DNA of 42,681 nucleotides from a virus. Taxonomy: Duplodnaviria; Heunggongvirae; Uroviricota; Caudoviricetes. Within the stretch, counting starts at the first letter, position 1, and every line of letters starts with the position of its first letter. The stretch lies in the IMG/VR virus record IMGVR_UViG_2718217863_000001, one strand, 5' to 3'. Shown one piece after another: positions 1 through 42,681 of the stretch. The position numbers were made by a program, and so were the translations under genes. Below the pieces are notes generated by a model. It was given only the letters and a program-made list of their open reading frames with translations. It did not search any database and was not told the origin of the DNA.

Positions 1-9743: not shown

Positions 9744-10157
9744 TTACTCATACTTAACCGGCCACTCGATATCCGGTGCTTTGGAGATGTCAACGCGCAT
9801 AAGTAATACCCGGTATTTTTTCCACTCAGCTAAGGCGTTAATTTCTTCTGCGCTGGCAATTCCAGAATCAACAGCATCCTGTCGCCAGCAAATCTCAGAC
9901 TCTGCTTCGGTGCGTAATTCGCGTTGCATTTGCCCAGCCTGAGCGACCAGTTGTTTTGCAGACAGGGCTGGGATATCAACCCATACAGGATAACCATTTT
10001 TATCCGTCCCGAGCATTTTCTCTTTTGGTGGATACTGGCTATAAACAGCCATGACCTCATCGCTCACACTGGCGGCATTCTCCGGCCACGCTCCGGCAGA
10101 AATATATGCTTCTTTAAGTGCTTCCGGATAAAAAACACCCTGATAAAATTTATTCAT
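9744..10157 (-). CDS. Tail fibre assembly protein (Tfa, G-like)
   Basis: 137 aa from MNKFYQ; C-terminal motif WKKYRVLLMRVDISKAPDIEWP typical of Tfa; ATGA overlap with fibre gene stop. Confidence 0.75.
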   Translation of the reverse strand: MNKFYQGVFYPEALKEAYISAGAWPENAASVSDEVMAVYSQYPPKEKMLGTDKNGYPVWVDIPALSAKQLVAQAGQMQRELRTEAESEICWRQDAVDSGIASAEEINALAEWKKYRVLLMRVDISKAPDIEWPVKYE

Positions 10158-11329
10158 AAATACCCCACAGCAAAAAAACAACAGTCTTCCAACGAGCCGG
10201 CTGGGGCCCAGTTTTGAATACTAATTTGAGAACGATTAGCCAGCCGAACATTCATCGCCTGACTGTAACCCGTTGTTCCCCGACATCCCATTGCCCACAG
10301 GCCACCAGTTGGGAAAGCATAAGGCAGGTTGTAGATAGCATCTTCTCCTCCGCGTGTCTGAATGGTTCCCCATTGCAGCATTATCTTCACTGGGTTATCT
10401 GTGGTTGCAAGACAGGGAATGTATAAATAGCCATTTCCACTGGCGTAAAAAGTGAAATGTGATGCGCTCAATACCTGGTCCTTTCCAGTGCCCATTGACG
10501 CCAGCGCGGCCGAGCCAAGCTGCAGGGCATTCCTGAAAGCAGCCACATTAGAAATATCAGCGCCATTAGCTGATTTCTGCATCGCACCGGCAGCTTTATT
10601 TATCGTGTCTAAGAGACCGAGATTCTGTAAAAATAACGCCACATTGGGAATATCTGCGCCATTACGTTCTTTCGCCAGACGTGCATTCGCATTATCCATC
10701 ACTATTTTTACTGCTTTCAGTGTGGCAGCTATCAGTTCACTTTCGCTTGAAACACTATTACTAAGCCGCACAAATCCCTTTTCATCTAGCGTGGCGTCAG
10801 GGTGATTACGTGACCGCTCATGTGTGCGTAGCAAACTGTCAGCATAGGCTTTTACCTCGATAACCTTGTCGTCGACATACTGGCGCGTTGACAGCACGAC
10901 CGACGGGTCGATTTTTAAGGTGATTGCCGACGTGCTCGAGACAACAAGAATCATGCGAATGGTCTGCGTTCGACCGCTCCCCTCGGCCAGTAACGGCTTG
11001 TAGGTTTCCGGGCAGTTGGCGACAGCAATCAAAATGCCATCTTCATCATAAAGACCGATTTCACGGATGAAAAAACCGCCCTCATTTTCCGGGATAATTT
11101 GCTCGGCAATAATCTGACCGGCGTCGTTAGCATCCACGCTCAGTGAATTAATCGGCGCGATGCGGGTCTGGTTAATGAGTTTTGTCTGAGCCGGGTCAGG
11201 CGTCGGCAACGTGCCGTTACCATCACCAACAGCCATTTGTGTGATATTAAGTTTTGTACCGAGCATGGTCGCGTTTGCCAGTCGCACCGCGCCCTGATTG
11301 GTCAGGATGGCAAAATATTTTGTTGTCAT
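10154..11329 (-). CDS. H: Tail fibre protein (short H-like)
   Basis: 391 aa; N-terminal 200 aa resemble conserved gpH shaft (MAVGDG...ELGLYD...AVANCPETYKP); divergent C-terminus. Confidence 0.8.
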   Translation of the reverse strand: MTTKYFAILTNQGAVRLANATMLGTKLNITQMAVGDGNGTLPTPDPAQTKLINQTRIAPINSLSVDANDAGQIIAEQIIPENEGGFFIREIGLYDEDGILIAVANCPETYKPLLAEGSGRTQTIRMILVVSSTSAITLKIDPSVVLSTRQYVDDKVIEVKAYADSLLRTHERSRNHPDATLDEKGFVRLSNSVSSESELIAATLKAVKIVMDNANARLAKERNGADIPNVALFLQNLGLLDTINKAAGAMQKSANGADISNVAAFRNALQLGSAALASMGTGKDQVLSASHFTFYASGNGYLYIPCLATTDNPVKIMLQWGTIQTRGGEDAIYNLPYAFPTGGLWAMGCRGTTGYSQAMNVRLANRSQISIQNWAPAGSLEDCCFFAVGYL

Positions 11330-11937
11330 GCGCTTACTCGCAGGTTATCAATCAGATGAATGGCCGAAGCCGGATAAAACTCACCACCGACGACAATTTC
11401 CCCGGCGGCATAGGGATAAACGGTTAACAGGTCGCCGTCATAGCAGCTTGCGCCCACATAAGCGCGCCCAGTGGTGCTCAGGCTGATAGCTAGCCCGGTC
11501 AGGTGTCGGCTTGCCGGTTTTGCCCCTTCTATCAGGCGCTCGAGTTCGAGGTACATCTCATCGGTGATACCGGTCTCGAGTACGCCAACAACAAGCCGGA
11601 AAGTTCCGGGCTCTTCGTTGAGTTCCCACCACTCCTTAACCTCAATCAGATAGCCCAGCGGCTCCACCACGCGCCGTAAGGCGGCGATAGTGCCTTTGTG
11701 GGCATGGATGAAAAACGCCGAGGCGATGACGCTGCGTTTTGTCGCCTCCGGCCAGTTCTCATCCCACCGGTCAACCGAAAACGCCCACGCCAGATAGGGC
11801 AGCAGCCGCACCGGGCAGGTGCGCCAGTTCCACAATGTGCGAAGCGGAACCGGCACACGCTCGATATCTGCGGCCGCGCGGGCGGCGGCAACCTCCAGCA
11901 CCGACGAGCCAACGGGCAACAGCCGGTTATCACTCAT
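11326..11937 (-). CDS. I: Baseplate assembly protein I
   Basis: 203 aa from MSDNRLLPVGSS; start overlaps J stop; ORF-track start 12060 is an upstream in-frame extension inside J. Confidence 0.8.
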   Translation of the reverse strand: MSDNRLLPVGSSVLEVAAARAAADIERVPVPLRTLWNWRTCPVRLLPYLAWAFSVDRWDENWPEATKRSVIASAFFIHAHKGTIAALRRVVEPLGYLIEVKEWWELNEEPGTFRLVVGVLETGITDEMYLELERLIEGAKPASRHLTGLAISLSTTGRAYVGASCYDGDLLTVYPYAAGEIVVGGEFYPASAIHLIDNLRVSA

Positions 11938-12838
11938 CAGCACCCCCGTCAGCGATGCGGTATTCGGTGCAACAGGATGCCTGGTATTTACTGAGCACAA
12001 TGTCAGCCAGTGGCGCGGCCAGTTCGACACGCTGTACACCTTCAACGTGCAGGGCGGCATAGATGGCCGACTGGCGAATGTCGCGACCCAGTCGCTGTTG
12101 TGCGCTGATGTATGCCTTCAGTTTTTCCTCTGCGGCCTGACGGATTGGCTCGGCCTCCGGCCCCGGATAAAAATACAGCGTGGCGTCAATCTGATACGGC
12201 ACGATTTCAGCACTCTGCACCGTCACCCTGTCGCCAACCGGGCGCACCTCTTCAGCATTTAGTGCTTTTTCAACGATGGTCAGAAGTTCATCGGATGCGG
12301 TGCCATCATCCTCGCGTGACAGTACGGTGATGGTCACACAGGCCGGTGACGGGCTGACAACCGAGATATCAGCGACCCGACCGTCGGCGCTGCGCCCGTG
12401 GTATTCATATGCGCCGACCGGACCAGCCACGCTGAGCCCTTCATAAGCCTGTTGTGCGCGTAACCGTAAATCGGCATCAGATTCCATGACGGCGGGTGTT
12501 GGCGGGATAGTGCTGTCATCGGCTGGCGTCACAATCTGTCGCCCGGTGTTGTTGTTTCCGGCCATCACATCGAGGTCGTTATTACTCGCGTAAGCCAGTG
12601 TGCAGCTTTTCGCCGCATCGTTCACACGCTGACGCCAGATAACCTCCCGATAGGCGTTTTCCTCCAGATACTTCACCAGTGGATCAGACTCAAGGGCGAG
12701 AGTTCGCGCAACAGCGTCCTGTTGTTCTTCAGGGTAAAGCGAGACCAGCGTCGCTTTGCGTTCCGCGAGAATAGTTTCAAAATCCAGCGTTTCTACCACG
12801 TCAGGCGCGGGGAGCTGGCTCAGGTCGATGGTTGGCAT
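11930..12838 (-). CDS. J: Baseplate assembly protein J
   Basis: 302 aa; synteny W-J-I. Confidence 0.85.
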   Translation of the reverse strand: MPTIDLSQLPAPDVVETLDFETILAERKATLVSLYPEEQQDAVARTLALESDPLVKYLEENAYREVIWRQRVNDAAKSCTLAYASNNDLDVMAGNNNTGRQIVTPADDSTIPPTPAVMESDADLRLRAQQAYEGLSVAGPVGAYEYHGRSADGRVADISVVSPSPACVTITVLSREDDGTASDELLTIVEKALNAEEVRPVGDRVTVQSAEIVPYQIDATLYFYPGPEAEPIRQAAEEKLKAYISAQQRLGRDIRQSAIYAALHVEGVQRVELAAPLADIVLSKYQASCCTEYRIADGGADE

Positions 12839-12842
12839 AAAT

Positions 12843-13190
12843 TCAACTCACAGGAATAGTCAGTGACAGGGTTTTGCCGGTGTCCCGGGTCTCGCCGGTC
12901 AGCTCAACAATCATCTGACCGTTAAACTGACGTTCGACCGTCAGCGAGCTGATGCTGATGCGCGGCTCCCACTTCAGCAGCGCCATATAACAGGCGCACA
13001 TAATTTGCAGCCTCAGCGCGTCGGTCTGCGGCATATCAATCAGGGAGAACAGCAGCGAGCCATAATCGCGGCGCATCACGCGAGAGCCGACTGGCGTTCG
13101 CAAAATATCGCCACAGCTCTGACGGATGTGATCGGCGTCAGTGATGGCGAGCCCGGTCTCCCTGTTCATACCGATATAACGGGTCGTCAT
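12843..13190 (-). CDS. W: Baseplate assembly protein W (gp25-like)
   Basis: 115 aa; synteny. Confidence 0.85.
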   Translation of the reverse strand: MTTRYIGMNRETGLAITDADHIRQSCGDILRTPVGSRVMRRDYGSLLFSLIDMPQTDALRLQIMCACYMALLKWEPRISISSLTVERQFNGQMIVELTGETRDTGKTLSLTIPVS

Positions 13191-13828
13191 TTCGTGCCCT
13201 CCGTCCAGGCTCCACCCCTTTGCACACCGCCGTGACCGTGGTTGTCGACCTGAACGCCGTTTGATTTAAACGTACCGTCGATGTGTTCGATGTTTCCGCG
13301 CATGGTGCCGCCTTGTTGCACCTCAAGCGTCGCCGTCGTCAGTTTGTTGGTGCAGACCACTTCCGGGGTTTCGAGGGTGATGCGGGTCTCGGCTTTCACC
13401 GTCACCAGCGGTACCGTCGCGGTGATGGAATCCGACGCCGTAACATCTGCGGTTTTAATGCCGCTCACAGTCAGTGCGCCGGTCTCCGGCTCGTACTCGA
13501 TAACAGCCCCATCAGGAAAGGTGATGTGAAATGCATCAGCCGATGCCGACGGCCCGGGGTGGTCATCGGAGAAAATACCGGGCAACACAAAAGCGGTGTC
13601 GAGCTCACCACCGACGGCCAGCAGTAAAACCTGCTCACCCGCAGACGGAGCCCACCAGACACGTGAGCGACCGGCGCGCGTAGTCAGCCACTGAAGCCAG
13701 TCGGTAACAATGCCGCCAGTCTGGACGCGACAGCGCCCGTCATCGAGGTCAACTTCGACGACGACGCCGGTGCGTATCAGGTTGCGAAGGAGGCGTGAAA
13801 TTTCTTGTATACGTGATAATGTTGTCAT
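13187..13828 (-). CDS. V: Baseplate spike/assembly protein V
   Basis: 213 aa from MTTLSRIQEISRL; strong similarity to remembered P2 gpV; start chosen over upstream 13864 because of the promoter element. Confidence 0.8.
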   Translation of the reverse strand: MTTLSRIQEISRLLRNLIRTGVVVEVDLDDGRCRVQTGGIVTDWLQWLTTRAGRSRVWWAPSAGEQVLLLAVGGELDTAFVLPGIFSDDHPGPSASADAFHITFPDGAVIEYEPETGALTVSGIKTADVTASDSITATVPLVTVKAETRITLETPEVVCTNKLTTATLEVQQGGTMRGNIEHIDGTFKSNGVQVDNHGHGGVQRGGAWTEGTK

Positions 13829-13875
13829 AGACGTTAGAGTGCTAAATTTACCTACGAATGCCAAAGGCTAGGGGC

Positions 13876-13893
13876 TGTACCTTCGCTAGCACA
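13876..13893 (-). promoter_or_regulatory. Candidate Ogr/B-dependent late promoter element (TGT-N12-ACA) for the V operon
   Basis: Palindromic TGTaccttcgctagcACA about 50 bp upstream of the V start. Confidence 0.45.
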
Positions 13894-13943
13894 ACTTGTA
13901 GGCGGTTTTTATCGATATAAGTCTAAAAAAATGGATACAAAAA

Positions 13944-15029
13944 ATGGGAAACTCCAAACGCATTGCTTTTAGAATAGTTATTACGCTCAACAACAACTCA
14001 GCAACCGTCGTACCTGAATGTCATAATTTAAAATATAAGTTCTCCAGAAATCACACTGACAAACTAGAAATCACTGGAGATACCATCACAATATCCGGTA
14101 GCCGTTCTGGAAAGCCTAATCTCGATGAAATATTCACCAATAATCAAAGCGAGGTTTATTTTCAGGTAATTAAATCATATATTTATTACTGCGTCGCGAA
14201 TGGCAACATATTTAAAATATTGAAAATAGAATGTCATAATAACGACGACGCCATCGATAAAGTATACTCTGGTGATGAGATACGAAATCTCAACGTGTCA
14301 AACAATGCACCAAATATAAGAAAGATAAACAAGGCAAAAGCGGCAATAATTTTTGAGGCCACGCCTGAAAGTAATAAATACCTGTACGCTATGAGCACAT
14401 TAATCCGTTCACTTTGTAGTGACGACAATAACGACATTTTCGAAAAAATATGGAAGTCCTATAACTCAATTTACCGAGTCATCAGCAATGAAAAGCAAGA
14501 GGTTGAATGTCTTAATGAAATGGGGAGGGAGATAATAAGCAACCCTGCAAACTACCCTCTTTCTGTAAATGCCGCTCAAGCCATTTCGGGTAATGATATA
14601 TCGGATTCCACTCGGTGGTGGAGGATGTTAGAGAATAAATTCATCATACGAGGAAATAAAAAAACTCGAGAAAATAATTTCTCTACCTTCCTTACTCAAT
14701 ATCAAGACTTTCGATTAAATGAAGTATCTCAGAGGAACGTTGATATTGAAAAAAACTTTTGGACCAACTCCAACCTAAAAACCACAACAATAAATGACAT
14801 TGCAAATAAAATAAATAACAACCAAAGAAATGATGCCGAAGTAGTTGATGCAATTTGTAATCATTACGCCTACTTCCTTAGAAATAAAACCCTGCATGGA
14901 GATCAAACAGATCATTCTTTCAGGTTCATACCCTATAACAAAGAAGAGAAAACATTGAAATTCACCTCGAATATTTTGTTTTTACTGGTGTGCGACCTGA
15001 TAAATAGCCACACACTCCAGACAAGTTAA
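13944..15029 (+). CDS. Orphan 361-aa AT-rich moron protein of unknown function (candidate defence/abortive-infection gene; possible HEPN-like Rx4H motif)
   Basis: Long ORF on the strand opposite all flanking late genes; Asn/Lys/Ile-rich composition unlike neighbours; sits at the V/S junction where P2 carries an accessory ORF; motif RNKTLH near C-terminus. Confidence 0.7.
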   Translation: MGNSKRIAFRIVITLNNNSATVVPECHNLKYKFSRNHTDKLEITGDTITISGSRSGKPNLDEIFTNNQSEVYFQVIKSYIYYCVANGNIFKILKIECHNNDDAIDKVYSGDEIRNLNVSNNAPNIRKINKAKAAIIFEATPESNKYLYAMSTLIRSLCSDDNNDIFEKIWKSYNSIYRVISNEKQEVECLNEMGREIISNPANYPLSVNAAQAISGNDISDSTRWWRMLENKFIIRGNKKTRENNFSTFLTQYQDFRLNEVSQRNVDIEKNFWTNSNLKTTTINDIANKINNNQRNDAEVVDAICNHYAYFLRNKTLHGDQTDHSFRFIPYNKEEKTLKFTSNILFLLVCDLINSHTLQTS

Positions 15030-15034
15030 ATTGA

Positions 15035-15484
15035 TTAGATATCGAAGCCCTTGGCTATTATAACTTCAATAATAGCCAAGTCGTCACTCTGGAAACCTAA
15101 CAATGGTCGGGCATCATACTGTACCGGCGTACTGTTTCGCCCGGGCTTATCCTTGAGGCCGTACTGATGCACATTCGCCATCCGTTGTACTTTACCGGTA
15201 AATTCCACGACCGCCGCGTCATTCCCCGCCGTAGCTTTCATAAAGCGACTGGTGCGGAGTTTGGCGAACATTTCCCGCTTAACCCGGCCTTTTTTGGCTT
15301 TTACCGGCTGGCGTTTTCGGGCGGCGTAAGGTGTCCCGTCCGGGGCTTTCTGCGTTTTAATCCGGCGCTGTTGACGGGCTCGCAGGGTCTTCGCGATATC
15401 TGCGGCCATTCTGCGACGGGCAGCAGGTGACAGCGCCGCTATCAGCCCCGCGAGCTTATCGTCAAAGGGTTTAAAGTCATTCAT
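15035..15484 (-). CDS. S: Tail completion protein S
   Basis: 149 aa; synteny R-S. Confidence 0.8.
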   Translation of the reverse strand: MNDFKPFDDKLAGLIAALSPAARRRMAADIAKTLRARQQRRIKTQKAPDGTPYAARKRQPVKAKKGRVKREMFAKLRTSRFMKATAGNDAAVVEFTGKVQRMANVHQYGLKDKPGRNSTPVQYDARPLLGFQSDDLAIIEVIIAKGFDI

Positions 15485-15944
15485 GCAAGCGACTCACGAG
15501 CTCACCGTTAACATACAGTTCAACTGGCCGGGTAACGGGCTCCGGCGGCTGCGGCTCTTCAGCCTGTTCGACGTGGAGCTTATCCCCCTGCTCTTTAACG
15601 ATAGTGCGCTCGGTCAGCATCAGGCTGATACTGATATCGGTGCTGTCGTTGTCGTTGATATCGGCAAAATAGGTGAATCCCTTTTTACGCCCTTCATCGG
15701 TCGTCATAATGTCAGCCTGATGGATGCGCAACCATGCCTGAATCGGGACGAGTAACAGCTCGATATCATCCGTGAAATCGGTCACCACCACATTAAGCGT
15801 GTACCGGTTCTCAAACGACAGCGACGTCGCCAGCGTCGAGGCAAGATTCCCGTTGTCGATAAAGACACGCATCATATCGGGGTTTCGTGCCAGCACCGGC
15901 ACAGCGTCAGTTAAGGCTTTTCGCAGACTCTTCGGCTTGTACAT
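15477..15944 (-). CDS. R: Tail completion protein R
   Basis: 155 aa; close match to remembered P2 gpR (TDEG.KKGFT...ISISLMLTERT...PVTRP.ELYVNGELVS). Confidence 0.85.
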   Translation of the reverse strand: MYKPKSLRKALTDAVPVLARNPDMMRVFIDNGNLASTLATSLSFENRYTLNVVVTDFTDDIELLLVPIQAWLRIHQADIMTTDEGRKKGFTYFADINDNDSTDISISLMLTERTIVKEQGDKLHVEQAEEPQPPEPVTRPVELYVNGELVSRLHE

Positions 15945-16197
15945 CGATTCTATCCTGACAGTTTTTTATTGTTCTGACCTGAAGCGCACAGCGCTCGAGG
16001 GCGCTTTCGAGCTGGCGTATATCCGCGCTCAGGTCGCCATTGGTGGTCGGGTCACTTCCCGGCATCGGGCAAAGACTGACCCTCGGGCATGCGTTGTAAA
16101 CAATCACCGGCGTCGGCACAGGCGGCGCGCTGGTGCAACCGGCGCACAGCATCAGGCAAATCAGCGCTATACCAGCGGCGAAGTTGTTCGTTTTCAT
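15907..16197 (-). CDS. lysC: Outer-membrane spanin LysC (Rz1-like lipoprotein)
   Basis: 96 aa from MKTNNFAAGIALICLMLCAGC (lipobox), Pro-rich periplasmic part; embedded in lysB 3' region in another frame. Confidence 0.7.
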   Translation of the reverse strand: MKTNNFAAGIALICLMLCAGCTSAPPVPTPVIVYNACPRVSLCPMPGSDPTTNGDLSADIRQLESALERCALQVRTIKNCQDRIDVQAEESAKSLN

Positions 16198-16349
16198 TGA
16201 GTAACCTCGTAATGGTCTGTTCCCGGCGTTGCGCCCGCGCTCCGGCATCGATGAGCTCACCGCGCAGTAAGACCTGAGCGGTCTCATTTTCCTCACGGAT
16301 ACGGGAGGCCGTTTTAAGCTGGCTTTTCAGCATGGTAATCACCGTTTTT
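16052..16349 (-). pseudogene. lysB: Inner-membrane spanin LysB, 3' fragment (gene split by IS insertion)
   Basis: Coiled-coil periplasmic portion without N-terminal TMD; N-terminal residues of the ORF-track protein are read-through from the IS end. Confidence 0.65.
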
Positions 16350-16441
16350 TGTTCACTGCGTATTACCGTGAAGGAGATCGGTGAGTAACATCGATGGAGA
16401 TCGGTTCGTGTCACTTTCACAGAACCGTTTTTAAATTACCT

Positions 16442-17191
16442 TCACTGATCTCCTTCGGTCAACGGAGATTGTATTTTCCGCATTGATTCTCCTTTAAGTT
16501 CGATCTTGATACTGCCATGAACCAGTCGATCTAGGATGGCATCCGCATGTGTGGAGTCTCCGATCATTTTGTACCAGTTTTCCACCGGCAACTGGCTCAC
16601 TACGATGATTGAGCCTCGTTGGTACATCAGATCCACTATTTCCAGCAGGTCGCTACGCTGTTCTGATGAGAGAGGTTCCAGCCCCCAGTCATCCAGAAGC
16701 AGCAGATCGCTATTATTCAGCCTGGTCAAAAGTTTGCTGTATCTTCCATCAGCATGCCCCTGATAGCACTGTTCCATCAGCGCTTTAAGGCGATAATAGT
16801 AGACCTTGTATCCCTGTCGGCAGGCATTATGACCAAGTGCACATGCCAGGAACGTTTTACCGCTGCCGGTGGCCCCGGTCAGTAAAATATTTTGTTTCAG
16901 GGTTAACCAGTTTCCCTGACTGAGTGAACGGATGAGGGCCCTGTCCAGCCCTCTATTGTTACGATAATCCAGCTTTGATAACTCAGCATTAAGTCTGAAC
17001 CGTGCATGTTTGATCAGACGCTCTGCCTTCCTGTTTTCACGGCAGGTTAGTTCTTCTGCTGTCAGTAATGACAGGCGTTCTTCGAAGCCCAGCTCCTGGT
17101 ATGTGCCCGGCTGAGCAAGTTGCTTTTTAAGCGCATCACGGAAGCCGGTGAGTTTAAGTGCGGTCAGTTGTTCGTAAAGATGATTCATCAT
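16442..17191 (-). CDS. istB: IS21-family helper ATPase IstB
   Basis: 249 aa; Walker A GATGSGKT; IstB-like. Confidence 0.9.
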   Translation of the reverse strand: MMNHLYEQLTALKLTGFRDALKKQLAQPGTYQELGFEERLSLLTAEELTCRENRKAERLIKHARFRLNAELSKLDYRNNRGLDRALIRSLSQGNWLTLKQNILLTGATGSGKTFLACALGHNACRQGYKVYYYRLKALMEQCYQGHADGRYSKLLTRLNNSDLLLLDDWGLEPLSSEQRSDLLEIVDLMYQRGSIIVVSQLPVENWYKMIGDSTHADAILDRLVHGSIKIELKGESMRKIQSPLTEGDQ

Positions 17192-17202
17192 TGGATCCCG
17201 TA

Positions 17203-18744
17203 TCAGTGGTAATACTCACTGCCGCGTACGTTTTCGTGTTCCATCGTGGATAACAGATCTGGTTTTGGATCCTGAACAGGTTGTTTATCCAGACCTTTTT
17301 CCAGGATCGATTTAATACCTGACAGACGCCATACCTTTGTTTTCAGAGCTCTTGCACATGCTGCATTAAGTCTGGCTTTACTGTATTTTTTATGAAGGTT
17401 CAGGAGTCCAAGGCAGAAGCGATAGCTTTGTTCCGGATGTGGACGAGAGTTCAGTATATGAAGCACATAACTATGAGTTTCACTGCCTATGTGCCCCGCC
17501 CATTCCAGAAGACGCTCTGGCGTCCAGGTGGCATGCTGTCGATGAGCTTCAGGCATGTGCTCGTTGCGGGTACTGTAGCCATAAGTACGCTTGCGCGGGT
17601 GCACAGCAACCTCCTGCCCCTGATTGAAGAGTCTTACCAGTTCTCCGGAGATCCATGCTTCCAGTTGCTGGCCTAACAGCGAACATGGAACCGAGTAGTA
17701 ATGTTTGTCGATTTCCACGTGGTAATCGGCATGAACTCTGACTTTCTTCACCAGGGTGTAACTGTAACTGGCTTCAGGAAGAGGCTTCAGTGCGGGTTTA
17801 TCAAGCTGGATGAAGAGTTCTGCACGTGAATAACCCAACTTCTGCATTATTTTGTTATTCAGTCTTTCCAGCAACTCCCGAATGCGCTGATTAAGCGATG
17901 CAAGGCTGTAGAAGATCTCATGCCTGATTCGGGCCATGATCCAGCGTTCAACAACCTGAACGCCAACTTCAGCTTTGGCTTTATCTTTCGGTTTACGTGG
18001 CCGCGCAGGCAAAACTGCGACATTATAATGCTCAAGCATCTGCTGGTAGGTAGGGTTAACGTCAGGATCATACTTACATGCCCTGGATGTGGCGCTTTTC
18101 AGATTGTCCGGAACAACAAGTTCAGGAACGCCACCCAACCACTGGAAGCAGCGAACATGACTCATCACCCAGTCTTCAAGCTGCTGAGACCAGGTGGCCT
18201 CTGCCCATGTGTAACTTGATGCCCCGAGAACAGCTACGATGACCTGAGCAGTTCTTATTTCTCCGGTCTCAGGGTCGGTAACGCCAACGGTAGGTCCACA
18301 GTAATCAACGAAAAGTTTTTCGCCAGCTTTATGTACCTGACGCATTGATGGTGAAGTGGTTTTGAGCCATTCACGGTACATCCGGCAGTAATGGTTATAG
18401 CTGTAAAAACCGCCTGGATTACGCTCACAGTATTCTTCCCAGAGTAGCTGCAGCGTCACGCATTTATTACGCAGTTCCCGGTGTACTGTAGCCCAGTCAG
18501 GCAGAGAGTGCTTCTTCATCTTAACCTGGGTCTGAAGGAACGCATGTTTTAGTTTTGTATCATCCCATCCTGTAGGTAAGGGCCACTGCTTTATGCCAAG
18601 TTGAGCCGCCCGATTAGCATATCTGGATACAACGGAAGGGGAGATTGCAAGACTACGACCAATTTGTCGATGGCTGAGTCCAACACCGTATTTAAGCCTA
18701 AGAATTTCTTTAAGTTTTCTCATAGAAATTGGAACTGTTGGCAT
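17203..18744 (-). CDS. istA: IS21-family transposase IstA
   Basis: 513 aa; N-terminal HTH, DDE integrase core; upstream of istB. Confidence 0.9.
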   Translation of the reverse strand: MPTVPISMRKLKEILRLKYGVGLSHRQIGRSLAISPSVVSRYANRAAQLGIKQWPLPTGWDDTKLKHAFLQTQVKMKKHSLPDWATVHRELRNKCVTLQLLWEEYCERNPGGFYSYNHYCRMYREWLKTTSPSMRQVHKAGEKLFVDYCGPTVGVTDPETGEIRTAQVIVAVLGASSYTWAEATWSQQLEDWVMSHVRCFQWLGGVPELVVPDNLKSATSRACKYDPDVNPTYQQMLEHYNVAVLPARPRKPKDKAKAEVGVQVVERWIMARIRHEIFYSLASLNQRIRELLERLNNKIMQKLGYSRAELFIQLDKPALKPLPEASYSYTLVKKVRVHADYHVEIDKHYYSVPCSLLGQQLEAWISGELVRLFNQGQEVAVHPRKRTYGYSTRNEHMPEAHRQHATWTPERLLEWAGHIGSETHSYVLHILNSRPHPEQSYRFCLGLLNLHKKYSKARLNAACARALKTKVWRLSGIKSILEKGLDKQPVQDPKPDLLSTMEHENVRGSEYYH

Positions 18745-18943
18745 AGGTATCCTTTACCGGAATGGCAAAAGATACAGATCAACACACCTGTGAAGTTCCA
18801 ATAACATTGATGGAGATCACTGAATAACAAAATGAGTCAAAAGTGATCTCCATCGATGTTATTCAGCGATCTGTTCAAATGTTATTACCCGATCTCGATG
18901 GAAGTTATTGAGTGATCTCCTTTCATGAAAATACGCAGTTCAC

Positions 18944-19052
18944 CGGCGACTTTATTCGCCCGCTCAAAGGAACGGGTCAGACTGGTGTTTTCGTGCCGCA
19001 TCCAGAGCAGCCCGGCCACGGCCAGCACTAACAACACGACTATCGTTTTCAT
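18944..19052 (-). pseudogene. lysB: Inner-membrane spanin LysB, 5' fragment (N-terminal TMD)
   Basis: MKTIVVLLVLAVAGLLWMRHENTSLTRSFERANKVAG... ATG overlaps endolysin stop (ATGA); runs into IS end. Confidence 0.65.
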
Positions 19053-19558
19053 TTCGCCCCCTTCAGGCAGTAAGTACGCTCGCGAAAGCGGCGGTTTTCG
19101 AGCCCGGTATTACGCTCACCATTCACAAACACCCAGCGGGTAAGCTGGTCACAGGCCTGCCACCATTGCCGGTGTTTCAGGTGATACACCAGCGTCGAGC
19201 GACAGGCCGCGCCGGTGCCGACGTTAAAAGCGAAGCTGACCAGCGCGTCATAGACGGCGGGTGGCATGTCCACCGGCACACAGACCGCGAGTCGTTTCTC
19301 GACGTTCAGCACGTCGGCGACCAGATTCGCGGCGGCTTCCTTCTCGGTGATATCCCGTTTCGGTACCACCCCGGCAGTGTGGCCGATGCCTGACGTCCAC
19401 ACACCCGCGCTGCACTGGTAAGGACGCAACCGGCACCCCTCGAGGTCGGCAATCAGCGCGAGCCCCTCCGGCGAGGTGTGAAGCAAACGAAAATCAGGCA
19501 CCAGTGCCGCCAGCGCCAGCACGACGGCCACACTGCAACGTTTAACGAATGAGCCCAC
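19049..19558 (-). CDS. K: Endolysin, phage lysozyme (GH24-type) with N-terminal SAR-like hydrophobic segment
   Basis: E-x8-C/D-x5-T lysozyme-type motif (EGCRLRPYQCSAGVWTSGIGHT); hydrophobic N-terminus; likely GTG start at 19558 (the ATG-extended ORF to 19663 overlaps holin by 120 nt). Confidence 0.75.
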   Translation of the reverse strand: MGSFVKRCSVAVVLALAALVPDFRLLHTSPEGLALIADLEGCRLRPYQCSAGVWTSGIGHTAGVVPKRDITEKEAAANLVADVLNVEKRLAVCVPVDMPPAVYDALVSFAFNVGTGAACRSTLVYHLKHRQWWQACDQLTRWVFVNGERNTGLENRRFRERTYCLKGAK

Positions 19559-19763
19559 GAATAACCCCCTTATCAATCCCCATCGAGACGAGATAGCGGT
19601 ATTTCTTTCGCTGGTACCAGAAGTTAACCAGCGCGGTAAAAATGGCGCAGCTTCCCCCGACATAAAGCGCGAGCCGTTCCGGTGTCTGCGTACCGAAATA
19701 CGCCAGCACCACTGACAGCCAGTAGGTCAGAAAGGTTGTGATTTTATCCACAGTCAGTCCCAT
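19542..19763 (-). CDS. Y: Holin (Y-like)
   Basis: 73 aa with two hydrophobic helices and charged C-terminus; immediately upstream of endolysin. Confidence 0.75.
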   Translation of the reverse strand: MGLTVDKITTFLTYWLSVVLAYFGTQTPERLALYVGGSCAIFTALVNFWYQRKKYRYLVSMGIDKGVIRGLIR

Positions 19764-19957
19764 AAATTCACGGTCTCCGATACCGGTGCGGCGTCGACTT
19801 CAGGCAGACTGACCGCCGTGCCATGTGGCAGGACGACACCCAGCTCGGCGAGCCCCGGATTAGCCAGCAATACCGCCTCGACCACACCTTCAGTACGCCC
19901 GTAATGGCGCTGACATAACGTGTCGAGCGTGTCGCCCTGATGCGCGATGACGTTCAT
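19754..19957 (-). CDS. X: Tail protein X
   Basis: 67 aa; synteny L-X-Y. Confidence 0.8.
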   Translation of the reverse strand: MNVIAHQGDTLDTLCQRHYGRTEGVVEAVLLANPGLAELGVVLPHGTAVSLPEVDAAPVSETVNLWD

Positions 19958-20457
19958 CAGATTTGCCCCACGATGCAGCGCGCTTTGTCCTGGATGCGGG
20001 CAACCGACCAGCGCATGTCACGCCACATTTCATCGATGGTGTCATCGATGCTGTCGGCCTTTTTGTCACCTTTGGCGCTGGCATCAACGCCCCGGTAACG
20101 CTCGTACAGCGTCGCGGTCGTCATCGAGCAAACAGCGTTGAAGTAGTGAAAAACCCGCACACTTTCGCCGTCGAGTTCATCCGTCGGCACATCCTCAAGT
20201 CGCGCGTAACCGGCGGCGAGCTGAAGGTCGCGCCAGTCGGTTAACTCGGCGTTGGTCTCGGCCATCGCGGTTTTAATCGCCCGGCGCAGACGCACCGGCG
20301 TCACAGTCTGCTCGAGGCGCATTTCTTCGCGCATGCGCTTCGGGTCAACATCCGGGAAAAAAGCCGTGTTTTTAATCACCGGCTCGTCGACCGGCACCGG
20401 CGGGATGACCATCGGGTCGCGCTGTTGCGCCGGGTTATTCATCACAATCATGGTCAT
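19957..20457 (-). CDS. L: Head completion/stabilisation protein L
   Basis: 166 aa; synteny M-L-X. Confidence 0.8.
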   Translation of the reverse strand: MTMIVMNNPAQQRDPMVIPPVPVDEPVIKNTAFFPDVDPKRMREEMRLEQTVTPVRLRRAIKTAMAETNAELTDWRDLQLAAGYARLEDVPTDELDGESVRVFHYFNAVCSMTTATLYERYRGVDASAKGDKKADSIDDTIDEMWRDMRWSVARIQDKARCIVGQI

Positions 20458-20554
20458 GAGTACCTCAGTAAATAGGTGGGCGGTGGACGCCGGTCGCAGT
20501 TACGGTGAATCACCGACATTGACCAGCGTGCCGCCCGGCGCGGGGCGCGTTCTG

Positions 20555-21313
20555 TTAACCGGCGACTTTCTTCGGGCGTCCCCGCCCTCGTTTCACCGGT
20601 GAATCTTGTTTTTTCGCGGGTGCCTTTTTCGCGGCTTTCGGCGCCGTTTTTTTGACGGCGACCGGTTTCGGGTTCAGCTCACGAGTGAGGGTCTCAATGT
20701 CTTTTCTTACCCCGGCGTGGGTGTCGAGCTGTAAGGCGCGTTGCAGGTGCGCCAGTGCATCAGGAAGCTGACCGGCATCACGCAGGGTCAGACCGGTGAC
20801 CTTATGCAGTCGGGCGCGCACTTCGTCAGGCATATCGGCGGCATCGGTCAGCCCGATGACCTCGAGCAGTTGTGCAGCGTCGACCGGCTCACCGCCGATA
20901 CGGGCGCGGAGAGCCGCGAGCGCGACCTCTTCGGCCAGCATGTAAGGCGCGGGGCGGGAATGGTTTTCCGGCATCGACAGGCCAAAACGCAGGGCATAGC
21001 GCGCAATCTCAACAGCGCCGGTGATATCCCCCGCATCCAGACGCCAGAGCATCACCGTCATCAGAATGTCATCCTGTGCGCCGGTGCCGCTTTCCAGTAC
21101 ACCAGCGACCCACGGCAGGTACAGCGGGAGTAATTCGCGTTTTTTATCCGCTTTGCGCTCTTTAGAACGAATGGCTGATAGCGTCCTGCGGTCTGCGGCC
21201 AGCTTGACGAGCATTTGCTCGTAAGGTGAGGCATGACGCAGCGGGGCGTTATCCCGCTGCGATGCCCTGACAGCCGAGACCCGCATCGCGTGACGCTGTG
21301 CGGGGGTTGCCAT
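20555..21313 (-). CDS. M: Terminase endonuclease (small) subunit M
   Basis: 252 aa; synteny N-M. Confidence 0.8.
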   Translation of the reverse strand: MATPAQRHAMRVSAVRASQRDNAPLRHASPYEQMLVKLAADRRTLSAIRSKERKADKKRELLPLYLPWVAGVLESGTGAQDDILMTVMLWRLDAGDITGAVEIARYALRFGLSMPENHSRPAPYMLAEEVALAALRARIGGEPVDAAQLLEVIGLTDAADMPDEVRARLHKVTGLTLRDAGQLPDALAHLQRALQLDTHAGVRKDIETLTRELNPKPVAVKKTAPKAAKKAPAKKQDSPVKRGRGRPKKVAG

Positions 21314-21316
21314 CGG

Positions 21317-22477
21317 TTATGCCTCCTTGCCGTCAGTGGTGCCAATTTCAGCCGGTGCGCTGCCTGTCAGAGACTGCATCGCCTTGACCATTGCCGCCGC
21401 AAAGACTTCCGCGCTCACTGGTTCAGAGGTGGCGGGTTCTTCCGGCTCGAGAATCTCGATATTTTCAATCAGGCACCCGGCCTCGTAGTCCTCGATAACG
21501 AAATCGACTTTGACCTGTTCGTAGTTTTCCACCTGGTCGAGTTTTGGATTTTCGACGATGTGGCGGCGGTGACCGTCCTCGTACAGATAAATCGAAATGT
21601 TATCCAGCGTGGTAATGAAAACGCTGTTTGCCGGGAAGAACGGCGCGCGCACCGCCTGAAGCTGACCGATGGTTTTCTGGCTGATAATCAGCTCACCGGC
21701 GAGCTGTTCGCTGTTTGCCTGGAATTTGTTAATCATCGGGAAGTATTTGTCGGTCAGGATACGGCGACCACAGATGACAACCATTTCCGGGTTCTCGCGG
21801 TGAATTTCCGCGACCAGCGACTCGAAAGCATCCATGACCAGCGCGTCGAGGTTGGCGTAATGCCCCCCTTTACCCACTTTGATGGTGTTCGAAATTACGG
21901 TGCCGTCAGCGTCGGTGACGCTGGACATCACGCGCTCAGGCGCGTCATTGCGGTATTTCTGCAACCAGCCGACAGCCACATCCTGAAGTAACGGGTTTTT
22001 GCTACGGTCAGACGTCGCCGCCCGGCTCACGCCGTTAAAGCCGATGGTGATGTAATCCAGCGCCTGACGCTTGATGATGGCGTTGCGAATGCGAATCTGA
22101 AAATCCTGAAAACGCGCCCACAGGTCGAGTTTGTTGTACTTCAGGTGATAGTCGAAGTTCACCGGGTGACAGAAATAGCGGTACGCATCCATTTTCGCGA
22201 AATCAGCGGTTTTACGCTCGACGCCGCCGTCGGTGTCAGCGGTGCTGGCAATGGAGCCGGTCACATCGATGCCGACCTTCTCTTCAGTCAGCTCGCCAAC
22301 GGTCACCATGTTGATGAGCTTCAGGAAGCTGGACGACTGCTGGATTTTGTCAAACAGGGTCTGCGTCACCGACGGCTCGACGGTGAATTTTTTGTCGAGG
22401 TCGCTGGTCGCGATGCCGTTCAGCTCGGCGATACGGCTCAGGTACTGATTGAATTTAAAACGGGTCTCTTTACGCAT
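21317..22477 (-). CDS. N: Major capsid protein N
   Basis: 386 aa; synteny O-N-M. Confidence 0.85.
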   Translation of the reverse strand: MRKETRFKFNQYLSRIAELNGIATSDLDKKFTVEPSVTQTLFDKIQQSSSFLKLINMVTVGELTEEKVGIDVTGSIASTADTDGGVERKTADFAKMDAYRYFCHPVNFDYHLKYNKLDLWARFQDFQIRIRNAIIKRQALDYITIGFNGVSRAATSDRSKNPLLQDVAVGWLQKYRNDAPERVMSSVTDADGTVISNTIKVGKGGHYANLDALVMDAFESLVAEIHRENPEMVVICGRRILTDKYFPMINKFQANSEQLAGELIISQKTIGQLQAVRAPFFPANSVFITTLDNISIYLYEDGHRRHIVENPKLDQVENYEQVKVDFVIEDYEAGCLIENIEILEPEEPATSEPVSAEVFAAAMVKAMQSLTGSAPAEIGTTDGKEA

Positions 22478-22498
22478 GAGTTTTGTATTCCTTCGGGG

Positions 22499-23362
22499 TT
22501 AGCAGTCGGTCAGCGTGGAGCCAGACGAATCACCGTCGCCACCGGCGCTTAACTTGCGGCGCGGCTGCGTTTTGTCTTCGGTGTGCTCCAGCGTGGTTTT
22601 GATAGTGCTGAATTGCTGCGAGGTGGCGTCGGCCTGTTCAGCCAGCGCTTTTTTGACGTCGGCGAGTTCGGTTTCAATGGCACTGAAACGCACCTCAGCG
22701 CTTTCGCCGCCGGTCTGCACCCGTTCGGCAATGGCGGTCACGGCTTCATGTACATCACCGAAACGCGCATCGTCGTCAGTCTGTTTACGGCTGAAGATGC
22801 CTTTCACGGTGTCGCTGAGTTTGGTCAGCAGGGTGTCGGGCAGGTCTTCGAATTCCAGCTCGGCAAGGGTTGCCACTGAGAACAGGTCGCCCGGCTGGTC
22901 TTTCTTCCCGGCCAGTGGGTTTTGTTGTGCGCGGGAACAGAATTGCAGGTACTCGGTACCGAGGCTCGCCGGGTCGTCGGTTACCGCCAGCCCGATGAGG
23001 TGACATTTGCCGGTGTTGGCAAAGTTCGGGCGAATTTCCATCGAGGTGTAAACTTTCTGGCCTTTCGCCAGCATCGCGAGCAGGTTGTCGAGCGGGGCAA
23101 TTTTGCCGAACAGCGCCAGCTTGCCGTTGAGCGCCGAATCGTCGTCAATCACTTCTGCTTTCACTTCCGTGACGTCGCCATAGCGGCAAAACGGGCTGTC
23201 GGGAATAACGCTGCGGATATGCTCGAGGTTAATGCGACAGCCGTAGACGCGCGGGTCAAAGCCGTCGGCCATTTCCTGAATATCGGTCGCACTGATGACG
23301 CGACCGTCGCAGGTGTCACCCTCGACGCCGATGCGAAACCATTTCGAAATTTTTTTAGCCAT
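22499..23362 (-). CDS. O: Capsid scaffolding protein O
   Basis: 287 aa; divergent from P. Confidence 0.85.
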   Translation of the reverse strand: MAKKISKWFRIGVEGDTCDGRVISATDIQEMADGFDPRVYGCRINLEHIRSVIPDSPFCRYGDVTEVKAEVIDDDSALNGKLALFGKIAPLDNLLAMLAKGQKVYTSMEIRPNFANTGKCHLIGLAVTDDPASLGTEYLQFCSRAQQNPLAGKKDQPGDLFSVATLAELEFEDLPDTLLTKLSDTVKGIFSRKQTDDDARFGDVHEAVTAIAERVQTGGESAEVRFSAIETELADVKKALAEQADATSQQFSTIKTTLEHTEDKTQPRRKLSAGGDGDSSGSTLTDC

Positions 23363-23526
23363 GAATCAGGTGTCCTGAGTTGGGTTATCGGGTCGGATGT
23401 AGTTTCCCGACTCCCTCCCTCGCCAGCCACCGGTTACAGAAGTGCAACCCCTGACACAACAGGGGGTTAGCGATTCATCCCCCCTGAATCTTTAGCCTTG
23501 CCGTGTACTCATCACAGTGAGGTTTT

Positions 23527-25296
23527 ATGACCACTACCAACGACACATCACTACTCAGCGACCCGCGACGACAGGCCGCGCTTTTGTTCTGGCAGGGCTA
23601 TTCCGTGCCACAAATCGCGGAGCAGTTACAGGTCAAGCGCCCTACGGTGCAGAGCTGGAAACAGCGTGATAAATGGGAAGAAACCGCCCCGTTAAACCGG
23701 GTCGAGTTCACGCTCGAGGCGCGGCTGATTCAGCTCTATGCCAAGCCTGACCTGACGGCTCACGACTTTAAGGTCGCAGATTTTCTGGCGCGCCAGATGG
23801 AGCGCCTCGCGCGGGTAAACCGCTACGGCCAGACCGGCAACGAAGCGGATTTAAACCCGAACGTGGCCAACCGCAACAAAGGGGAAAAGAAGAAGCCGAA
23901 AAAGAACTTTTTCAGCGAAGAGGCTATCGGGAAACTCGAAGAGATTTTCCTCGAACAGTCTTTCGACTATCAGCTCGAGTGGTGGCGCGCGGGGCTGGCG
24001 CACCGCATCAGGCACATTCTGAAATCGCGACAGATTGGCGCGACGTTCTATTTTGCACGTGAGGCACTGTTACAGGCACTGAAGACCGGCCACAACCAGA
24101 TATTTTTGTCGGCCAGTAAGACGCAAGCCTATGTATTCCGTAAATACATTATCGCCTTTGCCCGACAGGCTGGCGTCGAGCTTACCGGCGACCCGATTGT
24201 GCTCGGCAACAATGGCGCGGAGCTGATGTTTCTCGGTACCAATGCCAACACGGCACAGAGTCACAACGGTGACCTGTATGTCGACGAAATTTTCTGGATC
24301 CCCAACTTTCAGAAACTGAAGCGCGTCGCTGGGGGCATGTCGTCACAGGAGCATTTACGCACGACCTATTTTTCGACCCCCTCATCGCTGGCGCACGGCG
24401 CTTACCCGTTCTGGTCGGGTGAGCAGTTCAACAAGGGGCGCTCAGACAAGAGCGAGCGCGTCGATATCGATATCAGCCACGCCGCACTCGCAAAGGGCGT
24501 CGCCTGTCCTGACGGCCAGTGGCGGCAGATTGTCACCATCGAGGACGCACTCGCCAAAGGGTGCACCCTGTTCAACATCGATACGCTGAAGCGCGAGAAC
24601 AGTGTCGATGAGTTCCGCAACCTGTTTATGTGCGAGTTCGTCGACGATAAAGCGTCGGTATTCCCGTTCGAAGAGCTACAGCGTTGCATGGTCGACAGCC
24701 TCGAGAAATGGGAGGACTACGCGCCATTCGCCGACCGGCCATTCGGTCACCGCCCGGTGTGGATTGGCTACGACCCGTCATTACGTGGCGACAGCGCCGG
24801 GTGCGTCGTTATCGCGCCGCCGGTCGTTGCCGGTGGCAAATTCCGCATCCTCGAGCGCCACCAGTGGAAAGGGATGGACTTCGCTCAACAGGCCGAATCC
24901 ATTCGCGAGCTCACGCAGAAATATACCGTGGAATATATCGGCATCGATGCGACCGGGCTCGGTCAGGGCGTCTTCCAGCTCGTGCGCTCGTTCTACCCGG
25001 CAGCGCGGGAAATCCGCTACACGCCGGAAATGAAAACCGCGATGGTGCTCAAAGCCAAAGACACCATTCGCCGGGGTTGCCTCGAGTACGACGTCAGCAC
25101 GACCGATATCACGCAGTCGTTTATGTCAATCCGCAAAACCATGACCAGCAGTGGTCGCAGCTCGACCTATGAGGCCAGCCGCACCGAGGAGGCCAGTCAC
25201 GCCGATCTCGCCTGGGCAACCATGCACGTATTAATCAATGAGCCGTTAACCGCCGCCACCGGTGAGCAGTCATCCAGCATCATGGAGTGGAACTAA
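23527..25296 (+). CDS. P: Terminase ATPase (large) subunit P
   Basis: 589 aa; synteny P-Q divergent from O. Confidence 0.9.
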   Translation: MTTTNDTSLLSDPRRQAALLFWQGYSVPQIAEQLQVKRPTVQSWKQRDKWEETAPLNRVEFTLEARLIQLYAKPDLTAHDFKVADFLARQMERLARVNRYGQTGNEADLNPNVANRNKGEKKKPKKNFFSEEAIGKLEEIFLEQSFDYQLEWWRAGLAHRIRHILKSRQIGATFYFAREALLQALKTGHNQIFLSASKTQAYVFRKYIIAFARQAGVELTGDPIVLGNNGAELMFLGTNANTAQSHNGDLYVDEIFWIPNFQKLKRVAGGMSSQEHLRTTYFSTPSSLAHGAYPFWSGEQFNKGRSDKSERVDIDISHAALAKGVACPDGQWRQIVTIEDALAKGCTLFNIDTLKRENSVDEFRNLFMCEFVDDKASVFPFEELQRCMVDSLEKWEDYAPFADRPFGHRPVWIGYDPSLRGDSAGCVVIAPPVVAGGKFRILERHQWKGMDFAQQAESIRELTQKYTVEYIGIDATGLGQGVFQLVRSFYPAAREIRYTPEMKTAMVLKAKDTIRRGCLEYDVSTTDITQSFMSIRKTMTSSGRSSTYEASRTEEASHADLAWATMHVLINEPLTAATGEQSSSIMEWN

Positions 25297-26333
25297 TGAG
25301 CAAAAAACGCAACAAGCGCCAGCAGCCGCCGCGCCCCCCAAACCACACCGCCGCACCGGCGCAGAGCATGGAAGCATTCACCTTTGGTGAGCCAACGCCG
25401 GTACTCGACCGCCGCGATATTCTCGATTATGTCGAGTGTATCGATAACGGCCAGTGGTACGAGCCGCCGGTGAGTTTCTCCGGGCTGGCGAAAAGTATGC
25501 GCGCCGCCGTGCACCACAGCTCACCGATTTACGTGAAGCGTAACATTCTGGTGTCGACCTACATCCCGCACCCGCTGTTATCCCGTCAGGACTTCACCCG
25601 GTTCGCACTCGACTATCTGGTGTTTGGCAATGCGTTTATCGAAGAGCGTCGCGGCCTGACCGGCAAGCCGTTAAAACTGGAAACCTCACCGGCGAAATAC
25701 ACCCGCCGTGGCATCGAGGATGACGTGTACTGGTATATTCAGTCCTACACGCAGCCGCACCAGTTCGCGCCCGGCTCCGTCTTCCACCTGCTCGAGCCCG
25801 ATATTAATCAGGAGCTTTACGGGATGCCGGAATACCTGAGCGCGCTCAATTCAGCCTGGCTGAATGAATCGGCGACCCTGTTCCGTCGCAAGTATTACCA
25901 GAACGGCGCGCATGCGGGTTACATCATGTATGTGACCGACGCCGCGCAAAGCAGCACCGACGTCGAGGCACTGCGAAAGGCGATGCGCGACTCAAAAGGA
26001 CTCGGCAATTTTAAGAATCTGTTTTTTTACGCGCCGAATGGTAAAGCAGACGGAATTAAAATTGTGCCACTGAGCGAAGTCGCCACGAAGGATGACTTTT
26101 TTAATATCAAGAAAGTCAGCGCCGCTGACCTGCTTGACGCACACCGCATCCCATTCCAGCTTATGGGCGGTAAGCCAGAGAACGTCGGCTCAGTGGGTGA
26201 CGTTGAGAAGGTGGCAAAGGTCTTTGTGCGTAACGAGCTGACCCCGCTACAGGCACGGTTCATGGAGTTGAACGAGTGGGCGGGTGAAGAAATTATCCGC
26301 TTCGAAAAATATAGCCTCGGCGACGACGAGTAA
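25296..26333 (+). CDS. Q: Portal protein Q
   Basis: 345 aa from MSKKRNKRQ; TAATG overlap with P stop; ORF-track start 25287 is an alternative. Confidence 0.85.
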   Translation: MSKKRNKRQQPPRPPNHTAAPAQSMEAFTFGEPTPVLDRRDILDYVECIDNGQWYEPPVSFSGLAKSMRAAVHHSSPIYVKRNILVSTYIPHPLLSRQDFTRFALDYLVFGNAFIEERRGLTGKPLKLETSPAKYTRRGIEDDVYWYIQSYTQPHQFAPGSVFHLLEPDINQELYGMPEYLSALNSAWLNESATLFRRKYYQNGAHAGYIMYVTDAAQSSTDVEALRKAMRDSKGLGNFKNLFFYAPNGKADGIKIVPLSEVATKDDFFNIKKVSAADLLDAHRIPFQLMGGKPENVGSVGDVEKVAKVFVRNELTPLQARFMELNEWAGEEIIRFEKYSLGDDE

Positions 26334-26508
26334 CCCCACCCACAGCCGCCCGTCGTGGCGGCTTTACCCCCACCGCACACAACGCCTCAGCGCCACGACA
26401 CGCCGTCGCCGTTTCGCTTCACCTCGTAACTCACCCACTACAACAACAACGCCACAGCGACGCGCCCAGGCGCTGAATAAATAAATTAAATACCACGCTC
26501 AGCGCGCA

Positions 26509-26527
26509 ATGCTATCCCCGCCACGCC
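26509..26527 (-). other. Candidate cos cohesive-end site (19 nt)
   Basis: Minus-strand GGCGTGGCGGGGATAGCAT resembles remembered P2/186 cos consensus GGCG(A/T)GGCGGGGAAAGCA(C/T); lies about 180 bp beyond Q as in P2. Confidence 0.55.
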
Positions 26528-26673
26528 TGCCCGCTTTAAGGGTCGGTTTTAATGCAGTTGCATGACCACTCTGGATCTGCGCCAGCTCTGGCATTACACG
26601 TCCAGAACTAGCAAGCCTTGCGAAGGCAAAACCATGCTTCTTATACATGCACAGCTAAAAACAGAAAATAACA

Positions 26674-26700
26674 TAAAAAAACCGGCATCAAGATGCCGGT
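26674..26700 (-). terminator. Rho-independent terminator (bidirectional character) downstream of acyltransferase
   Basis: Hairpin CCGGCAT-CAAG-ATGCCGG with A7/T7 run on the minus-strand 3' side. Confidence 0.7.
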
Positions 26701-26799
26701 TTAGTTCATATCATATCATGCTTGCACTTCTGGCCTATAAATGTGCTGAAAATACTATTAAGTAAAACATCCATGATCATCGTTCTGCTGAAGCCCTGT

Positions 26800-28017
26800 T
26801 TAATTAGCTTTATCAAGGCGTCCCCCCACCACCATCCGCTTGTAATTTATTGCGAACAACTTAAGTTTTTCAGGGAACTTTGACGCCAAAATTATTGACT
26901 TTCTGTCTACATATGAATAAAAGGGCATTGATATCAAAATAGTTATCATCGAAGTTAAGATAAATGTAACAAACGCACCAACGGACGGCGACGCAATGTT
27001 TTTGTAAACCCAAAAACCAACTATAGATATAACAAATGGATGAAGCAAGTATATTGAAAATGACAACCTCCCAATAAACAAGACTACATTTTTGCTCATC
27101 CCCCTTAAACATCTCCCATTCACAAAGACAGAAGCAATAATCAAAAAAGAACCAAGCGATATTGTAAACTCTGGCCATTGTATTAATATATCGCATTGAA
27201 ACTGAAGGTAGAGGTAAAATTCAACCAGATCTTTATACGCAGTGCTCGCCGGTGCATACCCAACAAGATAAAGGCCAATAAACAACATAAGAAGCGATAC
27301 AAGCTTTCTTAACCGTCCATTATTTTCACTTATCTCGAAAGTTGATAAAAACACACCAGAAAGGAAAAGCCCATAATAAATTATATTAATACTACCAGAC
27401 AAAAACATACAAACAAATGAAATAAATGACAACCAGCGAAGAATGGTCTTGTTCTCACCAAACAGAGATATAAATCCGTATACCAATATAGAACCAAAAA
27501 ACTCAATACTAATAGTCCACAGAACATAGTTATACTTTATATTACCAAAAAGCATAGCGCCAAATGAAGCATCCCATATGGCTGACACTATATTCCCATC
27601 AAAACTAAACGCAGTCATTAACGGCATTGATGCAGCGGGGCTATCCTTATCCGGAAAAAAGCCCAACAACATTATAAAATAGCAAATAATCACAGATGCT
27701 GCTACGGGAACCCCAAGCCTAATGTATCTCTTCAATGCTGATGCTTGTATATAGCGTATTTCGTTATTATTTTTTTGGCAACTCAGTGACAAAACCAACC
27801 CGCTCAAAACAAAGAATAAGCTAACAGCAGATCCCCCCTTATAGAAAAAAGTAAAAGGGCTATTAAATAAATTTTCTTGCCACTTGCTATCAAACATACT
27901 GCCAGAATGCACCGAAGGTATAAACATTAAAAATGAATGCGATAAAACGACAGCCATGGCTGCCACACCTCTTATCCCATCAAAGATTTTTACATTATTT
28001 CTCTCATTATCACTCAT
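26800..28017 (-). CDS. Acyltransferase family 3 integral membrane protein (OafA/Oac-like O-acetyltransferase), cargo gene
   Basis: 405 aa, about 10 predicted TM helices; N-terminal GIRGVAAMAVVLSH motif characteristic of acyltransferase-3 family; very AT-rich. Confidence 0.8.
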   Translation of the reverse strand: MSDNERNNVKIFDGIRGVAAMAVVLSHSFLMFIPSVHSGSMFDSKWQENLFNSPFTFFYKGGSAVSLFFVLSGLVLSLSCQKNNNEIRYIQASALKRYIRLGVPVAASVIICYFIMLLGFFPDKDSPAASMPLMTAFSFDGNIVSAIWDASFGAMLFGNIKYNYVLWTISIEFFGSILVYGFISLFGENKTILRWLSFISFVCMFLSGSINIIYYGLFLSGVFLSTFEISENNGRLRKLVSLLMLFIGLYLVGYAPASTAYKDLVEFYLYLQFQCDILIQWPEFTISLGSFLIIASVFVNGRCLRGMSKNVVLFIGRLSFSIYLLHPFVISIVGFWVYKNIASPSVGAFVTFILTSMITILISMPFYSYVDRKSIILASKFPEKLKLFAINYKRMVVGGRLDKAN

Positions 28018-28631
28018 GCAAAAAACCTTTTATAATAAAAAATGTCATTTCGATTAACGTATTGGTTATTATTGTGTTATAACTGACAACCAACCTTAAA
28101 AAAACGCGGCATTATAGCACCTTAAGCCTGTTGTATGAATATCATTATTGTTTTGACAGGAAGAGTTCCGTTTACGCCCCACCTAACCTTCGGAGCACTG
28201 AGTAGTGCTCCCAATGAGGTTGGAATAAGGGGAGATTCAAAAAATAGCTGACCATTCTATGCAAGCAACCCAACTACCAGCATACAACTTGTTTTTTCTC
28301 GCAACTTACTCAGCCTTTGTTAATCGTTCTTCAGCATGGGTTGCAGAGAAAACTAGTGAAAAGGAGTTATTTTTCATCAAGTTGCCTCTCACTATTTCTG
28401 CAATCAAATTCAATGCGATTTCACGGTCTCTTTCCTTACAAGTCCCTTCAGCCGTTAGACGCGCAATCATTTCGACTCGCTCAATCATAACGTGCTCACT
28501 TAATTCTCTATCCACACAACCTCCACAACGAGATACTGTATAAACATACAGTAACACGTATTGATAAAAAATGTGAAGGAAAAAAACCAATAAATACACT
28601 GTATGTGCATGATATGGATGAATATTAACGG

Positions 28632-30872
28632 TTATATTTTCATTGCCAGTTCAGTTAAAACCGCAACGCGATTGAGGATTTCTGTAGCCTTGGTCTGATG
28701 TTCCTTAGCTCTATCTTGATGCGATGGCGCTGCGGAAAATATTTCGCCTTTGGCCGTTCCGCGTAACCATTTACCATCAAAACAACTTTTACCACCGACC
28801 ATCAGGTGCAGGGCTTCGCCCCGGCTGATAACGATGCCAGTTGTCAGATGTATCTCGTCGATAATTTTCGCTAAAACTACGTTTTGCTCATTCGTTCCGT
28901 GAATGAATTTTCGCCGTATTTGTGGTTTTTGCTTCCTGAGTCGGTTTGTCAGCTCTCGTCTTTCACGTCGACTCAAGGGTTTTGATAAATCGAGTTCCGG
29001 TGGATCGCTTTCGCTTCCCGTATAGTTATTGACAGAACTCCGAGAGGGCGCAGGAGCGCCCTTAACGTCAACGGCCAAATCAACTACACGCTTCGGCACA
29101 ATTTTCCACTGCGTTAGCCGGGTTAAAATCGGGGCGCCAGAGCCTACAGAGGAATCGTACACGCCACGGATGCAGACGGTTTCCTCACCATACAGGTTAA
29201 ACTCGGCGCGCGGTTCATACAGCGTGCGCACCTGCAAGTCATCACGACGGACAAACGGACCACCCTGCGCATTGACATATCCAGCCCAATCACCGGCATC
29301 AGCGGCGTCATGAACGGCGGCAAATTCAATACTCAGGCCGTGCGCGGTTTCGGTATCAGCGAGACGACGCAACTCACGGTAGACCGTCACAGGCGCACCG
29401 CCGATAAACTGAAATTGTCGGATGTGCCAGCGCGCCGCCCATGCTGATACAGCGGGGGCAGTCTCTTTTAGGAGCTCACCACTTTCGTCATCGGTTTCAC
29501 CATCGAGAGCATAGCCGTCGATATTTTTGGAAATGTATTTAGCGACATAGCCGGTAGCGCTGCCCTTTTCCGCGTCAATGGCCTCGGCATGAAAACGCGC
29601 TTTTTTGGCTTTATCGCTTCTCAGTTCATGGCGGTCTTCCTCCCACGCATAATCACGGATGATGAGACGCACACTCTCGACGTCTTCCGGCAACATGAAC
29701 ATAAGCATGTGCCAGTGCGGCGTTCCGTCGTGATGAGGCTCAGCAACACGGATGCCGAAAATGCGGATTTCTTCCCGGTGTAGCTTGGCGCGTATGCGTG
29801 CCCAAAGACCGGTTAGATAGCTCTGCGTGTCCGAAGGGCTGGCACCGTTCCATTTGCTATTACGGTAGCCCGCTTTAGTCGTGGCGTGATATTTAGACGG
29901 TGCGGTTAAAGTGTAAAACTCACCGACATAACCGAGCTCATTGCAGATATTTTCAAACCCACGGATGCGGGTCATCAGCTCGCAGCGGCGTATTGCAGGG
30001 TTAGCAACCGAACCATCGTATTTTTCAATCAGACTGATGCGGTTGCCGTCTTCGTCTTCGAGCTCCAGTCCTTTAAGAAATTCGCGCGTGCGGCGTTTCT
30101 GCTCGCGCCAGTCAGTCACGCAGTTTTTACTCGCGTAGGCGTGCTTTTTCTTACTGACGTTGCCAACAGCAATTTGTAGATGTTCGCGCCATGCAGACGC
30201 AATGCGACGTAAACGACCACGCCACCAAACCTCATTAAACATGCGCATTACTGCCGGTGCGATTTCATCCTCACCAAAATATTTTTTAGTCACACGCTCC
30301 CATTTCGGCGGTGTAACGTTGAATTGCAGGGAAATAAAACCGGCGCGCATGTACCAGGCGTACAGCGTTTTGAGTTCGCTAAATCCGGTGTCATCAATAT
30401 CAGCCAGTTCAGCACGAATGAAATTAGCGATATCAGCGGCAAGCAGGTCAATATCAGCGCGCGACATATCCGGGAGGCGGTTAAATCTGGCGACCATATT
30501 GACCATGCGTGACGCCAGATATTGCTTAAGCTGGGTATCAAAATGACCATCGAAAACAGAGGCTGATACATTGCTGTTGATGCCCGAGCACTCATATTTT
30601 TTTGCGACGAGTTCAAGACGTGGCAATGCCTTTTTGCAGAAGCTGATTAAAAAGGCATTGGCTCGTTGACTGCCCTGATTTTGCTCCAGTACCGCAGCGG
30701 TACGATAAACATCAAAGCGCACACACTCTGGCTGGAGAGAAAGCACCGTTCTCGCATGCAGCAAAGCCGCGAACATACGGTCGCGGCGATGCTGTTGGTC
30801 ATAGGTAAGATATGGGCTGGCTAATGCCGACCGTGGGGCATTCCACGGAAACGCGTAAACTACACCCGTCAT
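28632..30872 (-). CDS. A: Replication initiation endonuclease A (rolling-circle)
   Basis: 746 aa; position at end of early operon. Confidence 0.85.
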   Translation of the reverse strand: MTGVVYAFPWNAPRSALASPYLTYDQQHRRDRMFAALLHARTVLSLQPECVRFDVYRTAAVLEQNQGSQRANAFLISFCKKALPRLELVAKKYECSGINSNVSASVFDGHFDTQLKQYLASRMVNMVARFNRLPDMSRADIDLLAADIANFIRAELADIDDTGFSELKTLYAWYMRAGFISLQFNVTPPKWERVTKKYFGEDEIAPAVMRMFNEVWWRGRLRRIASAWREHLQIAVGNVSKKKHAYASKNCVTDWREQKRRTREFLKGLELEDEDGNRISLIEKYDGSVANPAIRRCELMTRIRGFENICNELGYVGEFYTLTAPSKYHATTKAGYRNSKWNGASPSDTQSYLTGLWARIRAKLHREEIRIFGIRVAEPHHDGTPHWHMLMFMLPEDVESVRLIIRDYAWEEDRHELRSDKAKKARFHAEAIDAEKGSATGYVAKYISKNIDGYALDGETDDESGELLKETAPAVSAWAARWHIRQFQFIGGAPVTVYRELRRLADTETAHGLSIEFAAVHDAADAGDWAGYVNAQGGPFVRRDDLQVRTLYEPRAEFNLYGEETVCIRGVYDSSVGSGAPILTRLTQWKIVPKRVVDLAVDVKGAPAPSRSSVNNYTGSESDPPELDLSKPLSRRERRELTNRLRKQKPQIRRKFIHGTNEQNVVLAKIIDEIHLTTGIVISRGEALHLMVGGKSCFDGKWLRGTAKGEIFSAAPSHQDRAKEHQTKATEILNRVAVLTELAMKI

Positions 30873-30885
30873 TTATTCTTCCGTG

Positions 30886-31194
30886 TCAGTATGATGCACA
30901 TAATAGCTCCCTCAGCTTTGCTGCAAGAATTTCAATAGCGTATTCATTAGGGAAGAGAGAGATTGAAAGAATTACCCAATTAGTTCCAAATTGGATGTAA
31001 TCTCTTACTGGTAAAATATGAGTTATTTCGACCAGCACTACTTTTGAGGTGCATTCATTACGAAACTCATTCAATAAAAGGTAATCACCACAACGGAAAT
31101 TACGGTCATCTACTCGCAGTTCTGCTTTTTTTGTTCCATCGCATACTGCTTCGAAATGTTCAGTAGTTATCTTTAAACAATGAATAGTTCTCAT
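30886..31194 (-). CDS. Small ASCH/DUF3850-like protein
   Basis: 102 aa from MRTIHCLKI...; ATGA overlap with upstream gene. Confidence 0.6.
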   Translation of the reverse strand: MRTIHCLKITTEHFEAVCDGTKKAELRVDDRNFRCGDYLLLNEFRNECTSKVVLVEITHILPVRDYIQFGTNWVILSISLFPNEYAIEILAAKLRELLCASY

Positions 31195-31418
31195 ACTGAA
31201 CCTCCGATGTAATGTTTGCCTTTCAGTTCGGCAATCTCTTGACATGTGACACAGCACTGCACACCTGGAATTGCGCGGCGACGGGCTGACGGGATTGGCA
31301 GATCGCAATCAATACAGTGAAGCCGAGAAATACCCGTTTTTTTATTGCGAGCATTACTGATATGCCGTTCGCGGTCTTCCTGCTCACGTTGTTGTGCAAA
31401 ATCCATTGCGTCGGCCAT
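31191..31418 (-). CDS. DksA/TraR-family C4 zinc-finger protein
   Basis: 75 aa; CxxC...CxxC (CIDCDLPI...CCVTCQ). Confidence 0.75.
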   Translation of the reverse strand: MADAMDFAQQREQEDRERHISNARNKKTGISRLHCIDCDLPIPSARRRAIPGVQCCVTCQEIAELKGKHYIGGSV

Positions 31419-31645
31419 TAGTGCAGCTCCTGTGATTCATTCTCAAAGCGGATGGCTTCACGGCGCAGTAGTTCGGCCGCTTCGGTACCGCTCATCCCCT
31501 CTTTGGTGATATGGATAGCCAGCGCCTCAAGACGGATTGAAACGGCGAGAGCACGGTCTTTACGCTCCTCTTTTTTTGCATCGGTCAGCAATACGGCCAG
31601 CGCTTCGGCATCAGCCTTTAAACTACGGGACTCGGTATTACGCAT
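31418..31645 (-). CDS. Hypothetical early protein
   Basis: 75 aa ORF in early operon with coupled start/stop. Confidence 0.55.
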   Translation of the reverse strand: MRNTESRSLKADAEALAVLLTDAKKEERKDRALAVSIRLEALAIHITKEGMSGTEAAELLRREAIRFENESQELH

Positions 31646-31714
31646 AATTAACTCTCCTGATTTCGGGCAATAAGAAGCCCGGCGGGTTTACGCCAAGTAA
31701 TTACGTTTAATTAA

Positions 31715-31915
31715 TTAACTATATCCAAATACAACAGCAGGTTTGCTTTTTAACTGTTTGATGATTTCGGCCTTTAATCCATCTTTAAATTCTTTGCAGC
31801 AATCCCACTCAGGGTCAACGCGAAGTATCGCGCCGTCACGGGTTTTAATTTCAAAACCTTCATCCATATTTGGAATCATTGCACCTAAAACAATCCTTAA
31901 TTCATCGCGTGACAT
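31715..31915 (-). CDS. Hypothetical early protein
   Basis: 66 aa ORF in early operon. Confidence 0.5.
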   Translation of the reverse strand: MSRDELRIVLGAMIPNMDEGFEIKTRDGAILRVDPEWDCCKEFKDGLKAEIIKQLKSKPAVVFGYS

Positions 31916-32129
31916 GTTTCACCCCTTTAATAACAAAGTGGACAATACGAATAATTAAAAAACCTGACGATTTTGGCGACTTTGTTTTCAGTCCTTTTAA
32001 TAATTCGGACTGTGAGCTACTTGGATGCCAGCGCTTGCCGTTCTTACCTGCGATCCAGCCGTGGCCGTAATGCATGCCAGGGCTTTGCTTAACAAGCAGA
32101 GACGCGAATGACGGTTCACTTTTCAGCAT
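31902..32129 (-). CDS. Hypothetical small early protein (uncertain)
   Basis: 75-aa ORF immediately downstream of cII, coupled to next ORF; Ser/Lys-rich, low confidence. Confidence 0.3.
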   Translation of the reverse strand: MLKSEPSFASLLVKQSPGMHYGHGWIAGKNGKRWHPSSSQSELLKGLKTKSPKSSGFLIIRIVHFVIKGVKHVTR

Positions 32130-32136
32130 ACGTACC

Positions 32137-32646
32137 TCAAATCAGACCAAACGATGCGCCAATACCGCTCATGGTATCGACCACGCTAGACATAGCAGGA
32201 TTAGTCTGCAGACGCGCATGCAGCGCCAGAGCCGACAATGACAACATGCGAATACCAGAGTTAACGCTTTCAATCATGTTGTGCTTACGGGCAGTGGTCA
32301 GACGCTCATCAGATACCGCACCGCTCGCCAGTTCGCCGAGTTCACGCATTGCGCGCATGACATAAGACTGCAATTTGTCTTTAGCCAACTCATTAACCGG
32401 TACGCATGGCAGGCAATGAATCTGCGCAAGAAAACCATCAACGAGGGTTGAGTCTTCTGTCAGGTCAGTCAGTAGCCACAATTCAGGCGGCGTAAACTGG
32501 TGAGGCTGTTCCGGGTTGAGCTTGTTGCGTAACGTCTGAACATTCATACCCGCGCGCTCGGCCAGCTTCGCCATATTGTGACGCTGCGCAAAAGCCCGGC
32601 ACGCTTCGTCATAGTGGGGATGTTTGGAAATCTGAAAATCAAACAT
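32137..32646 (-). CDS. cII: CII-like lysogeny-establishment transcriptional activator (186 CII-like, HTH)
   Basis: 169 aa; N-terminus MFDFQISKHPHYDEACRAFAQRHNMAKLAERAGMNVQTLRNKL matches remembered 186 CII; HTH. Confidence 0.75.
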   Translation of the reverse strand: MFDFQISKHPHYDEACRAFAQRHNMAKLAERAGMNVQTLRNKLNPEQPHQFTPPELWLLTDLTEDSTLVDGFLAQIHCLPCVPVNELAKDKLQSYVMRAMRELGELASGAVSDERLTTARKHNMIESVNSGIRMLSLSALALHARLQTNPAMSSVVDTMSGIGASFGLI

Positions 32647-32676
32647 GTTGCATCCTTACAATTCACATAAAGTGAA

Positions 32677-32940
32677 TTAAGCGCCGATGACGAGTTGAAA
32701 ACGGGAATGACCCAACGCCTTACGCAACTGCTCTTCTTTCCAGCGGGCGTAATAAATACGAATTGGGCCGCCTGCTTTCTTGCAGCCTTTACGTATGGTG
32801 CGGGGTTCAATTGGTACACAAGGGTTGTCGCCGGTTGTCCAGCGGTAAGCGGTGCGTTCAGAAACACCCTCAAGCTCTGCAAATTGTTGCAGAGTAACGA
32901 TAGGTGCAGGCACTTTGATGATTGCGATTTCAGAAGCCAT
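32677..32940 (-). CDS. apl: Apl excisionase/repressor (Cox-like)
   Basis: 87 aa from MASEIAIIKVPAP; HTH; position between cI and cII. Confidence 0.75.
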   Translation of the reverse strand: MASEIAIIKVPAPIVTLQQFAELEGVSERTAYRWTTGDNPCVPIEPRTIRKGCKKAGGPIRIYYARWKEEQLRKALGHSRFQLVIGA

Positions 32941-33026
32941 GTTGCATGATTCCCATTTTGACAATGTTTGTAATCAATGGCCTCTGTTTGCCAACTTCTG
33001 CCACTGATTGCCCGAATTAGCAACGA

Positions 33027-33052
33027 TACTAATACTCGATTGAGTATTAGTA
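33027..33052. promoter_or_regulatory. Candidate operator: perfect 11-bp inverted repeat TACTAATACTC-N4-GAGTATTAGTA in the cI/apl switch region
   Basis: Perfect palindrome 20 bp upstream of the cI start codon. Confidence 0.5.
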
Positions 33053-33072
33053 AATACCCAAAGGAATAAATT

Positions 33073-33648
33073 TTGATACTTGATACTCAGGTGAATAACG
33101 ACGAGTTACTGGATAGAATCTGTCAAGTATATGGTTTTACTCAAAAAATCCAGCTAGCCCGGCATTTCAATATTGCCGCCAGTTCCCTACAAAACCGCTA
33201 CACGCGAGGCACTGTTTCTTATGATTTCGCCGTACAGTGCGCATTAGAAACCGGGGCAAGCCTACTATGGCTTCTTACGGGGCAAGGCTCTCAATATGAC
33301 GGCAAACAGTCTCCAACGGATCCGAAAACGATAGACGCCTTCACTCTTAGTGATGGAAAGCTCGAAGAAAATTCACCATTGAGTATTGATGCTGGTTTCT
33401 TTAGTAAGCAAATGTCAAAAGGTATTGCTGTTCGCGCCGATGGAAAGCTGCACTTTATAGAACAAGATGCCTCACTTTCTGATGGCCTTTGGTTGGTTGA
33501 TATTGAGGGGGCTACCAGCATCAGAGAATTGACGCTCCTACCCGGTAAAAAGTTACACGTTGCTGGCGGCAAAGTACCGTTTGAGTGCGGGATAGATGAG
33601 ATAAAAACGATTGGCCGTGTAGTGGGTGTATACAGCGAGGTTAATTGA
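33073..33648 (+). CDS. cI: CI immunity repressor (186 CI-like)
   Basis: 191 aa; N-terminal HTH LDRICQVYGFTQKIQLARHF; TTG start per ORF track; ATGA overlap with int. Confidence 0.8.
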   Translation: MILDTQVNNDELLDRICQVYGFTQKIQLARHFNIAASSLQNRYTRGTVSYDFAVQCALETGASLLWLLTGQGSQYDGKQSPTDPKTIDAFTLSDGKLEENSPLSIDAGFFSKQMSKGIAVRADGKLHFIEQDASLSDGLWLVDIEGATSIRELTLLPGKKLHVAGGKVPFECGIDEIKTIGRVVGVYSEVN

Positions 33649-34652
33649 TGACTGTCCGTAAAAATCCGGCTGGCGGTTGGATTTGTGAGCTCTACCCAAA
33701 CGGTGCAAAAGGCAAACGTATCAGAAAGAAATTCGCTACTAAAGGCGAGGCGCTGGCGTTTGAGCAGTACACCGTTCAAAACCCGTGGCAGGAAGAAAAG
33801 GAAGACAGGCGCACGTTAAAAGAGTTGGTTGATTCATGGTATAGCGCTCATGGCATTACACTGAAAGACGGCTTGAAACGCCAGCTAGCCATGCACCATG
33901 CTTTTGAGTGTATGGGCGAACCACTTACACGCGATTTCGATGCGCAGATGTTTTCCCGCTACCGAGAAAAACGGTTAAAAGGCGAGTACGCCCGTTCAAA
34001 CAGAGTGAAAGAGGTATCGCCTCGCACGCTTAATCTTGAGCTGGCCTACTTCCGGGCTGTGTTCAATGAGCTAAACCGCCTCGGAGAATGGAAGGGTGAA
34101 AACCCACTGAAAAACATGCGCCCATTCCGCACAGAAGAAATGGAAATGGCCTGGCTGACTCACGACCAGATTTCGCTACTGCTCGGAGAGTGTAAACGGC
34201 ATGACCACCCTGATTTAGAAACTGTGGTAAGAATTTGTCTCGCCACTGGCGCACGGTGGTCTGAGGCCGAGAACCTGAGAAAAAGCCAGCTTGCGAAATA
34301 CAAAATCACATACACCAACACGAAAGGCAGAAAAAACCGCACCGTTCCAATTAGCAAAGAGCTCTATGATTCTCTGCCTGATGATAAAAAAGGCAGGTTG
34401 TTTAGTGATTGTTATGGCGCGTTCCGGTCTGCGCTGGAAAGAACAGGCATCGAATTACCGGCAGGGCAACTTACCCATGTTTTACGCCACACCTTCGCCA
34501 GTCACTTTATGATGAATGGTGGTAATATTCTGGTCTTGCAGCGCGTGCTCGGTCATACCGACATCAAAATGACAATGCGTTACGCACATTTCGCCCCAGA
34601 CCATCTGGAGGATGCAGTAAGGCTAAACCCACTGAACAACAACAGAGATTAG
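33645..34652 (+). CDS. int: Tyrosine integrase (P2/186 family)
   Basis: 335 aa; catalytic motif HVLRHTFASHFMMNGG...LGHTDIKMTMRYAHF. Confidence 0.9.
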   Translation: MMTVRKNPAGGWICELYPNGAKGKRIRKKFATKGEALAFEQYTVQNPWQEEKEDRRTLKELVDSWYSAHGITLKDGLKRQLAMHHAFECMGEPLTRDFDAQMFSRYREKRLKGEYARSNRVKEVSPRTLNLELAYFRAVFNELNRLGEWKGENPLKNMRPFRTEEMEMAWLTHDQISLLLGECKRHDHPDLETVVRICLATGARWSEAENLRKSQLAKYKITYTNTKGRKNRTVPISKELYDSLPDDKKGRLFSDCYGAFRSALERTGIELPAGQLTHVLRHTFASHFMMNGGNILVLQRVLGHTDIKMTMRYAHFAPDHLEDAVRLNPLNNNRD

Positions 34653-34662
34653 CCCCATTAAG

Positions 34663-36126
34663 TCATTTGCCGAGCATCTCTCTTAAATCTTGAGCCCAAT
34701 GCGTATCGTCAGATTGGATCGTTCCTTCAACATCAGTAAGCAGTTTTTGCTCAAGAATTGTCTCGGCATTTCGACTCTGGCTAAAGTATCTTACCGTTTC
34801 GGCAAAGTCCCAATTCTCATCTGCAAGCAGGCGCGGCTGGAAAGAATGACAGTAGATTGCAGCTATATCTTTACCCATAAAGTCAAAATCAGAAATCAAT
34901 TCGCAAATTTTCATATCACGTGCAAATTCGATCTGAGGGCCATGCAAGGTTTCATATCCAATATGAATTATTGTTGATTCTCCAATCGGAGCCTGCTTTA
35001 CAGCCTGAACAAGTACCCTTTTTATATCTTTTGCCTTTTTATCGACAGACTCATCAGCGAGACAAATCCATTTTGCGCAGAAAGGCATTTCTATCTCATC
35101 AATGAATACATTTATTGTACTAAGTTCATCATTGCTAAAAGTGCATAACTTTGCGTTGCAAACCATTGTATAACTTCCAAACGGGTCATACTGGTCATCT
35201 AATAAGGAATTTAATTGAGGAGAAGGATATTTCACATGCCACTTTCTTAAGTGGTTATCCACCCGTTCCATATCAATTAAGTTAGCCTGAACCAAAATAT
35301 CATCGCTCTCACATACTGCAATCTTACCTTTCACAAGATGATCAGAGCCGTAAATTTTTGCTACAGCACCGAGAAACACATCGATACGCGTTTTTACTAT
35401 TTCAGTTTTGAAAATCACATCAAAAAAAACTGGCTTATGGTATCGAGTAATCAATGGTCGAGCCATTTCCCACCGCTTCAACCACTCCGCCCTTTCTTCT
35501 TCTGAGTACTGAGTCACCTTTGCTAATCGCTTGCACTCAACATAAAAAATATCAGTGCCTTTAACAACTTTGAGGTCTGGTGTTTTATGAGCTCCTGTTT
35601 CTGGAATGAACTCAACTTCCCAGCCATTTTTCAAATAGCAGATAGCCACAACCAACTCAAACAAAATGGAATCAGGCTGGTTGATTGTCTTAACAAGCAA
35701 GTCATTTAATTTGGATTCAATACCTTTGACCTGCTTCAACTTTTCGCTATGTTCACCGATAACTGCGAAAAAATGCCAAATTCTTGACGACTGAGCTGGC
35801 TCATCTACTGTTGGGCGATCAGCCAAAGATTCAACTAAGTACAAATACCATGCAATCCAGTCATCATAGAATGCCAGGCGTGCATCTTTCTCATGGAAAG
35901 AAACGTCAGATTTTCCTGTGAAAAGGCGCTCCGACATTTCGCGGAAGTAAGCCAAAACCGCCCCACGACGCTCAACCCATTTATCTTCACCCATTACATC
36001 AATAAACCAACGGTATGCTGTTTTTATCTCTTTGACTAATGGGGCATCATGTCTATGATTGAAGCGTTCAAAAAATGCAGCATACTCATCTTCAACACTC
36101 TGATTTTTGGTATTTTTTTCACCCAT
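34663..36126 (-). CDS. Orphan 487-aa protein with PD-(D/E)xK nuclease-like core (candidate defence nuclease); alternative start 36159
   Basis: Motif TPDLKVV-x9-YVECKRL (D-x13-ExK) after hydrophobic strand LFELVVAICYL; GGTGGA RBS 7 nt before ATG at 36126; lies between int and attR; AT-richer than backbone. Confidence 0.7.
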   Translation of the reverse strand: MGEKNTKNQSVEDEYAAFFERFNHRHDAPLVKEIKTAYRWFIDVMGEDKWVERRGAVLAYFREMSERLFTGKSDVSFHEKDARLAFYDDWIAWYLYLVESLADRPTVDEPAQSSRIWHFFAVIGEHSEKLKQVKGIESKLNDLLVKTINQPDSILFELVVAICYLKNGWEVEFIPETGAHKTPDLKVVKGTDIFYVECKRLAKVTQYSEEERAEWLKRWEMARPLITRYHKPVFFDVIFKTEIVKTRIDVFLGAVAKIYGSDHLVKGKIAVCESDDILVQANLIDMERVDNHLRKWHVKYPSPQLNSLLDDQYDPFGSYTMVCNAKLCTFSNDELSTINVFIDEIEMPFCAKWICLADESVDKKAKDIKRVLVQAVKQAPIGESTIIHIGYETLHGPQIEFARDMKICELISDFDFMGKDIAAIYCHSFQPRLLADENWDFAETVRYFSQSRNAETILEQKLLTDVEGTIQSDDTHWAQDLREMLGK

Positions 36127-36370
36127 CGTGATTCCACCTAGCTTATGCGGTTTATGCATTCAAGATTAACTAACTTGCATGTTATCATTTTTGATATCAG
36201 GCAAGTGTTAGTCACGCTATAAAGGCTAGGTTGCCGTTTAAAGGCAATATGATAAGTGGCGATAAAGTGGCGGTAGAAATGGCTGATAATGTCTAATCAC
36301 TGGCAAACGCTGGCCATTTATGTCAATGATAAATAAAGCAAACTATTGATTTTCGGTTGTTCAGGTAGGA

Positions 36371-36416
36371 ACTCATAATCGCCTGGTCGCTGGTTCAAGT
36401 CCAGCAAGGGCCACCA
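36371..36416 (+). repeat. attR: displaced partial 3' end of tRNA-Ile2 (direct repeat of 2843-2888)
   Basis: 46-nt match with 2 mismatches; lacks 5' half of tRNA. Confidence 0.75.
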
Positions 36417-37172
36417 AATCATTATTCACGTATCAGGAAGAGTTAAGGTTACAAGGGGGACTCGATGGCGGTCAATATTTCACGACTAACGCCATTTTAA
36501 AGAAGCAGTGCGGTAGGTAGTTTCGAATGAGGGCTGGTGTTTTGGTACGTGGCACGCCACTGCAATGTATTTATCCATCAGTACTCATTCAAAAGTACCT
36601 GGAAAAAATGCCCGCTATGCCAAGCGGGCAAATTGCTTACATGTGGAATTAAGTAATTAACGATAAAGCCAGAGTATTATCATTTATCATGCCTCTTCAT
36701 TTAATCAGGTTAATTACTCAAATCACTGAACTATTCTCTGTTCGCTCACTGATGATAAGTGAAGTGTCACAACCACGATTTGTATGTGGACCAATGCCGT
36801 AGAGTAAGGATGAAATGTCTCTGCCACGCCTTAAACATCTACTACTGACTAGAACCGCCGTCGAATGCAGAAGAGTCTTGTGAGCATTACAGGAGTCTGG
36901 CTTTGGTCATTAATCAACGCTATTTAGATATAAATTTCTAACACTCAAAAAACGATTCTCACGAATAAATTATAACGGGTGGTTTTTATCATACAGTGAA
37001 ATAACCTTTTGTTTATTAAATTTAACATTCCTGTGCTAAATTAATTAAAAGTGCCATGTATAGCATATGAAGCTGTTAATGCCAGCAATTGTCTCAAATG
37101 AGCGATTTTTTATAGTGACAAACAATAATAACATTAAAAATAGCCATGTAGACATTAACTGAGGAATAGACA

Positions 37173-42681: not shown

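What the first reader, a model, noticed from the sequence alone, without database searches (positions are those of the whole stretch)
13944..15029. AT-rich 361-aa orphan gene on the opposite strand, inserted between late genes V and S: candidate defence/abortive-infection moron, possibly HEPN-like
This is the only long ORF in the late region read against the direction of every neighbouring structural gene. Its codon and amino-acid composition (Asn, Lys, Ile rich; roughly one third G+C by eye versus more than half in flanking genes) indicates foreign origin. It occupies the junction between the end of the O..S operon and the V operon promoter, where P2 carries a small accessory ORF. Its stop lies 5 bp from the convergent S stop. 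Near the C-terminus NHYAYFLRNKTLHGD contains an Rx4H motif of the kind that forms HEPN RNase active sites, which would fit a toxin or abortive-infection effector, but a single short motif is weak evidence. No other family signature is recognisable, so it is a candidate novel lysogen-expressed gene.
Basis: partly seen in the sequence, partly recalled or inferred. Interest (0 to 1): 0.75.

Follow-up and report, generated by a model that had tools for sequence, protein, structure and literature searches.

The report
Prophage-carried solo HEPN defence candidate
An AT-rich foreign gene sitting backwards between two tail genes of a P2-like E. coli prophage encodes an unnamed two-domain protein whose C-terminal half is very probably a HEPN ribonuclease, most likely a self-contained anti-phage "suicide" enzyme of a kind already known from other prophages.

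Summary
A 361-aa ORF lies at 13944-15029 (+). It has 36% G+C against 54-58% in the flanking genes, and sits between gpV and gpS of a P2-like prophage, where P2 carries the unrelated Orf30.

It is not an orphan. There are 17 close clusters in Enterobacterales and about 250 clusters at 50% identity. Nearly all are 340-370 aa and under purifying selection.

Pfam, NCBIfam, PHROGs and PADLOC recognise no member. The HEPN reading is nevertheless well supported:
- R313 and H318 are invariant in 120 diverse members.
- N314 and an [ED]x3[KR] motif (E167-K171) are conserved.
- In the AlphaFold model (pLDDT 87.5) Rx4H lies at the end of the penultimate helix, as in canonical HEPN.

The N-terminal 110 aa form an alpha/beta domain with no close structural relative and invariant D39 and R54.

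Homologues occur singly in the same gpV/gpS slot of four other P2-like phages, in a lambdoid prophage, an ICE, an integrative mobilisable element (IME), and next to Gabija/Lamassu, SIR2-STAND and TIR-SLATT/BREX genes. DefensePredictor (Science 2026) lists this cluster as a "predicted novel defense gene"; I found no test of it.

Best reading: an auto-inhibited solo HEPN RNase for abortive infection. It is a new family of a known kind and its function is unproven.

The parts
13944..15029 (+). Cargo gene encoding a 361-aa protein. It is identical to RefSeq WP_071940771.1, annotated 'hypothetical protein'.
   Evidence: ORF listed. It is 100% identical in 32 complete E. coli genomes. It is under purifying selection.
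13944..14273 (+). N-terminal alpha/beta domain (aa 1-110). Y31, D39, R54, Q74 and K77 are invariant or nearly so. Putative sensor or regulatory module.
14301..15008 (+). All-helical C-terminal region (aa about 120-355) containing the HEPN-like four-helix core.
14442..14456 (+). E167-K-I-W-K171, an [ED]x3[KR] motif corresponding to the upstream acidic motif of HEPN domains.
   Evidence: Across 120 members: acidic at position 167 in 103, basic at 171 in 106, W170 in 119, F166 in 115. The motif is described in PMC3710099.
14880..14897 (+). R313-N-K-T-L-H318, the Rx4H predicted RNase active-site motif.
   Evidence: R and H are present in 120 of 120 members and N314 in 100 of 120. 133 of 134 full-length relatives have Rx4H in the last 90 aa. 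The motif lies at the end of helix 297-316 and the start of a flexible loop before the last helix 333-354.
13894..13943 (+). AT-rich leader of the cargo gene, inside the inserted segment. The promoter is not identified.
   Evidence: Sequence. The sigma-70 consensus scan found nothing here. This segment is absent from empty-site relatives.
13876..13893 (.). TGT-N12-ACA dyad, the likely Ogr-type activator site of the gpV late promoter. It marks the left edge of the cargo slot.
   Evidence: It lies 48-65 bp upstream of the gpV ATG. This matches the annotated activator site upstream of V in P2 and a conserved GTTGTG half-site in relatives. The pattern alone is not enriched in the window.
13187..13828 (-). 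gpV baseplate spike gene, left flank of the slot.
   Evidence: RefSeq annotation of the identical region. tblastn matches to P2-like phages.
15035..15484 (-). gpS tail-completion gene, right flank of the slot. Its last 18 or so codons (15038-15091) are AT-rich and differ between relatives that carry different cargo.
   Evidence: Alignment of nine gpS proteins. G+C profile.
15050..15080 (.). Perfect 12-bp inverted repeat with a 7-nt loop, 21 nt downstream of the cargo stop and inside the 3' end of gpS. No T-run follows it.
   Evidence: -18 kcal/mol, z = -2.9.

Best explanation
The gene is horizontally acquired cargo in the gpS/gpV accessory slot of a P2-like prophage. It encodes a single-polypeptide HEPN ribonuclease that most likely acts as an abortive-infection or anti-phage effector for the lysogen.

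Shown:
- The gene is foreign, conserved and under purifying selection.
- It always occurs as a lone gene in cargo positions of mobile elements or in defence islands.
- Its C-terminal half has the HEPN fold and the full set of HEPN sequence hallmarks: an [ED]x3[KR] motif, and invariant R-N-x3-H at the end of the penultimate helix.
- An N-terminal alpha/beta domain with its own invariant residues (D39, R54) is packed against the helical half.

Inferred, by analogy with HepS, ApeA, DARNA/PD-T7-3, PrrC and RnlA:
- The protein is made in the lysogen in an auto-inhibited oligomeric state. It has no antitoxin gene.
- Two HEPN domains pair to form a composite metal-independent RNase site.
- The N-terminal domain, or the pocket it forms with the HEPN domain, senses a cue produced by an infecting phage.
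- Activation leads to cleavage of cellular RNA, most probably tRNA anticodon loops. This stops translation and aborts the infection.

The identity of the trigger and of the RNA target is speculative.
For: Foreign cargo:
- G+C is 0.36 against 0.54-0.58 in the flanks.
- The closest phages, PSP3 and Midge, and a 93%-identical E. coli prophage have an empty 68-bp S/V junction.
- Other relatives carry a DUF4062 protein, a RipA-family membrane protein plus another gene, or P2 Orf30 in the same slot.

Real gene and family:
- 17 close clusters and 250 representative clusters, nearly all full length.
- dN/dS is 0.27.

HEPN assignment:
- R313 and H318 are present in 120/120 members, N314 in 100/120, E/D167 in 103/120 and K/R171 in 106/120.
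- The AF2 model has pLDDT 87.5 and pTM 0.88. Rx4H lies at the end of helix 297-316, followed by a flexible loop and a final helix. This is the position described for HEPN in PMC3710099.
- hhalign against an RnlA-family profile aligns only the catalytic segment, in register (R313 to R318, H318 to H323), although not significantly.

Defence role:
- A Raoultella homologue lies between Lamassu/Gabija-like genes and HEPN_Toprim_N/putAbiC genes.
- A metagenomic homologue lies next to SIR2-STAND and putAbiC genes.
- A long form lies between ThsB_TIR-SLATT and BREX genes.
- Others lie in a lambdoid prophage moron site, an ICE, an IME, and the same gpV/gpS slot of four further P2-like viral contigs.
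- DefensePredictor Table S10 gives the cluster WP_071940771.1 a mean log-odds of 9.87, 'Predicted novel defense gene'.

Precedent for solo HEPN anticodon nucleases without an antitoxin: HepS, ApeA and DARNA.
Against: - No HEPN or defence profile in Pfam, NCBIfam, PHROGs or PADLOC matches any of 130 members scanned.
- Foldseek against the PDB gives nothing better than E = 0.3.
- No promoter was recognised upstream, and there are no expression data.
- Several E. coli alleles in the same 90% cluster are truncated to 212-277 aa, so the gene is dispensable in some lineages.
- The gene's divergence tracks that of the flanking P2 genes. Long residence in one phage lineage would also fit a phage-serving role.
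- No experiment shows RNase activity, toxicity or phage protection.
Confidence: 0.6

Rival explanations
1. The protein is a HEPN RNase toxin whose main role is addiction or stabilisation of the mobile element, or a general stress response. It would be controlled by an unrecognised antitoxin (a small RNA, a small ORF, or a host factor), with no dedicated anti-phage function.
For: - HEPN toxins are common in TA systems: HepT/MntA hits appear, and RnlA/RnlB.
- The family rides on many kinds of mobile element.
- A distant subclade has a conserved 101-aa ORF directly downstream that could be a partner.
Against: - In the window there is no room for a partner gene: 5 bp separate the stop from the gpS stop, and about 50 bp lie between the gene and the pV activator site.
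- There are no tandem repeats of the kind seen in type III antitoxin RNAs and no Rfam match.
- No conserved neighbour is seen across the contexts examined.
- Known TA HEPN toxins also act in phage defence, so this rival overlaps the main reading.
Confidence: 0.15
2. The gene serves the phage rather than the host. It would be an RNase used during the P2-like lytic cycle or in phage-satellite and phage-phage competition, for example host shut-off, interference with P4-like satellites, or counter-defence.
For: - It sits inside the late region, immediately next to the Ogr-dependent pV promoter.
- The same family occupies the same slot in five diverged P2-like lineages, and its divergence tracks the flanking genes: 97/65/63/44% against gpV at 96/~82/85/62%. 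This suggests long co-residence.
Against: - It is transcribed against the late operons.
- It is absent from the closest free-living phages PSP3 and Midge and from all 50,697 GenBank phage records.
- Homologues occur in an ICE, an IME and chromosomal defence islands with no P2 genes nearby.
- The positional analogue in P2, Orf30, is nonessential.
Confidence: 0.1
3. The protein is a catalytically inactive HEPN-like ligand-binding or regulatory protein, or the fold assignment is a helical-bundle coincidence and the conserved R and H serve another chemistry.
For: - No sequence profile of any HEPN family matches.
- Foldseek finds nothing.
- Some HEPN domains are non-catalytic, according to PMC3710099.
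Against: - Non-catalytic HEPN domains typically lose Rx4-6H. Here R and H are invariant, and the accessory N314 and the [ED]x3[KR] motif are conserved over a family at about 20% identity.
- The motif sits at the canonical structural position.
Confidence: 0.05

Closest known systems
HEPN superfamily (Anantharaman et al. 2013, PMC3710099)
   Same: - A four-helix core.
[quoted passage not shown]
- A polar residue (N) after the R.
- An upstream [ED]x3[KR] motif.
- Occurrence in defence and mobile-element contexts.
   Different: It matches no defined HEPN family profile. The helical region, about 235 aa, is roughly twice the size of a minimal HEPN domain. It carries a distinct N-terminal alpha/beta domain.
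HepS, the 'HEPN solo' abortive-infection protein of Salmonella prophage Gifsy-1 (PMC13043305)
   Same: A single prophage-encoded HEPN protein in an accessory slot, with no partner or antitoxin gene and an Rx4H motif. In HepS this arrangement gives an auto-inhibited oligomer that cleaves tRNA anticodon loops on sensing a phage protein.
ApeA (Gao et al. 2020 system; bioRxiv 10.64898/2026.01.26.701840)
   Same: A single protein with an N-terminal region of unknown homology plus a C-terminal HEPN domain that has insertions. In ApeA a ligand pocket between the N-terminal domain and the HEPN domain activates tRNA cleavage. UniRef labels one family member (P0202) 'ApeA N-terminal domain-containing protein'.
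   Different: ApeA is much larger: N-terminal domain 1-198, Mid domain 199-309, then HEPN, with catalytic R502. No Pfam ApeA_NTD1, Pfam HEPN_Apea or PADLOC ApeA hit was found in any of 130 members, including P0202.
RnlA/LsoA (RNase LS) toxins
   Same: Almost the same length (357 aa). An alpha/beta TBP-like N-terminal part plus a C-terminal HEPN domain. The motif is at nearly the same position (R318-x4-H323) with a similar local pattern, aromatic-x-aromatic...R[NH]xxFHxE. Both have a role against phage.
DARNA / PD-T7-3
   Same: A single-protein HEPN defence enzyme whose non-catalytic domain senses the infection cue and which cleaves tRNA.
   Different: The domain order is reversed (HEPN at the N-terminus, R117-H122), the protein is 456 aa, and its C-terminal domain is helical and Pds5-like. 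There is no PADLOC PD-T7-3 hit.
P2 Orf30 (positional analogue)
   Same: Same slot between the gpS stop and the pV activator site, opposite strand, nonessential accessory gene.
   Different: Not homologous: 261 aa, BLASTP E = 11. No family or defence hit.

Membership tests
HEPN superfamily | Four-helix up-down bundle core | tested here: met
HEPN superfamily | [quoted passage not shown] | tested here: met
   R313 and H318 are present in 120/120 members. They lie at the end of helix 297-316, followed by loop 318-331 and the last helix 333-354. The definition is quoted.
HEPN superfamily | Polar residue (N/D/H) immediately after the conserved R | tested here: met
   Position 314 is N in 100 of 120 members and C in 19.
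HEPN superfamily | Upstream conserved acidic residue, typically Ex3[KR], in helix 2 near the active site | tested here: inconclusive
   E167-x3-K171 is conserved: acidic in 103/120 and basic in 106/120. It lies in helix 162-180.
HEPN superfamily | Significant sequence-profile match to a described HEPN family | tested here: not met
   No Pfam, NCBIfam or PADLOC HEPN family matched any of 130 members. A profile search of PDB sequences found nothing relevant.
HEPN superfamily | Metal-independent RNase activity from a dimeric composite site | not testable with these tools
   This needs biochemistry, or at least a multimer prediction. Only monomer prediction was available.
ApeA | ApeA_NTD1 plus HEPN_Apea domains (Pfam) or a match to the PADLOC ApeA model; three-domain protein of about 550 aa or more | tested here: not met
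   No such hit in 130 members, including P0202, which UniRef labels 'ApeA N-terminal domain-containing'. The protein is 361 aa with two domains, whereas ApeA has an N-terminal, a Mid and a HEPN domain.
RnlA/LsoA RNase LS toxin-antitoxin | Homology to the RnlA domains (PF19417, PF19034, PF15935, PF18869) and an adjacent rnlB-type antitoxin gene | tested here: not met
   BLASTP gave E = 1.9. hhalign of the family profile against the RnlA family profile aligned only the 37-column motif segment, E = 0.06, probability 0.9%. There is no downstream gene: 5 bp separate the stop from the convergent gpS stop.
HepS | Standalone HEPN protein under 250 aa with no additional domain | tested here: not met
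   This protein is 361 aa and has a distinct 110-aa N-terminal domain. Direct sequence comparison was not possible because no HepS sequence was available.
Abi2/AbiD/AbiF and DARNA (PD-T7-3), PD-T4-2 | Match to the Pfam Abi_2 model or the PADLOC models for these systems | tested here: not met
   No hit at E <= 0.1 in 120 members. The only PADLOC hit for the query is HEC-01A at E = 0.16.
Anti-phage defence gene (functional class) | Recurrent location in defence islands or in variable cargo slots of mobile elements | tested here: met
   Three of the contexts with readable neighbours are defence islands. The others are prophage, ICE or IME cargo sites. The S/V slot is variable. DefensePredictor gives a log-odds of 9.87. 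The sample is small and not statistically controlled.
Anti-phage defence gene (functional class) | Measured protection against phage that depends on the catalytic residues | not testable with these tools
   The family's motifs are absent from the validated-protein tables of DefensePredictor. No paper in the library names WP_071940771.

The most novel reading that the evidence does not exclude
The roughly 250-cluster family defines a previously unnamed type of solo HEPN immune protein. Its small N-terminal alpha/beta domain, with invariant D39 and R54 and no close structural relative, would be a new kind of infection sensor or RNA-recognition module that gates the RNase. The gpS/gpV junction of P2-like phages would be a fourth, largely overlooked defence hotspot, where cassettes are swapped together with the last 18 or so codons of gpS.
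Probability: 0.4. Interest if true: 0.6.

Novelty: new member of a known kind. Interest (0 to 1): 0.45.

Why it matters
If confirmed, this adds a widespread and so far unannotated HEPN family to the growing set of single-protein, antitoxin-free anticodon-nuclease-type defences (HepS, ApeA, DARNA). It comes with a new regulatory domain whose trigger could be mapped.

It would also give a function to the long-known but unexplained orf30 position of P2-like phages. That would extend the P2 hotspot picture beyond old/tin and Z/fun.

On the practical side, current annotation resources (Pfam, NCBIfam, PADLOC, PHROGs) miss the family entirely, so a profile built from the 120-member alignment would improve defence-system annotation.

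The gene is carried by 32 of 5,426 complete E. coli genomes searched, most of those listed from human sources, and may affect susceptibility to therapeutic phages.

Tried and rejected
- **Family libraries.** Pfam, NCBIfam, PHROGs and PADLOC on the query and on 120-130 family members gave only scattered chance hits. HEC-01A at E = 0.16 and DzbB in 3 of 120 members were not pursued.
- **Phage records.** tblastn against 50,697 GenBank phage records found no match.
- **Solved structures.** Profile searches against PDB sequences found nothing relevant. Foldseek against the PDB found nothing below E = 0.3. The afdb50 library was unavailable.
- **P2 Orf30 and other S/V cargo.** These are not homologous and have no defence-model hits.
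- **RnlA.** It was considered because of its equal length, TBP-like plus HEPN architecture and motif position. It was rejected as a family assignment after BLASTP and profile-profile tests.
- **ApeA.** Membership was suggested by a UniRef label but not reproduced.
- **RNA antitoxin.** A type III or AbiF-like RNA antitoxin is not supported: there are no tandem repeats and no Rfam hit.
- **Promoter and terminator.** The consensus scan found nothing upstream of the gene. The TGT-N12-ACA pattern is not enriched in the window as a whole.
- **Insertion breakpoints.** DNA alignment of filled against empty sites was uninformative, because the flanks diverge there.
- **Related loci.** A search with the diverse alignment failed because no stretch was conserved enough. 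The close alignment worked.
- **RipA.** A literature search on 'RipA octameric membrane protein' led nowhere.
Full report
**Observation**

The window is an E. coli chromosomal segment carrying a P2-like prophage. It is 99.99% identical to strain 675SK2, apart from one IS insertion.

The ORF at 13944-15029 (+) encodes 361 aa and is identical to WP_071940771.1, annotated 'hypothetical protein'. It is flanked by gpV (13187-13828, -) and gpS (15035-15484, -). All other tail and lysis genes nearby are on the - strand.

G+C is 0.357 for the gene against 0.578 for gpV and 0.542 for gpS. GC3 is 0.38 against 0.63. The protein is rich in Asn (13.6%), Ile (10.2%) and Lys (7.2%). Its TAA stop is 5 bp from the convergent gpS stop, and RNKTLH is encoded at 14880-14897.

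**The slot**

In phage P2 the same junction holds the nonessential Orf30 (261 aa, opposite strand). It lies between the O-operon terminator and the activator site of the V promoter.

In the window a TGT-N12-ACA dyad sits at 13876-13893, 48-65 bp upstream of the gpV ATG. Its GTTGTG half-site is conserved in relatives whose junction is empty. The cargo begins just beyond it.

The closest sequenced phages, PSP3 and Midge, and a 93%-identical E. coli prophage have only 68 bp between S and V. Other close relatives carry a DUF4062 protein, or a RipA-family membrane protein plus an unrelated 358-aa protein. Yersinia phage YpM_46 carries a 786-bp opposite-strand gene of the same length and position as P2 orf30.

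P2 Orf30 is not homologous to the window protein. The last 18 or so residues of gpS differ according to which cargo is present, which suggests that cassettes are exchanged together with the 3' end of S.

The literature recognises the old/tin, Z/fun and ogr/int-proximal hotspots of P2-like phages, and mentions defence loci 'within the late genes' or 'downstream of GpL'. In what I read, the S/V junction is not singled out.

**A family, not an orphan**

A word-indexed search found 17 clusters at 51-100% identity in Escherichia, Citrobacter, Klebsiella, Enterobacter, Salmonella, Proteus, Yersinia, Pectobacterium and Raoultella. All are 'hypothetical' and none has Pfam domains.

An exhaustive profile search of 1.84 billion representatives found 250 clusters at E <= 1e-3 and 162 at E <= 1e-10. 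Nearly all are 340-370 aa and align end to end. The two-domain architecture is therefore conserved.

A few members are longer (534-537 aa), with an N-terminal extension of about 150 aa.

The gene is under purifying selection: dN/dS is 0.27 against a 97% relative, and pN is about 0.2 against a saturated pS of about 0.8 for the 63-65% relatives. All copies are AT-rich, at 0.32-0.37 G+C.

**What the protein is**

No Pfam, NCBIfam, PHROG or PADLOC model matches the query or any of about 130 members consistently.

In an alignment of 120 members sharing about 20-25% identity with the query, only four columns are invariant: D39, R54, R313 and H318. Conserved at 90% or more are Y31, F166, W170, D255, R257, Y308 and Y310.

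Around the motif the family consensus is Y-x-Y-F-x-R-N-K-x-F-H-G-E. N314 is present in 100 of 120 members. Upstream, position 167 is acidic in 103 and position 171 is basic in 106, giving an [ED]x3[KR] motif. Of 134 full-length relatives, 133 have Rx4H in the last 90 residues.

The AlphaFold2 model is confident (pLDDT 87.5, pTM 0.88). It shows an N-terminal alpha/beta domain (aa 1-110) and an all-helical region (aa 120-355). R313 lies at the end of helix 297-316, H318 at the start of a low-confidence loop (318-331), and a final helix spans 333-354.

The reference analysis of the HEPN superfamily describes exactly these features (PMC3710099):
- A polar residue after the R.
- An upstream Ex3[KR] motif.
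- Frequent flexibility in this region.

- ST0689, YutE, TTHA0636 and TT1696

Foldseek found nothing significant, and sequence profiles against PDB chains found nothing. The assignment therefore rests on the fold plus the motif set, not on sequence homology.

**The N-terminal domain**

It has no close structural relative. The nucleic-acid-binding character of the best matches is only a hint. Its invariant D39 and R54, and the highly conserved Y31, Q74 and K77, show that it is functionally essential.

**Relation to named families**

- **RnlA.** RnlA (357 aa) has TBP-like domains plus a C-terminal HEPN with R318-x4-H323 in a similar local context. BLASTP and profile-profile comparison show no significant homology. 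hhalign aligns only the 37-column catalytic segment, in register, at E = 0.06. There is also no rnlB-like neighbour.
- **ApeA.** It has an N-terminal domain, a Mid domain and a HEPN domain, and is far larger. One family member carries a UniRef label 'ApeA N-terminal domain-containing protein', but no ApeA model matches it here.
- **HepS.** Its homologues are under 250 aa with no extra domain.
- **DARNA.** It has the reverse domain order.

The protein is thus a member of the HEPN superfamily by fold and motifs, but of none of its described families.

**Context and function**

The gene is always alone.
- In Klebsiella it lies next to gpV in a degraded P2-like prophage.
- Four IMG/VR P2-like contigs carry it in the same gpV/gpS slot. 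Its identity falls faster than that of the flanks: 97/65/63/44% against gpV at 96/~82/85/62%. In one of these contigs a RipA-family membrane protein shares the slot.
- In Proteus it lies between the Q antiterminator region and the lysis cassette of a lambdoid prophage. A further relative lies near an antitermQ gene.
- In Yersinia it lies in an integrase/AlpA/MobA island next to HicAB or RES genes.
- In Salmonella it lies in an ICE.
- In Raoultella it lies between LmuB-like and Gabija-like genes on one side and ArdC-N, HEPN_Toprim_N and putAbiC genes on the other.
- A distant metagenomic member lies next to a SIR2-STAND protein and putAbiC.
- A long form lies between ThsB_TIR-SLATT genes and a BREX cluster.

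Independently, DefensePredictor (Science 2026) lists the cluster represented by WP_071940771.1 in its Table S10 for 3,000 E. coli strains. The mean log-odds is 9.87, the category is 'Predicted novel defense gene', and no HHblits or Foldseek link to known defence proteins is recorded. The family's motifs are absent from that paper's validated-protein tables, and no paper in the library names the accession.

**Mechanism proposed**

Shown:
- A foreign, conserved gene that travels alone.
- The HEPN fold, with an intact and invariant catalytic motif set.
- An essential extra N-terminal domain.
- No antitoxin gene, no repeat-type RNA antitoxin and no Rfam element nearby.

Inferred from HepS, ApeA, DARNA, PrrC and RnlA:
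- The protein is produced in the lysogen as an auto-inhibited oligomer.
- HEPN domains pair to form a composite metal-independent RNase site.
- The N-terminal domain senses an infection cue.
- Activation cleaves cellular RNA, most probably tRNA anticodon loops, and the infection is aborted.

I give about 0.85 to 'HEPN RNase', about 0.6 to the full defence statement, and about 0.35 to tRNA as the target.

**Weak points**

- No promoter was recognised and there are no expression data.
- Some E. coli alleles are truncated.
- Long residence in P2-like late regions leaves room for a phage-serving role.

**Verdict**

It is a new, unnamed family of a known kind: a solo HEPN defence or abortive-infection candidate carried by mobile elements. 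A published predictor has already flagged it as a likely defence gene, but it has not been characterised. Interest is moderate at 0.45. It would rise if the N-terminal domain proves to be a new type of sensor, or if the S/V junction proves to be a general defence hotspot.

Noticed in passing
window 16357-18937: A 2,581-bp IS21-family element (istA at 17203-18744, istB at 16442-17191) is inserted in the prophage lysB/lysC spanin region relative to strain 675SK2, with an apparent 6-bp target duplication. The prophage in this window is probably defective for lysis.
   Followed up: partly
window 15038-15091 (3' end of gpS): The last 18 or so residues of gpS are AT-rich and differ between close relatives according to which cargo, or none, occupies the S/V slot. 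This suggests that cassette exchange includes the 3' end of S.
   Followed up: partly
window 15050-15080: A perfect 12-bp inverted repeat with a 7-nt loop lies inside the gpS coding end, 21 nt past the cargo stop. The fold is -18 kcal/mol with z = -2.9. No T-run follows on either strand, so it is not a canonical terminator.
   Followed up: partly
L014 4719-6062; L015 4728-6786; L025 5223-5951; L009 940-1725: The same S/V slot in related P2-like prophages holds different cargo. These are a DUF4062 protein, a RipA-family membrane protein (seen in two lineages at 40% identity, once together with the HEPN-family gene), an unrelated 358-aa protein, and P2 Orf30. None matches PADLOC or NCBIfam defence models.
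   Followed up: partly
L016 2140-2445, L017 1739-2044, L018 1564-1869: In a distant subclade (about 22% identity to the query) a conserved 101-aa ORF follows the family gene by 80 bp on the same strand. It could be a partner or regulator and is absent from the enterobacterial copies.
   Followed up: no
P0059, P0067 (534-537 aa); L028 5632-7236: Long forms of the family carry an extra N-terminal extension of about 150 aa that looks by eye like HEAT-type repeats, plus a larger insert before the catalytic helix. One lies between ThsB_TIR-SLATT genes and a BREX cluster.
   Followed up: no
Cluster of P0001: Several E. coli and Klebsiella alleles in the same 90% clusters are shorter (212-289 aa). 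Some are flagged 'partial' in their records, so they may be truncated genes or contig-end artefacts. The 97%-identical allele in L022 ends three codons earlier than the window copy.
   Followed up: no
P0202 (Pectobacterium odoriferum, WP_044203646.1): UniRef names this family member 'ApeA N-terminal domain-containing protein', but the Pfam scan run here finds no ApeA domain in it. The source of that label is unexplained.
   Followed up: partly
window about 26800-28010 and 34662-36125: Coordinates are mapped from L001 30614-31830 and 38476-39939. The classical old/tin hotspot of this prophage, between the portal gene and gpA, holds an acyltransferase-family gene, a small hypothetical gene and a DinI pseudogene rather than a known defence system. 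A 487-aa hypothetical gene sits just outside the integrase.
   Followed up: no

Follow-up and report, generated by a model that had tools for sequence, protein, structure and literature searches.

The window, a stretch of 42,681 nucleotides recorded as IMGVR_UViG_2718217863_000001, is the reverse complement of positions 2898779-2941459 of NZ_CP018109.1, from Escherichia coli ST617 strain MRSN346595; it comes from this strain or from one of three serial sister isolates, and it carries a P2/186-like (Peduoviridae) prophage. In the PGAP feature table of the window's own record, the late genes follow the P2 order, Q P / O N M L X holin lysozyme lysB lysC R S / V W J I H G, continuing with FI FII E E' T U D ogr; int, CI, CII, Fil, and the replication gene A are also present. 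Two copies of a 23-bp att direct repeat bound the prophage, one (2856-2878) within the 3' part of a tRNA-Ile gene and the other at 36384-36406. The prophage measures ~33.5 kb with the insertion sequence (IS) ISEc12, which interrupts its lysis genes, and ~30.9 kb without it. The genomes of P2 and 186 are ~33.6 and ~30.6 kb, respectively, from which we infer that the added 2.6 kb need not block packaging. Two ORFs regarded as cargo, at 13944-15029 and 34663-36159, gave no matches in PADLOC, Pfam, and NCBIfam scans.

The lysis and tail completion genes around the insertion all lie on the minus strand. A 73-aa protein encoded at 19542-19763 is a probable holin: its match to PF16080 (HP1 holin family) is weak (7.8e-4, below the cut-off), and the call is backed by the place of the gene between X and the endolysin gene and by holin-annotated homologues in Yersinia phages. 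The endolysin gene (19049-19558) lies directly upstream of lysB, which it overlaps by 4 bp, and encodes a member of the phage lysozyme family (PF00959, 4.5e-37; PGAP lysozyme WP_000534554.1) that is a candidate for the SAR type; its homologue in Klebsiella phage RCIP0057 carries a SAR-endolysin annotation. Beyond lysB, an intact lysC (15907-16197) encodes the o-spanin lipoprotein (NF038368 P2_Rz1, 128 bits against a cut-off of 27; PF23793 LysC, 2.6e-16), in which MKTNNFAAGIALICLMLCAGC reads as a lipoprotein-type signal. This gene occupies the +1 frame, overlaps both the 3' end of lysB and the start of R, and begins 160 bp downstream of ISEc12. The tail completion gene R (15477-15944; PF06891, 1.1e-43) and the tail/virion morphogenesis gene S (15035-15484; PF05069, 1.1e-33) follow, each intact and downstream of the insertion. 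S, which lies downstream of R, is here a gene of virion assembly and not one of the holin side of the cassette.

The i-spanin gene lysB is interrupted at codon 39. Its 5' fragment (18938-19052, minus strand) comprises codons 1-38, among them those for the N-terminal transmembrane segment, and opens at the start codon at 19052 with MKTIVVLLVLAVAGLLW; its 3' fragment (16052-16356, minus strand) comprises codons 39-137, which specify the periplasmic domain, and is without a membrane anchor. That the two pieces are halves of one gene, as had been claimed, is evident from their matches to complementary parts of TIGR03495, positions 2-37 for the 5' fragment and positions 45-135 (103.6 bits) for the 3' fragment. 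Rebuilt, the 137-aa LysB scores 142.2 bits against this model (cut-off 92.75), aligned over positions 2-135 of its 135. Residues 3-17, TIVVLLVLAVAGLLW, read as hydrophobic, and the rebuilt gene combines an N-terminal anchor, a periplasmic domain, and an o-spanin partner in the +1 frame, the arrangement of a spanin.

As it stands, the 5' open frame enters ISEc12 and reaches a stop at 18885, specifying a product of 55 aa, 38 of them native and 17 encoded by the IS. For the 3' fragment, translation could restart at a GTG within ISEc12 (16420) or at an ATG (16333); the periplasmic LysB domain is predicted to be accessible from internal starts only, and its product would then carry neither an export signal nor an anchor. 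PGAP and RefSeq treat the 5' part as a pseudogene 'missing C-terminus' and the 3' remnant as a 93-aa 'LysB'. The expectation that the insertion inactivates the i-spanin is upheld by the predicted products, a truncated 5' protein with a foreign tail and an anchorless 3' part, and the i-spanin of this prophage is, as far as its reading frames tell, almost certainly null.

The intervening DNA, 16357-18937 on the minus strand, is a complete ISEc12, an element of the IS21 family, 2581 bp in length. Over positions 1-2581 it is 100% identical to many copies on E. coli chromosomes and plasmids, and its name follows the PGAP label that the matched copies carry, 'IS21-like element ISEc12 family'; of 5426 complete E. 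coli genomes, 1909 carry ISEc12, as do 978 plasmid records. Of its two genes, both on the minus strand and both recognized by family models, istA (17203-18744) encodes the IS21-family DDE transposase of 513 aa (PGAP WP_001298859.1; NF033546 transpos_IS21, 310.5 bits against a cut-off of 160; Pfam rve, 2.7e-10, and Mu-transpos_C_2, 2.6e-16), and istB encodes the AAA+ helper ATPase (PGAP WP_001016257.1; PF01695 IstB_IS21, 2.2e-67; NF038214, 270 bits against a cut-off of 200). The istB ORF spans 16442-17191 and 249 aa; with the PGAP start at 17188, it encodes 248 aa. The two genes are consecutive and co-oriented, the istA stop (17203) being followed by the istB start (17191/17188), and ISEc12 is transcribed in the direction of the phage late genes. 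The identification of an IS21-family element within lysB is thus proven by the family models, the complete identity to ISEc12, and the match of the empty site to intact lysB (below). An istA/istB element of ~2.6 kb had also been correctly described; its limits are 16357-18937, not the 16350-19052 given initially.

The ends of ISEc12, 5'-TGCGTATT...AATACGCA-3', were fixed by the empty-site comparison and by nine other copies, which are likewise 2581 bp long. They form TG...CA terminal inverted repeats that are identical over the outer 8 bp and imperfect further inward. The 10-bp sequence ACTGCGTATT, taken earlier for the terminal inverted repeat, contains the true 8-bp match, TGCGTATT, and 2 outer bp contributed by the target-site duplication; it is 2 bp too long because GTTCAC begins with GT and ends with AC. 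Inside the termini, the istA-proximal end (18799-18937, minus strand) carries scored direct repeats at 18904-18920, 18881-18897, and 18858-18874, a scored inverted repeat at 18812-18828, and an extra repeat at ~18842-18858 that is visible by eye and in repeat pairs. The istB-proximal end (16357-16458, plus strand) has, besides its terminal inverted repeat, direct repeats at 16373-16389 and 16396-16412 and an inverted one at ~16441-16456, overlapping the stop codon of istB. The reiterated repeats of the type GGAGATC..RTAAC are found at both ends, as the earlier note had observed: six of the seven matches to GGAGATCRNTNNRTAAC in the window (at most two mismatches) fall within ~130 bp of the ISEc12 ends. 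This layout is the usual end structure of the IS21 family, in which the subterminal repeats are thought to be binding sites for IstA.

ISEc12 is flanked by a perfect direct duplication of 6 bp, GTTCAC, at 16351-16356 on the lysB 3' side and at 18938-18943 on the lysB 5' side, where no clean target-site duplication had been recognized before. The left junction reads ...TTTTTT GTTCAC followed by TGCGTATTACCGTGAAGGAGATC..., the right junction ...GATCTCCTTTCATGAAAATACGCA followed by GTTCAC CGGCGAC..., and the length lies within the 4-8 bp of short direct duplications in the family. Removal in silico of ISEc12 and one GTTCAC yields an empty site of 1414 nt that is matched without gaps and at 100% identity in at least 25 complete E. 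coli genomes, in which PGAP annotates lysB as intact; the comparison with an uninterrupted lysB of related prophages, proposed earlier as a check, thereby comes out in favor of insertion. At the level of sequence, the 6-bp GTTCAC duplication is proven by this empty-site match. A duplication of 5 bp, the commoner length for ISEc12, was considered and rejected: it misfits the fixed 2581-bp ends, and 6 bp fits them. A second ISEc12 copy, L003, also has a 6-bp duplication.

The closest view of the locus before insertion comes from the prophage of strain 675SK2, with which the window is collinear in two blocks, 1-16356 with 0 mismatches and 18938-39703 with 4 mismatches; in the uninterrupted locus these blocks overlap by exactly 6 bp. 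This near identity argues that the insertion is recent and is essentially the sole difference between the two. In both strains, a perfect LexA box precedes a Tum/DinI-like gene that looks truncated. The insertion junctions occur in only 4 of 5426 complete genomes, MRSN346595, 346355, 346638, and 352231. All four were isolated serially from a single patient and are ST617 strains positive for mcr-1 (PMC5404521); the report on these isolates mentions neither this prophage nor ISEc12 (PMC5404521). RefSeq already shows istA, istB, the lysB pseudogene, and the 3' remnant at this locus, and the feature is therefore already public.

We conclude, with high confidence, that a single recent transposition of ISEc12 into lysB of a P2/186-like prophage at tRNA-Ile accounts for the locus, an instance of ordinary IS-driven prophage decay; nothing that contradicts an insertion was found. 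We propose that the IstA DDE transposase, together with the IstB AAA+ target-capture ATPase, placed ISEc12 in lysB codon 39. The insertion splits LysB, leaving a membrane stub of 55 aa on one side and a periplasmic domain devoid of an anchor on the other. A functional two-component spanin would then be absent. Upon induction, the holin and the endolysin would still kill the cell, and disruption of the outer membrane, and hence release, would be expected to fail unless the cells are sheared. Both spanin subunits are needed: when either one is knocked out, release is blocked unless cells are sheared (PMC6139136), and it is on this ground that we predict the two-component spanin of the prophage to be nonfunctional. 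In such knock-outs, holin and endolysin stay lethal, the outer membrane remains unruptured, and fragile spherical cells result; in shaken flasks, lysis proceeds unless divalent cations are added (PMC6139136). Since lysis is still seen under shaking, the term "lysis-defective," applied to the prophage at the outset, is better replaced by "conditionally release-defective." The insertion in lysB could explain why this prophage may release no or few particles despite a gene set that looks complete. In P2, lysB mutants were reportedly found by Ziermann et al. in 1994 to do no more than delay lysis when cultures are shaken.

Consequences beyond lysB would follow from the position of ISEc12 within the late region. 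Transcripts of lysC, R, and S would have to read through the 2.6-kb IS, and expression of these genes might therefore be lowered, adding a tail-completion defect to the loss of the spanin. In P2, R and S end the operon that begins at O; by this layout, ISEc12 sits between the operon promoter and lysC, R, and S. A simple consensus scan of the sense strand inside ISEc12 found no intrinsic-terminator-like sites, a result that is weak either way; with no terminator predicted, read-through is possible and may keep the three genes expressed. Polarity on lysC, R, and S, for example, Rho-dependent polarity arising in untranslated stretches, is plausible.

Two other readings of the locus deserve consideration alongside that of a recent knock-out by transposition. 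Because ISEc12 is a multi-copy repeat, able to confuse assemblers, a copy could have been misplaced into a lysB that is in truth intact; however, four independently assembled complete genomes share an identical junction region (4001 nt, 100%), and a mis-join would not yield a perfect 6-bp duplication at the exact IS ends, making an assembly artefact very improbable. Alternatively, ISEc12 could be more than a knock-out. It could cause lysC, R, and S to be transcribed in the lysogen, whether from the istAB promoter by read-through or from a hybrid promoter facing outward at the istB end, or it could have been selected as a form of prophage "domestication" that blocks particle release and keeps the cargo genes. 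The co-orientation of ISEc12 with the late genes and the lack of a terminator-like site on the sense strand from istB to lysC would suit the transcriptional version; the low-GC cargo genes of the prophage, perhaps worth keeping for the host, would suit domestication, and ISEc12 is recurrent in the late regions of P2-like prophages. Against such a role, the insertion is limited to the strain of one patient, and a consensus scan, again weak either way, detected no promoter at the IS/lysB junction, its sole minus-strand match lying at 16820-16793 (one match vs 4.6 expected by chance).

The distribution of ISEc12 in other P2-like prophages bears on the same question. Within ~2.5 kb of lysC-R-S, ISEc12 is found co-oriented in 8 further records and, in a search with an artificially inverted IS query, in the opposite orientation in 18; both orientations and many sites are thus represented, a pattern that fits neutral hits better than a configuration under selection. 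A co-orientation bias, considered when the initial list held co-oriented copies only, was rejected on the outcome of the inverted query. The copies inspected in other strains lie in R, in J, in lysA (at two sites, with both orientations represented), in S (again at two sites), and in the spacer that follows S; another copy, close to lysB, has a deletion next to it. These are different sites and independent events. Where such a copy has a duplication (n = 8), it is 5 bp long in six and 6 bp in two, and the duplications compared show no obvious target consensus. Neither an orientation bias nor one favored hot spot is seen, and the pattern resembles a routine build-up of ISs in prophage DNA that is dispensable. 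We consider it very unlikely that the insertion is non-neutral, be it as a host-beneficial "lock" or through IS-driven expression of LysC and the tail-completion proteins, or that ISEc12 prefers P2-like late operons; the narrower proposal, that the element drives lysC/R/S transcription or was selected as domestication, has a slimmer chance still. If a lock did operate, particle release, and perhaps tail completion, would be prevented, with immunity and cargo genes kept; if expression were IS-driven, the o-spanin LysC and the tail-completion proteins would be constitutive in the lysogen. On the matter of such a preference, a crude estimate that takes in clonal records and ignores purifying selection elsewhere in the genome gives ~30 records with ISEc12 within ~2.5 kb of lysC-R-S, vs a few expected randomly.

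Read as a recent transposition, the locus amounts to an ordinary knock-out of the spanin gene of a prophage by an IS; it is annotated already and is confined to one strain lineage. It adds one more IS-inactivated prophage, in a clinically tracked mcr-1 ST617 strain, and its main value lies in correct annotation. The exact ISEc12 ends and the 6-bp duplication supply a clean PCR marker for the lineage, and the isogenic pair formed by the interrupted locus here and the intact one in, e.g., 675SK2 would naturally suit studies of IS polarity and of the loss of a spanin in the late operon of a P2-like phage.

The features of the element and of the cassette have counterparts in known systems. ISEc12 shares with the prototype IS21 of plasmid R68.45 the istA-istB layout, the TG...CA ends, the subterminal repeats, and a short duplication. 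IS21 is ~2.1 kb long and makes a 4-bp duplication; it is a different element, and no tandem junction of the (IS21)2 type is present here. An ISEc12 copy in tssM of E. coli ST131 clade C is, like the present one, a simple-insertion knock-out with a short duplication (PMC10711316), which is 5 bp long there vs 6 bp here; the target here is a prophage lysB. An IS within a P2-like genome also has a precedent in Burkholderia phage KS5, interrupted by an ISBmu2-like element (PMC3091744), at a different site and by an independent event; KS5 is still a viable phage, as the prophage described here may or may not be. P2 LysB and LysC are the equivalents of Rz and Rz1, and lysC overlaps R (PMC3091744). 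The prophage has the same overlapped architecture as P2 LysB/LysC and lambda Rz/Rz1, with the spanin genes placed after the endolysin gene and a +1-frame lysC running into R. The cassette differs from that of P2 in being without lysA, in having a SAR-type endolysin candidate in place of K, and in the interruption of its i-spanin gene.

ISEc12, the IS21-family element that splits the i-spanin gene lysB of the window prophage, has inserted many times independently in the late regions of P2-like prophages in other E. coli genomes (L002, L003 and L006-L011). Among these loci lysA and S are each hit twice, and R, J and the spacer that follows S are also targets; both orientations are represented, and the duplication is usually 5 bp long. 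In strain 163 (L006), ISEc12 directly links a 3′ remnant of lysB to a truncated replication gene and the duplication is absent, which suggests that the IS mediated a deletion or rearrangement.

The lysis cassette of the window prophage lacks a lysA homologue. Its endolysin (19049-19558, minus strand) combines a weakly hydrophobic N-terminal segment, KRCSVAVVLALAALV, with an E-8aa-C-5aa-T motif, and these features together suggest a putative signal-anchor-release (SAR) endolysin. PGAP starts the o-spanin gene lysC at an internal Met (MLCAGC...), at which most of the lipoprotein signal would be lost; a start farther upstream, at 16197 (MKTNNFAAG...), appears to be the likelier one.

Whether the prophage responds to SOS induction is uncertain, which bears on the mitomycin C test proposed in the earlier note. 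A perfect match to the LexA-box consensus, CTGTATAAACATACAG (28536-28551), lies directly upstream of a short DinI/Tum-like ORF (28306-28599, minus strand), which PGAP annotates as partial, “missing C-terminus”, and which is followed by a low-GC (0.36) acyltransferase gene (26800-28017). Our doubt about inducibility stems from this truncation, which is shared with 675SK2, an E. coli strain whose related, collinear prophage has an intact lysB.

A 23-bp direct repeat, TGGTCGCTGGTTCAAGTCCAGCA, with copies at 2856-2878 and 36384-36406, is likely the att core and bounds a prophage of ~33.5 kb; the former copy is within tRNA-Ile (2813-2888), in its 3′ portion. The chromosomal flanks carry an alpha-amylase-family glycosyl hydrolase gene (1-2253, minus strand), which is frameshifted in 675SK2, and, on the other side, a ypjA/ehaD autotransporter pseudogene with an internal stop (39433-42681, plus strand). 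A 498-aa ORF (34663-36159, minus strand; GC 0.40) belongs to the prophage because it lies between the integrase gene and the repeat copy at 36384-36406; scans against Pfam, NCBIfam and PADLOC returned no match.

The same three scans also found no match for a 361-aa ORF (13944-15029, plus strand) that sits between S and V on the strand opposite to the late genes and is labeled “hypothetical protein” by PGAP. The GC content of this possible moron or defence cargo gene is 0.36, as compared to ~0.55 in the adjacent late genes, and its location corresponds to that of P2 orf30. The S-V slot is filled by a different hypothetical gene in P2-like prophages elsewhere (L008, L009 and L011).

Follow-up and report, generated by a model that had tools for sequence, protein, structure and literature searches.

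A probable cargo exchange in the SOS operon of a 186-like prophage: a TumA-like gene followed by a putative surface-glycan O-acyltransferase gene

The p95 operon of phage 186 runs from p95 through tum, t95a, and orf97 to t95b, and, according to its annotation, expression of Orf97 blocks infection by 186. In P2-like phages, the region from gene A to the portal gene Q is an accessory and defense hotspot (PMC9122126). In PSP3, tum is split, and the upstream half is stated to carry antirepressor activity; this half, TumA, is annotated as responsible for UV induction. Acyltransferase-3 (AT3) enzymes carried by phages form a separate body of literature: they change serotype, vaccine epitopes, and phage susceptibility, and the family has two essential motifs, R-X10-H in TMH1 (Arg14/His25 of OafB) and RXXR at the cytoplasmic face of TMH3 (PMC9833829). 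Our literature search found nothing relevant on AT3 genes in P2/186-like phages, and no experimental data for the AT3 subfamily described here, whether for the protein itself or for relatives above 30% identity. The window studied here, the whole stretch of 42,681 nucleotides, holds a 186-like (Eganvirus-type) prophage of E. coli integrated at the ileY tRNA. We consider it likely that the interval between its gene A and cos is the SOS operon of such a prophage with exchanged cargo, in which a tumA-like gene, probably an antirepressor, is followed by a promoter-plus-gene AT3 moron that probably encodes a surface-glycan O-acyltransferase. The proposed order is p95 with its LexA box, a 69-codon tumA-like gene (tum'), a 166-bp spacer, an extended -10 promoter, the AT3 gene, and a homolog of t95b.

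Annotated chromosomes of ST617 E. coli contain this region in identical form. Its accessory slot is bordered on the left by replication gene A (28632..30872, minus strand, 746 aa; Pfam Phage_GPA, 3e-135), which is annotated as "replication endonuclease" in NZ_CP018109.1, and on the right, by homology, by the cohesive-end region GGCGTGGCGGGGATAGCAT (~26509..26527, minus strand). When aligned with the window, the linear 186 record has its end at 26528, and we take 26509-26527 to be the cos overhang from this homology and by comparison with the P2/186 cos. The portal gene (25287-26333, plus strand) lies beyond cos from the AT3 gene. Within the slot, there is no homology to 186 from ~28314 to 26661; the AT3 gene (26800..28017, minus strand) stands in the orf97 slot of 186, and backbone homology resumes 3' of it, exactly at 26702. 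An intrinsic terminator with a 10-bp stem and a T-run (26672..26702, minus strand; hairpin 26702-26679) was called there by a terminator scan and aligns with the annotated t95b of 186, which ends the p95 operon, as well as with the corresponding sequences of phage L004 and Citrobacter braakii. The AT3 gene has a GC content of 36%, whereas gene A and the portal gene are at 51-56%. The initial annotation had described an AT-rich acyltransferase cargo between gene A and cos of a P2/186-type prophage, closed by a strong terminator, and our analysis bears this out. Its statement that the acyltransferase lies where 186 carries tum is correct only in part, as tum persists in a short, TumA-like form, and it is the DinI-like half of tum plus orf97 that have been replaced.

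A p95-type SOS promoter (28548..28577, minus strand) comprises a -35 element TTCACA (28577-28572), an 18-nt spacer, and a -10 element TACTGT (28553-28548), and aligns base for base, with the same spacing, to the annotated p95 -35 and -10 of phage 186; we infer its function here from this homology. The LexA box TACTGTATGTTTATACAGTA (28534..28553, minus strand) overlaps the p95 -10 and is a 20-mer identical to the annotated LexA site of 186; the window has just one other CTGT-N8-ACAG site. Given the identity of the box, LexA control of p95 is predicted here as well. The gene that follows, tum' (28306..28515, minus strand), has a GTG start at 28515 and a GGAGG ribosome-binding site at 28524-28520. 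Its product is 82% identical to residues 1-67 of 186 Tum, the N-terminal, antirepressor half, and has matches to short PHROG families (61-66 aa). The gene terminates where the DinI-like half would begin, which is also where PSP3 TumA ends. A sensitive tblastn search found no trace of that half (residues 68-146 of 186 Tum) anywhere in the window, spacer included, and tum' has no DinI match in Pfam or NCBIfam. The prophage also has a cognate 186-type CI repressor (66% identical). A small ORF at 28306-28488 had been noted earlier as being of uncertain reality; the homology search shows that it is real, as the inner part of this 69-codon gene for the N-terminal half of Tum. The suggestion that it is a partner of the acyltransferase does not hold, as it has decayed in two prophage remnants where the enzyme and its promoter are intact: in the 2.5-kb remnant of C. 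braakii and in that of L005, frameshifts or stops interrupt tum' and the LexA box carries mutations, while the AT3 promoter and the 405-aa ORF are kept. An antisense ORF of 94 aa (28259-28543, plus strand) was treated as spurious; it has no Pfam match and overlaps the conserved tum' frame.

We propose that tum' is probably still an SOS-inducible antirepressor of the prophage, and neither a pseudogene nor an enzyme partner. PGAP, however, labels it a DinI-family pseudogene "missing C-terminus". This label would suit an alternative in which tum' is a dead remnant, left when the 3' half of tum and orf97 were lost, in a non-inducible, decaying prophage where only the acyltransferase is selected. 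The prophage may indeed be defective, because an IS21-family element (ISEc12) lies in its lysB. In four genomes, ISKox3 is found between gene A and tum'. The decay of tum' in the two remnants also fits, as does the strong divergence of codons 58-67, the last 10 codons aligned with 186, where seven differences are nonsynonymous and none synonymous. Codons 1-57 show the opposite pattern, an excess of synonymous differences (13, versus 5 nonsynonymous), and the present prophage has an undamaged ORF, ribosome-binding site, p95, and LexA box. Moreover, the reading frame ends precisely at the domain boundary, as does that of the functional split tumA in PSP3, and stand-alone homologs of 63-92 aa, of which there are more than 100, some named "Tum protein", make up the majority of the best 120 relatives of tum'. 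We therefore regard the dead-remnant account as tenable but less probable than a working antirepressor.

The AT3 gene appears to have a sigma-70 promoter of its own (28111..28139, minus strand), composed of TTCATA, 17 nt, and an extended -10, TG-n-TATAAT, which surpasses all other promoter candidates in the region (10 of 12 positions matched, plus the TG). Its elements are found at the same spacing in the relatives, identical in C. braakii, as TATGAT in L005, and as TTCATG/TATGAT in L004, although the surrounding sequence has diverged. The gene would be expressed constitutively from this promoter, with a predicted 5' UTR of about 85-90 nt. The terminator scan detected no terminator-like site between p95 and the AT3 gene, and for this reason read-through from p95 would probably boost its expression in the SOS response; both the promoter and the read-through are predictions. 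We also looked for the GATC/OxyR signature of phase variation; no GATC site lies upstream of the AT3 gene, which rules out phase variation of the gtr/oafB type.

The sequence between gene A and the AT3 gene had been interpreted as a 615-bp structured leader. Our analysis does not support this view, as the 614 bp hold p95 and its LexA box, tum', the spacer, and the conserved AT3 promoter, which leaves a UTR of only ~87 nt. A riboswitch, an attenuator, or a small RNA with the hairpin as its key element could be imagined in a long, AT-rich region that does contain a perfect 8-bp hairpin, but we attach almost no probability to it. RNA folding of 28018-28310 gives results no better than shuffles (z = -0.13), and Rfam has no match at threshold; a single weaker hit (E 0.44) covers the terminator. 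In addition, phage L004 lacks the whole spacer and yet carries the AT3 gene, at the place of orf97 and behind a full 146-aa tum, together with the AT3 promoter. The hairpin itself, GGAGCACU-ACUC-AGUGCUCC (28192..28211, minus strand), does exist, 3 nt away from the position first given (~28195-28214), but the regulatory role ascribed to it finds no support. Its stem is down to 7 bp in C. braakii, and L005 has lost the left arm. The window contains 20 perfect hairpins with stems of 8 bp or more (0.47 per kb), and the LexA box is the sole other one in the gene A-AT3 intergenic stretch. The hairpin was also considered as a terminator and rejected: no U-run follows it on either strand, the terminator scan did not call it, and it is poorly conserved. 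It is probably incidental or a minor RNA-end element.

The spacer (28140..28305, minus strand, 166 bp) travels with the cassette. It has no detectable homolog in 186 or L004: homology to both ends at ~28314-28343, and that to L004 resumes at 28123. A distant-mode search with 28100-28345 returned matches only in the same 37 cassette-carrying E. coli genomes, and the spacer is common to L005 and C. braakii.

As the initial annotation had stated, the product of the AT3 gene is a 405-aa acyltransferase-3 membrane protein with a characteristic N-terminal motif. It matches Pfam PF01757 (Acyl_transf_3) at 1.1e-25, with 90.8 bits versus a cutoff of 31 and residues 12-367 aligned to profile positions 4-325 of 326, and PHROG 3333 ("O-acetyltransferase") at 5e-28. 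The R-X10-H motif is present as R16-X10-H27, within the N-terminal FDGIRGVAAMAVVLSH motif, and the RXXR motif as R97-Y-I-R100. In alignments of 44 and 52 sequences, H27 and both arginines of RXXR are invariant, while R16 is invariant in the smaller set and present in >90% of the larger one. The AlphaFold2 model is all-helical (pLDDT 93.6, pTM 0.91) and closes with a long terminal helix that ends at residue 405. PF01757 is the sole Pfam domain, and a C-terminal periplasmic SGNH domain is absent. A sequence search for relatives with solved structures found none, the PDB being without any AT3 structure, and a Foldseek search of the PDB with the model returned only weak matches, to human HGSNAT (probability 0.8-0.89, TM 0.37-0.41, E >0.2), which are in line with the idea of a TmAT superfamily (PMC12423673). 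PADLOC assigned 0 defense families to the AT3 protein and to tum'.

The AT3 ORF is real, has intact catalytic motifs, and is under purifying selection, and is not a degraded pseudogene: dN/dS is 0.09-0.19 against three relatives, all of 405 aa, and this length is constant over four contexts, with 70-96% identity. Silencing is common for AT-rich foreign DNA, and in one of the 37 E. coli genomes the ORF is split by a frameshift, so that one could think of a silent or decaying passenger without function. This is very improbable in view of the selection on the gene and its intact motifs, the occurrence of the exact protein on 394 contigs, and the retention of gene and promoter in remnants whose neighboring sequence has decayed.

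Of 5,426 complete E. coli genomes, 37 carry the prophage, and the typable carriers belong to the multidrug-resistant ST617 lineage. In silico, this host lineage is O89b:H9/10, with wzm/wzt present; a search for structural data on its serotype and the substrate returned none. O89b is made by the ABC-transporter route, for which periplasmic AT3 modification is less documented, an observation that speaks against an O-antigen role. C. braakii has an AT3 copy of 96% identity, and each of the 13 related contigs listed carries it within the prophage remnant.

We propose that the enzyme would take an acyl group, probably acetyl, from cytoplasmic acyl-CoA through a membrane pore and, on the periplasmic side, pass it on to a polysaccharide of the cell surface. 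The acceptor would most likely be O-antigen, possibly capsule or another glycan, and the modification would alter the serotype and the phage receptor properties of the lysogen. The most likely role of the AT3 protein is thus that of a lysogenic-conversion surface-glycan O-acyltransferase, the role first suggested for it. This reading is favored because homologs of the protein adjoin tailspike or tail-fiber genes or sit in O-antigen and polysaccharide clusters. A 44-45% identical homolog directly follows a P22-type tailspike at a prophage end, and a 39% homolog is flanked by the tailspike and integrase genes in Pantoea phage PA-1 and comes directly after the tailspike at the end of a P. stewartii prophage. 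Homologs of 46% and 36% are part of a Wzx/Wzy polysaccharide cluster with a sialyltransferase and of a Pseudomonas putida rml/glycosyltransferase cluster, respectively. More distant relatives in IMG/VR adjoin tail-fiber, tail-fiber-assembly, or T7-type tailspike genes; a tblastn search of the phage collection with the AT3 protein (E <= 1e-3) found Pantoea phage PA-1 only.

It is also possible, though we hold it to be unlikely, that the acceptor is a glycan other than O-antigen, such as capsule, ECA (cf. WecH), colanic acid, LPS core, or periplasmic glucans (cf. OpgC), and that the benefit goes to the host, in immune evasion or stress tolerance, rather than to phage exclusion. AT3 proteins act on many glycan substrates (PMC9558356), ST617/ST167 strains carry an extra capsule cluster, and Citrobacter keeps the AT3 gene without the phage, which suggests a host-level benefit. 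The protein also has a match to NCBIfam MdoC/OpgC, but this is weak and partial (residues 291-362, E 7.5e-6) and far below the cutoff (25 bits versus 338). No homolog was seen in ECA or opg loci, and the closest informative contexts are adjacent to tailspikes or within O-antigen-type clusters. We therefore retain O-antigen as the most likely acceptor. Phages of the P2/186 type are understood to adsorb to the LPS core and not to O-antigen, and therefore self-exclusion of the kind seen with Sf6 would bring no obvious benefit here.

Because the AT3 gene replaces orf97 in the p95 operon and t95a is gone, a further scenario is that of SOS-coupled surface remodeling, in which DNA damage would switch on the antirepressor and, together with it, a surge of glycan acylation above a constitutive basal level. 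We consider this scenario speculative and rather improbable. If it were true, the surface would change upon induction of the prophage or of others in the same cell, and released or competing phages might be kept from adsorbing to sibling lysogens or debris. The same scenario would make the domain boundary of Tum a recombination joint, at which the cargo following a minimal TumA antirepressor is exchanged among 186-like phages.

Overall, the AT3 gene is a routine moron, an ordinary case of familiar phage cargo, and does not challenge current understanding. The enzyme nonetheless probably alters a clinically relevant surface antigen, as judged from its ST617 carriers, the 394 contigs, and the C. 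braakii copy in 13 contigs. The locus also calls for two corrections of annotation: the supposed "leader" is a phage SOS switch, and what was called a "DinI pseudogene" probably encodes a TumA-type antirepressor. Finally, the AT3 subfamily, which is <30% identical to Oac and is without a characterized member, shows a recurrent linkage to genes for receptor-binding proteins.

Among known AT3 enzymes, the protein is most readily compared with Oac (OacA) of Sf6, OacB/C/D, and PhiV10 Oac, which are likewise AT3-only, encoded by AT-rich accessory genes of temperate phages with their own promoter, and have the R-X10-H and RXXR motifs; by analogy, acetyl transfer to O-antigen, seroconversion, and phage resistance would be expected. 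The relationship is not a close one, as identity to Sf6 Oac is 26% over 202 residues, in the N-terminal half only (hhalign probability 95.7%, 195 columns), and the lengths differ (405 aa versus 333 aa for Oac). Oac is located between the tailspike and integrase genes of a P22-like podovirus, whereas the AT3 gene here occupies the gene A-cos slot of a 186-like myovirus; adjacency to a receptor-binding protein or integrase gene is thus lacking here and is found instead in the 39-45% homologs. Nor is O-antigen known to serve the carrier phage as a receptor. OafA and OafB (GtrC family II) of Salmonella and OatA share the AT3 domain and its essential motifs, and OafB is prophage-borne (BTP1) and protects against phage, but these proteins have a fused periplasmic SGNH domain for the final transfer, and the protein described here is AT3 only. 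The old/tin-type cargo of P2 (Rousset et al. 2022) occupies the same cos-proximal hypervariable locus with phage-exclusion genes, yet the AT3 gene has no PADLOC match and would act through the cell surface and not as an intracellular defense.

The operon itself is closest to that of 186, with the same position after gene A and before cos, an identical LexA box, a near-identical p95, 82% identity over Tum residues 1-67, and a homologous t95b. It differs in that the full 146-aa Tum with its DinI-like half, t95a, and orf97 are absent, and the spacer, promoter, and AT3 gene are present instead. The split tum of PSP3 (TumA/TumB) and Fels-2 offers a parallel for what remains of the gene, a short N-terminal Tum protein with the same domain boundary (60 aa in PSP3, 69 here). 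Although tum' is only 33% identical to PSP3 TumA and is not followed by a tumB (DinI) gene, it fits the stand-alone TumA type, a short ORF for the N-terminal half of Tum that ends before the DinI region and lies behind a LexA box.

The region between replication gene A and cos carries what sequence comparison portrays as a moron made up of a gene and its own predicted promoter. The gene codes for an AT3-only acyltransferase that is uncharacterised, and it is set behind a TumA-like gene in the SOS operon of a 186-like prophage. The initial annotation had proposed an acyltransferase-3 (AT3) gene with a long structured leader; its observations were largely right, and its interpretation half right. 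The 405-aa ORF is present at 26800-28017 on the minus strand, between the P2/186-type replication gene A (28632-30872, minus) and the portal gene (25287-26333, plus), and its GC content of 36%, which is below that of gene A (51%) and of the portal gene (56%), bears out the AT richness previously noted. The protein matches Pfam Acyl_transf_3 (PF01757) over residues 12-367 (1.1e-25, well over the curated cutoff). Functional AT3 proteins have been defined by R-X10-H in TMH1 and RXXR at TMH3 (PMC9833829), and the protein carries both motifs, as R16/H27 and R97/R100; across 44-52 relatives, these residues are invariant except R16, whose conservation in the larger alignment still exceeds 90%. An AlphaFold2 model based on a 52-sequence alignment is all-helical (pLDDT 93.6). 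We found no AT3 structure in the PDB, and the best-probability fold matches to the model, which were weak, were to human HGSNAT.

What had been taken for a 615-bp structured leader is instead the SOS module of 186 (p95, LexA box, and tum′), followed by a spacer and a predicted AT3 promoter. The DNA after gene A aligns to the annotated p95 promoter of phage 186, and the LexA box (TACTGTATGTTTATACAGTA, 28553-28534, minus strand) is identical to that of 186. The tum′ gene is a 69-codon ORF from GTG 28515, with a GGAGG site ahead of its start; a small ORF at 28306-28488, earlier regarded as of uncertain reality, is real coding sequence as the inner part of tum′, but the start is this upstream GTG. 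The product matches Tum, the 146-aa antirepressor of 186, at 82% identity over residues 1-67 and then stops; the DinI-like part of Tum (residues 68-146) was not detected anywhere in the window. NCBI annotation of the surrounding 186-like prophage lists integrase, CI, CII, Fil, gene A, “DinI family protein (pseudo),” “acyltransferase family protein,” portal, and terminase, among others. That tum′ is a dead remnant is to us the less likely, though still considerable, reading. In Tum, an antirepressor half is fused to a DinI half; PSP3 and Fels-2 have the two as separate genes, the upstream one encoding the antirepressor activity (PMC3121763). In the PSP3 record, “UV induction of prophage” is the annotation given to a 60-aa tumA, and PSP3 TumA and tum′ terminate at the same point. 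We therefore read tum′ as a probable TumA-type, LexA-controlled antirepressor and not a pseudogene, because it matches PHROG families of short proteins (61-66 aa), stand-alone proteins of 63-117 aa, several of them called “Tum protein,” make up nearly all of its 120 nearest database relatives, its codons 1-57 show 13 synonymous and 5 nonsynonymous changes relative to 186, and the prophage has a 186-type CI repressor (66% identical).

Two observations concern the edges of tum′. Four E. coli genomes have ISKox3 between gene A and tum′ (as in L023, NZ_CM136163.1, 429-1649), which probably uncouples tum′ from p95. At the other end, a 28-nt island (GAAGAACGATTAACAAAGGCTGAGTA, window 28305-28335) is perfectly conserved in the window, Citrobacter, and locus L005 while its flanks have diverged to about 75%, and it may be a signal for translation or the joint left by recombination.

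The alignments with 186 and with L004, a locus in another 186-like prophage, break off at about 28314-28343, and the spacer after tum′ is found only together with the AT3 cassette. Within the region, the highest-scoring promoter candidate lies at 28139-28111 (TTCATA, 17 nt, TG-n-TATAAT), so the predicted 5′ UTR is about 87 nt long; three diverged relatives retain these elements at this spacing amid altered flanking sequence. The perfect 8-bp hairpin reported earlier does exist, at 28192-28211 within the spacer, but it lacks a U-run and the terminator scan did not pick it out. Perfect hairpins of this size occur at 0.47 per kb across the window (the LexA box is the one further example in this stretch), and this one is poorly kept, its left arm being lost in L005 and its stem reduced to 7 bp in Citrobacter. 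As, in addition, the folding of the 293 nt from the tum′ stop codon to the AT3 start codon is indistinguishable from that of shuffled sequence (z = -0.13) and Rfam returned no family at threshold, we rejected a structured leader.

Beyond the AT3 gene, the strong terminator was recovered as a hairpin and T-run at 26702-26679. The terminator (26702-26672) aligns with the annotated t95b of 186, and backbone homology with all relatives restarts exactly there, so the AT3 gene occupies the place of orf97 inside the p95 transcription unit and ends at the operon's own terminator. The scan found no terminator between p95 and the AT3 gene, and t95a is gone, which makes read-through from the SOS promoter plausible. 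SOS-coupled expression would be the sole less ordinary possibility for this gene.

The prophage adjoins a CAT-anticodon tRNA (2813-2888, tRNA-Ile in RefSeq), comparable to the integration of phage 186 in ileY; this tRNA and a direct repeat of 23 bp from its 3′ part (36384-36406) delimit a prophage of about 33.5 kb. The virion-morphogenesis gene and baseplate gene V flank a second AT-rich cargo ORF (361 aa, about 36% GC, 13944-15029, plus), which is on the opposite strand in what we take to be the P2 Z/fun slot; it had no match in Pfam, PADLOC, or PHROG and is a candidate accessory or defence gene. The third cargo position is a 498-aa ORF (34663-36159, minus) between the integrase and the att repeat, whose only match is PHROG 37220, “unknown function.” Since an IS21-family element, ISEc12 (istA/istB, 16442-18744), splits lysB (Rz-like spanin), the prophage may be lysis-impaired. 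The AT3 gene itself sits in the cos-proximal accessory hotspot already known in P2-like phages (PMC9122126).

The 2.4-kb AT3 region is 100% identical in the chromosomes of many complete E. coli genomes and is carried by 37 of 5,426; several of these carriers (MRSN346595, SCEC020023, and 675SK2) are ST617 with in silico serotype O89b (PMC6392093). A 30.1-kb viral contig (L026, IMGVR_UViG_2906139326_000003) has the same module at 97% identity and a gene A with a different N-terminus, so two or more variants of 186-like phage have the cassette, one of them apparently of full phage length. The exact AT3 protein occurs on 394 contigs; a 1-bp frameshift splits the acyltransferase in one E. coli genome (L024, NZ_CP183161.1, 884-2102).

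In Citrobacter braakii (L020-L022, 5377-7898), a 96.5%-identical AT3 lies in a 2.5-kb prophage remnant, flanked by a DUF1889 gene and mug-rpoD, whose nucleotide identity to window 28641-26112 is 92.7%. The remnant holds p95, tum′, AT3, cos, and the portal 3′ end; its LexA box is mutated and tum′ frameshifted, the promoter is identical, and AT3 is the sole intact gene. L005 (2108-4233), a second remnant with a 78%-identical AT3, shows the same decay pattern and appears to be an older form located at that site. Each of the four AT3 versions has 405 aa, and dN/dS among them is 0.09-0.19. The intact gene and promoter in these remnants, together with the low dN/dS, suggest that the enzyme is useful to the host independently of tum′ and p95. 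The small ORF had also been proposed as a possible partner of the enzyme; we read it as the probable antirepressor gene instead, AT3 being kept intact where tum′ is frameshifted.

The neighbourhoods of more distant relatives bear on function. L004 holds a 70% relative in the orf97 place behind an intact 146-aa tum. A 44-45% relative directly follows a P22-type tailspike at a prophage end, and a 39% relative directly follows the tailspike at the end of a P. stewartii prophage; another 39% relative, the sole match among 50,697 phage records, directly follows the tailspike of Pantoea phage PA-1, with the integrase adjoining. A 46% relative lies inside a Wzx/Wzy polysaccharide cluster with a sialyltransferase, and a 36% relative in a Pseudomonas putida rml/glycosyltransferase cluster. 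The AT3 gene is often within a few kb of the contig end in IMG/VR contigs with neighbours listed (n = 17), and about half of the neighbour proteins scanned (n = 10 proteins) are tail-fibre, tail-fibre-assembly, or T7-type tailspike proteins. Such contexts are the pattern seen for enzymes acting on a surface glycan that serves as a phage receptor, and the function is most likely O-acylation of the O-antigen or another surface polysaccharide. The window protein lacks an SGNH domain and is therefore AT3-only, as is Oac, but it shares just 26% identity with Sf6 Oac, over the N-terminal half.

Follow-up and report, generated by a model that had tools for sequence, protein, structure and literature searches.

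The int-att interval and its cassette

The gene studied here lies in a window of 42,681 nucleotides, this term denoting the whole stretch of DNA that was analysed. It is bounded by the gene of a 186-type tyrosine integrase (33645-34652, plus strand; an open reading frame also modeled by PGAP) and by the attR core repeat (36371-36419, plus strand). The latter is a partial tRNA 3' end, giving only a sub-threshold tRNA match, and is part of a 49-nt direct repeat, 96% identical to the attL core at 2843-2891 (plus strand). In attL, the repeat forms the 3' end of an intact tRNA (2813-2888), annotated as tRNA-Ile by PGAP; the site bears this annotation in thousands of E. coli genomes. The interval of about 1.7 kb which the original prediction saw wedged between the int stop codon (34652) and the attR repeat (36371) is present, and is missing from phage 186 and its relatives. 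As claimed, it contains a solitary open reading frame, whose longest form extends over 34663-36159 on the minus strand (498 aa). This gene converges on int and is separated from its stop codon by a 10-nt gap, int being taken as the inner boundary of the cassette. The gene is also AT-richer than its surroundings, as had been noticed, with a GC fraction of 0.40 vs 0.52 for the prophage backbone.

The start codon is probably the ATG at 36126 rather than that at 36159, resulting in a protein of 487 aa. This form is the most likely because a Shine-Dalgarno-like GGTGG (36134-36138, minus strand; read from the sequence) precedes the ATG at 36126 by 7 nt, because direct reading reveals no comparable motif before 36159, and because PGAP proposes the same model (WP_052935640.1, 'hypothetical protein'). 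With the stop codon included, the coding sequence covers 34663-36126 on the minus strand, as indicated by the list of open reading frames, the ribosome binding site, PGAP and the dN/dS ratios. These ratios were computed within one allele group only, synonymous sites being saturated between groups, and range from 0.07 to 0.14, a sign of purifying selection. To judge from its sequence, the 487-aa frame is a functional gene.

Upstream of the start codon, an allele-specific leader (36127-36254, minus strand) is followed by two tandem Int arm-type sites, TACCGCCACTT and TATCGCCACTT (36254-36275, minus strand). Both agree with the phage 186 consensus YAYCGCCAYTY annotated in U32222; they belong to the P-arm of attP and mark the outer boundary of the cassette, the homology break between prophages being found at 36255. 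A promoter, if any, is expected in the leader. No sigma-70 consensus site was found upstream on the minus (coding) strand, the leader holds no credible small open reading frame and none above chance length, and neither leader nor cassette matches Rfam. The gene had been credited with its own upstream region and a good ribosome binding site: the binding site is confirmed, although it serves the ATG at 36126, while a promoter of its own is not, since the upstream region is largely attP arm (the P-arm makes up about half of the 245 nt upstream).

The claim that attP lies directly beside int in P2/186-type phages is approximately right, as int and the attP arm of phage 186 are separated only by the 84-aa Orf69. 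In phage 186, in EtG and in many of their relatives, all devoid of the cassette gene, the matches to cI-int and att cover only 1.7-2.0 kb. Because the cI-int-att interval is this compact in these phages, the additional 1.6 kb or so found here is read from the alignments as an insertion. Yersinia phage 56.17 has a 483-aa protein at this junction, which was considered as a divergent homolog and rejected as unrelated (BLASTP E-value of 0.75).

Comparison of prophages sharing this junction reveals a mosaic. Nucleotide identity reaches 86-93% in int and 87-90% in the att arm adjoining the leader, and drops to 65-66% in the open reading frame; the leader, with 24-37% identity and many gaps, cannot be aligned. 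The same allele adjoins integrases that are 87-100% identical. Leader and open reading frame together form a cassette that evolves as a module of its own. This cassette is probably exchanged by recombination, with the int stop codon and the attP arm as its limits, and such an exchange would explain why anciently diverged alleles occupy the same slot in closely related prophages.

Predicted nuclease core and flanking domains

At E<=10, the window protein matches no model of Pfam, NCBIfam or PADLOC (PADLOC-DB v2.0.0), so the profile searches proposed originally place it in no named family. The only match in PHROGs is phrog_37220, of 'unknown function'. The suggestion that the protein may be undescribed consequently stands as far as Pfam, NCBIfam and PADLOC models are concerned, and is to be tempered by this PHROG and by a distant member listed by DefensePredictor (see below).

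The hallmark arrangement of PD-(D/E)xK nucleases had been recognized in the middle of the protein. The corresponding segment, PDLKVVKGTDIFYVECK, is present and displays D184, E197 and K199, with a D-to-E spacing of 13 instead of 14. Taken by itself, the PD..ExK string says little and is well within chance, because the pattern PD-x(8,20)-[DE]xK occurs in 15.5% of shuffles of this protein. The invariance of the residues in the family and the predicted fold are beyond chance. Residue conservation was assessed on an alignment of over 100 relatives, the most distant at 20% identity. E157, D184, E197 and K199 show no variation across 65 aligned family sequences; in 54 distant ones (20-31% identity), E157, E197 and K199 again never change and D184 is retained in at least 90%. 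The structure predicted with AF2 displays the nuclease fold with high confidence. The core (residues ~146-240; 35407-35691, minus strand) has the alpha-beta-beta-beta-alpha-beta layout of the superfamily together with its catalytic set, namely a glutamate in the first helix, an aspartate opening strand 2 and a (D/E)xK motif on strand 3. E157 is carried by the helix (35656-35658), P183-D184 by one strand (35575-35577) and E197-C-K199 by another (35530-35538), which is followed by a helix and a further strand, all on the minus strand. The structural neighbours of the core are PD-(D/E)xK proteins, including Holliday-junction resolvases, a CdiA toxin domain and the homing endonuclease I-Ssp6803I. 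Both the alignment of homologues and the structure prediction, proposed beforehand as checks, hence turned out in favour of a nuclease core, and metal-dependent nuclease activity is predicted for the 487-aa protein on the basis of this model. PD-(D/E)xK folds in general also serve in recombination, repair, homing and toxin roles.

Searches of the 54 distant members against Pfam and PADLOC returned sporadic sub-threshold matches to Mrr_cat or Hjc and isolated PADLOC matches at chance level. The Pfam scores amount to 13-18 bits for Mrr_cat (cut-off 21), 17 for Hjc (21.1) and 16.4 for AHJR-like (26.1), and none of these three models was matched at its gathering score.

The core is flanked by two further domains for which, as noticed originally, no recognizable motif or relation in Pfam could be found. 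The N-terminal domain (residues ~11-145; 35692-36096, minus strand) is all-helical according to the AF2 secondary structure and is also delineated by its invariant columns, with W50, R53, F61, W93, Y94, R115 and G124 invariant; it matches no family and no solved structure. The C-terminal alpha/beta domain (residues 241-487; 34666-35406, minus strand) displays a strongly conserved patch. In it, Q378 and H388 never vary, not even among the most distant sequences, and E392, T393, E400, R403, E443, T444, H476 and W477 show no or almost no variation in the closer set. A Pfam scan of the window protein found no known modified-DNA reader domain (SRA, Mrr_N, DUF3427 and similar). The whole chain has no match in the PDB using Foldseek (best E-value 0.06, TM 0.11), and sequence-profile searches against the PDB, starting either from the whole family or from its C-terminal half, gave noise only (AphA, E-value 1.7; a cell-surface protein, E-value 0.34).

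Family distribution and candidate function

The family comprises about 1,100 clusters at 50% identity, all sharing the same full-length architecture and ranging from Proteobacteria to Bacteroidota. Longer members were inspected for fused domains; in P0180 and P0217, the N-terminal extension is unmatched in Pfam and appears to stem from a mis-called start. In E. coli, the window allele is carried by 37-39 of the 5,426 complete genomes and two other alleles by 11 and 42, the three together amounting to ~1.7%. All eight types of genomic context examined lie on mobile elements. The adjacency of int and cassette, seen in 186-like prophages, recurs in 15 of 27 viral loci. Elsewhere, the gene occupies the G/FI tail-gene cargo slot of the P2-like phage 899 and, in lambdoid prophages, the replication/nin region, where it runs on the opposite strand in Proteus. 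In a Pseudomonas conjugative or mobilisable element it immediately follows the integrase; in Aeromonas it is part of an integrase islet of ~5 kb, and in a Bacteroidota genome it lies in a region rich in transposases and helicases. The lambdoid contexts fall where phage recombination and resolvase genes (rusA, DUF968) also sit. The int-att interval itself has been described as a minor P2 defence hotspot, harbouring 3% of systems (bioRxiv 10.64898/2026.02.27.708500).

In accordance with its description as a single gene, it stands alone wherever its context was examined: its neighbours differ each time, no conserved partner gene was found, and no adjacent gene recurs as it would in a toxin-antitoxin pair. 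A DUF3800 neighbour in phage 899 was considered as a partner and rejected, being missing from the other contexts. The distribution is accessory and patchy, within variable or cargo regions of mobile elements, as is generally the case for defence genes.

A distant member of the family, WP_194933767.1 (hhalign probability 99.9%, E-value 4.5e-32), is listed in Table S4 of DefensePredictor as a 'Putative novel defense gene', with a mean log-odds of 13.1 (PMC13092281); this is a computational prediction. It was also the single match returned by a literature search with accessions and signature peptides. None of the tested or validated systems of DefensePredictor tables S6-S8 belongs to the family, nor did the supplements of Vassallo 2022 and Rousset 2022 yield a member.

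We lean, by a modest degree, towards the following interpretation: the gene is cargo benefiting the lysogen (a moron) and encodes a single-polypeptide, metal-dependent PD-(D/E)xK nuclease, directed most likely against phages or other mobile elements. The fold, the conserved residues, the solitary state and the cargo slots are in line with the cautious wording of the original prediction, a candidate single-gene anti-phage nuclease, and make the protein a plausible new defence nuclease acting alone. The gene would presumably be expressed in the lysogen. The central core, with E157, D184, E197 and K199, would be the effector cleaving nucleic acids, and the N-terminal helical and C-terminal alpha/beta domains, the latter with its Q378, H388 and E392 patch, may form a compact body with it. 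Purely as a conjecture, these flanking domains might supply target recognition or keep the nuclease inactive until an infection cue is perceived. A competing phage would then be blocked by cutting either its incoming DNA, in a restriction-like manner, or cellular nucleic acid, leading to abortive infection.

Since Hjc-type Holliday-junction resolvases rank among the top matches to the core, both in structure and, weakly, in sequence, and since the lambdoid copies lie between replication genes and the rusA/DUF968/Q region, home of recombination accessory genes, the enzyme could instead process DNA for the phage's own cycle (recombination, repair, resolution of junctions or host takeover). We consider this unlikely. 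The gene is dispensable, being missing in phage 186 and in many viable relatives; it occupies unrelated positions across phage types as well as in integrative elements that are not phages. Its transcription opposes that of the adjacent operon: it faces int in the window and occupies the other strand in the Proteus prophage. Its low GC content is typical of cargo, and its 487 residues with two extra conserved domains contrast with resolvases of 120 aa.

In a second alternative, the cassette is a selfish element resembling a free-standing homing endonuclease, cutting cassette-free relatives at the int-att junction or in other slots and spreading by repair copying with no benefit to the host. Presence or absence of the gene at one exact, sharply delimited intergenic position, occupation of this slot by divergent alleles, the use of several unrelated intergenic phage slots and the presence of I-Ssp6803I, a PD-(D/E)xK homing endonuclease, among the structural neighbours are all compatible with such behaviour. 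Free-standing homing endonucleases are usually much smaller, however, and the size of the present protein therefore speaks against it. The family is large and also resides in chromosomal islets and conjugative elements having no obvious cognate empty site. The association of one allele with integrases 87-100% identical, kept through a long divergence under strong purifying selection, fits a beneficial function better, and DefensePredictor scores one member as defence-like. Homing is accordingly considered improbable.

Another toxic effector would be a further option, either an addiction or stabilisation toxin, a non-cleaving superinfection exclusion protein, or an RNase or tRNase not primarily directed against phages. 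It is held to be improbable as well: an antitoxin or immunity partner was found in no context, the window included, a solitary constitutive toxin could not persist under the purifying selection seen, and RNA-targeting abortive infection would still amount to defence. Finally, a decaying or non-functional frame with a fortuitous PD..ExK string, to which the frequency of the motif in shuffles and the lack of Pfam, NCBIfam or PADLOC matches might point, is effectively refuted already by the ~1,100 clusters of full-length architecture, the invariant catalytic residues, the dN/dS of 0.07-0.14 and the high-confidence fold.

A broader and more tentative version of the defence interpretation, to which we give somewhat less than even weight, would make this protein the founding example of widespread, undescribed single-protein immune nucleases with a fixed three-domain body. 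Their C-terminal domain, having no structural relative and bearing its own invariant Q/H/E site, might be a pocket sensing a ligand or trigger, or a second catalytic centre. The ancient alleles shuffled into the int-attP slot might be specificity variants under frequency-dependent selection.

If the defence role is correct, a large and nameless family gains a function and can enter defence-annotation tools. The int-attP interval of 186-type phages would then be a slot exchanging divergent alleles of one defence family, a dynamic that differs from the usual replacement by unrelated systems, and the conserved C-terminal domain would become a potential novel module for sensing or regulation in nuclease effectors. 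Should the function not be defence, the precise boundaries and deep alleles would single out the family as a promising candidate to represent a new class of selfish nucleases in temperate phages.

Comparison with known systems

Among established systems, Shedu (SduA, DUF4263) is similar in consisting of one polypeptide with a PD-(D/E)xK core among extra domains, encoded on mobile elements. The Shedu nuclease is described as regulated by variable sensor domains (bioRxiv 10.1101/2023.08.10.552793), and the logic proposed here, a nuclease checked or targeted by accessory domains, would be similar. Neither the window protein nor the 54 distant members match DUF4263 or the PADLOC Shedu models, however, and the present core is central, with conserved flanks and an architecture that is constant throughout the family instead of modular.

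Mrr-type enzymes (Type IV, PF04471) are likewise solitary nucleases devoid of a methyltransferase, and Mrr_cat provides the best weak Pfam signals of several members, at the catalytic region (E-values of 0.0025-0.1). These matches remain below the gathering score, the Mrr_N winged-helix is absent and the flanks are unlike anything in Pfam. The nearest solved structures to the core are archaeal Hjc and CdiA-CT (Burkholderia 1026b-type), which differ by being stand-alone domains of 120-130 residues, with 12-14% identity, lacking the N- and C-terminal domains and belonging to unrelated biology.

In the DefensePredictor study (Science 2026, PMC13092281), 42 E. coli systems (DS-n) were validated and PD-(D/E)XK cores in otherwise novel proteins were the commonest class among the new E. 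coli defence proteins. The present family resembles this class through its distant member WP_194933767.1, counted among the predicted novel defence genes, and differs in being absent from the tested and validated sets of tables S6-S8. Finally, the cassette is comparable to the cargo of P2/186 hotspots (P2 old; Rousset et al. 2022) in being a single AT-rich accessory gene in a variable slot, with unrelated replacements in relatives. It differs from this cargo in its unrelated sequence, and in that the same family recurs at the slot as deeply diverged alleles in place of unrelated systems.

Position of the gene and other cargo of the prophage

The 186-type prophage of the window spans about 33.5 kb and is delimited by two copies (2843-2891 and 36371-36419, 96% identical) of a direct repeat of 49 nt, lying on the 3' end of a tRNA gene (2813-2888). 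At its right end, cI (33073-33648, plus strand) is followed by int (33645-34652, plus strand), then by a large, minus-strand ORF (34663-36159, 498 aa) and by attR, which confirms the original prediction of an ORF wedged between integrase and attachment site. The start codon proposed at 36159 was refined: a GGTGG sequence precedes the ATG at 36126 with a 7-nt spacing and no such site precedes the upstream ATG, so that 36126 is the probable start. The PGAP annotation lists the identical 487-aa product (WP_052935640.1, 'hypothetical protein'), and residues are numbered according to this form. The ORF is indeed AT-richer than the prophage backbone (GC 0.40 versus 0.52). In phage 186, the interval between int and the attP arm contains only Orf69 (84 aa), and matches to the cI-int block and to the att core fall within 1.7-2.0 kb of each other in 186, EtG and numerous relatives from Yersinia and Salmonella; the 1.6 kb found at the window junction is therefore an insertion with respect to these phages, as had been proposed.

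The tRNA at the att site is called tRNA-Met (anticodon CAT) by ARAGORN. It is annotated as tRNA-Ile by PGAP in thousands of E. coli genomes and the attB of phage 186 is recorded in ileY; the gene is thus a lysidine-type tRNA-Ile2 and the 'Met' call a tool artefact. Just outside attR, the host flank carries a very AT-rich gene (37173-38627, plus strand, GC ~0.33-0.35) for a 484-aa protein with DUF5507 and DUF5508. A recombinase fragment comes next, then the autotransporter gene ypjA/ehaD, which is a pseudogene in strain MLI106K4. This flank resembles an older island located at that tRNA.

Two further low-GC cargo genes are present. The first (13944-15029, plus strand, GC 0.357) lies between the baseplate V and virion-morphogenesis genes and is oriented against the late genes; its 361-aa product is a PGAP 'hypothetical protein' with no Pfam match, and the gene is another uncharacterised moron. 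The second (26800-28017, minus strand, GC 0.36) occupies the portal/replication hotspot and encodes an Acyl_transf_3 acyltransferase (E 1e-25), a type frequently involved in O-antigen modification in lysogens. The late region is also interrupted by a 2,581-bp IS21-family element (16357-18937; istA 17203-18744, istB 16442-17191) that shares 99.9% identity with ISEc12 copies of strain MLI106K4. Its site corresponds, in the IS-free copy, to lysB, a gene for an Rz-like spanin; an overlap of 6 bp indicates target-site duplication, and the prophage may consequently be lysis-defective.

Predicted nuclease core and flanking domains

The original prediction placed an ExK motif 14 residues after a PD; both elements are present, with a D-to-E spacing of 13 residues. 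The string PD-x(8,20)-[DE]xK on its own means little, since it occurs in 15.5% of shuffles of the window protein, and it is conservation and structure that support the motif. A homology search returned 206 clusters, each labeled 'hypothetical' and none with Pfam domains. An exhaustive profile search over 1.84 billion representatives retrieved 1,111 proteins with E<=1e-3, of which 229 reach E<=1e-30; almost all have 430-490 aa and match end to end. Across 65 aligned sequences (28-72% identical), E157, P183-D184 and E197-C198-K199-R200 do not vary; among 54 members from the profile search (20-31% identity), the same holds for E157, E197 and K199, with D184 conserved in at least 90%. The AlphaFold2 model built with the family alignment (pLDDT 90.8, pTM 0.91) displays the canonical helix, three strands, helix and strand at residues 151-239. 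Foldseek gave no match for the whole chain and local matches to Hjc, I-Ssp6803I, HindIII and HincII. Some relatives produce weak, sub-threshold Pfam matches to Mrr_cat, Hjc or AHJR-like families exactly at the catalytic segment. Fold and catalytic residues place the protein in the PD-(D/E)xK superfamily, with a catalytic core predicted to be intact.

The core is preceded by a helical region (residues 11-145) in which W50, R53, F61, W93, Y94, R115 and G124 are invariant, and followed by an alpha/beta domain (residues 241-487) as conserved as the core itself (mean column conservation of 0.61 for residues 358-457 versus 0.64). In the most distant set, Q378 and H388 still do not vary and E392 and E443 are conserved to at least 90%; in the closer set, T393, E400, R403, T444, H476 and W477 are invariant as well. 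The full model has a high pTM, suggestive of a single compact body. Informative extra domains are absent throughout the family, whose three-part architecture is fixed.

Cassette alleles and genomic contexts

The original prediction also gave the gene its own upstream region with a good RBS. The GGTGG site stands; from 36255 to the att core, the sequence is the attP P-arm and not a private regulatory region, because tandem Int arm-type sites TACCGCCACTT and TATCGCCACTT, of the kind annotated in the attP arm of phage 186 (consensus YAYCGCCAYTY), are located at 36254-36275. The coding strand of the ORF shows no sigma-70 consensus promoter, the leader contains no small ORF above chance length, and no Rfam element was detected besides a partial tRNA at attR. 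On the host side, about 190 nt beyond attR, a strong terminator-like hairpin (36609-36630, minus strand; 8 bp, 6 GC, then a T-run) would stop host read-through transcription entering the cassette.

When the window is compared with four prophages carrying a different allele, nucleotide identity reaches 87-90% in the att core and arm and 86-93% in int, 65-66% in the ORF, and the 128-nt leader (36127-36254) is unalignable (24-37%, many gaps). dN/dS is 0.07-0.14 inside one allele group, and synonymous sites are saturated between groups (pS at least 0.75). These values identify leader and ORF as a discrete module under strong purifying selection. The cassette alleles are of far greater age than the prophage backbone around them and are swapped by recombination, with borders precisely at the int stop codon and the last arm site. 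Among 28 IMG/VR loci with the family gene, 15 of the 27 analysed show it converging on a 186-type integrase with a gap of 8-25 nt; these integrases are 87-100% identical to that of the window, and in the same loci the range is 54-100% for CI and 35-100% for the replication protein. The three alleles are rare in complete E. coli genomes (37-39, 11 and 42; n=5,426).

The gene is solitary and on a mobile element in each context examined: at the int-att junction of 186-like prophages of E. coli and Salmonella; between tail-fibre assembly and tail-sheath genes in the P2-like Escherichia phage 899 and Yersinia phage GMG73, where it adjoins an unrelated DUF3800 gene; between replication genes and hok/Rem/DUF968/rusA/Q in E. 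coli lambdoid prophages; on the opposite strand between dnaB and nin genes in Proteus lambdoid prophages; directly 3' of the integrase in an element of Pseudomonas mendocina that carries TrfA/MobA/TraD/TraG; in Aeromonas, within a ~5-kb integrase islet flanked by tatD and rsmF; and, in a genome of the Bacteroidota, amid helicase genes and IS66/DDE transposases. In phage 899, the family member of the G/FI slot is followed by a gene for a 348-aa DUF3800 protein (8607-9653; Pfam E 1.4e-5); this neighbor was not found beside family members elsewhere and is probably an independent cargo gene. The int-att slot accepts other cargo too, as a relative, Yersinia phage vB_YenM_56.17, has at this place a gene oriented like int for an unrelated hypothetical protein of 483 aa (4060-5511; no Pfam match, marginal PADLOC PDC-M48A match at E 9e-4). 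The 90%-identity cluster of the window protein includes many truncated forms (322 aa on 33 Enterobacter contigs; also 190, 167 and 141 aa), which suggests recurrent inactivation in some lineages, possibly reflecting a fitness cost.

Functional interpretation and relation to known systems

A predicted intact nuclease core with extra conserved domains, in a solitary, AT-rich and rare gene transcribed against neighboring operons, in slots known as variable or defence sites of several unrelated mobile elements and with deep allelic diversity at a fixed slot, constitutes the signature of phage-borne defence cargo. On balance we lean toward a single-protein defence nuclease whose flanking domains would provide recognition or autoinhibition, acting by direct restriction of incoming DNA or by abortive infection; the original interpretation as a candidate defence nuclease is thereby supported as a hypothesis. 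A recombination or resolvase enzyme benefiting the phage would fit the Hjc similarity and the lambdoid nin-region contexts, but is unlikely given that the gene is dispensable, varies in position, lies on the opposite strand and also occurs in non-phage elements. A selfish, homing-endonuclease-like cassette would account for the slot-specific alleles and for a presence/absence polymorphism of such precision; the size of the protein, the variety of contexts and purifying selection over the long term make this quite improbable. A toxin or addiction role, for which a conserved partner gene is lacking, is similarly doubtful, and a non-functional ORF is excluded by conservation and dN/dS.

The defence nuclease reading receives independent support, in the form of a computational prediction, from the DefensePredictor study (Science 2026, PMC13092281), whose Table S4 lists WP_194933767.1 as 'Putative novel defense gene' (mean log-odds 13.1); this protein belongs to the same family (profile comparison: probability 99.9%, E 4.5e-32, 390 columns). 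The tested and validated tables of that study contain no family member. Among the E. coli systems that it validated, the most frequent class consisted of otherwise novel proteins with a PD-(D/E)XK core. Single-gene candidates of this type are now many and the interest of the window gene is moderate; it is well delimited, broadly distributed and independently flagged, with an unexplained conserved C-terminal domain and an unusual pattern of cassette alleles at the int-attP slot.

The original prediction did not place the protein in a named defence family. No PADLOC v2 model fits it, it is not a member of Shedu/DUF4263, and its family falls below threshold for the named Pfam families of the PD-(D/E)xK clan. 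The gene is best classed as a candidate single-gene nuclease defence of apparently new domain architecture, representing a large unnamed family. Type IV-like direct restriction would be compatible with a solitary nuclease. Shedu is described (bioRxiv 10.1101/2023.08.10.552793) as combining a nuclease with regulating domains, the same logic as proposed for the window protein, which would by analogy work like Shedu and the solitary Type IV enzymes as a single-protein nuclease defence.
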